A program made the position numbers and the translations under genes. From positions 124,000,001 through 124,064,000 of the forward strand of contig OZ024745.1 in assembly GCA_964016885.1 (NCBI GenBank): a stretch of DNA of 64,000 bases, read 5' to 3'. The notes beneath the pieces are model-generated. The model was not told the DNA's origin. It saw nothing but the letters and a program-made list of their open reading frames with translations, and did not search any database. Each line of letters opens with the position of its first letter. Positions within the stretch are counted from its first letter, which is position 1. Shown here in pieces: positions 1 through 64,000 of the stretch. The stretch is from Eledone cirrhosa. Taxonomy: Eukaryota.

Positions 1-869
1 AAAAATGTATTTAGAATGAAAAAAGAGAGTCAGTCATAATTCAGAAAAGATAAAAGGAATAAAAATAGTAATGGAACAGACAGATATGCTTATTATCTCA
101 GACAGTCACGATTTGACACCTGAAAACTTAAATTTGCACAACATAAACAAGAGTATTAGCAACAAGAAGAACAATAACACCATTGTATATGATATTAGCA
201 TGATTATTAACAACTCTTTTTATAGCATTACAGGCCAAAGAGAAGATTGAGACACTGATTAAATCCAGTCACAGAAAGAAGTATGGCAGCAAGATGTTAG
301 ACAATTGTTTAAAGTTTTGCTGCTGGGTGTATTCCCATAAAGATTAAACCTATCATCATTGTATAATATTTTTAATTAAATACATTACCTGTGTTTCAAT
401 AAATTTTGAAAATAACTAAACATTTATAGGAAATTAATAAAATAACTAAATTCTTCATTAGTACACTTATATTTAGAATATTACTTAACAAACATTTCTA
501 AAATAAAATTATGATGGAACTGCTTTCAGGAGTTTTAGCAGGCAAACTAACAGGTAGGGAAAATTACATATGCAGTAGATGTTCAGGGAAATTTGACAGT
601 AGAAGTCACAATGATAGACACATTTTTCAAATGCAGGTAGTATCTAGAATAAGGACGGGTGGCAGATAAAGGAATTACCTCTAGATATAGGGGTTAGTAG
701 CAAATATAGGAATAAGTGTCATCCTGGATCAAAAACAGGGTGCTATTTGGCAAGTTATAGTATTTGGCAGCCAACCAGTGTAAAGTCACATGTGAAGCCA
801 TGAGAAGCAGCATAGGCGATATGCAATCTCAGCAAATGTGTCATCCATTAACTAACAGCAACTGTCACA

Positions 870-1020
870 TAATTGTTTCTATCTTTTGGCACAAGGCCAG
901 CAATTACCCAGTGCATTACTGGTACTTTATTTTATCGACCCCATAAGGATGAAAGGCAAAGTTAACCTCGGCGGGATTAGAGGTTAACTTTGCCTTTCAT
1001 CCTTACAGATGCCTTTCATC
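870..1020 (-). mobile_element. tRNA-derived SINE family A, 5'-truncated, with short fold-back
   Basis: Matches the repeated core ...ggcacaaggccagcaattacccagtgcattactggtactttattttatcgacccc..gatgaaaggcaaagttaacctcggcggga found about 11 times in the window. Confidence 0.8.
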
Positions 1021-1242
1021 CTCACATAATGCTAGGCAGAGTGTCATCCATTAACTAATAGCAACTGTCACATAATACTAGGCAGAGGAAACTCTCTCTG
1101 GTCAATTACTAAAATCACAGAGTACCCAAAATATATTGCTGCCAATGTCTATAAACCTGGTGACCATAAATGTTTTTAAGCTATAAAAAGATTTGAAATG
1201 ACTTTGATCCAAGGAAATTTGACCAGATAATGATGATGCTAA

Positions 1243-1280
<38 letters not shown>

Positions 1281-1287
1281 TGAGTGC

Positions 1288-1720
1288 CCAGTCCACACTG
1301 TAAAGTGGTCATGTAGGTGTCACGACACAAAGCAACCAGTCCACACTGTAAAGTGGTCGTGTAGGTGTCACGACACAAAGCAACCAGTCCACACTGTAAA
1401 GTGGTCGTGTAGGTGTCACGACACAAAGCAACCAGTCCACACTGTAAAGTGGTCGTGTAGGTGTTACGACACAAAGCAACCAGTCCACACTGTAAAGTGG
1501 TCGTGTAGGTGTCACGACACAAAGCAACCAGTCCACACTGTAAAGTGGTCGTGTAGGTGTCATGACACAAAGCAACCAGTCCACACTGTAAAGTGGTCGT
1601 GTAGGTGTCACGACACAAAGCAACCAGTCTACACTGTAAAGTGGTTGTGTAGGTGTCATGATAAAAAGCACCCAGTCCATGCTGTAAAGTAGTTGTGTAG
1701 GTGACATGGCAAAAAACATC
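1288..1720. repeat. 48-bp minisatellite (about 9 copies) derived from the RTE 3' UTR
   Basis: Unit cagtccacactgtaaagtggtcgtgtaggtgtcacgacacaaagcaac; related single-copy sequence lies in RTE 3' UTRs at 16790-16890 and 42490-42590. Confidence 0.9.
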
Positions 1721-1893
1721 CAGCACACACTTGTAAATGTGGTTGGCATTAGGAAGAGCATCCAGCCATAGAAACCAAGCCAAAATCTTCTGTGAGCGAA
1801 TCACAGTCCCCTGACCTGATCCCCTACACAGGGATAACCCGTCCTACCCATATTAATGTGGAAGATGGATGTTAAATGATGATGATGATAATG
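1288..1893 (+). mobile_element. RTE 3'-UTR-derived non-autonomous retroposon ending in (GAT)n
   Basis: ggcattaggaagagcatccagccatagaaa...gtggaagatggatgttaaatgatgatg tail shared with the RTE copies. Confidence 0.7.
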
Positions 1894-2751
1894 ATGGGTT
1901 AGTAAATAATATATGACTATATATCTATTGAGATCTAGGAATAATTGTTTTAAAATATTAATTTGTGGTTGAGCAATCCATAAATACATGTACCCTCAGG
2001 GAGATTCAGAATGTCACAGTGTGTAACAGAGCTAGCTCTTTGAATTACAAGTACTCATTTCTGCCAGCTAAATAAACTCGAGCAATGTGAAATAAAGTGT
2101 CTTGCTCAGGGACACAACACACCACTGGAAATTCCACTCATGACCTTATGATCATAAGCCTAACACCTTAAACACTAAACCACAGATTCTCACAACTAAT
2201 TCTATATGTTCAATAATTCATCACATATCTTTTAATATCTTCAGTTATTTAGTGTATATATGTACATAAATATATAACTATGTTTAAAACATATTTTCTG
2301 TGTGCGGCTGCGCTTTCTTTTAATTAATACTTATTTTTTTAAACTGTTGAAATGGTTTTAATTGAAAAAAAAATGTCAAAATTTTATTTATTCTTTTCTC
2401 TTTTAACATACAATTTGTATTAGCCAATTACTTTTATATATTATGATTTAGAAAGTTCGAAAAGAATTAAAAAATGTTTTTAATGTTATATTTTTTTAAA
2501 CATTGAATAAAAAATATTTAAAATTGTAATAATTCAATATTTGGGTAAATTGAAAAAACAACAACTGAACTTGACGAGTAAGCTTATTTTCTGATAAATA
2601 TGATATATATATATACATATATACACACATATATATATATACATATTTTTCACTGGGAAAAATTTTTCACCATTTTCTTTTCCTTTTTACTAATATATTA
2701 AAACTCGTGTGTCACACCTCTAATTTTTTAAAAATATATATATATATATAT

Positions 2752-3158
2752 AATGTAGAAGGTGAGTTTTATTGTAGCACAATAAAGCAATGCAAATATC
2801 AGATAAGTACCACTCTACAGTTTGTCGGACTGGAGTATAAATAATATAAGATCAAAAGATGGTTAAAAGAGTTCCAAGTATTTTATTATGCACATTTCAA
2901 AAACAAATATCATCATGAGATGATATCTGCGTTTTCATCAGATAAAATAGGGATACATGATATGAAGGTTAAAAAAACACTTGTGAATAGTGAAGTTGAT
3001 TTAAAACTTCACTATTCACAAGTGTTTTTTTAACCTTCATATCATGTATCCCTATTTTATCTGATGAAAACGCAGATATCATCTCATGATGATATTTGTT
3101 TTTGAAATGTGCATAATAAAATACTTGGAACTCTTTTAACCATCTTTTGATCTTATAT

Positions 3159-3160
<2 letters not shown>
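2752..3160. mobile_element. Fold-back hammerhead element (about 155-bp arms 2842-2997 / 3005-3160) between (TA)n tracts
   Basis: Near-perfect inverted repeat with a hammerhead core in each arm. Confidence 0.8.
3053..3123 (+). ncRNA. Type I minimal hammerhead ribozyme (mirror copy on - strand about 2878-2950)
   Basis: TATTTTAT-CTGATGA-16-bp stem II-GAAA-T(GTGC)A-TA-ATAAAATA; stem I fully complementary; predicted cleavage after AUA at 3115. Confidence 0.8.
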
Positions 3161-3778
<618 letters not shown>

Positions 3779-4800
3779 CGGTATGTCTGAGTTAATGAAA
3801 TTAAAGTAATTTTGCATAGACATTTAGGTCCTAGACGTATAAATGATAAATTCCAACTATATTAATGTTATTATTTAATACCTTTAGGCAAGACACAATA
3901 TTCAAGTGTTTTGCAACTATTTAAATATATCTCCAAATTCAGAATTGTTGTTTTTATTGTGAGGCCCCATGTCAGCCTTGATCAAGCAGATCTCTGATCA
4001 AAAGTATTTCAGTCATTGCCATCCTCCTTTCTTTTTGTATATCATACTACATTTTTCAATGTATCCCTTTTTCTCCTTGTGATTTGAATGATATTAGGCT
4101 GCTAATTCTAGCATCTTTTTGTGTATCAGGGATTTACATTTTCCATTATATATATATTTTTTCTTTCAAGACTATTATTTGAATGATTTTTGACTGCTAT
4201 TTTTAGTAGGTTGACCAATTGCTTAAATTACCCTTCATTGATTGAATAAATGGTATAACCCTTTAGCATTTACATTACTCTATATTTACTATCATATGTT
4301 AATGGTAAAGGCTTTACCTCGCATAATTATCTCACAAAATATCGAATCTATGAGATTTTGATATTATTTATTTTCAGAACAATACCTTAACATCAGTGTG
4401 AGTGGCTGTACAGTACTTTGGAAAATGTCTTTGTCATAGCCTTCGCATGACCTAAGACTTTTGAGCAGTTGCATGCAGAGATTTGGTGATGCCTGGGGCC
4501 AACTCACTGATTGTATGCACCTAAAACTCAAGTGTAGGACAAGTACTGAGAAATGTGATCAAGGAAGATATTTTAAGCATGAAATAAACTGTGCAAACAT
4601 AGAAAAGACATTTCATACTGCACATTAAATAATATGCAAATCTACAGGACAGATGAACAAGCATACATGTAATTTTTTAAAGTTTGTCTAGGCATAAGCA
4701 TTGAATTTCAAGTTAATAGATTTTTCAGCTTTTTTATTTGAGCAGAAAACTGGGAACAGATTTTGGATGGGTGCTGGAGAAATCTAAGTGGGTCGTGCAC

Positions 4801-5029
4801 TCAGTATCTGTGTTGAATGGAGAACATTGTATGATCCTTTGGTTGGATGCTCAAACCACCTGCCCGGATATGGATGTCCCAAACTATTGTGCCCTCTTTT
4901 GAAGGACCAAGACTTTTCTTTGAGGATAACTTTCTACTTTTCCTCCTATTAGTCTTTGAGGCTCTAAAAATAGTAGTAAACTCAGCCATTCCTCTTCTCA
5001 TTAAACCATAAAAACTGATAACGAAACAC
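4801..5029 (-). CDS. Candidate terminal coding exon of an unidentified host gene
   Basis: Non-repetitive; cctaaccatgttacag acceptor, then G|CFVISFYGLMRRGMAEF...QHRY*; phase fits the candidate exon at 18209-18330. Confidence 0.3.
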
Positions 5030-5177
5030 CTGTAACATGGTTAGGTCAATAAACCTTTTGCAATCATATTTCTAATGAAAGACATTACATGATTTTCAAA
5101 TAATGTTGATGGGCTTAGTAATATAACTAATTTTTTCATTATTTAGCTGGTATTTGGAACATAACTTCTTTCCTGTC

Positions 5178-5380
5178 ATGTCCACAAGAGTGCCAGTTAC
5201 AAAGCTTGGCTAGATGTGGTTCCGCCACAGCTGAACACATTGCTGTCCTTTCTCATTAAACTCTGTCAAGTCCAATGATGTGCAGGGGTGTTCCAGCAGG
5301 GGGCATATCAGGAGGTGCTGCATTGTCTGTGGTTCGATGCTGCAGTCACACACAACGTCTCCATCCTTTAAATATCCCCA
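5178..5380. repeat. Dispersed repeat, second copy at 23892-24050
   Basis: gtccacaagagtg(c/t)cag(t/c)tacaaagcttggctagatgtggttccgccacagctgaacacattgctgtcc near-identical in both places. Confidence 0.75.
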
Positions 5381-6651
5381 GGAACATAACTTAAAGTAAC
5401 TTACATAAATTTATGGAACATTTTAGATTAATATAAACACTTAAAATAAACTGTTTTGTATTGTATAACAAGGGGTGATTTCAAGACTTTTAGTTTCATA
5501 ATTGTTAATTAGCAAGCATCTAATGTAAACAACATAATTGAATAAGCTTAGCACCCACTTTCTGCTGGATATGTTAAATTTTACAGGTTACTTGAATCTT
5601 TTAATTAGCAATATCATTACCATGTGCTGGTTAATTGATTAAGTTGATTGACTGAAAATACATAAGACTGTGGCAACATCAATAACAAAAATAGAATGCT
5701 TTTGAAAGGTATTTTCACACATTTTTAAATGAAATTCTTTGATATATTTTATTCCTATGAAGATTACATTTCAAAAGTTTTCTATTTCTTTTCTTGCAAA
5801 CTATAAAGCAACAAAGAGCGAAAAGTTTGTATGAACTTGATCTCTAACTTCATATATTATTTAGGCATTCTCTAGTTCATTTGAGAAATTGATGTCCATG
5901 TTAATTTGTTGCTTGAATACCCTCAATAACACACTACATATGTGATGTCATTAAACACAAACAAATGCGGCCTTTATTAACAATTTTATTAGTAGTGCTC
6001 ATGCAGAAATAATTGTTTTCATAAAGAAGTTAGCCCAGTTCTGTGTGTGTCCTATTAGATCTAAAGAAACATTCTAGATTGCATGTCACAAAATAAGACA
6101 CATTCAATAAGAAACCTTGCATAGCTTAGAGAAAATTCACTTCAGAAGAGTGTGCTTTATTTAAAATATACAGTGTCAGCCTGCTACAAGTAAATTACAA
6201 GAGAAAAGTAATTAACAAACCAACATAGAAAATTAGCAGAATAGTACTATAAATATTGATATTGCTCTTTCGTTTCTCTAACAACATTTTCATTGCTATT
6301 GGAGCAACAAATGTGAACTTGTTATTATCATAGTTGAATGAATTTCCTACACAGAACAGGATATTAAAAGTCTTTTTCAATCAGTTGACATTAAGGCCTA
6401 ACGACTGGTTGACATGTGTCGGTCTTCAATGTCTTTTGTCGAAAGTTCCAAGCCTGGTGTTTGAGACATCTGGAAGTTTAGCCTTAAGTCACTAACTGTT
6501 TATATATACAATTCTAAGAACAGCCAGTACATACATTCCCTCTTCCATTACCTTTTTCTAAGATCTGAACTGCAACATTCTCTCTCTCACTCTGTCTTTC
6601 TTTCCCCACCCCACCCACACCCTGTCTATCTTTCTCCTTTTCTCTTACTTC

Positions 6652-6689
<38 letters not shown>

Positions 6690-7209
6690 CTCTCCCCACT
6701 CCCCCATCTCTTCTCCCTATCTCTGTCTCTTGTAATGTGTTAAACATGTCAATATTCTATTCACCTTAACATCACCATAGATTCCAGCTGCCTGTCATAT
6801 TGATAATAATAAAAACTGAAAGAACAGCCACAGAGCCAGGGAAATGAATGCCATACATAATTCTGCAGTATTATTAAATATTTGCTTTCTTTCATTAATA
6901 TTGAGAAATTGTTGATTAATTTATTAGGAAACTATTATACCCTTAGTTTGACATTTCTATTCAGTAATTTCAATCTTTAATATTTTCTCATAACCCTTTT
7001 CTTGCCATATTTCCAATGAAATGTATTTCAATTTGTTTTGAAAATAATAAAACATTTGGAGGAATTTAGTTAAATAATTAACTTCTTTTATTAATAAACT
7101 GATGTTTAAGGCAATGAATTGGAAAATTTGGATTAAATGCCTCAGTAATTGTTCTGGTCCTTTGCACTCTGAGGTGAAATCCTGCCAAAGTCAACTTTAC
7201 CTTTCATCC

Positions 7210-7240
<31 letters not shown>

Positions 7241-7242
7241 AG

Positions 7243-9045
7243 TCTTCTTCTTCTTCTTCTTCTTCTTCTTCTTCTTCTTCTTCTTCTTCTTCTTCTTCTT
7301 CTTCTTCTTCTTCTTCTTCTTCTTCTTCTTCTTCTTCTTCTTCTTCTTCTTCCACTGAGAGAGTTGTAGGAGCAGAGTCCTCAAACACTCTTTCCAGCAG
7401 GTCCTGTCAAAAGCAACCATCTCCAACTAGATCCCCAAGAGAGACCAGCTAAGCTCATTGATGTTATCCAACCAGCTTCCTCAAGGTCTACATCAGGGTC
7501 TCCTGCCGGTTGGTTTTGCCTGTAAAATCTGTCCAGAGTTTCTTTCCTGAGACATTCTAACCTCATGCCCATAGTATCGGAGGTGTGGTCTCTCAATTCA
7601 GAGAAGTAGCAGCACTACCTAGAGTGACACTCTGATCTTCAAGTAATGTTACTCAAAAGACCCTTCAGATGAACCCCATTTTGGCTGCATGTATTCATGA
7701 TTATATTCTTTCGGTCATTACTCAAGATTCATGACCATAGGTAAAGGTTGGCGTGAATACTAAATTGAAGTTAGTGAGTTTGGCTTTTACGCCAACTTCC
7801 CTTCTTCTGATTACCGAATGCTGAAGCTGGCACATTACTACACCAGCTTCTGCAATTCTTGCACTTAATTCAATCTCCTGCTTTCCATCCCTCGCAAACA
7901 TGGCCCTGAGGCACTTGAATTTCTCCACTTGCTTCAGTGGAACTCCATTTACATGTATTGCACAAACTTCCTTGAGAGGACAAGTGTCTCAGTTTTTGCA
8001 GCACTGATTTTCATTCCCGCCATGTAGCACTCAGCATCAAACTTATTGCATGTAATTTGGAGATTACCATGTCTGCAAATTCCAACCCAGCGTCACATGT
8101 CAATCCTGTTCATGTAAAAAATAAACAGGAACAGTGACAGTATGCACCCTTGGCAGAGTCTGACTCCCACATTGAATGGTTTTGGTTTAGCACCGTTTAT
8201 CTGAACACAAATACTCGGGCGTTCATATAAAGACATCAGGGCAGCGAGAAGCTGACCATCGATCCCATACTCCTGCACAACCTTCCACAGCAGATCCCGA
8301 GGAAGATGGTCATATGCCTTTTCAAGGTTGACAAAACGAGAATGTACCTCTTGGAAATACTCCCATGATTTCTTGAATACCTGCCGCAGTGTGAATATTT
8401 GGTCGGCTGTGCTGCATCCGGGGTGAAAACTGCACTGCTCATCTGCTAGCTTGGACTCAACAATCTCCCTGCATCTCTTTGTCAGACACTTAGCATAGAC
8501 TTTACTGGAGAGGCTTAATAAGGAGATCTCTCTGTAATTGGAACAATCTCTCTTGTCTCCCTTTTTGAAAATTGGAATTATCCCTCCTCATTACCATTGC
8601 TTAGGTGCTTTTCCAGAGATCCAGGTCCCCCGGCACACATAAGTCAGCCAGAGAATACCTTCTCTATTTAAAGCTCTTAACATCTTGGGCTGGATTTTAT
8701 CTTCTTCAGCAGCCTTGCCACATGTGAGATTAGTCACCACTCCCAGTTGCCTCTGAGAGATTAGTCACCACTCCCAGATGCACTTCGCATACATCTGAAG
8801 ATGCTGTTGTGATCGGGTTTAAGAGATCAGCAAAGTACTCTCTCCACCTTGTGAGGATGCACTTCTCTGAAGATAGGATAACCCCAGACATGTTCGTGAT
8901 AGCAGGTGTGGAGGAGAGCTTCTTATTATGAAGTCGGCAGATGATCTGTCAGAACATTTTATTTGCTGATTTGAAGTTGGATTCCAGCTTAATCCAAAAG
9001 TCCTCCCATGTCTTAACCTTGGACGCCTTCACTATCTCTGCTGGG
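7243..9045 (-). mobile_element. RTE-clade LINE, 5'-truncated, degenerate RT, (GAA)n tail
   Basis: Fragmented RT motifs in several frames (VNLEKAYD, GVRLCQGCILS, VEKFKCL, TYGHES) ending at (TTC)n; same 3' end at 28207-28400. Confidence 0.85.
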
Positions 9046-9927
9046 GTTGGTAAATAAAATACCAATCTAGTGGCAATAGATTAGTGGAATCATTAAATAG
9101 TTGAATGGGATGCTTTGCAGCATCTGTTCTGGTTCTGTGCATTCTGAGTTCAAATTTCATCTCCTGCCACCAGAAAAGTTGTGATGCTTCTGCCAAGATT
9201 TACAACTAGGTAATATTATTTCCCTTCTTTAGCAGATTGGTCTCTCATGACTTAAAGAAAGCAATCATGAACATTTCTAAATACCAATTGAAATAATGTT
9301 TTGTACTTTCCTATAAGCTGAAACAAGGATTAAAAAACAAGCAAAAAAAAATGAAAATTGAAAGTTTTAAAACTTTAAATTGGACAGTTATGTATCACAA
9401 AACCAGATGGAGTTTAAGAGAGGTTTTATAGGGGAAATTTTAGTGGTGTGGGGATAGAAGAAAGATATATATGAGTAATGAATGATCTTTTAGGAAGAGG
9501 TAGTTGTTTGTGTAAAGGATTTGTTATTATTCTGAAAATATATTTTAAAGTCTCCAAACAATATTAATTTCTGACATTAATTTCTGACATTAATTTCTGA
9601 TATTAATTTCTGACATTAATTTCTGACAAAACTCCATGAATTTAGGCAAAATGATAAAGTCACTTTTATTGATTCTCTCCATCCAACCTAGTACTGAAGA
9701 GTGTTTATTTTATTGACTGTTGAATTATGAAAGGCAAAGTTCATTTAGGAGGAATTTGAACTGAGAATATAAAGCAGAGGTTCTCAAACTTTTGGGGGCC
9801 ACCACCACACTCACAGCCATGTAATACCCTCAAAGCCCCTACCCCTATTTCTAGAGAGACCTGCCTACATGAAAATTGTAAATAGTATATAATACATAAA
9901 ATCGTAAATCTATATATAATAAATAAT

Positions 9928-10118
9928 ATAATTGTTTCTACTTTTGGCACAAGGCCAGCAATTATCACAGTGTATCACTGGTACTTTATTTTATCGACCT
10001 CGTAAGGATGAAAGGCAAAGTTAACCTCGATGAGATTTGAACTCAGACCATAAAGGGCCGTAACTCTTTGCTGGAAAGCATGGCGTCCGACCTTCTACCG
10101 ATATTGCCAATCCACCGC
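9928..10118 (-). mobile_element. SINE family A, full length (truncated second copy 10205-10303)
   Basis: On - strand: A-box-like TGGCAATATCGG, B-box-like GAGTTCAAAT, core ttgcctttcatccttacgaggtcgataaaataaagtaccag. Confidence 0.85.
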
Positions 10119-10119
10119 A

Positions 10120-11050
10120 ATAAATACTAATATATAATAAATAATATAATATATACTAATATATAAGAAATAATATAATATATAATAATATATAATAAAT
10201 AATATAATTGTTTCTACTTTTGGCACAAGGCCAGCAATTATCCAGTGTATTACTGGTACTTTATTTAATCGACCCTGTAAGTTAATCTCGGCGGGATTTG
10301 AACTATAATAAATAATATAATATATACTAATATATAATAAATAAAATAATATATACTAATATATAATAAATAATATAATATATACTAATATATAATAAAT
10401 AATATTATAAATACTAATATATAATAAATAATATAATAAATACTAATATATAATAAATAATATAATATATACTAATATATAATAAATAATATAATAAATA
10501 CTAATATATAATAAATAATATAATATATACTAATATATAATAAATAATATAATATATACTAATATATAATAATTATATAATATATACTAATATATAATAA
10601 ATAATATAATATACACTAATATATAATAATTATATAATATATACTAATATATAATAAATAATATAATATTTACTAATATATAATAATTATATAATATATA
10701 CTAATATATAATAAATAATATAATATATACTAATATATAAAAAATAATATAATATATACTAATATATAATAAATAATATAATAAATACTAATATATAATA
10801 AATAATATAATATATACTAATATATAAAAAATAATATAATATATACTAATATATAATAAATAATATAATATATACTAATATATAATAAATAATATAATAT
10901 ATACTAATATATAATAATTATATAATATATACTAATATATAATAAATAATATAATATATACTAATATATAATAAATAATATAATAAATAATAATATATAA
11001 TAAATAATATAATATATACTAATATATAATAAATAATATAATATATACTA
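10120..11050. repeat. 29-bp AT-rich minisatellite
   Basis: Unit atatataataaataatataatatatacta, about 25 or more copies. Confidence 0.9.
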
Positions 11051-11506
11051 TCATCATCATCATCATCATTTTACGTCCACTTTTCCCTGCTTGTATAAAT
11101 AAATATATTTTTTATTTTACTATATCTATATATAATATGTATCATTTGATATTTAATATATTATCATATCTACCATCGCCCCACCGCCCCCTTAGGCCCT
11201 TCGGGTTGGTGGTAGCACCCACTTTGAGATCCTCTGATGTAAAGGGAAATAAATATTGCAAGACAGGATTGTCTAACACTACTGATTTTGTCAGCAAATT
11301 TTGGGGGTAAGAGTGAAGTTGATAAATTCAACTTCAGTACTTAGTTGGTGCTTTAGTTTATTGACCTTGGAAGGATGAAAAACAAATTTTGTTTGTTACA
11401 ACTTGAACTCAGGATATAAAGAGCTGGTATTAATACCAACATGGTATTTTATCTGAAGGTTTACCAATTCTGCCAATCCACCGGTCTTTACTTCCTTATA
11501 TAGTAA

Positions 11507-11711
11507 CCCTTTAGTATTTACTATTGTATTTTAACGGTAAACACTTTTTCTCACATAATTATCTCATATAATATCAAATCTACGAGATTTTGATATTATT
11601 TATTTTGAGAACAATAACTTATCGCCTGTATGAGCAGCTGGTTATGATTGGTTTGAACAGAAAGGGGTGAGAGAATTCTGGCTGAATATGGCCGGTTTAA
11701 ATGCTAAAGGG
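11507..11711. mobile_element. piggyBac-type MITE
   Basis: CCCTTTAGTATTTA...TAAATGCTAAAGGG termini; TTAA on the right. Confidence 0.75.
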
Positions 11712-11877
11712 TTAAAAGAAAGAAAATATTTCTAGCATAGACACAAAGCCAAAGATACTTTTAGAACACTATAGTCGATTTAATTAACCTCAGTATTTGG
11801 AACTTATTTTGTCAACCTAGAAATGAAGAAACACTGGCAAAGACAAAACAAAAATGGAATTTGAACTTGGTATTTAA

Positions 11878-12142
11878 CCCTTTAGCATTTACATCACTCT
11901 ATATATACTATTATATTTTCATAGTAAAGGCTTTATCTCCCAAATACATCTCACATAATATTGAATATATGAGATTTTGATATTATTTATTTTGAGTAGA
12001 AACAATTATTTCAAAAGTAGAAACAATTATTTATTTTGAGAAGAATATCTTAACATCAGTATGAGAGGCTGATTGTGGCCAGTTTGAACTGAAAGGAGTG
12101 AGAGAATCCTGGCCAGATAAGGCTGGTTTAAATGCTAAAGGG
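11878..12142. mobile_element. piggyBac-type MITE
   Basis: TTAA|CCCTTTAGCATTTA ... TAAATGCTAAAGGG|TTAA: 14-bp TIR and TTAA TSD; further copies 18969-19189, 48541-48748 (reverse), 62852-63066, partial 4259-4410 and 23068-23278. Confidence 0.85.
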
Positions 12143-13219
12143 TTAATATAAAATGGCATAAGTTCAGTCATTCACTCACTCTGAATTGTTAATCAAGGAT
12201 TACTCTGGTTTAGTGCGGAAAATAGCCTTAAAACATCTCCTGTTTGTTGTCGTTATATACACACCTGTGTCAGTCAAGAACACGTCTTAATTTGTACAAA
12301 ACTGAGGTAAATCTATTCTGAAAAACTCCATGAAATATTTAACAATCCTAGAGCTATGTCTATTGTCAATGAGATAGAAATGAAAAAAAATGTATTTTAG
12401 ACAAGACAGATATGGTAAATACCCTCAATATTATTTCATTTGGCAAGTTGTGAATAAAACACCAGGAAGATAGTTTTGTTGATTTTTGTTGTATTTTGCT
12501 TTCATTCATTCTTTGAGGAGGAGGTTGTGATTATTATTATTTTTGAACACTTAATAGGCAGGTCTGAGAAAATTACAACTTTATCCTATCTCAGATAATA
12601 ATATTAACTATTGCGAAAACAAAAACAACGACAACTCTGGAAAAATCTTTATCAGAGACATTGTGTAAACCAAGATAAAATTAAGTACCACCATAAATGA
12701 TAATAACATTATTATCTGACACCAAAAAAAAAATGAGGAAAAAACATTACAATAACATAATCATCCTCAACCAATATAACAGTATCTACAACAACAACAA
12801 TAGATGAGGGTGATGATAATGATAACAATATTGATGATTATGATAATGATAATGTATGAAATACTACATATACCAGGAAAATAAACACGTATACAATATA
12901 GGTATGTGTATATGTTTACATACATAATTACCTACATATATACACATATTCATTCATACATACATACAGTCATACATTCAGACATTCATATATATATAGC
13001 TACATACATACACACATACATCTATACATCTATACATACATTCATATATACATACATACTTACATATAAACATATAAACATAAATACATATATTCATACA
13101 TACATACATTCATACATACATAGATACATTATATACATACATTCTTACATACATACATACATTCATTCATTCATACATACATATATAAATAAATACCCAC
13201 ATATGTACACATTCATGCA

Positions 13220-14605
13220 CGTCTGGTAACTGACTTGGTAAACACCCACAAAATGATTAACCATCTTGCCAACAACAACCCTGAGCACCTTTTTGATTTC
13301 CATCTGTCTAACACACGTGGGCATGCCTACAAAGTCAGAAAACAGCACAGCTCCCATGAAACGCTCAGAGTTGCTGAAGCATGGAACAAACTACCTGCAT
13401 CAGTTGTTAGCTGTCGAGGCACTGCATCCTTTAAAACCTCCATGGAACAAACTACCTGCATCAGTTGTTAGCTGTCGAGGCACTGCATCCTTTAAAACCT
13501 CCATGGAACAAACTACCTGCATCAGTTGTTAGCTGTTGAGACACTGCATTCTTTAAAACCTCCATGGAACAAACTACCTGCATCAGTTGTTAGCTGTCGA
13601 GGCACTGCATTCTTTAAAACCTCCATGGAACAAACTACCTGCATCAGTTGTTAGCTGTCGAGACACTGCATCCTTTAAAACCTCCATGGAACAAACTACC
13701 TGCATCAGTTGTTAGCTGTCGAGGCACTGCATCCTTTAAAACCTCCATGGAACAAACTACCTGCATCAGTTGTTAGCTGTCGAGGCACTGCATCCTTTAA
13801 AACCTCCATGGAACAAACTACCTGCATCAGTTGTTAGCTGTTGAGACACTGCATTCTTTAAAACCTCCATGGAACAAACTACCTGCATCAGTTGTTAGCT
13901 TTCGAGACACTGCATCCTTTAAAACCTCCATGGAACAAACTACCTGCATCAGTTGTTAGCTGTCGAGGCACTGCATTCTTTAAAACCTCCATGGAACAAA
14001 CTACCTGCATCAGTTGTTAGCTGTCGAGACACTGCATCCTTTAAAACCTCCATGGAACAAACTACCTGCATCAGTTGTTAGCTGTCGAGGCACTGCATTC
14101 TTTAAAACCTCCATGGAACAAACTACCTGCATCAGTTGTTAGCTGTCGAGACACTGCATCCTTTAAAACCTCCATGGAACAAACTACCTGCATCAGTTGT
14201 TAGCTGTCGAGGCACTGCATCCTTTAAAACCTCCATGGAACAAACTACCTGCATCAGTTGTTAGCTGTCGAGACACTGCATCCTTTAAAACCTCCATGGA
14301 ACAAACTACCTGCATCAGTTGTTAGCTGTTGAGGCACTGCATCCTTTAAAACCTCCATGGAACAATCTACCTGCATCAGTTGTTAGTTGTCGAAACACTG
14401 CATCCTTCAAAACCTCCATGTTCCCTGAGATTTGCCAACACTACAGCTGATGTCTCCCCCTCCTTACACATGCACACATGTATTTTGTGACTCATACACT
14501 GTCCATTTTCCTGACATTTGTACATTATTATATGTACTATACATGCACCTTTGATGAGTTGTAGTGCACCTGAGCACTGCACACAATAATTTTATTATTA
14601 TTATT
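13220..14605 (+). mobile_element. CR1-type LINE 3' end with internal 61-bp tandem expansion
   Basis: NTRGHAYK...RVAEAWNKLPASVV...SFK is typical of the CR1 ORF2 C-terminus; ends in (TTA)n. Confidence 0.75.
13380..14420. repeat. 61-bp tandem repeat, about 17 copies
   Basis: Unit catggaacaaactacctgcatcagttgttagctgtcgaggcactgcatcctttaaaacctc. Confidence 0.95.
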
Positions 14606-14698
14606 AACTTTGCCTTTCATCCTTACGGGGTCGATAAAATAAAGTACCAGTAATGCACTGGGTAATTGCTGGCCTTGTGCCAAACGTAGAAACAATTA
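14605..14698 (+). mobile_element. SINE family A, 3' half
   Basis: ttaactttgcctttcatccttacggggtcgataaaataaagtaccag...gtagaaacaatta. Confidence 0.8.
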
Positions 14699-14724
14699 TT
14701 TTATACATACATACATCAATACAT

Positions 14725-15352
14725 AATAAGCCACATTGTTGCCAGCTACGAAAGAATGTCATCTCGCTACTACCTCCCCATGAGACACGATGGGATAGCT
14801 AGAACCATCTGGAATGCACTTCAGAAAACAAAATTAACAACAAACGAGGAAGAATATATTGAGACAGATGGCACTAAGGAATACTGGTGGAACCTGAAAA
14901 TAAAAACTGCCACCAAATTAAAGCACAACCGGCCTGATATTGTTGTTTGGGACCACACATTGAAAACGTGTTCTGTTGTGGAGATCAGCTGCCCACTTGA
15001 TGTAAACGTTGTCAGAAAAATACAGGAGAAGGAGGACATCTACGGACCATTGATGAGGAGTTTACAAATCCAGTATCCAAGATATACCTTTAGCTTCATA
15101 CCTATCATTATTGGAGCTACGGGTCATATACCAACCCGCTTGGACCAAAGTATGACTGAACTTGGATTCGCGGACAAAAAGCGCAGCTCCCTAATTCATA
15201 GTCTACAAATGGCTGCGATAGCTGGCACCTTCAAAATTTGCAAAACATTCTTGCGATTCAAGGGATGACAATTTCTTTTCTTTTACAACCTTGCCACCAG
15301 GAAGGTGGCCGGTCAAAAAAAATATACTCGAAATTAAGAGAAAGAGATAACA
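14725..15352 (+). mobile_element. R4/Dong-clade LINE, 5'-truncated (REL endonuclease C-terminus, ORF 14756-15268)
   Basis: RHD, KHNRPDIVV, VEISCP and K..Y motifs of a restriction-like endonuclease; flanked by (CATA)n. Confidence 0.85.
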
Positions 15353-16004
15353 TTCATACATACATACATACATACATATATCAATACATACATACATTCA
15401 TACATACATATATGCATACATACATACATTCATATATCAATACATACATACATTCATACATACATATATGCATACATACATACATTCATATATCAATACA
15501 TACATACATTCATATATCAATACATACATACATACATTCATACATACATATATGCATACATACATTGATACATACATCATTACATACATACATACATGCA
15601 TTCATACATACATACATACATAAAAACACACCAAAATACACACACACTCATGTAGACACACATATATATGTGTATTATGAATATATATTATATGTATCTC
15701 AAGCATAGACACACACATGTATATACTACACATTGCACATAATGTGACAACCATTATTTAAAAAGATGTCAGTAACTTATTGGTAGAGAGAGAATTTACT
15801 AGGAATTATTATTATTCCCAAAACACAATGAAATTCAAAGAGTTTCCAAAACTTATGGAATATAAGAATAATTTGATAAATATCAAGATTTATTTTCCTC
15901 AAATCCTCTCTTTCTAATAAAGTTACTATAAATTGAGCAGCAAATAGTTTGAAAGCAATGAGGTGGACAAAAGAGAAGATTCTATTACCTTTTCAGTTAG
16001 AAAG

Positions 16005-16405
<401 letters not shown>

Positions 16406-16599
16406 CATTTAACAGCCCTTCTTCCACAAAGAGACATTGGCAGGATGGGTAATCACAGGATGGGTAATCAAATCTCTATCTAATCAGAACCACTGACCCT
16501 TCAGACGAGTCAGGGGTTCGCAACTTGCTTACTTACGTGTTTGTACATTATGTAGAGTATGCTGTATATACACACACACACATATATATATATATATAA

Positions 16600-16707
16600 A
16601 GAGTCAGGGGTCCTGACTCTTTTCCTATTACCCACTCTACTACCCTAAGTATTGAGTACTCTGGTGCATTATGGTCCACCTGGTATCTTACCACACCGTC
16701 TTTGTTT
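16600..16707 (+). mobile_element. 3' tail of a hammerhead-element family between (TA)n tracts
   Basis: gagtcaggggtcc...cctattacccactctactaccctaagtattgagtac...ccacctgg matches the tail at 40700-40783. Confidence 0.65.
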
Positions 16708-16719
16708 ATATATATATAT

Positions 16720-17325
16720 CCCCCATCTACACCACCCTTTTCTATGTAAAGCTATGTTGGTACCACAATATCCAGTCCTAAATAAATGAGGTCGTGTAGG
16801 TGTCACGATAAAAAAAAAAACACACAGTCCACGCTGTAATGTGGCCGTGTAGGTAACATGGCAAAAACCTCCCAGTCCACACTGTAAATGTGGTTGGTGT
16901 TAGGAAGGGCATCCAGCCATAGAAAACCTGCCAGACAATCCCATATGAGCGAGACGACCAATCTTGCCTCAAGTGGGACAATTCCCGTCTAAACCTATGC
17001 TAGCGTGGAAGATGATGATGATGATGATGATGAAGGTCACTCTCTGTCTGGTTGGAGCTCTGCTCCAGCCACAAGTTTCATCAGTAGCCTGCAGCAAGTT
17101 GTCACGTAAGAAATTCCACTTATTATCTGTCATACGACTCTAAATCGTCTTCTTTTTCGTCATACACATCTTGATGGGATTTCCTAAATTTGTATTTTAG
17201 TGAAAGGTCTTTTAGCTTCCAGACCTTTCTTCTCCACACCTTCCTGTATGTCTCATTCCATCTCTTGCTTACTGAGATATCACTAACGACTAACCTATGC
17301 TGTGGGGTACATTCTTCCCCAAGGT
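16720..17325. mobile_element. RTE fragments: 3' UTR (+, 16720-17033) abutting an ORF fragment (-, 17035-17325)
   Basis: 3' UTR matches 42349-42690 reverse-complemented; ECTPQHRLVVSD...RRKVWKLKD matches the RTE at 43500-43640. Confidence 0.75.
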
Positions 17326-18208
17326 ATAATATATATATATATAATAGGGGTGTATGTGAAAGCACATACGATATGTTTATGTATAATAAAAATATAAGAG
17401 TCTTGCTATGGGTGTTTTTAGCTGTGATAATGTCACAGCTATCTCAGCAGCTGGTGTGAATATAAGACATCTGTTTCTTGATGTGTACCCATCATTAGTG
17501 ATGTTTACTTACTCAGTATTGAGACAAGAATAAACTAAAAGTTTAAATGCTTCTTTTTGTATATGAAATATTGGATATTGATGCTCATTTGCATGTAGTG
17601 CAAAATAAAATATTAGTAGATTAATTAGTAATAGCTCTTACATAATGTCGTCTATAATAAATATATATGACAATCTTCCTGTAGTTTCCATCTACTAAAT
17701 TTACTGATAAGGCATTGATTGGTCCAGGGCTATAATAGAAGACACTTTCTCACAGTGCTACCCTGTGGAACTGTAACCCAAAATACATGTTTCCAAACTC
17801 AAATTCTAAACCTCATTGCTATATCTCAATATAAATAGCAACCTTTTCTAAAGATTGCTAAACACTGAAGAAAGAAATTTCTTACTAAATTATCTCAATT
17901 GATTTTAAATATATGAAGCCATATTAAGCAGTACAATTTGTAATCAACTTGATAGCATTGGTATACTTTATTTAGTAAAGTTCTATCTTGTTTGCAGTAA
18001 CACTGTCAACTATGTAACCTAAACTGACATGAAGAGGCAACAGATAGAGCTGAGGAATAAGGAAATCAAGAAGCCATTTATATCAATATTCTTTTAGTAT
18101 CAAACTTTACATCATTGAAGTACTTTGGTAAAGATGAGCCAATGAAGAAGCTTCAACATCGTTATTTAACTTGCTAGAAATAGCAGCCAACCGTCCCTCA
18201 AATTATAC

Positions 18209-18330
18209 CTTATAAGTAAATGAAAGGTGGTGGTTATCAAATTGGTCCAAGGAAACAATATTTCCGTTGGTTTTCTGTTGGCAGATTTTATTATAAATAA
18301 TGATACAGCCCTGCACGACAGTGGAGTGTT
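18209..18330 (-). CDS. Candidate internal exon (NTPLSCRAVSLFIIKSANRKPTEILFPWTNLITTTFHLLI-R)
   Basis: atgcag acceptor, AG|gtataa donor, 122 nt, phase-2 end compatible with exon 4801-5029. Confidence 0.25.
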
Positions 18331-19513
18331 CTGCATATTAAATTCACACATAGTAGGTTGCATATATGTAACATAGTGAACTCAAGATTATGATTAATTA
18401 AGAATGTTCCTGCAATTAATAAACAAAATCTCTCTCTTAGGATGTTTAAAATCTAAAAACAACAGCTATGTGAGATAACTTCAAAAGTATCAGCCATTCA
18501 TACTTTCTTTTGAAAATATGGATGTTACAGATGGGAATAATTAAAGTTAAATTTAAAGTCTGTCCCAACCCAAGGTCAAGGTCACTTTATGTTAATGATT
18601 AGTTTCAATAACATAAAGTGATAGAAAGTGAATACTCATTTTCAGCTGAGTGGACTGGTGCAATATGAAATGAAATGTCTTGTTGAAGATCACAACACAT
18701 TGCCATATCTGAGAATCAAACACACAACATTGCAATCCTTAGACCAATACTTTCATCACGAGAGTAGATCCTGTTTTTAAAGCCAAAAGGTGAAAACAAC
18801 AGACAAGTTTTCATCTTATTACATTTTCTCCTGGAAGCATATTCTACTCAGTTGGTAAGACTTAGAAGTGATCAGTATATAAAGAAATAATAGGAATGTA
18901 GTTACACTGATTAGGAAATTAAAAATTTCGTTTGGCTGCCATTATTTGAATAATCTAGTTATATTTAACCCTTTAGCATTTACATTTCTCTATATATACT
19001 ATTGTGTTTTTATGGTAAAGACTTTATCTTACATAATTATCTCACACAGTATCGAATCTACAAGATTTTGATGTTATATATTTTGAGAACAATACCTTAA
19101 TATCAGTATGAGCAGCCAGTTATGACCAGTTTCAACAGAAAGGGGTGAAAGAATTCTGGCTGAATATGGCTGGTTTAAGTGCTAAAGGGTTAAAGATTAA
19201 TCACCCTCAGGGGGAGTTTTTGCCTACTAATTGTATGGATAATATCAGTTAATGTTTTTCAATCTGCTATGTTGATAATGATTGATCCTCTGTTGGTTTT
19301 TGTCAATGAGCATTCAATTATTCAACCAACAAAACATCTGACCTATAAATTAACATCTAAGTGATTGAGTATTCCGCAGTTATAGGTATCCTCAGCATAG
19401 TTCTAAGGCAGAAACTGTGAGATGCAATATATGGCAAGGCTAGACCTTTGAATTCCAGACACAATCCAGCTGGTGGACAACCTCACAGTTTCTGTCTACC
19501 CAATATATGTGAC

Positions 19514-19547
<34 letters not shown>

Positions 19548-19551
<4 letters not shown>

Positions 19552-19780
19552 CAGTCCACGCTGTAATGTAGCCGTGTAGGCAACACGGTAAAAACCTCCC
19601 AGCCCCACACTGTAAATGTGGTTGGTGTTAGGAAGGGCATCCAACTGTAGAAAACCCGCCAGACAGTCCTATGCGAGCAAGACAACCACTCTTGCCTCAA
19701 GTGGGAAAACCCCCGTCCAAACCCATGCAAGCGTGGAACACGGACGCTAAACCTGATGATGATGATGATGATGATGATGA
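19548..19780 (+). mobile_element. RTE 3' UTR fragment with (GAT)n tail
   Basis: Near-identical to the reverse complement of 56757-56975. Confidence 0.8.
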
Positions 19781-19789
19781 TATATATAT

Positions 19790-21248
19790 ATATGACTATT
19801 GTATATATATATGACTATTGTATATATATATGACTATTGTATATATATATATGTGACTATTGTATATATATATATATATATGACTATTGTATATATATAT
19901 GTGTGACTATTGTATATATATATATGTGACTATTGTATATATATATATATATGACTATTGTATATATATATATATGACTATTGTATATATATATATGTGA
20001 CTATTGTATATATATATATATATATGACTATTGTATATATATATGTGTGACTATTGTATATATATATATGTGACTATTGTATATATATATATATATGACT
20101 ATTGTATATATATATATATGTGACTATTGTATATATATATATAACTATTGTATATATATATATAACTATTGTATATATATATATATATATATGACTATTG
20201 TATATATATATATATGTGACTATTGTATATATATATATATATGTGACTATTGTATATATATATGTGACTATTGTATATATATATATAACTATTGTATATA
20301 TATATATATATATATATGACTATTGTATATATATATATATGTGACTATTGTATATATATATATATGACTATTGTATATATATATATATGTGACTATTGTA
20401 TATATATATGTGACTATTGTATATATATATATGACTATTGTCTATATATATATATATATATGTGACTATTGTATATATATATATGTGACTATTGTATATA
20501 TATATATGTGACTATTGTATATATATATATGTGATTATTGTATATATATATGTGACTATTATATATATATGTGACTATTGTATATATATATATGTGATTA
20601 TTATATATATATGTGAGTATTGTATATATATATATATGATTATTATACATATATATATATGTGACTATTGTATATATATATATGTGACTATTGTATATAT
20701 ATATGTGTGACTATTGTATATATATATGTGACTATTGTATATATATATATATGATTATTATATATATATATAATAATCATATATATATATATACAATAGG
20801 GCGGTAGATTGGCAGTATCAGTAGAGGGTCGGATGCCATGCTTTCCAGCTTAGTTACGTCCCTTTATGATCTGAGTTCAAATCCCGCCGAGGTTGACTTT
20901 GCCTTTCATTCTTACGGGGTCGATAAAATAAAGTACCAGTAATGCACTGGGTAATTGCTGGCCTTGTGCCTAAAGTAGAAACAATTATATATATATATAT
21001 ATGTGACTATTGTATATATATATATATGTCACTATTGTATATATATATATATGATTATTATATATATGTGTGACTATTGTATATATATATGTGTGACTAT
21101 TGTATATATATATATATATGTGACTATCGTATATATATATATATGATTATTATATATATATGTGTGACTATTGTATATGTATGTGACTATTCTATATATA
21201 TATGTCACTATTGTATATATATATATATATATATATATGACTATTGTA
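19790..21248. repeat. GACTATTG-(TA)n variable-length minisatellite with nested SINE A (20798-20986)
   Basis: Dozens of (TA)n-[TG]-TGACTATTG units. Confidence 0.9.
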
Positions 21249-21297
21249 GTATAATGCATAGTTGTCAGTTGCTCATTTTATATGTTGTTCCAAAATT

Positions 21298-21510
21298 AGG
21301 ATGGTGGATTGGCAGTATTGGTAGAGTGGCCAACACCATGCGTTACAGCTTAGAGTTACGGCCCTTTGCGGTCTGAATTCAATTCAATGTTAACTTTGCC
21401 TTTCATTCTTACCGGGTCGATATAATAAAGCACCAGTAATGTACTGGGGTCAATTTAATCGACTTTCCCCTACCCCCAAAATACTGGCCTTGTGTGTATA
21501 CTAGAAATCA
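21298..21510 (+). mobile_element. SINE family A, diverged
   Basis: ggattggcagtattgg head and ttgcctttcattcttaccgggtcgat core. Confidence 0.7.
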
Positions 21511-22596
21511 TATATGGTGTTCCAAATGCAAATGATAAATTAATTATTTTATGTGTTATTATATAATTACACATTTCCTCAATGACAAACTTTAAATAGT
21601 ACAGGTAATTAGTCAAATCATTCGTAGAGCTTGGGCTTCATGTAACAATGGTAAAGATACTTGCTGAAGAAAGATGCCATGCAGTGGGATCATTCCTAGG
21701 ACTTTATTATCACAAAACAAACATATTAGCCACTCAGTTATGCCTGTACAAACTATCAGTATATATACATACAATAGGAGTACAGAGTATATGAGTATCA
21801 AAAATTACAGTTGGTTGCTATTAGTGGAGTTATGCCCCTTAGTCATTGTTTATAGATCTCAAAAAATATATAGAGGAGTTTTTGTCTCATAATTGCATGG
21901 ATAGTATCAATTAATCAATATTTTTCAACTCATTATATATATGTGACTATTGTACTATAATGTACAGTTGTTAGTTGCTCGTTATATATGTTGTTCCAAA
22001 CATAAATGATAAATTAATTATATTATATGTTATATAATTACACATTTCCTTAATGATAAACTTTAAATAGTAAAAGTAATTAGTAAAATTTATGACCTAA
22101 GATTAGTATCAGATTGTGTGTATGTGGCAGGATGAGGGTTATAAGAGTAATGGTGGTTGTGTTACTGTTCATAAGGATATGAACTAAGGTGATAGTGGTA
22201 CTGATATTTATAAATTGGAGGTAATTTAGTGTTCTGTAATATATTAATGTGGTTATGTATTATGTCAGTGAATATAATACAGCTATACGTCATTTTCCTT
22301 TTGCAATAATTCATCACCACCATCATTGTCACTATCATCATCAGCATTATCTTCATCACCATCATCTTCATCTTGCAAGTATGTATGTCGTCACTTAACA
22401 TGCTAGAAATAGGAGCCAAATCTCTGCCAAAAGCACACCTTACTGCTTTTAAAATGTAGAATGTAATTCTCCTCCTTGAAAGACAAGTGAACTGGAAGTG
22501 TGTAAATAGAGATAACATGAGACAAGCAAGCTCTGAAGAGAAGAGGCCACTGTTGTCTTGATAGAAAAGACAGAGAGAGAGAGATAGAGAAAGAGG

Positions 22597-22651
<55 letters not shown>

Positions 22652-23387
22652 GGGAAGACAAATAGAGAGAGGGGAGAGGGGGGGGAGGGGGGGGGGGAGA
22701 GAAACGTTTGGCAAAGATAAGGGCTATCACTAGGGTGAATTGTTTGAGTGTAATGGTGGGGACATTGTCAAGGCTTTTGGCCTTATTGGCATGAAATGAC
22801 CAGAAGTGTTTTCACACATAACCTGTATGGTTATGTAACAGTGAGCCCGATGGAGTTGAAAGAGATAAATAACATGATTGAGAAATGCTGGTCTTTATTA
22901 TTTCTTTCAACATATTCTTTTATTTGTGTATGGAACTCTAATTCATTAAATTCTAGATACTTCTAAGACTGTGGTTGATCTAATTTTCTATTTTTTTAAA
23001 TATTCAACATGTATTAGAGTTTCTATTTATCATTTTTCTTCTCTTTGAGCTTTCCTTAACCCTTTTAACCCTTTAGCATTTACATTACTCTATATTTACT
23101 AATGTATATTCAAGGTAAAGGCTTTATCTCACATAGTTATCTCACATAATATTGAGTATATGAGATTTTGATGATGTTATTGTTTATTTTAAGAACGATA
23201 TCTTAATGTCGGTATGAGCTGCTGGTTATGGCTGGTTTCAAGAAGTGGTGGGAATTCTGGCCAGATTCATCTGGTTAATATATTTTTCTAAATCAAATTT
23301 ATTTCATGCCAATTTGACTTCTAAATCCATGACTATATGTAAAACGTTCTAGAAACATAAACATGAGATTATTGTCATCTCATATCA

Positions 23388-23712
23388 TGGCTTAGTGGTT
23401 AGAGCATTGGGCTTGCAATCGAAAGGTTGTGAGTTCAATTCTCAGACTGGGTGATGTGTTGTTTCCTTGAGCGAGACACTTTATTTCACATTGCTCCAGT
23501 TTACTCAGCTGTAGAAATGAGATGATAGGGACTGGGGTCCCTATCATTCCACTGCAAAGTGGTCGTGTAGGTGCCACGGCAAAAAATCACCCAACACTCT
23601 CACTGTAAATGAGATTGGTGTTAGGAAGGGCATCCAGCTGTAGAAATCAAGCCAGAATCAGTTCCTGTCCCACCCTTGCAAGCAGGGAAAACCGGACGTA
23701 AAATGATGATAA
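23388..23712 (+). mobile_element. tRNA-derived SINE family B with RTE-derived tail
   Basis: A box TGGCTTAGTGG, B box GAGTTCAATTC, body ccttgagcgagacact, tail ggtgttaggaagggcatccagc...ggacgtaaaatgatgat shared with RTE; copies 39135-39535 (-), 61548-61872 (-); diverged copies 2050-2185, 18635-18750, 48330-48460. Confidence 0.85.
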
Positions 23713-24729
23713 TGGTGATCCAGTTTAGTTTGGCATGTTTATTAGATGTGCTAATGCCATGAACAGAAAAAATGTGATCAATAACAACTCCTAGTTCTAC
23801 AATACAAAACCTTTTCTTATAAAATCTTTATATTCATCTAAAATCCTTACATCATAATTTTATCAAAGAATCTTAATAGTTCTTTTTATCGTGTCCACAA
23901 GAGTGTCAGCTACAAAGCTTGGCTAGATGTGGTTCCGCCACAGCTGAACACATTGCTGTCCTTTCTCATTAAACTCTGCCAATGCTGTGCAGGGTTGTTC
24001 CAGCAGGGGGCATATTAGGAGGTGCTGCATAGTCTGTGGTTTGATGGTGTTTGTGGTGGTGATAAGATTAGCAGTATCTTGTCGATCTTGTAGATCTTAT
24101 CAATACTCCCAGGGCCGCAGTGTGGATGCTCCTATCTTGACCCCAACTTAGTAATAAAAATGTTAGTTATACAAATACTGTAATTTCTAACAAAGAAATA
24201 AAGCCTTAACGTTGAAATAACAAAATCTGTGAGTGTAATACATTGAACTTCAGAATATTTTTTACATATTTTTACATTGAACTTTAGAATATTTTTACAT
24301 ATTTTTACTACCTCACTCATAGATTGGAGGAAAATTTATTGGCTTGGAAATCCAAACTGTTACTTATGCATTTAAGTACCCCAAATATTAACTAGTGAAT
24401 GAACAGAGAGAACGTGATCCCTTGAAATATAAGGGTGGGAAACATTTAGATTGTGGTGACACTTTATGTAGTACAGTTTTTTAAATTTAAAATATTGTTT
24501 TTCTTCATGTATGTTCAAAACCACATTCTGCCAAAACCACATACAATGTGAACCAACTGGATGTTCTGTATTATAGGTTTGCTTGCATGACTGTGTCATT
24601 TAGAAGTTTGCTTCAGAACCCTAGTTTTTGGTTCAATCCCCCATTCAGCAGATATCTTCCACTACAGCTTTATAGACAGAAATTGTAGAAATCCATCACA
24701 CATAAAACATATATATATATATATATATG

Positions 24730-25729
24730 TAGATAAATCTACCAAGAGTTTACGGTAGTGTCCAATCCGTATGAAGAACTCAATGTAATCCGGATATCAT
24801 GGAAAGAAGAGATGCAATGAAAAATCACTTTCGGTGAAAGATAAACGGAATACAGAGTCAAGATAAAATATTAAAAAAATAATGAATAAAACAATGAAAC
24901 AGTTCCTTATATTAAACAAAAAAAGTTCATTATTTAACGATCGTTTCTGGGATATATATGTGTTAGAATTGGCATGTATATTTAACAGATCTATGTACAA
25001 AATTATACAAAATTATACAAACTATCAAAATTAAATACACATACCAACTCATATATATGCCGTCTTCAGAAATAATGAAATATATTTATTGATAATAACA
25101 ACAATTCAAAATTACAGGTCTGTTTGGGAACAGAGTTCAAATTGACCAATGGAAACACAAAAAGTTTATACAGTTAGGTGTGTGTATATATGTAAGTAAC
25201 TTCGTTCACAGATATGCATAAAAATATATGTTCACATGCATACGCATGCCGAAAAGATGTATGTAAATACAAAAATTCAGGGCTAATGTCTCTGTATGTT
25301 TATAATCTACAGATAAAATACATATACGCATATAAACATATAAATATAAAAATAAATATATACACATTCATATACTCACACATATACATACATTCACACA
25401 CACACGCGCATATATACACACACCTAACTGTATAAACTTTTTGTGTTTCCATTGGTCAATTTGAACTCTGTTCCCAAACAGACCTGTAATTTTGAATTGT
25501 TGTTATTATCAATAAATATATTTCATTATTTCTGAAGACGGCATATATATGAGTTGGTATGTGTATTTAATTTTGATAGTTTGTATAATTTTGTATAATT
25601 TTGTACATAGATCTGTTAAATATACATGCCAATTCTAACACATATATATCCCAGAAACGATCGTTAAATAATGAACTTTTTTTGTTTAATATAAGGAACT
25701 GTTTCATTGTTTTATTCATTATTTTTTTA

Positions 25730-25738
<9 letters not shown>
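24730..25738. mobile_element. Fold-back hammerhead element, 330-bp arms (24863-25192 / 25409-25738)
   Basis: Essentially perfect inverted repeat with 216-bp spacer, flanked by (TA)n. Confidence 0.8.
25522..25675 (+). ncRNA. Type I hammerhead ribozyme with about 115-nt extended stem II
   Basis: TTCATTATTT-CTGAAGA-long hairpin-GAAA-C(GATC)G-TT-AAATAATGAA; 10-bp perfect stem I; mismatch at the base of stem II. Confidence 0.7.
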
Positions 25739-25760
<22 letters not shown>

Positions 25761-26170
25761 TAAAATACAAATATTAATAAAATAGATGTTCTTTTGATCA
25801 ATTACATTTTATTATACATATTTCGGATGTACAACAGTACGTCCTCATCAGACAAAATATAATGATACATGACATACCCTGAGATGTTAAATGGTTAAGA
25901 TTTAATCAAGGTAGTACTTGATTAAATCTTAACCATTTAACATCTCAGGGTATGTCATGTATCATTATATTTTGTCTGATGAGGACGTACTGTTGTACAT
26001 CCGAAATATGTATAATAAAATGTAATTGATCAAAAGAACATCTATTTTATTAATACTTATATTTTAATATTAATAACTCCAGAAAATAATTTTTTCGTTG
26101 AGTGCTTCCAATCTACTGTAAAACTCATTCTTTGACATAATCATTGAATATTGTTTAACAATTTAATATA
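25761..26170. mobile_element. Fold-back hammerhead element, about 140-bp arms (25772-25910 / 25917-26055)
   Basis: Near-perfect palindrome with 6-nt loop, between (TA)n tracts. Confidence 0.8.
25967..26023 (+). ncRNA. Type I minimal hammerhead ribozyme (mirror copy on - strand)
   Basis: ATATTTTGT-CTGATGA-GGACGTAC(TGTT)GTACATCC-GAAA-T(ATGT)A-TA-ATAAAATGT. Confidence 0.85.
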
Positions 26171-26691
26171 TATTATATATATATATATATAATTCGGGAT
26201 GTTTGTTTACAAACACACCGAGCATTATAATAAATGTTCAGTGAATCCATACGTACATATATATATATGTGTGCATGTATGTATATATATATATATATAC
26301 ATACTACTGTACGTCTGTATACATATATGTATGTACGTGTACATACTTATATTTAAGTAACAGCAGTTCTAAGAGTGAGAAATGAAATTTCGTTTCATTT
26401 TTTCCGTTTATATATATATATGTATATATATGTATAACTATGTGTATGTGCTTATGTGTGTGTGCATACATGTCTATTTGTGTGAATGTCTGTGTGTGTA
26501 TGTGTGTGTGTGAGTGTGTATGTGTTTGTATGTGTTCATGTGTGTGTGTGTGTGTGCATGTGTACGCTTGTTGAATGTCAGATGAATACTGTTATAAAGC
26601 CAAATGAGTCAGATGTTTATATCCATCTTAAACATCCAGCCGTGTTTCCAGTTCAATAAAAAAAAGTTTCTAGTTTGACTCATATTTATAA

Positions 26692-27151
26692 TCTAAACTA
26701 TAATAAAGTAAGGAGTGCGGGACTGTGTCCAGAATATATTTTTTTATCCCGTTTGTAAAATAATGAATGAATATTACATAATTTATCTACTAAATTTCGT
26801 TATTCTTCATTAAATATAAATAATTTTGTTACTGATTCGCTTCTTTAAAATTTTAAAATGTCAACACTTCCGGTTAGCGATCGCTTCAATAAACATTCAT
26901 ATATTTTTGTCACTAATTTTTCTCCTAATGCAGTTTATATATAATATCATCTTTTTTTAATTTATCATGGATTATATTACTGATTACATAAGACAGTGTA
27001 ACACAGTCTTCGTTCAATTTCTGTTTATGTTGTCAATTACAATTTTATTTGATGTATCATATCTACATGCATATATATACGTGCGTATAATATCAATATG
27101 CACACTACACATGCTAGCAGAAAACCAGCCGAACGGTGGTTTTCCTGCTAG
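26692..27151 (+). mobile_element. Non-autonomous Helitron
   Basis: A|TCTAAACTATAATAAAG start, 3' hairpin and CTAG|T end, no TSD; second copy at 59798-60563. Confidence 0.8.
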
Positions 27152-27274
27152 TATATATAATAAAGTAGGAGTTGATGCTGGTTGTAGAAAGCTTGACTCT
27201 AAAAAAATCTCATCTGACCCATGTAAGTAGGAAAAAAAACAAACAAAGCAAAAACATATATAAAAAAATCCATG

Positions 27275-27430
27275 ATAATAATGATGGTAGTAATGGTGAT
27301 GATGATGATGATGGTAATGATGATGATGATGATGATGATGATGATGGGGATTATGATGGTGATGATGGCAATGATGATGATGATGATAACGGTGATGATG
27401 ATGATAATGGTGATGGGGTAATGATGGTGT
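27275..27430. repeat. (GAT)n microsatellite
   Basis: Direct reading. Confidence 0.9.
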
Positions 27431-27967
27431 AGTGGAACTACGATGTACCTCGCAATAGCAACATTTTCATATGCAATAAGGTTAAACTGACCAATGGTAA
27501 ATCGCGTATGAATACATGGTCACTCTCTCTCTCTGATGAAAAACCAGAGTACAAGTAGAGACAAGGAGATGACTACGGAAGTGTGAAGAATTATTACAGA
27601 ATGACTCCTACTATATTCCTTTAGACAATAAAAATTATATTTATAGAGGATTGAGCGTTAAAGAGATATTTATTTATATCCTGGAAGTCAGAAGCATGTT
27701 ACTGTCTATATACAACTACCAACTCATCGACTAACGTATTTCTCTTATATCGTTTGTAAAAAAACAAGATCCTTAGAAGATTTTAACTTGCAGTTATAAA
27801 AAGATATAGGAAACATTTAACTTCTCATCCTATCTATAATGGTGATGTTGTCGTTGATGATGATGGTGATGATAATGATGATGATGTTAGAGTATTATCT
27901 GAGGTACTTCTTGACATGCTGTTTCAATATTCCAGCCTATGGCAATCTATCAGCTGTCCATATATAC

Positions 27968-28021
<54 letters not shown>

Positions 28022-28204
28022 GTATTTCCAACTCCATTTATTTCTCTTCTTGCTGACTTTGCGTTAGTTTCCCTTTCCTTCTTACCTAGCTTTTGGTAAA
28101 ATCGTTTTGGGTTAGAGTTGAACTGTTCGTTATTTCATAACGATGGATTCCTTGCAATTTGTGATGAATTAATGTTTCAGTGTATCTTTCATATTTTTTG
28201 TGCA

Positions 28205-28235
<31 letters not shown>

Positions 28236-28559
28236 CTTCTTCTTCTTGAGAGGAATAAGTGGACAACCCTCCTTCCAGCAGGTCCTGTCAGAAGCAACCA
28301 TCTCCAACTGATCCAGCTGGATCCTCAGCTCATGGAGGTTATCCAACCATCTTGCTTGGGGTCTACCCCTGGGTCTCCTGCCAATTGGTTTTGCCCTGTA
28401 ATATTCAAATTCATTTAATATCAAATTATCAATAACAGCCCCTAGTTCTATAATACAAACTGTTTTGTTATAAAATCTTTATATTTATCTAAAAGCCTTA
28501 CATCATAATTTTGTCTAAGAATCTTAATAATAAAAAAGTTAGTTATACAAATGTGGTAA

Positions 28560-29965
28560 TTGTCAGCACATCCTCCTCCACTATTAATCTGATCACCTAG
28601 GTAGTGAAAGTAGTCAACAACTTCTGTTGAGCTCTCCCTCAATCCTCATGGGGTATCTATTTCATGTGCTTTTTGTGTTTACTTCCCTTGTGCATCTGCT
28701 GCATGCAAAGTCTATTTTTTCTCTTAACCTACCTGCAATCCCACCACATCTCTTGTGCATCCATAATTTACATTGTATATACCTTATAGAATTTCTGCCC
28801 ACCCCTGTCTGACATATTGAACAAGGCTACTTTCTTGATGGTATAGCCTTCCTGTCTTCTTTTTTACTTTAAAACTTTCATCTTTGCTTAATTTACTTTT
28901 AGGCCCCTCAGCTCTAGGTTCTTCTTCCATGCTTGAAATTTTGCTTCTAACTCTCCTATGAATTCAACTATGTTAACTAGGTCATCAGCATTTATGACCT
29001 CCCATGGAGTGCCAGTTTTAAAGTACTCCGTCATGGCCTGAAGCACACTGATAAGCGGATTGATCCCTCATAGACTCCCACTTGCACTACAAATTCAATA
29101 CTATATTCATTGCCGATTTTCTCTCTGCTCCTCTATATATGGCCTACATGGCTAGCTTCCTAAGTGCCCACCAAATTATAGAGGGTGGGCCCCTGTGAAG
29201 GGCTTTCTCCAGATCAACAAATGCTAGATACAGTGGCTTACTCTCAGCTAAATACCTCTCTTGTAGTTGTCTCACCAGAAAAAGAGCATCCGTAATACCC
29301 ATCCAAGGCATAAATCTGAACTGCATTTCATCTGAACTGATTCTGTCTCTAATTATCTGTGCTATAATCCTTTCAGCAACTTCTATGATCTAGTCCATTA
29401 ACTTGATGGTTCTATAGCTACATCTCTCTAGTGCCTCCCCTTTGCTCCTGTAGCAATTTACGACACTGCTATGTCAGTCATTGGGTATGATACCATCCTG
29501 TACTACTTGATGAACTAACTCTTATCCTACCATGCCAGATGCATTTACCATCTCAGCAACTATAGTGGATGGTCTAGCTGCTTTGCCTACCGCTATGTCC
29601 TTAATTGCTTTATCTATTATACTGTTGTCAATTGTTATGGCCGACCCTCAGTAAGATCTGCATGTGGTAGACCATCATTTTCCCATTTATCTACCTCACC
29701 CAGCAGTCTCTCATAATATGTCTTCCATACCTCCTTCTTTTCAGCTTCAGACATGGCAAATGCTCCACTGTCATTCCAGACACAGTTTTCTTTAACCACA
29801 TCACAATTTTCTCTAGCACACTGTATCAGAATCCTGAACACTTCTTGCTTCTGATCTTCACAGCACAGAAAATGTGCAAACTTCCACTTTTCTGTCCCTC
29901 CCCTTACTATCTAGCATTGCTTTCTGTCTCCTCCATTTCTCCATATTAATGGCTCTTTCTACCTT
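28560..29965 (-). mobile_element. Degenerate RTE LINE fragment (RT region)
   Basis: MQFRFMP..ITDALFLVRQLQERYL..LYLAFVDLEKA and VVDYFHYLGDQI motifs, with stops and frameshifts. Confidence 0.85.
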
Positions 29966-29984
29966 GTCATATATATATATATCA

Positions 29985-30219
29985 TCATCATCATCATCAT
30001 CCTCGTTTAACGTCCACTTTCCACGCTAGCATGGGTTAGACGGGGGTTGTCCCACTTGAGGTAAGGTTGGTCGTGTCTGAAATAAAGAGGGGTCCTTGTA
30101 TGCTCGTCTTGCAGCGGGAGGTGAATTTATCTTTATCTGTGACATTGTCATTGAGTGCTTAGACTTTTCAAATTTCCGCAGTCAAGCCATCAAACAGGTC
30201 TAAACTTAAGGAGTAGTAA

Positions 30220-30220
<1 letters not shown>
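29985..30220 (-). mobile_element. Internally deleted mini-RTE (5' region joined to 3' terminus)
   Basis: 29985-30075 matches the RTE 3' end at 42349-42435; 30078-30200 matches RTE 44386-44510. Confidence 0.7.
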
Positions 30221-30284
<64 letters not shown>

Positions 30285-30310
30285 TAGCGTGGAAGATAGA
30301 TGTTAAACGA

Positions 30311-30428
30311 TAATTGTTTCTACTATTGGCACAAGGCCAGAAATAACCCAGTACATTACTGGTACTTTATTTTATCGACCCCGTTAGGATGAAAGGCAAA
30401 GTTAACCTCGGCGGGATTTGAACTCAGA
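30311..30428 (-). mobile_element. SINE family A
   Basis: Core and B box present. Confidence 0.8.
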
Positions 30429-30453
30429 TGTTAAACGATAATGATGATGATGA

Positions 30454-30530
<77 letters not shown>

Positions 30531-31230
30531 AGTCCTTCGTTCAATCGGCGTTAACCACAGTAAGTAAGTACCCAATACATAGTAGAGTATTTACAACTAA
30601 ATATAAATAAATAAATATATATATATATATATTAAAATAACAGTTTCAAATTTATTATTACTATATATATATATATATATATATATAGATAATTTAATAT
30701 ATCTACTAACATAAGCGCACAGATGTACGCTAATGCCAGCAAATACACAGGTTATGTCATAGTACCTAGGTGGTTCAATGCATAGTAGATATATTAAATT
30801 ATCTATATTTATCTCCAAATCACTGATTTGTCGAGCAAACCTGCCAAAACCACTTCTAAATTTTTTTGGGGGTGTTAGTAGGCGTCTGTCATCTTACCAT
30901 CCCATTCCTACTGACTAGCCTCTGTGTCACGTGATTGATTCTTTAGAATCGGCCATATGACCAGTGGCAGTGAGAAGTTTTCAGTGCCTGGAATCCAGTC
31001 CTCGATAGCTGTTCCATTTACCGAATTATTATTATTTTTATATGAGTCCCCAGTGTCCGCGCATTGCCTGGAGACTTGGCTGAGAATAGATCTCCCTGAT
31101 GACGCAATGAAATTCTCAACAGTTCATTACGTAACTGTCTTTATCCCATTGCAGAAACTAATTAGTTGGAGTGAAAATTTAAGTAAGTTAATTTTTAAAA
31201 AATTTTTTTAAAAAGTTTTCTTATTTTACG

Positions 31231-31270
<40 letters not shown>

Positions 31271-31272
<2 letters not shown>

Positions 31273-31471
31273 CGAAGGAAATGTGGTAAGGAACCAGGTG
31301 GATCATAACGCACCAAAGTACTCAATACTTAGGGTAGTAGAGTGGGTAATAGGAACCAGTAAGACCCCGACGGCTGAGCTCAAGCCGTTTCGGCGGCTAA
31401 TTCTGGACTAATTTTAGTCCAGAATTAGCCGTCGAAACGGCTTGAGCTCAGCCGTCGGGGTCTTACTGGTT

Positions 31472-31474
<3 letters not shown>
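31271..31474. mobile_element. Fold-back element carrying the 3' half of a hammerhead
   Basis: Palindrome centred at about 31412; GAAA-CGGCT(TGAGCTC)AGCCG-TC stem III with GUC; between (TA)n tracts. Confidence 0.7.
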
Positions 31475-31515
<41 letters not shown>

Positions 31516-34056
31516 GTATGAATTGAAGTTGTAGCTGCCATATATATTCAATCACAGGGATTTTTCATATTTAATGAAAGGTAGTCTTTCCTGAAAATGA
31601 CATTGTATACTTTTGTATTATCAAGAACGTTATGTTGCCAGGAGTGAGGAGGCAAAATCGTAATGGCATTTTGGTACAGCTGCTGATAACATAGGTGATG
31701 TCTTCCACAGAAAATGCGTCATATTCATTGTTTTTGTTTGTATCTCAGAGCTTGGTGGACATCAGTTTCAAGTGATTTAAAAATGTCTTACTTGTAACAT
31801 TAAAATGCAAGTGGTAGTATATTTTATTGTCATGTGTACACTAAATTCAATTTTCAGGAAAATTCAGGATAACCCAGTGTGTGACAAATACCCTCCATCA
31901 GATTGGATTCTAAAAGAGTTTCTGTCTACCTTTGTGAGTTTCACTCACAAAACATTGGTTGACTTGAGGCTACAGTAAAAGAAACAGGGTCAAGATGCTA
32001 GTGAGAGAAATCAAACATAGGACTTTATGATTTTGAAGAAAGCTTCTTGACCATTTGACCGTACTTCCCCTAATTATCAGCATTCATTAGATTAAATTTA
32101 CTACATCACGCCTTTTCACTATTTTGACACTTAAAGGTTCATCTTCGACCTAAAGAAAGTGTCAAATGAAGGCTACATGCTTTGTTCATTTGACTCTTTA
32201 TAGATCAAAACGTATAGAAACAATATCAAACAAAAGATTATATCAGAGTATTATTAAAGTCGTTAAAAGATTCTTTTTAACAGAAGGATGCAGAGGTTAA
32301 ATAATCTATTTTCTAGATAAATAATCTTAGAAATGTTCAATTCTTCTTCTTCTCTATCTCTCTCTCTGTAGATCACATCAGATAAACTATTCATTTGAAT
32401 TTCATTTGACTGCAAGTGTCTAATAGACAGGAAATTCTTCAGCAGTATAGTCTTCTGGGACATCTGTATTAGACAATATCCTTCTATTTGATGCCACCTC
32501 AGAACCAAAGCAATTTGGTTCATTCACTTGCAGATGACATACATGTTTATTAATGAACTAATGATTATAAAATATTTCTTTTTCTCTCTTGACTCAGGCT
32601 TCCTGTTGCACACACACACACACACACACATACTCATAGTCATACACACATGCACGCAGACTCACAGACACATACTCATACACACACATATCACACATGT
32701 ACACACATATGCACACACACATACATACATAAATTCATGCATGCATACACACCGTACTACAGTCAACGCGATCAGTCGCATATTTTGGCGTGGGAGATTG
32801 TTTATTAAATTTAAGATGAATACTATCTCCGAAAGTAATGCCACAACTACCAGTCATATCTTTTGAAGACACCTTTTATTCGAATTCGTAGAGATATCTG
32901 ACTAAATACATAGTTCATTTTACAAGTATTTGCTACAAACAGCATGGCTGAACACAACATCAACAATAACAATATCAGTGGAATACCAAAGAAAAACGAG
33001 AAAGGTAAACAAAATGTATTCAGTTGTAGCTACAGAAGAAACCGAAATTATAAATCGCATTTCTCTTGGAGTTGCGAACTTGATGATTTATTTCATTGTT
33101 ATAAAATGGCAAAAAACACTCCCTCCATTGGCTATATGAACAGAATGAAGCTACACTGGGACGAAATACACCCAGAGCTAAATCACTTAATAGCGAAACA
33201 ATTACGCCAACAAGCGACGTTTGTTGATCGTAAAAATAAGACAAATATTATTAATTGTAAGTCCCCCACAACAAACATGGAATCAACAACACGTGCTACC
33301 GGTCGCCATGCTACTAAACTTCCTAGCAGCCAGGTCGAACAGTGCTTGAAACAATTATGCCTGTAAGAAACTTGATACCACCTGTACCATCTAAGTCTAC
33401 CTCGAATGCTGGGGAAAACACTATCGATAATAATAATAATCGAACAAATTTGACACCACGTGCACCCTCCGAGTCTACCTCAACTATTGTGGAAAATACT
33501 ATCGATAATGATAATAATCAAAAGTATAAACAATTGAAAATTTCCCTCAACGAAATCTTCCAGAGAGAAATTAATTCATGTATAAATATCTCTCTTGCTG
33601 AACGTATTAAAACAGCAATATTTAATAAAAAAAAAAAAAAAAATAATGAAATATTACGTGTTATTGACGAAATAGGGGATGAATATTTACGACGGATAAA
33701 AACCCCAACATCTGGGCAAATCAACGCCTGTTTATATGCCTTAGCAACGACAGTGAAACATTATCTTGGTGATAGCAGAGATATTAACAAGAACAAAACA
33801 CCACCAAAAATACCATCATATATAACTAAAATAGAAAAAAAGATTGCTGACCATAGGATATGTGACAATGCTTCTTACATTCAAACAAACACAAAAAACC
33901 TCACTCTTCACCAACAAAGAGAGAAAAATAAAATTGAGACGATGTTTGGTAACAGTAGAACCAGAACTCTTCAATATAAGCTGATCACCCTCAAACAAGA
34001 ATTGAGAGCTGTTAGCGAAAAACGCCGATACCTGAAGAAAGGTAGATGAAAGAAAA

Positions 34057-35282
34057 GTGCTTAAAACATTCAGACGAAACCAAACATCAGTCTATAGAGA
34101 TATGAAGGGCAAAATAATAAGTGTCACTGAGGCCCCATCCCAGAAAGACATAGATTCCTTTTGGAGAAAAATATGGGGTAAAAAGAAGAATTTCAACCAA
34201 GATGCAGTGTGGCTAAAAGAAATCCGAAAGAACTATTGCTCCTACACTACAACAAAAACATACGAAATAAGTGAGGGTACTCTTGAGACTGTAATAGGAA
34301 AACTCCAAGATAAGAAAACACCAGGAAGAGACATGATTGTCAGCTACTGGTACAAAAAACTGATATTTTATCGGAGGTATCTTACTGACCTCTACCAACA
34401 AGTTCTTAAGGGAGATGCACTTATACCAGAATGGTTGACATTAGCACAAACATTACTGGTCCCCAAGAACAAAGACACCCACTTGGCAAAAAACTACCGA
34501 CCCATTGCATGCCAGAACCTGATGTATAAGATGTATACAGCCTGCTTGAACCTATTCCTCCAAGATCACTGTGAAAATAATAACATCATCACAGATGAAC
34601 AAGCAACTGGAAAGAAGGGGGTTTGGGGATGTGCTGAACAACTCCTAATCAACAAAACTGCGATGTCGGAGGTGCGACAACTTAGGAGGAATATGGCTAC
34701 AGTCTGGATGGACTACAGGAAAGCTTTTGATTATGTTCCTCACTCTTGGATGATAGAGGCCCTCCAACTTGCTAAAGTCCCAGACATTATTTTCAGAGCC
34801 ATAGAGAAGCTGTCTTCTTCTTGGGCTACTATCTTAAAGTTAAAGACAGAGAGGGAGGACTCTATTTTCACTGATAAAATAAAATATCACAGGGGTATAT
34901 TTCAAGGAGACAGTCTCTCTGTGATATTATTCATCCTGTCATTAAACCCCTTGTCCTTTCTGCTCAAGAAATGTGACGGAAACATCGTTGGCTCACAGGA
35001 GGACAGAAATACGAACCTAACCTATAATTTCTTTGTGGATGATCTGAAACTCTATGCCAAGAACATGGATGGAATGAAGAAAAATCTTGACCTGGTTACA
35101 ACGTTCTCAAAGGATGTAGGAATGGAGTTTGGCCAAGATAAATGCTCATATATGACTGGAAAGCGGGGTAAAACAACAACCCAATCTAGCAACATCGTCA
35201 TCAATGGCCTAACTGTTTCACCAATATCTGATGAGGACTGCTACAGATACCTGGGGATAGATGAGAACATATCTTATAATGG
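34057..35282 (+). pseudogene. Reverse transcriptase domain of the R4-clade LINE
   Basis: Open RT frame up to the LTR insertion at ENISYNG. Confidence 0.85.
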
Positions 35283-35671
35283 TGTAGCAAGAGTTGCCTC
35301 CCTTGTTATGACGATCCCATCACCAGTAGCGCTCTCTAGACAGGAAGTAGCTGGAGTTACTTCCCGTTGAGGTGGCAGAACCTTCTTTGTTACTTCCGTC
35401 CGGGGAACTATAAAGGAGATAGCTGAAAGCTATCTTCCTCTCTTTTAATCTGCCTGGCCCTTCAGCCAGGCGCGTTCCGCCGAGGGTATACTCTCTGGCA
35501 ACCTGAACATGGTAATGTAAAGACCTCTTGGTCTCTTGCGTGCTGACTTCAAAACGGTAACAACTAACTTTAATTCATCCTTTCATCTCTCTTGTCATGT
35601 CAACTATTCTGCTTTACATAGCTCAACCTTGTTAAATAAACATTGTACATACAACCCAGTGTCCTGTTATA
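35283..35671 (+). mobile_element. Solo LTR (probably Gypsy) inserted in the R4 RT
   Basis: TGTAGCA...TGTTATA ends, 4-bp TSD ATGG, TATAAA at about 35409, AATAAA at 35635; removing it restores YNGIC. Confidence 0.8.
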
Positions 35672-37224
35672 ATGGTATCTGTAATAAGGAACGCGTAACC
35701 AGGGAATACTACACCCGATCAAGAAAAATATGGTCATCGGAACTCTTTGCACAAAACAAAACAGTGGCTCACAATGTGTTTGCTGTGCCTGTCCTAACAC
35801 CAACGTTTGAAATACTCAAGTGGATGATAAATGAAATCCGAGCAGTTGATGTTAGAACTCGAAAAATTCTAAACAACACCAGAAACTTCCACATCAACAG
35901 TGACATAGACCGCTATTACTTGTAACGTAAGCAGGGAGGCAGAGGCCTAACATCAGTCCAGACAGCATTTGAATGTAGGATCATATCCCTCCGACAGCAT
36001 CTTCGAAGCGTAGGAGCCCGTCTCTCGAGCAAGTCTATCTGCATGAAGCAGATAAGATCATGAGAGTTGGGAAGGAACTTCTCGAGATATATTCCCTGTG
36101 TGATAATCAAAATTTCACACCCAGGGAAGTCGCTCAGCAGTATCGCAGTGAATTCATGGATGAAAAACTGCATGCTTATCAGCAAAAAATCATGCATGGA
36201 TATGTTGCCAGGAAGCTCCAGAGTGAGAGTAATATAGATAAGGAAAGTAGTCTATCTTGGACCAACAACCGCTATATTGGCTCCCACTTTGAAGGATAAG
36301 CTTTTGCAATCCAAGAACGGGAAATTAACATGAAATATCTGTTTCACAAAAGTGATAGGGATGCAGGCAAAACACCTAGATGTGATAACAAGTGCAGACT
36401 CTGCATAATTAACATCGAAAATGTCACCCATGTCATCAGCAGCTGTCCAAAGATGTCATCGCGGTACTATCTACCTATGAGGCATGATGTAGTGGCCAAA
36501 ACACTATAATGCAATCCGTAGAAAAGATAGCCCCGATAATAAACACATTAAAAGCTACAGCAATGTGGAAGACATCCATATACATAATATAAAAGAGTAA
36601 TGGTGGAATGTTCCAGTAAAAACCCCAAATAAAATGAAGACATAACAGACCAGATATTATATGGGACAGGGAAAAGAAAGCATGCATAGTAGTGGAAGTT
36701 AGCTGCCCAGCAGATGCCAATATAATATCAAAGATTAGTGAAAAGGAGAATATTTATGCAGAACTGATGAGAAATCTGCAGATACTCCACCCTGATTACA
36801 CCTTCAGATTTATGCCTGTGATTATTGGGGCACTGGGATATGTTAGTAACTGCCTCAATACAAATCTTGAGAAGCTAGGCCTCACAGAAACAGAAAGAAC
36901 ACAACTAGTTAGGAAATTACAAGTACAATCCATTAATGGAACAGTAAAAATATGTAAAACATTCCAAAAATTTTGCATCTAATAACTGCATATACACATG
37001 TACAGATACAAAGAATATACACATGCACACATACAACTCAAAACATCCACATCCACACATACAATAACATCCATATCTACACATGCATGCATGCATAATC
37101 TACATAGTTGATGTGTAAATTCGAATGAGAGAGTCTTGTGTCTATGTTAGAAACCGACTCTCTCTCTATTGGGAACAAATTTATGAAATTATACAACCAG
37201 AAGAACATCCATACATACATAAAT

Positions 37225-37562
37225 GGTGGTGGCTGCCAACTTGTTTTCGAGTACGGCCACTACTTTATATCCATGTAGGAGAACGTCTACCGATGTGCTG
37301 AACGAGTGTGACTTTTTAGCCCAGCCAGCGACTTGAAAACTCTGGTACAAACACTACACTTGTGACAATTATTGACACATAGTGCTGGGCCCATGGTGCA
37401 GAGAGATCTCCAGATATAAAGCAATGCTTGTGCCGTGAAGCTTTTATAGTGAGCAAAGGCACTGCACAAAGCCAGTCCCACTCTCTTAACCAAGATGATA
37501 TTTACCAAAAAGAAGAACAAGTCAACATCATTGGATACCATCAGGGTTGCAGGTGTTATATC
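37225..37562. mobile_element. LINE-derived fragment with a C2H2-like knuckle; dispersed copy at 63910-64000
   Basis: - strand CSVCTRVFKSLAGLKSHTRSAH; 37472-37562 is the reverse complement of 63910-64000. Confidence 0.55.
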
Positions 37563-38571
37563 ATACATAAATACACATATACATACATACATAATACATA
37601 TATACATACATACATGCACTTCCACACGGATTGATCTGTCTAGAAATGTTCTAATTACACACACTCTATAAGGCAAAACATGGAGTGGTGCCCTAGCATG
37701 GTCATAATCAAATGATTGATACCAATCAAAGAATACATGTTACAAACCTCATGCACACATACATATACACATGAGGACATACACAGAATTTAAAGGAATA
37801 AAATAAAATATCTGTAATCTAACGATCATTATTAATAATATAGCTCATTAGATGAATTCATATATTTATTTGTATTAAATAGCGTTGTATTCTTTTATGT
37901 CTAAGATGTTTTGATGTCTAATGAAGCAGGACCACCTTATTAACTTTAGGTTCATCTGCTGCCCCTAATCTGACTTGTGTTATATATTAAATTCCTCATT
38001 AAACTCTTAAGTATTATGAGTGATAATAATGGCTGCAAACTCTGCGAAGAGTTTTGCAATTGCTTGTCAGATTACAGAAAATGGTGCACTTTTATGCTAC
38101 AGCCAGCCACACGAACCTGTAACAGATCCTGAACAAAGAATTGCTGTGCTTTGAAGGTTTTTTAAGTGGGGATGGGCATTGCACTCGACTAATCTCACTC
38201 TCTGAGCATCGAAAACACTACCTGAAAAGGAGAACTGGTCAACATCATCGGATGCTTCCGAAGCCGCAGGTTTTTTTTCGGAGTTTCCCTCTCCTATAAT
38301 AGAGGTGTATATAAAGACATATATGATATGCTTATGTATAACTAGGATTTTTTTCAACACACTAATTCATATCTGAATATGTGTCAGCGTGTGTATATGT
38401 GCATATGCATACATTTATATGTATGCACATACAAATTTAAATGTGCAAACACAGACACATCATCATCTTCATCATCATCATCATCATTGTTTAATGTCTA
38501 TCTTCCACGCTTCTAACACACATACATTCACACAAACACATACACACAGCATAACAAATGGAATACCAGCT

Positions 38572-38803
38572 GCTATTTTGCTATAGTTTTTTCACCCCCC
38601 CCCCCTTCATTTACACAGGCAGCAGATGTAAAGAGAGAGGAGTAGTGTGAGGTAGTCAAACTACTCCTCTCTTTTCATGTTTGCTATAGTTTTTTCACCA
38701 CCCCCTTCCTTCCCTTTACACACACATACATTTACACAGGCAGCAGATGTAAAGAGAGAGGAGTAGTGTGAGGTAGTCAAACTAATCCTCTCTTTTCATG
38801 TTT
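38572..38803. repeat. Local tandem duplication (about 110-120 bp)
   Basis: catttacacaggcagcagatgtaaagagagaggagtagtgtgaggtagtcaaact occurs twice. Confidence 0.85.
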
Positions 38804-38832
38804 GGTGACAGAATTGCTGACATTTATATATA

Positions 38833-39117
38833 AACATAGAATAAGGAAATACAAAGTTTACATGATAAAGTCCTTTAAGACTGTAATACATATTTCTATG
38901 ATGACAATTGCCACGCGATTCGGCGTAGTACCCACTGCCATGATCTTGTCAGACAGCATCTTACATAATAGTAACCTTATTATGTAAGATGCTGTCTGAC
39001 AAGATCATGGCAGTGGGTGCTACGCTGTATCGCGTGGCCACTGTCACCACTGAAATATGTATAATGGCCTTATCAATAAAGGACTTTATCATCTAAACTT
39101 TGTATTTCTTTATTCTA
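38833..39117. mobile_element. Older fold-back element with the 3' half of a hammerhead
   Basis: Inverted repeat centred at about 38974; GAAATATGTATA at 39052 is identical to the 26003 hammerhead stem III. Confidence 0.6.
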
Positions 39118-39746
39118 AAAATACTGTCACTCATCATCATCATCATCATCACCACCACCGTTTTATGTCCGTTTCTCCACGCAAGCATGGGTTAGACGGG
39201 TTGTCCTGTTGTGGGCAATGTCTGGTCGGCTGACCTTGTCTTGCTCATACAGGAACTGATTTTGGCTTGATTTCTACAGCTGGATGCCCTTCCTAACACC
39301 AACCTCATTTACAGTGAGTGCTGGGTGCTTTTTTGCCGTGGCACCTCCATGACCACTTTACAGTGGAATGATAGGGACCCCAGTCCCTATCATCTCATTT
39401 TTACAGCTGAGTAAATTGGAGCAATGTAAAATAAAGTGTCTTGCTCAAGGAAACAACACATCACCCGGTCCGAGAATTGAACTCACAACCTTTCGATTGC
39501 AAGCCCAATGCTCTAACCACTAAGCCATGTGCCTTCACTCCTATGTGGAAAATGCACGTTGAATTCTCGAATTGAATGACATCAATGTATTACTGTATAG
39601 ATAAACATACATATATTTCACTTCAATAGCAGTGTAAGAATGCCAGACACGAGTGTTTTAATATGTTTTATTCATCATTGGTGTTGATTACTCATTCAGT
39701 ACTGTTAGTACTGATACAAATTCATCCAAGCCAGTCAAACTCATAT

Positions 39747-39940
39747 TAGGGTGGTGGATTGGCAGTATCGGTAAAGGGTCTGATGCCATGCTTTGCAGCA
39801 AAGAGTTACGGCTCTTTATGGTTTGAGTTCAAATCCCGCCAAGGTTAACTTTGCCTCTCATCCTTACGGAGTCGATAAAATTAAGTACCAGTAATACACT
39901 AGGGTAATTGCTGGCCTTGTACCAAAAGTAGAAACAATTA
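39747..39940 (+). mobile_element. SINE family A, full length
   Basis: TGGCAGTATCGG A box, GAGTTCAAATCCC B box, core, gtagaaacaatta end; further copies 50552-50735, 60290-60472, 63288-63470. Confidence 0.85.
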
Positions 39941-40488
39941 TATACAAAATGAGAATCTCCAGTAGTTGTTTTATACACAAAACTTATATATGCTATTATT
40001 GTACTCCTGATATAAAATTGTTAATAACTTTGTTAATTATTGATCAATTTTCATAAAACCTGTTTTATTATGAACAGTATAATGGTAGAAGTACAATACA
40101 GTGCTAAGATTCTACATAGGCACCAGCATTGTCCACAAGTAGTACAGTTGTCTGAGTATATCCTCGACTGATTTCATAAAGAACTCAGGCGGTATGTTGA
40201 TCAGTACATGACAATTGTGTTTCTGAGTCAGTTTTTGGTTTTGAGCTATAAACGTCTTCCTTTACCCACATCCACAGGAAAAAAAATCACCTGGCCATTC
40301 ATGTAGACCTCATTAACGCAGCCAACATCCTGTAAATTGGACATCAAGCTACTCATAGACAGTGCATGCAAAATGAGTTGGGGTCACACCTTGCATGAAT
40401 ATGAGGAGATTAATGTTGTCCCAAGTAGTCATAGTATGCCAAAAGTTATAAGTAATTTTAAATAGGGAGTTTCTTTCGACCCAGCCTG

Positions 40489-40551
<63 letters not shown>

Positions 40552-40554
<3 letters not shown>

Positions 40555-40783
40555 AACCAGTAAGACCCTGACAGCTGAGCTCAAGCCGTTTCGACGGCTA
40601 ATTCTGGACTAAATGAAAATTTATCCTAGGATAAATTTTCATTTAGTCCAGAATTAGCCGTCAAAACGGCTTGAGCTCAGCTGTCGGGGTCTTACTGGTT
40701 CCTATTACCCACTCTACTACCTCAAGTATTGAGTACTTTGGTGCGTTATGGTCCACCTGGTTCCTTACCACATTTCCTTCGTT
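40552..40783. mobile_element. Fold-back half-hammerhead element with zero-loop palindrome centre (CCT|AGG)
   Basis: About 78-bp arms around 40627/40628; same family as 31271; between (TA)n tracts. Confidence 0.75.
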
Positions 40784-40939
40784 ATATATATATATATATA
40801 AGAAATAGGATTTCGCTTCAGGCATAGCTTTATACAATATGCATAGAAATTTCGTATTTCGAAATAAATACGATTTTGGGAAGCCGTAGCTATGCGAACA
40901 CCCGGGGGCTAGCCGCCCTCTGGTGTTGTCCAGTGGGAG

Positions 40940-40990
40940 GGATCATCCTGACGATGGCCAATCAAGCCTGAAATGCATAGACGGTTGTCC
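40940..40990 (+). ncRNA. Minimal hammerhead, copy 1 (slightly degenerate)
   Basis: GATCATC-CTGACGA-TGGC(CAATCAA)GCCT-GAAA-TGCA-TA-GACGGTT. Confidence 0.7.
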
Positions 40991-41276
40991 CCATTGCTTC
41001 TGCTGGACAACACCAGAGGGCGCTAGTACCCCCCCCCCCCCCCCCGGTGTTCGCATAGCTTCGGCTTCCTAAAATCGTATTTCGAAAGAAATACGAAATT
41101 TCTATACATATTGTATGAAGCTATGCTTGAAGCGAAATCTTGTTTCTTTTCTATTATGAGTTGAGCCAACTTATGCAGCTTCATATGCAAATGAGATTAA
41201 TCACCTCATTTACACAGATGAGAAGACTATATGTTCTTGGCTGTTTTCAAGTCCACCAGTTGCAGAGCGGTGGGAG

Positions 41277-41324
41277 GGACCGTCCTGACGAAGGCCAGTC
41301 AAGCCTGAAATGCATAGACGGTTG
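41277..41324 (+). ncRNA. Minimal hammerhead, copy 2 (intact)
   Basis: GACCGTC-CTGACGA-AGGC(CAGTCAA)GCCT-GAAA-TGCA-TA-GACGGTT; palindromic ATGCAT stem III. Confidence 0.85.
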
Positions 41325-41447
41325 TCCCCCTTGCTTCTGCTGGACAACACCAGAGGGTGCTAGACCCCACCCCACCCTGGTGTTCGCATAGCTACAGCTT
41401 CCTAAAATCGTATTTCTTTTGAGATACGAAATTTCTCTCTATATATA

Positions 41448-41552
<105 letters not shown>

Positions 41553-42049
41553 GTGTATATATATGTATGTGTTAGCAGTTGTACTAATATAATGTGATTC
41601 ATAATAAAGGCATATATGAAATCATATACAATATATTTATATATAACAAATATACATAAATCTTGTTATTGGTATTTTCACATCTACCTCAGCAACTATA
41701 TAAGAATGTCAAACACTTATTTTTCAGTATCTTTATCCACCTTCAGTGACATATGTTCATTTGCTACTGAGGTAAAATAGGCTACAGCTTATATAGATTA
41801 TGCAGATGCAACTGGCATAGCTGTGACATAACCACAGCTTAAAATATCCATAACAAGACGTTTGTATGTTTATATAGCTAAACATATCTCTCATGTACAC
41901 AATATTTGATGCCTCTTATAACCAGTTTCTCTCTCTTCTCACCCATGCTTTGTTGTTCATACACATTAACATCATATATTAACTGAACAATGCTTGCTTT
42001 ATATATAAATATATGCATATGTATACATAATGTAAGAATGTATATATAT

Positions 42050-42350
42050 ACAAGGATATTAAATAAATGGAAACTATATTTATAAAACCATATTTATTTT
42101 ATTATATATATTTCAAGGGTACCAAGACACATTGGTACGCTTTCATCAGATAAAATATAAATTTGTTTTATAAATAGCGACATACCCATGAAAATCATAC
42201 CTTATCGGTTGGAAATTCACTGGATAGTCACTATCCAGTGAATTTCCAACCGATAAGGTATGATTTTCATGGGTATGTCGCTATTTATAAAACAACTTTG
42301 TATTTTATCTGATGAAAGCGTACCAATGTGTCTTGGTACCCTTGAAATAT
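42050..42350. mobile_element. Fold-back hammerhead element, left part (continues at 45172-45326)
   Basis: Palindrome centred at about 42229; + strand TATTTTAT-CTGATGA-AAGCGTACCAA(TGTGTC)TTGGTACCCTT-GAAAT is interrupted by the RTE; intact mirror hammerhead on - strand about 42093-42157. Confidence 0.8.
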
Positions 42351-45171
42351 CATCATCATCATCATCATTTAACGTCCATCTTCCACGCTTGCATGGGTTT
42401 GGACGGGAGTTTTCCCACTTGAGGCAAGATTTGTCGTATAGGACTGTCTGGCGGGTTTTCTACGGCTGGATGCCCTTCCTAACACCAACCACGTTTACAG
42501 TGTGGACTGGGAGGTTTTTACCGTGTTACCTACACGGCCACATTACAGCGTGGACTGTGTTTTTTTGTCGTGACAACTACACGACCTCATTTGTTTCGGA
42601 CTGGATGTTGTGGTACCAACATAACTTCACATTGAAGGGGGTGGTGTGGATGGGGTGGGGTAGTGGGACAGGGGTGTATTTTTGTTAGAGGTGCCTACCG
42701 ACTAGGTTTCGCTTTGTACTTAGGCAAGGTGGGTCTTCTGTATTACTGTGTAGCGCCAAAGATCTCGGTCCAGTGACATTGTCTTGGAGAGGTGTAAGTG
42801 TGTGAGGTCAGAATTTATCAAGTCGTCCCAGGTTTTTCTGGGTCTGCCTACTCCGTGGCTACCGTCTATTTTTATCGCCCTGCACTTTTTTTATACAGCT
42901 ATCGTCTTTCATGCGCATCGTGACCATACCAACGTAGTCTTCTCTCGAGTAAACAACATCTGTGTGTCCCACCGTTCCAGATGCTTTCAGCATTTCAGCA
43001 ACTATTTCCAAAGGCCCTACCTGTCTTCCGAAGGCCTTACCCGTCTTCATATCTTTGATTGCCTTACTTATTATACTACCTTCAACTAGCACTGCTGGTC
43101 CCTCTATTGGATCGATGTGGGGGAGACTGTCTTTCTCCCATTTATTCTCCTCATTTAATAGCCTTTCGTAGTGACACTTCCAAGCTACCTTCTTATCAGC
43201 GTCAGTGATGGCAAGTACACCATCATCATTAAGGACACACTTCTCCCCGACAATATCACGGTTTTCCTTGACACATTGCCTAGCAATTCTGAACACCTCA
43301 CGTTTTTGGTCCTCGCGTTGTAGAACATGCTTGAACTTTCTTTCCTCTGCTTCCCTTCTTGCGAAGTACACTTGTCTCCTAGCTTCCCTCCTGGCCACTT
43401 GATAGTCTTCTCTACTTCCCCCATCCCGCCATACTTTCCAAGTCTGCTTTTTGGCCTTAATTGACTCCTCCACCCATCAAGTAATATGCTTTTAAATTTA
43501 TTACTGGCTGTGGGGTCCTTTAACTTCCATATTTTTCTCCTAAGGATAGTCGTCCTCTGTTGTGGAATACGTCTCGTCCTGACTATGATGTCGCTGACTA
43601 TGAGTCTATGTTGGGAGGTGCATTCTTCATGGGGAAGGGATTTAGTGTTTACAACAGACACTCTATCATGTCTTCTGGTAAGAATATAATCTATCTGACT
43701 GGTGTGTTCCCCTAATCTATAGGTGATCAAGTGATTGTCTCGTTTTTTGAAGTTAGTGTTACAGATAGTTAGGTTATTTATGTCACAGGATTCTGGAGCC
43801 TTCCTCATTTCTAGTACCAAACCTATAGCCTCCATGGATTCCGTCATAGCCGTCACAATGTTGTCCAACGTGACCATTTAGGTCGCCAGCAATAATTATG
43901 TAGTCACTGTCGGTTATTTGGGAGGTAGTGAGCATCAATGTCTCATAGAATCTGTCTTTTATAGTGCCAGGCAGTCCTGATTGGGGTGCATACGCAGATA
44001 TTACTGTCACAGTAGTTCTATTTAGGACAAGTCTTATTCTGTCGTTCACTCTATTTACGTCTATTATCTTATCTACCCATTTTTCTGCTAACATGATTCC
44101 TATCCCACCCAGCCCATTGTCATTTCCCACCCAGAAAAGCTTATAGCATCGTTTTTTACCCACAATGAATCTAGCAGACCCACCCCTCCACCTGGTCTCT
44201 TGGATACAGCAAACATCAACCTCCTTACGTTCAAGCATTTCTACAACCTCATTAGAGCGACCTTTTAAGGTGCCTACATTCATGGTACCAACTCTGAAGG
44301 TTTGGATTGCGTTTGGTGGGTGGGAATGGTGGGGCGTGGGGAGGGGTTAGGGGGATGGGGTTGGGGGTATGTTGGCCATCCGCGGCTGAAACAAAGAGGA
44401 GGAGTCCTTGCCTTTTCGTCCGGCAGCATGAGGTGAATTTATCTTTATCTTTGGCATTGTCACTGAGTGTCCAGATTTTTCAGACTCTCCAGAATTCCTT
44501 AGTCCATCCATCATATCGAAAAGCAACCAAGAGAAGTGATAGCATAGGCCGTTGACTTATGATTGGTCCAAATAATAATGGTGGAGAGTGGGGGCGGGTG
44601 GGAGGAGTATGGGGTAGTTAGCAAGAGGGTTTAAATAAAATCTTCGAATTTTGGGCATAATTGTACAAGCATATAACAGTAATAAGCGAATAATGGGATT
44701 TTAAAATACAAGAAGATTATTTAGAACAACCAGACAGAATTATAGAATAGCATTGAGAAAGAGCAAAAGATTGGATTCTGGGCGATGATACGGATATATG
44801 AATGAATGAACCAAGAGGCTGGAGAGACAAGAAAAAATGGCATTTTACATTATATTTCACAGGAGAGCGAGCAGGTCTGACCATTAATAAGCGTTGACAA
44901 ATTCTGAGATTCGTACCTCATAACAGGTTTATTTATATTTGGTGAGAGAAGGGAGTGATTGAAAGGGTGAACCAGCAGGCGCGTATACGATAAGGGGGGG
45001 GGGGGTAAAGATTAAGAAGGACAAGGAGGCCATTTTATAAATCCTAGAATTTTTGGCCGAAATTAAACAAACACGATTGTTATTTTAGAAAAACAAATCG
45101 GGTAGTTAGCGAGAGGGTTTAAATAAAATCTTCGATTTTGGGGCATAATTGGACAAGCATATAACAGTAAT
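42351..45171 (-). mobile_element. RTE LINE with 5' UTR and APE endonuclease, RT internally deleted, (GAT)n tail
   Basis: GTMNVGTL, CIQETRW, SAYAPQ, GDLNGHVG and QIDYIL motifs; jump at about 42960 from the pre-RT region straight to the ORF C-terminus. Confidence 0.9.
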
Positions 45172-45477
45172 AATATATATAATAAAATAAATATGGTTTT
45201 ATAAATATACTTTCCATTTATTTAATATCATTGAATATTTACTCCAATAAACTGTTGAGTGCTCTAAATCAGTTATAAACAATTATATTTGTCGGACTTC
45301 CAACAAATTAAATACCCCTTCTACTTATATATATATATATATATACAGATATACACACACATACATATATATATATATATAAATATGCATATAGACGTTA
45401 AACGATGATGATGATGATATATATACTACCAAAATTAGATTAAAGATGCCATGTCTGAGAATATCATATATATATAT

Positions 45478-45668
45478 GTTTATCCCGGGTTCAATCGGGG
45501 GTAACCATAGTAAGTAAGGTACTCAATACATAGCAGAGTATAAATATTTGATATAGAAATGGCTTCTACAGGACTAGAACTGTTTAATTCGGGATAAATC
45601 ATCAGGAAGCCCTGATAATTTCTCCCGAATAAAACAGTTCTAGTCCTGTAGAAGCCATTTCTATATTA
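45478..45668. mobile_element. Fold-back element with a degenerate hammerhead; tail also at 30540-30600
   Basis: Palindrome centred at about 45608; - strand GGCTTC-CTGATGA...(T)AAA-CAG..CTG-TA-GAAGCC. Confidence 0.55.
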
Positions 45669-45714
45669 AACACACACACACACACACACATACATACATA
45701 TATATATAGAGAGA

Positions 45715-45845
45715 GAGTCTGCGGTGCTGGGACTGAGGAGACCACTAATCACATGATGAGTACTCAATACATGGAGAGACGTAGAGTGGGTATAGAGATA
45801 TGTAAAATCCTGACTGCTCTGCCAAACAGTTTCGACAAGAATATC
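45715..45845 (-). mobile_element. Truncated element with hammerhead 3' half and conserved tail hairpin
   Basis: - strand CGAAA-CTGTT(TGGCAG)AGCAG-TC, then CCACTCTAC...GTATTGAGTAC. Confidence 0.6.
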
Positions 45846-47544
45846 AATCAATTTCATCTCTATTTTTATTTCCCTTACTATCTACCATACTGCCAATTAT
45901 TTTCTATAATACCCATTACCCTTATTGCCTTTAACCAGTCTCAGTCATTTTAATCATCTAAATACAATTCAATTTGAAATACTATTCCTTATTTGTAGCA
46001 GCTAGGCCTACCATTTTCAAGAATCTATTGCACCACTTCCTTGACCTCTTAACTATTATTGTTTCAACAGTCTTCCATTACAATGTTATAGACAAGAACA
46101 CATCTATAGACCATTAAAAGCAAGAAGCCAAAATAAGATTAGTTTCATAAGATCACTGATCTCAGCATATTCGAAATCACTAACTTTGCACAATACACAT
46201 TATCAATAGATTATTTAAAGACACATCGAAGGAATACACCTCAAAGGCAACATTAAGAAATACAACTCTCTATGAACTAAAATAGCTAAACTAATGAAAG
46301 CTAGAAAAGGAAGCTTAAATACAAAATAACAGAATTTAAACAAAAATATCTAATAAAAACACATAAAAGAAAATTAAATAATAACATAATGAAGAGATAA
46401 CACCTTTCTCCTCGCTGCTTTTTTTTCTTTCTGCTAAAAACAAAAACAAACAAAAACAAAAACAAAAAAAATCAGAGAATTGGCAATTCTTCATTCGTAT
46501 CCACCTGATACTAAAATACCAACAGCAGAGAAAATGATTACAAATATCAGCATTTTCTTAATTGGTTTCATTCTACACTACAATAACGACATACCTAGAG
46601 ATCAAAGCAACAAGGAAACATTCTCTTCAAATATACAGCTATAATATTTTTGACTATTAACCTTATCTTGAAAAATGAAATATTTTTTTCAATTCCATGA
46701 TAAATATTTATGCATGACACATTGTATATTAGAGCATCTAAGATAAATTTAATGTTGGTATAATTACAGTTTTAAATTATAAACCTCGTAGGGAAAAAAG
46801 AAAAGGTGTAAATGTATTTTCTTATTCTTTTCATACACAGAAAAACATAAGATTCACAGATTGTTGGCTGTTCATCAGAAGACAAGTACCCCTTATCATT
46901 TCTCTCACAAAGATATCTTACAGCAATAAATAGTGATATCACACAGAACCAGAATGTAACTGCATAACATGATTAATTGAATAGTAAATATTTATGCAAG
47001 ACAGTGTATAATTACAAAATATAAGATAAAGAAGAGTGTTCAATGAAGATTTTCATGAAATAAACTGTTGTGACATTTTTATTTTTCTGGTTTTGTTTGG
47101 GTTGTTGTGATAGCAAGATATAGGTAAGGAATGTGAAGCCACAAAAAAGCTGAAATAACGGAAATGAAAATAGTTCTGTAGTTCACAGTGAGGAAGATAA
47201 AAAAAAAAATGAAATGCAGAGGATGATGGAAATACAGCCAATATTTGTTGTGAAGTGAGATGGTATAAGATGGTTGGGTCATGTGTGAAAGAAGGATGAA
47301 AGTGATTGGATGAGAGAAGAGTGATGAAAATTGATATGGCAGGAAGTAGAGGAAAAGGAGGACCAAGAACGATATAGTTAAAAATGATGAAGGAAGACAT
47401 GAAAACTAAGATTTTAGTGAGTGGATATGCAGAGAATAGGACAAAATGGAGAAGCTTTTTATGGAGTTCTGCAGGTCTAACCACTCTTCAGTATGGAAAA
47501 TATCTTTGTTGTGGCTGTTGTTTCTGATATTTTTTTTACGTTAT

Positions 47545-48110
47545 AGTGTTGTTGTTGTTGTTGTTGTTATGGTGTTGTTGTTGTTGTTATGATGATGTTG
47601 GTGTTGTTGTTGTTATGATGATGTTGGTGTTGTTGTTATGGTGGTGTTAGTGTTTTGTTATGGTGGTGTTGGTGTTGTTGTTGTTATGGTGGTGTTGGTG
47701 TTGTTGTTATGGTGGAATTGGTGTTGTTGTTATGGTGGTGTTGGTGTTGTTGTTGTTATGGTGGTGTTGTTGTTGTTATGGTGGTGTTGGTGTTGTTGTT
47801 GTTATGGTGGTGTTAGTGTTGTTGTTATGGTGGAATTGGTGTTGTTGTTGTTATGGTGGTGTTGTTGTTGTTATGGTGGTGTTGGTGTTGTTGTTATGGT
47901 GGTGTTAGTGTTTTGTTATGGTGGTGTTAGTGTTGTTGTTATGGTGGCGTTGGTGTTGTTGTTGTTGTTGGTGTTGTTGTTGTTGCCATTGCTACTGCTG
48001 TTGCTGCTGATGATGATGCTGTTGCTGTTTCTGCTGCTATTGTTGCTATTGTTGCTGCTACTGCTGCTGCTGTTACTGATGTTGTTGTTGCTGCTGCTGT
48101 TGTTGATATT
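47545..48110. repeat. (GTT/GGT/GCT)n trinucleotide tract
   Basis: Direct reading. Confidence 0.9.
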
Positions 48111-49379
48111 GTTTAATTTGTGGAAGTGTATATCACAGAAACATTTCATGAAAAAAATTTATCAAAATCTGAGACATCTTGGTAATTAGATTGTCAAACT
48201 ATCCAACTCCTCTCTAGAGATGAAACATTTTTCAATATTTACACTTACACTACTTTTCAATAGCTTTGATCTCTAATCATCATCTAGTGTTTTATTCCTA
48301 GGTGTGTACATGTACATGTGAAGGTACAAGACTTCTGGTTAGGCTGTTCAGCTCATGATTACAAGGTCAGGATTTCAATTTCAAAACCAAGCATTCCATT
48401 ATATCTTTGAGCATGAGACTTTATTTCTTATTAGTTCAGTCCACTCAGCCTGGCAAAGCAAGTATAACATTTACCTGTAATTAAAGGGGCTACACTTATT
48501 ACACATTGTGTCATGCTGTTTCTCCTTGAATTTCTTTTAACCATTTAGCATTTAAACTAGCCATATCCGGCCAGAATTATCTCACCTCTTTTTGTTCAAA
48601 CCAGCTGTAACTGACCGCTCATACTAATGTTAAGGTATTGTTCTCAAAATAAATAATATCAAAATCTCATAGATTCGATATTATGTGAGGTAAAGCCTTT
48701 ACCATGAAAATACAATAGAAAATATAGAATAATGTAAATGCTAAAAGGTTGGGTGGTGGGGCACATGTTTGTGGAATGCTCAGCTACATATATGTCAATT
48801 TCACAAGAGCAGTTCCATTGATTCAATCAACAGGAGCATTCATCATCAGGTATGATGGAGGTTCAACAACAACACAGTACTGAACTATATTCAGATTAGG
48901 AGCCTTTATTTTTAAACTGACAGTATTATTTTAAAACTAATTTGTGAACTACCCCAGTAAAATAGTATGTATAATATTATTGCCTTTAGTTTAGAAATAA
49001 AGGCTGCTAGTCTAAATCAAGTTTTGGTCTATGTACACATACATAAACAAGGAACTCTAAAATCAATACAATTATAATATGTGTATATGTAAACATTGTT
49101 TGAATTAAATAATGATTAATATAATTCATATTCAAAGGTGATAGGCTAAGAGTACTTGCTTTCAGATGCACAACTGACTAGTTGTGAAACATGTAAAAGC
49201 AATCAATCTCTTATGTTTCTGTGTACATAGAAATAGGAAAATGTGTTTACACTTCTTCGTATTTCATAATGAGGCTTGTCATTTAAAACTATAGTTATAT
49301 TTACATATATGAAAACAACCTGACTGCAATCAGTTGAGGTATGCCTGATCAAATTAACAAAGAAATCATAGCAACCCAT

Positions 49380-50555
49380 TCAGAAATAATAATCAAGGAC
49401 TAAAAAACAAAAAAAAAAGGAAATCCATATGCACACTGATAGACACTGCAATCCCTTCTGACTAAAATATTGTCTGGAAAGAAGAGGAAAAACTGTCAAA
49501 ATATAAAGATCATGAAATTGAAATATACAAGATATGAGACATGAAGGTAAAAACAGTGTCAATAATAATCAGAACACTTGTTATGATATGAAAAAAGATA
49601 TGAACACAAACATAGAAGCCTTATCTGCGATCAAAACATTACACTCTATAAAAAATATCTCTGCTAGAAACAGCCCATATCCTGTGCATAACATTATTGA
49701 TTCAATAGCACAGCTCAAATATTTCCATACATAACACACACACTGTACCATAAGCACCTAATAAAACCTTACAACTCACACAAAATGCATAATGCAGAAC
49801 ATGCAGAAAACTGGTTTGAACACAAGCCACAATGATTAACTGGGACTGAAGGTGCAACAATCCTTTGGAACTTCACCATTCACACAGATCACACTACTAA
49901 TGCAAAACACCCAGATATTATTATGAAGATTTTAAAACACGACCTGCTTACTCATTGACATGACTGTACCTTCTGATAGAAATGTATTAGCAAAAGAGTA
50001 GAGAAACTTGCTTAATATAGATATCTAGAAATTGTGATAAACAGAATGTGGCACCTTAAAACCCAAACTATTCCAGTATTGATAGGAATTCTAGGTGCCA
50101 CAAAGAACAGTGTTCAAAAGTTTCTAGAAAACATACCTGGTAAACCTAGGATCAATGAAATCCAAAAGATAGTTTTAACAAGTACCTTTGACATACTTCA
50201 TACATTTTTGTCTTTGTATTATATGTCAACACACAATCTTTTTTGTTTAATTTTTATTGATATTTAATATCATTCAAATATCCTTAATGCAAAATTATTT
50301 CATAGGTTTTATACCTGTTAATACTTCTTTTTATCTCCTACTCCTATCTTTCTATATTTATTTTCTCAATTTTTTCTAACTTATTTACCTATCAACATTT
50401 GTGATGTAACTTGTTAAATGAATGTAAGGATGGAACAGTATATAAAAAAGTTATTGAAAACTGTCAAAACCAACAGTGCCTACCCTAAGTATCTGGTTGA
50501 TACTTGGTACTCATTGCATATAAAGTGAAATCAAAGGAAAATATTTTAATAATAA
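49380..50555 (+). mobile_element. Old R4/Dong-type LINE 3' fragments
   Basis: ILWNFTIHTD..HPDII..IDMTVPSDRNV and MWHLKTQTIPVLIGILG REL-domain remnants; ends at (TAA)n. Confidence 0.65.
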
Positions 50556-51521
50556 TTGTTTTTACTTTTGGCACAAGGCCAGCAATTACCCCAGTGCATT
50601 ACTGGCACTTTATTTTATCAACCCCATAAGGATGAAAGGCAAAGTTAACCTCGGCAAGATTTGAACTCAGAACATAAATGTCCATAACTCTATGCTGTAA
50701 AGTATGGTGTCTGATGCTCTACCGATACTGCTACAGCATTTATAATTATCTATTTTTTACTTAATACTAATAACTAACAAACATTTGTTTATGATGAAAA
50801 AAACCTTGGTAGTCTGTTAATCTTTTTGATACCAATCTGAAACTGTTCTTGCTAATTTTAAATTGTTTATATCAATTTAAAAAGTTTCATAATTTTATTT
50901 AAGAAACTTTGATATATTCTGAAAACCAGCCAAATAATAAAAAAAAAGTTTATTTTATTTCTAAATCCTTTCAAATTCTTGATTATTTTCAAAATTTGAA
51001 AATAATAGACTGATTTTTGTGAGAAATATATAGCAAAAGGGTTAAACAAATAATTTTACTGAGAAAATGGTAAATGTTCTTGAGAATGATAGATGGGAAT
51101 AAGATCGAGAAGATTATTGGATATATTAATAGTTAGAAAGATTGGAGAAGGTTTTATTGTTTTTGTTGAGGTTGCAACAATCAATTTTACTCAAACACAC
51201 CTGTGCTATAGAAATAACTAATTGAATATTTAGGAGCCCAGCAGACTGGGTTTGCTGTTATTTCACCTCACCTATCGCCAGATTGTACATTAGTTTAAGG
51301 ATTGTTTAATTGTCTTGTATTCAATGAAGAAGTTAGGTCATATTCCTTAAAATGACATACAATCTTTTTTCATATATATATATAATAAATGTAATTTGAG
51401 TTTTTCAAATATTAATAATAACATTTGATTTGTTTGTAATTATGCAAACAAGCCTCATTTTTAAAGCCATGTCAGTAGAATGAGCACCTCATTCTTGCTC
51501 TTGTGTTGGCTTGTAAACAGA

Positions 51522-51567
51522 ACTGCAGACACTAATGTTTCTGGGTATCACCCTTCATCAGTACAGC
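51522..51567 (-). ncRNA. Solitary type I hammerhead motif
   Basis: GCTGTA-CTGATGA-AGGGT(GAT)ACCCA-GAAA-CA(TTAG)TG-TC-TGCAGT; one mismatch at the base of stem II. Confidence 0.65.
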
Positions 51568-51714
51568 TCACTGTTCACTTGCCAACTGTTAGAGCTAGTG
51601 AAAATATGGTATTTTCTAAAATATACAGTGATTGATTGGCCTGATTTTCATATTATATATATATTTATATAAAATGGTGTAGACATTACAATACAATAGG
51701 AAAGAACGTAATAA

Positions 51715-51758
51715 TACCACTGATGATGTTGCAGATCTGCAATGAAAGAACTTTGATA
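51715..51758 (+). ncRNA. Degenerate hammerhead motif
   Basis: TACCA-CTGATGA-TGTTGCAG(AT)CTGCAAT-GAAA-G(AA)C-TT-TGATA. Confidence 0.4.
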
Positions 51759-52228
51759 GACTATATATATATCATTTTTTAAAAGGTAATATTTGAAGCT
51801 CTAGTTAAACTTTAATTAGTTACCTACCTAGCTATGTGTGATTACACACTTTACAAATTATCCCCTGTGATTGTTTCATGTGTTTATTTTAAATATATAT
51901 ACATGTCAATCAATTTCTAGTTGATATAATATGCTTGGATCTATTCATTGGAATCTTTGAGCCTATTCTACGGTGGATATGGCGCATGTTTCGGACATGA
52001 CTCCCTTAATTTAATTTAATTAAATTTATTTTGGATATATATATTTATATCTGTATTTTTAACCGCTGGTCAATCAATAATAAGCATTGATTGCCAAATA
52101 AATTAACTATGGAGATATAAAAGATACAAAAGCAAAAACCAACCAAACAGTGAGTGTGTTCTGTTATTATTTCTGCCAATATTACAACAATATGACCCTC
52201 CCCAAGTATAACAATATATAAATATATA

Positions 52229-53567
<1,339 letters not shown>

Positions 53568-53717
53568 TGGAAGTGTAACTTGGAGTTAATGTAGGTTCAC
53601 CCGGGTGAGCACTCGATGTTTAGGTTCACTTCAGTATTGAGGTGTAGAGCTAGACAGAGTGTATTATAGTGAAAAGATAACAAGGACGATTGGTTACTCC
53701 TTCATTACATTTATTAG

Positions 53718-53805
53718 TTGGTGACGCGCGTTTCGCCACTGATCAGCTCAAGGTTTGATCTGTATCGATCTTACCCAACTCTGTAATCTGTGGCTCGTCG
53801 GACCC
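53718..53805 (-). ncRNA. Hammerhead motif with a core point change, inside element 53566-53830
   Basis: GGT-CCGACGA(CUGACGA with U>C)-GCCAC...GTGGC-GAAA-C(GCGC)G-TC-ACC. Confidence 0.6.
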
Positions 53806-53842
53806 TTTGAAATGCTAGTAGAAAATATATAATATATATATA

Positions 53843-54060
53843 TAGTAATAATAATAAATTTGAAGACTAAAATCCAAAGAGTGCTCGATAGGGATAAATA
53901 TATATCAAATGTATAAGAACCGTAGAGTAAATATTTATTAAAATAACAGATTAAAGTTTAAGCAAAGAATCGCTGCTTTCACCCTTAATGGGATCTTCGA
54001 AGATCCCGTTAAGGGTGAAAGGAGCGATTCTTTGCTTAAACTTTAATCTGTTATTTTAAT
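53843..54060. mobile_element. Fold-back element with degenerate hammerhead remnant
   Basis: About 60-bp arms centred on TCTTCGAAGA (about 53998); GAAGA-TCCC..GGGT-GAAA; tail hairpin on - strand. Confidence 0.55.
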
Positions 54061-56101
54061 ATATATATATATGAAAGATTTGGTAGATGTTTGTTGTGGA
54101 AACTAATTCTAAAATTATTTTCATATTAGAGAATATCTGATAATTATATCATATAGAGGTGTTACAACTGGAAAAATTTGTTTTGAAATCACAGAGCTTT
54201 AGTTTTGATATTGTTATCTACAGCTATCTGCTGTACTTGTTTGAAGAATTTAAATCAAATATTATCTATCTCATTAAATCATTCTCAATTCCATTTTGTT
54301 CCTACCTAGCACAATTATGGTGAGAATTTGCCTTGTTACCTGTAAGATTAAAACACTCTCTCTATTGTAAGTTACTGTCTTACTTTCAAGGCGATATTAC
54401 TGAGAGGATAAATAAAAGAAAATAAAGGAGTGATGATGAAAAGGGTGTCAGAAGACAAAGTATAAGTGAGAGTGTGAAATAGAAGTGAGGGAATGGTAGA
54501 GAAGAAGGAAGTAACAATAGATGGGTAGTGATAGCTACATGCTGATTGTTGGTAAATAGAATGAATATGAAAAGCAGCATAGCAACATGTGACAGGCGAT
54601 GATATCAATGTGACAGAGTGATAGATATCAATGTATCTGGGCTTTAATTTGGACTGGATGTTGTGGTACCAACATAACTTTATAGAGAAAGGGGTGATGT
54701 TGGTGCAAGTGAGAGGATGGAGTAGGGGTAGTGAGTATATATATATGTCATTATCATCATCATCATAATCGTTTAACGTCTATCTTCAATGCTAGCATGG
54801 GTTTAGACGGGAATTGTCCCACTTGAGGCAAAATTAGTCGTCTCGCTCGTATGGGACTGTCTGGCAGGTTTTCTACAGATGGATGCTCTTCCTAACACCA
54901 ACCACATTTACAGTGTATATATATATATATATATATCATTATCATCGTTTAACGTCTATATATATATTGAAATTCCCTATAGTTTCTATCTACCAAATTC
55001 CAGGCACAGTGATGTTGGACCAAAAGCAACAGCGTGATTATGAAATGGACTTCTTCACAATAAGCAAAATTTACAAAAAGAATAAAAAATCAAATACAAA
55101 CAGCTCTGAAATATTTGTTAAAAATTGCATACAACTTCGTAGAGTAGATTTTTGCTTCAATTTCCAGTAAATATGGGAATAAATAAATAGATGAGTAAAG
55201 AAAAGGACAAGTCATTACAAAGCAGAAAAACAAAACATAATAATAGAAGGTCATAAAAGTTATGAAACATAGCATACCTTCCTTTCTGAAATAACCAGTT
55301 CCCTCTGTTTAGTGAAACAAGTTAAACCTTAAACAATAAGCTTTTAATTACACTTTTTTCCTTCCTTAATTAGAGTTTCCTAATTCAACATCTAATTGGG
55401 ACAGAATTAGCTGTTTTTGGTACTTTAAAGCAATACTTTGGCACTTAGTAATATTTCTCTAGACACAAATAAGTTGGAATTTTTTGTTGGAAGATATCAT
55501 GAAATATAAATTTTTTTCTATTTCCTACAACTTTTAATCAAAATCCTTCAATTAAAATTTGAAATAATTATCAAATCTTGAAGAAGGCACTAATTAATAT
55601 ACAATACAATGAACAAAGGCAATGAAATAGCTGGTGCATTGAGTTTCATGTACTTGATACCCGCAGTAATTAAAGTAATAATAATTCTATTTCAAACATG
55701 GTAGACTGCTGAATTACAATTAAGTGTTCAATGCTAATACATTTATAGAACATTTACTTCTTTTATTTTTTTCCATGCCTCTTGCTTGGTTTAATGACTA
55801 TATTGATTGTTTTAATTAATCAAAATAGACCAGCTCTCTCTATCCCCATCTCTAAACATATAGTCTTTGCATAATGGAATTGACCACTGGATATAGTAAC
55901 TGTAGTTAATGTAAAATGTGGCCATAAGTTACTGTCCCTTAAAATCTCAACTATTTTAGTTCTGTAAGAAAAGGTTAATTTCTTTTCCAATAAATGCAAA
56001 TTTTTCTTACTTTGTTAGACCCAGCCGAAATATCCTCCTGACCTTTTGTTTGGTAAGTTTTCTCGAGATACTCTTCCTATCCTCAATCACTTTATTATGT
56101 A

Positions 56102-56266
56102 CCGTATTTCCCGGCATCGAAGACGCTACTTTTTTCCTAAAATAAGTCCCAAAAATCTACCATGCGTCCTGGACGCCAAAACTGTTTATAATTTTTTTCA
56201 AATTTTTATTGTCAAAATTAGGGTGCATCCTCAAGGACGAAGCATCTTTGGCATCAGGAAATACAG
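56102..56266. mobile_element. Tc1/pogo-superfamily MITE
   Basis: TA|CCGTATTTCC ... GGAAATACAG|TA. Confidence 0.7.
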
Positions 56267-56399
56267 TAAATCACCAGCATTAGGTGGTTGTCATGTCTAT
56301 GACACAACTGAAGAGATCTATGTTTGACAAGTTTCCTACAGCTTATTGCCTTTTCTAGTACCAACCACTTTACTGGCAAGATTAATTCCAAATACAGGA

Positions 56400-56735
56400 G
56401 ATGGATTTGTAGCGCTCTTTAGACAAAGGGAAGTAGCTAGAGTTACTTCCCATAGAATTTCTAGAACATTCCTTGAACTTCCATTCCAGAGATTATAAAA
56501 GAAAGAGCAAAGGGCAATCTCTCTCTTGCAGCTTCACCTTGCTAAGGTAAACACCAATTCTTCTTTCGCTCCGCAAGCACGAACAATATGTAATGACAAA
56601 ACATTACTACAGGCCTGGCCAACACCTCAGCCAGTCAACCGTACCTTCTCTTGCAATCTTAATTGGTTTATTTCATTCCTTTTGGCATGCCAGCTTTATC
56701 CACCTCTTAACCTTTGTTAATAAATTATGTAAAAA
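56400..56735 (+). mobile_element. Diverged LTR-like sequence related to 35283-35671
   Basis: gtagcgctct(t/c)tagaca..ggaagtagct(a/g)gagttacttccc shared; TATAAA and AATAAA in the same order. Confidence 0.5.
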
Positions 56736-56756
56736 CATGCTAAGGTCTTGGTGATA

Positions 56757-57838
56757 TCATCATCATCATCATCAACGTTTAACGTCCGTGTTCCACGCTT
56801 GCATGGGTTTGGACGGAGGTTTTCCCACTTGAGGCAAGAGTGATTGTCTTGCTCGCATAGGACTGTCTGGCGGGTTTTCTACAGCTGGATGCCCTTCCTA
56901 ACACCAACCACATTTACAGTGTGGGTCTGGGAGGTTTTTACCGTGTTGCCTACACGGCCACATTACAGTGTGGACTGTGTGTTTTTTTTGTCGTGGCACC
57001 TACACGATCTCATTTGTTTCGGCCTGGATCAACATAACTTTACATTGAAGGGGCGGTGTAGATGGGGTGGTGGTGGTGGTGGTGGTGGTGGGGGGGGGGG
57101 GGGGGGGGTATTTTGTTAGAGATGCCTACTGGCTGTAGTAGGTTTTACTTTGTATTTAGGTAAGGAGGGTCTTCTCTATTACTGAGTACCGCCACAGGTC
57201 TCGGTCCAGTGACATTGTCTTGGAGAGGTGTAAGTGTGTGAGGTCAGAATTTATCACCTCGTCCCAGGTTTTTCTGGGTCTGCCTACTCCGTAGCTACCG
57301 TCTATCTTTATTGCCCTGCACTTTGTTATACAGCTGTCGTCTTTCATGCGCATCACGTGACCATACCAACGTAGCCTTCTCTCGAGTAAACAACATCTGA
57401 TCCCTCTTATTTCTAATTTTTTCCTTAGTTCGCTTATGCTTTGCCATTCACGTATGTTACTATTACACATCCAGCGGAGCATGCAAGCTTCGTTCCTCTC
57501 TAGTCTGCATATATCCTCTGCACACAATGCCCAGGTCTCACTGCCATGCAACATTGCTGTTCGTATGCAGACATCATACAACCTGCCTTTCATTCTTAGG
57601 GAGAACCCTTTAGCGGCTAATAGTGGTATAAGCTCTCTGAACTTTTTCCAACCAGTTCTGACTCTAGCTACAGTACTTTCAGAACACCCTCCCCCACTGC
57701 TGATTTTGTCACCCAGGTAACGGAAGCTGTCCACTATTTCTATAGAACCCTCTGCGCAATTGAAAGAGCTAGTATTCTGTGGGCACTTGCTGCTACTTAT
57801 TGCACCAGAGCACCGGCCACATGTAAAATCTATGTTCT
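56757..57838 (-). mobile_element. RTE LINE 3' end, young, with ORF 57156-57734
   Basis: SFRYLG..HGSETW..RRLRWYGHV..GRPRKTW; 3' UTR and (GAT)n tail; smaller pieces at 54650-54915, 58624-58870 and 47270-47500. Confidence 0.9.
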
Positions 57839-59094
57839 ATATATGATATATATATTATATTCTTATTGCTAAAATGGTGACCCCGCGTGTTGATATATCA
57901 ATTATTATCTTTCTGCTAAAGATTAAAAGAAGCAATAGAGAAATGGAAGAAATACCTTGCTGTATGTGTTACGACACTTTATGTTCTAAGTTCAAATCTT
58001 ACTGAAGTCAACTTTACTTTTCATCCTTCTGGGATCAGTAAAATAAATATTAGTCAAGTATTCAAGCCGATATAATCTATTGCCCCTCCCCGAAATTACT
58101 TGACTTATGCCTTGTGGAACTAATGTAGATGCTACATACATTAGCTGCATGACCTCTCGTCAATAAATTAGGGTAAATAGTGTGAAAATACTCACATACG
58201 TACACCAGGTCCGAACACAGGGGAGTCGAACTCCCACTGTCATCGCCTCCATCTTTCTCTCACCCTCCCCATATCTCACCAGTACGAGTAAATGGAGTCC
58301 CATGCACTGGCCGCCCCAGGGCTCCAGTGAACAGAATAAAGAAGGCAGTATTAAAAACCACTGTAACACTATTATCACTTCTAAGATGGATCTGGTTGTC
58401 GGTCACGTTTGTTGTAACAGTTGATCCCTGTCCTTATTTGATGGAGAGGTAGCCAGTTTTCCTTTATCTGGTGCTTGTGATGAAAAAAGATTTCATGGTA
58501 AGTACATTTGAAAGAGTTGAGGATAGGTTGCTTTCACTCCAACCAAGCTTTCATCAACTTCTTCAAGTTTAAATAGTGTTTTGTTCAGTTTCATTATGAA
58601 CAACATACACAAACAATCTATAAATCATCATCATCATCATCATCAACATTTTACATCTGCTTTTCCCTGCTTGCAAGGGTGTGATGGGTCTTATTCAGCA
58701 CAGCATCTCTCCACTTGTCACGGTCCTTTGTCATATCCACCATGAGCTTCAGTGATCTGAGGTCTGTTCTCACCACCTCCGCCCATGTTTTTCGTGGTCT
58801 ACCTCTACCACGTCTTCCTTCAACTGGCATTTCCTGGCACCTCTTCACCCATCAGTCATCCTCATTAAGCAAATGAAAAATAACAATAAATATTTAATTA
58901 GGCTTTTTAATGGTTTCAATCATTCAACTAGTCTGCAGCCATGCTGGAGCATCACTTTCAAGGGTTTCATCAATCATATCGATCACAGAACCTATTCCAA
59001 TATGATACTTATTTTATTGATGAGGATCCATTACAATACATGGGTCAAAAAGAAGAATAGATATGGACATGTGTATACATATACATATCCTAAT

Positions 59095-61080
59095 ACAGAC
59101 TACTGAGGAGACTTGTGGCTGGAGCAAAGAACCAGTCAAACAGAAGGTGACATGGTGGTGGATCAACGCCATGGATAGATCCATTAAAGAGACAGAGATT
59201 GAAAGATTGGAAAATGGGGCAGCAAAGATCAATACCAGGAAGCTAAAACTGAAACCAGACAACAGGTATATGTAGCATGGAAAGAAGCTGAAAGCAGGAG
59301 GTTGCCAATAACTTACAATATAAGTTTCAGAGATATGAGATGTTCTGCTTTTAAAGCAGTGTGTCTGTGTGGATTGGGATTTTGTTAGGGGAAAGGGTGT
59401 TCAAAATGACAATGGGCACAGCATTGCTGATCCTCAAGAAAAAAGGACTTGAAATATTACTATGAGAGCCCAAAGAAAGTGAATGAGTATAGGGAAGAGA
59501 GACTACCCCCAGTTGACTCATCAAAGGGACCAGCTATCGAAATTGACAGTTATAGCATCAAAGATGCAAACAAGAAGATGAAAAATGGTAAAGCATCTGA
59601 GAAAGTAGTAGCCAAAATAGTAACCTGTATAGTCAATCTGGTAATACGGATGGGGGCCATACCTAATGATCAGTATAGTAGTATATGCTACAAAAAGAAA
59701 GGTGATGATCTAAAAAGGAGCAGCTGCAGAGGTCTAAAACTAATGGACTAAATTATGAAAGTGATGGAAATTGTTCTATCATAACTAATTAGGGAAACTA
59801 GCAGAAAAACCACCCGAATAATATCAATATACACACTATACATGCTAGCAGAAAAACCACCCGAAGAGTGGTTTTTCTGCTAGCATGTGTAGTGTGTATA
59901 TTGATATTATACGTAAGTATATATATATATACATGTAGATTTGATACATCAAATAAAATCGTAATTGACAGTATAAACAGAAATTGAACGAAGACGTTGT
60001 TACACTGTCTTATGTAATGATACATTAAAAAGACAATATTATATATAAACTGCATTAGGAGAAAATTAGTGACAGAAAATTATTATGTTTATTTAAGTGA
60101 TCTCCACCGGAAGTGTTGACATCACACACTCTCTCTTTCTATATATATGGTAGTTGAAGGGGTGGTGGTGGTGGCAATGATATACCGGAAGTGCAACTTT
60201 GAAAAGAAGTCAATTTTAAATTATTTATTTTTACGAAATTATTTTTGTTTACGAAATTTAGTAGAAAAATTATGTAATATTCATTCATTATTGGCAGTAT
60301 CAGTAGAGGGTTGGACACCAAGCTTTGTAGCATAGTTACGTCCCTTTATGGTCTGAGTTCAAACCCCGTCGAGGTTAACTTTGCCTTCCATCCTTACAGA
60401 GTCGATAAAATAAAGTACCAGTAATGTACTGAAATAATTGCTGGTCTTGTGCCAAAAGTAGAAACAATTATTTATTCAAAGTAATCCAACTTATTTTACT
60501 AATGGGATAAAAAAAAAATAAACCGTACGCAGTCCCGCAGACCTTCCTTTATTATAGTTTAGATAGTCAAATTAGATGAGATGCAGTTGGTCTTATACCT
60601 GTGGGGAGTATTACAGATACACTCTTCTTAGCATATCAACTGCAAGAGAAGTTCTTAGCTATAAGTAAGCCTCTGTATCTAGCTTTTCTTTACTTAGAGA
60701 AGGCCTTTGACAGAGTAGCTCGATCTGTTAACTCGTGGTCCTTAAGGAAACTAAGTGTAGAATAATGTCTTGTGAAAGCAGTACAGAGGAGCTGGCAGTA
60801 TAGGAAGAATAGGAAGTAGACAACAAAAGCTTTCTCTCTATAGCTTGTGTGCAACAAATGATACTGCATAGTAATGATACATGGACAGTAAATGTTGAAG
60901 ATGTGTGAAGACTGGAGAGAAATGAAATGAATATGCTTCAATTGATGTGTCATGTTAATATGTATGAATGACAAAATATGGATGAAATGAGAGAGAAACT
61001 GGGTATAAGAGGAATCAGCTGCTGTATGTAAGCGAGAAGATATGGATATGTGATGTGCATGAATAATGATTGCTGGATGA
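59095..61080 (+). mobile_element. Old RTE LINE fragment split by a Helitron
   Basis: TEETCGW, KGPAIEID, RGLKLMD, LIRE|IVKLDEMQ and LEKAFDRV remnants. Confidence 0.75.
59798..60563 (-). mobile_element. Non-autonomous Helitron with nested SINE A
   Basis: - strand A|TCTAAACTATAATAAAG ... CTAG|T; homologous to 26692-27151; no TSD. Confidence 0.8.
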
Positions 61081-61142
61081 TATCTATCTATCTATCTTTC
61101 TATCTATCTATCTATCTATATCTATTTATTTATCTGTATATC

Positions 61143-61173
<31 letters not shown>

Positions 61174-61189
61174 TTATATATATATATCA

Positions 61190-62545
61190 AATTAAAAAAC
61201 AGAGTTCAAAACACACATTAATCCCCTATAATTTAATGAGCTCAAGGAATAGAATCTGGGCTCTTTATAAATCACCATATAGAGAAAAGTACACATAGAG
61301 ATATGTGTTTAATTATAGGGGATCAAAAACCACCAGAGTGACGAACATATAACCTATGGAAGGAATGGTGAATACAAATCAATAAAAAGAATATATTAAA
61401 GAGTACTAACCATCTGAATATAACAATACACCTGGACATGCTCAAATTAGAGCATGTTTCGCTATAAAAAGTGAAGAATCCATATTATAGATGTAGCTCA
61501 TCAGTGGGTGCCTAGCAATACGATCAACACTTCATTCATTCATCATTTCATTTTATGTCCACTTTTCCCTGCTTGCAAGGGTGGGACGGGAACTGATTCT
61601 GGCTTGATTTCTACAGTTGGATGCTCTTCCTAACACCAACCTCATTTACAGTGAGTGCTGGGTGCTTTTTTGCCGTGGCACCTCCTGGACCACTTCACAG
61701 TGGAATGATAGGGACCCCAGTCCCTATCATCTCATTTCTACAGCTAAGTAAACTGGAGCAATGTGAAATAAAGTGTCTTGCTCAAGGAAACAACACATCA
61801 CCCGGTCTGAGAATTGAACTCACAACCTTTTGATTGGAAGGCCAATGCTCTAACCACTAAGCCATGTGCCTCCAAATAAATATATCAGATAACTAAGAAA
61901 ACATGCATGGTATAGAGCAAAGACATGTGCGTTGATTTATAGCCCAGAATCTATTCCTTGAGCTCCTTAAATTATAGGGGATTAATGTGTGTAATGTGTG
62001 TTATAGGGGATTAATGTGTGTAATGTGTGTTATAGGGGATTAATGTGTGTAATGTGTGTTAAATTTTAATTTGATATTTTGGCTCCTAATTCATTTCTGT
62101 ATGTAAGTAAAGCTTCTAAAGTTGAATGGTTCTGAGCTGCTGTTTTTAGCAGTCTTTTGGTCTATTCACACCACCATGGGCTATATAACACATGTATTTC
62201 CTCTATACTATGTGTGTTTTCTTAGTTATCTGATATATTTATATGGAAGTGTTGAATGAAATGATGAATGAATGAAGTGTTGATCGTATTGCTAGGCACC
62301 CACTGATGAGCTACATCTACAATATAGATTCTTCACTTTTTATAGCGAAACATGCTCTTATTTGAGCATGTCCGAGTGATGTTGTTATAATCGGATGGTT
62401 AGTACTCTTTGATATATTCTTTTTATTGATTTGTATTCCCCATTCCTTCCGTAGGTTATATGTTCATCACTCTGGTGGTTTTTGATCCCCTATGATTGAA
62501 TACATATCTCCATGTGTACTTCGCTCTATATGGTGATTTATATAT
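61190..62545. mobile_element. Fold-back hammerhead element with nested SINE B
   Basis: 61265-61550 is inverted against 62255-62542; 61873-61945 against 62178-62248; 61210-61262 against 61940-61992. Confidence 0.8.
62297..62378 (+). ncRNA. Type I hammerhead with full 7-bp stem III (mirror copy on - strand 61429-61510)
   Basis: CACCCA-CTGATGA-GCTA...TAGC-GAAA-CATGCTC(TTATTT)GAGCATG-TC-CGAGTG; stem I partly decayed. Confidence 0.8.
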
Positions 62546-63684
62546 ATGCATATATATATATATATATATATGTGTGTGTATATATGTGTATTGCACAGTT
62601 TCCCACAATATGTAGCATCTACTGTATATATAATCTATATAAGCGCAGGTGTGGCTGTGTAGTTATGAAGAGTTATGAAGAGTGCTTCACATCTACAGGG
62701 TTTCAGGGTCATTCTTAAAAATTTAAAATATAGAAATCTGAAAAAGTTTCTAAAAGATTTGTTAAAGTTTAAGCAGAGGGATGTTTATTAAGCTAATGTG
62801 CAATGTAGTTTATAGATATTGTATATCAACACTATCATCATCACCATATAACCCTTTAGTATTTACATTATATACTATTGTATTTTCATAGTGAAGGCTT
62901 TATCTCACATAATTATATCACATAAATATTGAATCTATGAGATTTTGATATTATTTATTTTGAGAACAATACCTGAACATAAGTATGAGCAGCCACTTAC
63001 AGCTGATTTGTACAGAAAGCAGTGAGAGAATTCTGGCCAGATACAGCTGGCTTAAATGCTAAAGGGTTAATGTCTATTTCTCATACTGGCACCAGTTACA
63101 TGTATTGTCACATTTTGAGGCTAGATAGGTCAGCTCACCACATCATGCTCATACAGTCATTTTTGGCAGGGTTTCCATGGCTGGATGCCGATCACTTTAG
63201 AGTATGTACCTGGAGCATTATATCGAAATACATTTTACATATACTGTATATATAACCCTTGCTAGCAGGGAAAACAAACTTTAAATGATAATTGTTTCTA
63301 CAATAGGCACAAAGCCAGCAATTATCCCAGTGTATTACTGGTACTTTATTTTATCGACCCTGTAAGGATGAAAGGCAAAGTTAACCTTGACGGGATTTGA
63401 ACTCAGAATGGCAAGGGCCGTAACTCTATGCGTCAAAGCATGGCGTCTGACCCTCTACCGATACTGCCAATTCAATGATGATAATATATTAAAAGTATAT
63501 TGACTGGATTTTTGTGGATGAAATGCTTTATTGAAATACAAATAAAATTTTAAAAGTAAAAAGATGCTGTGTATGTCCATTAGAAGTACAATTAACAATG
63601 TGTATGAAACAATAAATGTATACTGAATTATCATCAACTGAATACTTTATATCTCGGTTAACAGCAGGTATGTTTCTAGTAAAC

Positions 63685-63692
63685 ACACATAC

Positions 63693-63725
<33 letters not shown>

Positions 63726-63784
63726 TGTATGCATGCATGTATGTATGTATGCATGCATGTATGTATGTATGTATGCATACATAC

Positions 63785-63817
<33 letters not shown>

Positions 63818-63852
63818 TGTATGCATGTATGCATGTATGTATGTATGTATGT
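63685..63852. repeat. (TATG)n microsatellite
   Basis: Direct reading; similar (CATA)n tracts at 12915-13215 and 15352-15625. Confidence 0.9.
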
Positions 63853-64000
63853 AGGGAGAGATGACCCCTTAGCCTTTGTCAAGGCAGAATTCTAGGAGAA
63901 GGAAAACTCTGATATAACACCTGCAACCCTGATGGTATCCAATGATGTTGACTTCTTCTTCTTTTTGGTAAATATCATCTTGGTCAAGAGAGTGGGACTG

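Follow-up and report, generated by a model that had tools for sequence, protein, structure and literature searches.

A decayed retrozyme copy with two hammerheads in Eledone cirrhosa and its probable Penelope-type insertion

Two hammerhead motifs lie in direct orientation in a 64,000-nt stretch of Eledone cirrhosa contig OZ024745.1 (the window, to whose numbering positions given without a locus name refer). A first-pass annotation had put this locus forward as the best candidate for a circular-RNA retrozyme, which raises two questions: how did the locus come to carry two hammerheads in a row, and does it release a circle?

Layout of the locus and its two hammerheads

The locus consists, in order, of TA repeats, an inverted arm, a full repeat unit, a partial unit and again TA repeats. 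The (TA)n tract on the left (40784..40800, no strand) is taken as a target remnant from its sequence and from the TA repeats at the right ends of family loci described below. The inverted 5′ arm (40801..40933, minus strand) spans unit positions about 71-219, lacks a hammerhead core and, by self-comparison, has 87% complementarity with 41040-41154; at its outer side lies the 'long' one of two fixed ends, with a tail of roughly 43 nt. The inversion junction (40927..40933, no strand) falls inside a self-complementary extension of stem I and probably formed at a short microhomology. One full unit follows at 40933..41269 (plus strand), 337 nt at this locus against a family consensus of 329 nt, as delimited by self-comparison and family comparison. 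The partial second unit (41270..41437, plus strand) runs from unit position 1 to about 165-172 and stops at the 'short' fixed end, about 41436-41444. A (TA)n/(TG)n tract at 41440..41568 (no strand), again read from the sequence, is the target remnant on the right. The first-pass annotation had drawn the element at 40801..41437; this interval does hold both hammerheads, but the inverted arm and the partial second copy had gone unmentioned, and with them the Penelope anatomy that explains the layout.

A TATA-like motif (41225..41240, plus strand; family unit 288-299) carries one change in the locus copy and is a putative promoter; ARAGORN found no tRNA-derived promoter. The insert contains no open frame of at least 130 aa, and so no RT or GIY-YIG frame of the kind that an autonomous Penelope element would have. 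A 119-nt contig of run X1, from a sample that may be the assembly's own, matches 40872-40990 with zero differences and crosses the inversion junction.

Both hammerheads are where they had been placed at first reading. CUGACGA cores at 40948 and 41285 are followed by GAAA at 40970 and 41307 and by AUGCAU at 40973-40978 and 41310-41315, and the cleavage triplet AUA ends at 40979 and 41316, after which the cuts are predicted. The spacing of cores and of cut sites is 337 nt and bears out the cut-to-cut unit proposed earlier, a predicted non-coding monomer at 40980..41316 (plus strand). A strict type I descriptor applied to the 64-kb window returned two matches on the plus strand, both of them the locus hammerheads, and one on the minus strand, against a mean of 0.075 matches per shuffle in 40 dinucleotide shuffles; with the positions of core, GAAA and AUGCAU, this control upholds the dimer-type type I assignment. 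Searches with Rfam hammerhead models gave no match at the gathering score or at E ≤ 10, and the only Rfam matches were sub-threshold, hairpin-driven ones to microRNAs.

Hammerhead 1 (40942..40985, plus strand; core 40948-40954, stem II 40955-40969, GAAA 40970-40973), whose stem III is capped by a palindromic UGCA loop, is damaged: it has an A·C mismatch in stem I (40945/40982), a U·U at the base of stem II (40955/40969) and a change in loop 2 (40961). Structure prediction for hammerhead 1 alone does not yield the hammerhead fold, and its stem I has a predicted pairing probability of about 0 in both transcript folds. Hammerhead 2 (41279..41322, plus strand; core 41285-41291) is intact, its stems I and II forming with a predicted P of 0.9-1.0 in the full-locus and circle folds, which drops to 0.07-0.48 without the inverted arm. 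Opening both cores is predicted to cost 5.5-7.8 kcal/mol against the 4.7 kcal/mol that the AUGCAU duplex would provide, in models that leave out tertiary contacts and proteins. Folded as a circle, the 337-nt monomer is predicted to reach -104.9 kcal/mol (z -5.4) with 61% of it paired. The type I signature (a CUGANGA core, GAAA and NUH around stems I-III) is present in hammerhead 2 and in the family, and in hammerhead 1 with the stem I mismatch; where a tandem unit would have at least two complete hammerheads, the locus has two cores, of which that of hammerhead 1 sits in stems that fail the test. Cleavage at hammerhead 1 of this copy, after its decay, is judged unlikely from these models.

Other repeats share the window. 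The element adjoins on its left a different TA-flanked repeat (40550-40800), a 97% palindrome without a visible hammerhead core that recurs at 31254-31512, 3450-3573 and 16622-16719. Four near-perfect palindromes, each arm of which has a CUGANGA core, lie at 2836-3166, 24863-25738, 25757-26070 and 42108-42350, the last with a motif at 42149 that passes the strict hammerhead descriptor; they are likely two-armed Penelope-type inserts of other families. Fragments of LINE-type endonuclease/RT frames were recognized by eye at 32914-35925 (plus strand) and at 42859-44346, 57156-57836 and 8093-8587 (minus strand), and a tRNA-derived SINE-like repeat occurs at 23386-23706, 39249-39537 and 61548-61874, with an Rfam tRNA match at 23386-23449.

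The 329-nt family and its insertion footprint

The locus is one copy of a dispersed, high-copy family with a 329-nt unit, for which a first look at the 3.0-Gb genome gave 2242 candidates. A search with a 35-nt core pattern gave 755 exact matches genome-wide and 0 for the reversed control, and a second motif, downstream of the cut, has 557. This dispersal, together with the lack of a long open frame in the insert, agrees with the earlier placing of the non-coding unit among retrozymes. A sister subfamily has three pairs of stem II and one of stem I changed on both sides and retains loop 2 and the palindrome; its cut triplet is mostly AUC, that of the main subfamily AUA. These compensatory changes, found on comparing 152 and 20 gap-free copies of the two subfamilies and amounting to few events rather than many independent ones, indicate that the fold was kept by selection in the source elements. 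Once inserted, genomic copies have decayed about neutrally. Divergence is 2.5% in the cores and 3.1% elsewhere, which is no clear signal of selection on the cores, and a test of core and stems was passed by 70 of the 154 complete hammerheads. RNA-editing scars were not seen (A>G at 124/11585, T>C at 115/11638, p 0.56).

Several copies stand in larger repeats. At L006, L009, L014 and L027 (G000:C6:70.45-70.55 Mb) the same insert with its flanks occurs at least 4 times within 100 kb as a segmental repeat, and core matches at C1:143.35-143.80 Mb are spaced in much the same way. About 10 family units form a single array at L224/L227 (G000:C2:83920659-83923932); all 10 have a private stem I change, and other variants are common to non-adjacent units (5/10 and 3/8), so that the array grew in part by DNA duplication and was rejected as clean proof of rolling-circle copying. 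Elsewhere, tandem 310-nt units with another hammerhead (L102:1-1340) show 0-1 differences in 140 nt between units, which makes this array a candidate retrozyme much younger than the copies of the 329-nt family.

For the insertion footprint, the first 100 of the 557 listed downstream-motif matches gave 84 loci, of which 83 were analyzed, using end windows fixed from an earlier 55-locus set, a few of whose loci recur among the 83. In 76 of the 83 loci the right end falls within one of two windows, unit 162-186 or 203-223, which together make up 46 of 329 positions; the two fixed 3′ ends are about 43 nt apart. TA repeats adjoin the right end in 67 loci, a raw count with no background rate. An inverted 5′ arm is present in 53 loci and absent in 30. 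Where both outer ends are canonical, one is long and the other short at 37 of 40 loci (p about 1e-8). The tail sequence is found in the inverted arm and not in the direct arm at 10 of 23 long/short loci, which argues that both arms were primed from the template, separately; snap-back copying as the source of the inverted arm was rejected for these 10.

Penelope-like elements are described as carrying a tail of 30-40 bp on one end, an inverted 5′ copy and a partial tandem, with a bias toward microsatellites (10.1101/2021.04.23.441226). In an anole element, two internal start sites lie downstream of the hammerhead and the tail is the segment that separates them; its enzyme is reported to act on AT-rich target DNA, both strands of which are cut and extended (PMC11167929). 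The 329-nt family has the partial tandem with an inverted 5′ copy, the tail at one end arising from two fixed start sites, and the AT-rich or microsatellite target, and we regard Penelope-type insertion of this family as very probable.

The genome contains young Penelope-type open frames for RT and GIY-YIG, of 938, 1096 and 636 aa. Long frames that join a Penelope-type RT to GIY-YIG, with a cysteine linker, lie at L081:2809-5622 (minus strand), L083:775-4062 (plus strand) and L084:2722-4629 (minus strand); copies of the L081 type are 97% alike, a short hammerhead lies in the 3′ region of the L084 family, and the GIY-YIG domain of L083 was called by Pfam in one search and missed in another. No partner sharing sequence with the family was found among the 40 Penelope-type loci examined (of 10595 GIY-YIG candidates). 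Comparison of the family with 40 GIY-YIG loci by blastn and nhmmer gave no match, and the 3′ regions of 14 Penelope-type loci had other hammerheads or none. By tblastn, 22 Penelope-type proteins matched 29 of 180 family loci, in no case in a way that read as joined to the element.

The template of insertion

The reading that we favor, with a little more confidence than doubt, is that the locus is a decayed non-LTR retrozyme copy, inserted by a Penelope-type RT and endonuclease acting in trans and copying a small RNA circle; for the family at large we lean toward a small circle as the insertion template with perhaps slightly greater assurance. The endonuclease would cleave a (TA)n tract on both of its strands. 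Each of these would then serve as primer for reverse transcription, starting at one of two positions inside the unit that lie ~125 and ~170 nt 3′ of the ribozyme cut, and the two cDNAs would join head to head through a short microhomology. At the locus this would have given one arm of 1.5 units and another of 0.45 unit, and it is the 1.5 units in one arm that place two hammerheads in a row. In younger source copies, two hammerheads may pair through AUGCAU and then cut, after which a host ligase would close the monomer; the Penelope-type reverse transcriptase and endonuclease would be supplied in trans. A circle as template was proposed earlier (PMC4209133).

Arms read through the cut site: 97 of 127 cross one, and none of those at risk ends within 5 nt of the first cut. 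A cut linear monomer was rejected as the usual template, since the cut holds 3 of 145 5′ junctions where 3.1 would be expected. The distribution of arm lengths is not exponential, and beyond about one unit the truncation rate is 4.4-fold higher (30 ends over 12136 nt before, 66 over 6026 nt after), a threshold that was picked after the data were seen. Between the two arms of a locus, agreement at subfamily sites is 91%, where chance would give 53%. Read-through and the truncation step fit a circular template, and an uncut linear one too; for read-through the linear fit is no worse. Tentatively, we speculate further that a dimer of the Penelope protein uses one ribozyme-made circle to prime the two strands of the (TA)n break, one at each fixed site, and stalls at RNA that has already been copied after one turn; the pairing of long with short ends and the one-unit truncation jump would then be the genomic footprints of this step. 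One observation at the locus counts against a circle: at both sites diagnostic of the subfamilies, hammerheads 1 and 2 are unlike each other. Just 2 of 28 tandem pairs show this, which a single circle would not yield without later conversion. The difference points to conversion or a template switch.

The same element and enzyme may instead have copied an uncut linear transcript, in the manner of a miniature Penelope with two pseudo-LTRs. Transcription would start ~50-60 nt upstream of the first cut and produce 1.5 units, the RT would start at the fixed sites of the last unit, and the hammerheads would cut rarely, late or with protein help only, circles being a side product or absent. We consider this possible, though well short of an even chance. 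Arms cluster below about 520 nt, with 1 of 127 longer, so that they rarely exceed ~1.5 units, and the locus shows exactly the 1.5-unit layout, with a weak stem III of one pair. The arms of 2.0-2.7 units at several loci, however, need longer templates than most loci offer, and, with the 2.7-unit locus, L010, left out of the 83-locus set, long arms are undercounted there. An excess of 5′ ends lies at unit 308-2, just downstream of the TATA-like motif (11 versus 4.4 expected, p 0.006, post hoc), but this stretch coincides with the hairpin base where microhomology inversion junctions form. Uncut RNA is the main substrate of the anole enzyme, with protein-assisted cleavage and, in the data described, no RNA-seq ends at the cut (PMC11167929), Penelope hammerheads are reported to have low in vitro activity (PMC4209133), and of 9 Xenopus dimers only 1 is reported to have cleaved in vitro (10.64898/2026.07.22.740005); the family hammerhead, on the other hand, has the canonical 6-bp and 4-bp stems described for circle-forming retrozymes (PMC7229834).

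That the locus itself is an active source of 337-nt circular RNA, released by double cleavage of a dimer, appears improbable. In its favor, neither catalytic core and neither AUGCAU palindrome is damaged, and the predicted circle has a good fold that would present an intact hammerhead. A U·U at the base of stem II is found in 40 of 152 family copies, and an axolotl retrozyme tolerates such a pair (PMC7229834). Against this, stem I of hammerhead 1 is not predicted to form, and the cost of opening the cores exceeds the duplex energy given above. The copy differs by 3.6% from fixed family positions and is more decayed than 65% of 103 loci. Upstream of hammerhead 1 the locus lacks the family TATA-like motif, so that a dimer transcript would depend on read-through from outside, and no host gene was recognized by eye among the long open frames of the 64-kb window.

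The standing of best candidate, given to the locus at first reading, was thus lost: hammerhead 1 is damaged and not predicted to fold, two direct cut sites are common in the family (10 of 83 loci), and among the 23 loci that have two complete direct hammerheads, the 6 in which both motifs are intact do not include this one. The near-identical 310-nt array in the same genome is also much younger. For bench work the locus is the wrong pick, and the intact dimers L004, L005, L010, L012, L018 and L028 or the younger 310-nt arrays are better. From the layout, the back-junction of a circle would have the same sequence as head-to-tail genomic copies, so that junction reads or divergent-primer RT-PCR alone would prove no circle.

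A chance motif, an assembly artifact or a DNA-transposon MITE with terminal inverted repeats is extremely improbable: inverted sequence at the start of the insert and partly at its end, the TA-repeat setting and the missing Rfam hammerhead match would suit it, but the stems covary, the core pattern is abundant against an empty reversed control, the inverted arms vary in length, are missing from 30 of 83 loci and are 87% alike rather than identical, and the identical X1 contig, possibly from the assembly's own sample, crosses the inversion junction.

Comparison with known retrozymes and Penelope-like elements

On its testable sequence features, the family belongs to the metazoan non-LTR retrozymes, a putative non-autonomous Penelope class, and the locus is an ordinary, aged member of this known class. 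Its unit is within the size range of non-LTR retrozymes (about 150-450 nt), is non-coding and has one type I hammerhead, and the 755 and 557 exact motif matches show the dispersed, high-copy distribution of such elements. As described for newt satellite 2 and axolotl Amex1 and Amex2 (Cervera and de la Pena 2020, PMC7229834), the repeat is non-coding and 329-337 nt long, the type I hammerhead has a 6-bp stem I, a 4-bp stem II and a one-pair stem III with a palindromic tetraloop, the U·U variant occurs at the base of stem II, no LTR-type features are seen, and the predicted circle is self-paired with the hammerhead still folded. Unlike the retrozymes of that account, the family, known here from genomic copies, is mostly scattered in inserts of 0.5-1.8 units that have inverted arms, not in long head-to-tail arrays, and its main subfamily has an AUA triplet. 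The weak stem III is of the newt and axolotl (amphibian) kind, whereas invertebrate motifs are described as mostly having a stable helix III (PMC7761336). Our literature search returned no report of a cephalopod retrozyme family, nor of this 329-nt family or of paired ends in retrozyme inserts; for the giant squid, 235 hammerhead-1 matches are given, as a count only (PMC6962438).

A link between retrozymes and Penelope was proposed in PMC7229834, and non-LTR retrozymes have since been argued, from sequence, to be non-autonomous Penelope derivatives (Li, Clavereau and Pollet 2026, 10.64898/2026.07.22.740005). The family resembles the Xenopus retrozymes of the latter report in co-occurring with Penelope-like elements and in forming monomers, dimers and rare multimers, but differs in the nature of the link, which there is sequence kinship to pseudo-LTRs and here is the insertion footprint, with no partner by sequence in 40 loci. 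With endonuclease-bearing Penelope-like elements (10.1101/2021.04.23.441226, PMC4209133), among them anole Poseidon (PMC11167929), it shares the partial tandem, the inverted 5′ copy, the tail on one end, two start sites downstream of the hammerhead, and AT-rich and microsatellite targets. Hammerheads occur in Penelope pseudo-LTRs as well (PMC4209133), where they are minimal, whereas that of the family is canonical; the family also differs in having no RT or GIY-YIG frame and a tail of about 43 nt rather than 30-40 bp (10.1101/2021.04.23.441226).

To the known retrozyme-Penelope link the family adds an insertion footprint, and with it two testable numbers, the pairing of long with short ends at 37 of 40 loci and the 4.4-fold rise in truncation after one unit. 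The circle step, if true, would explain the origin of Penelope-type partial tandems.
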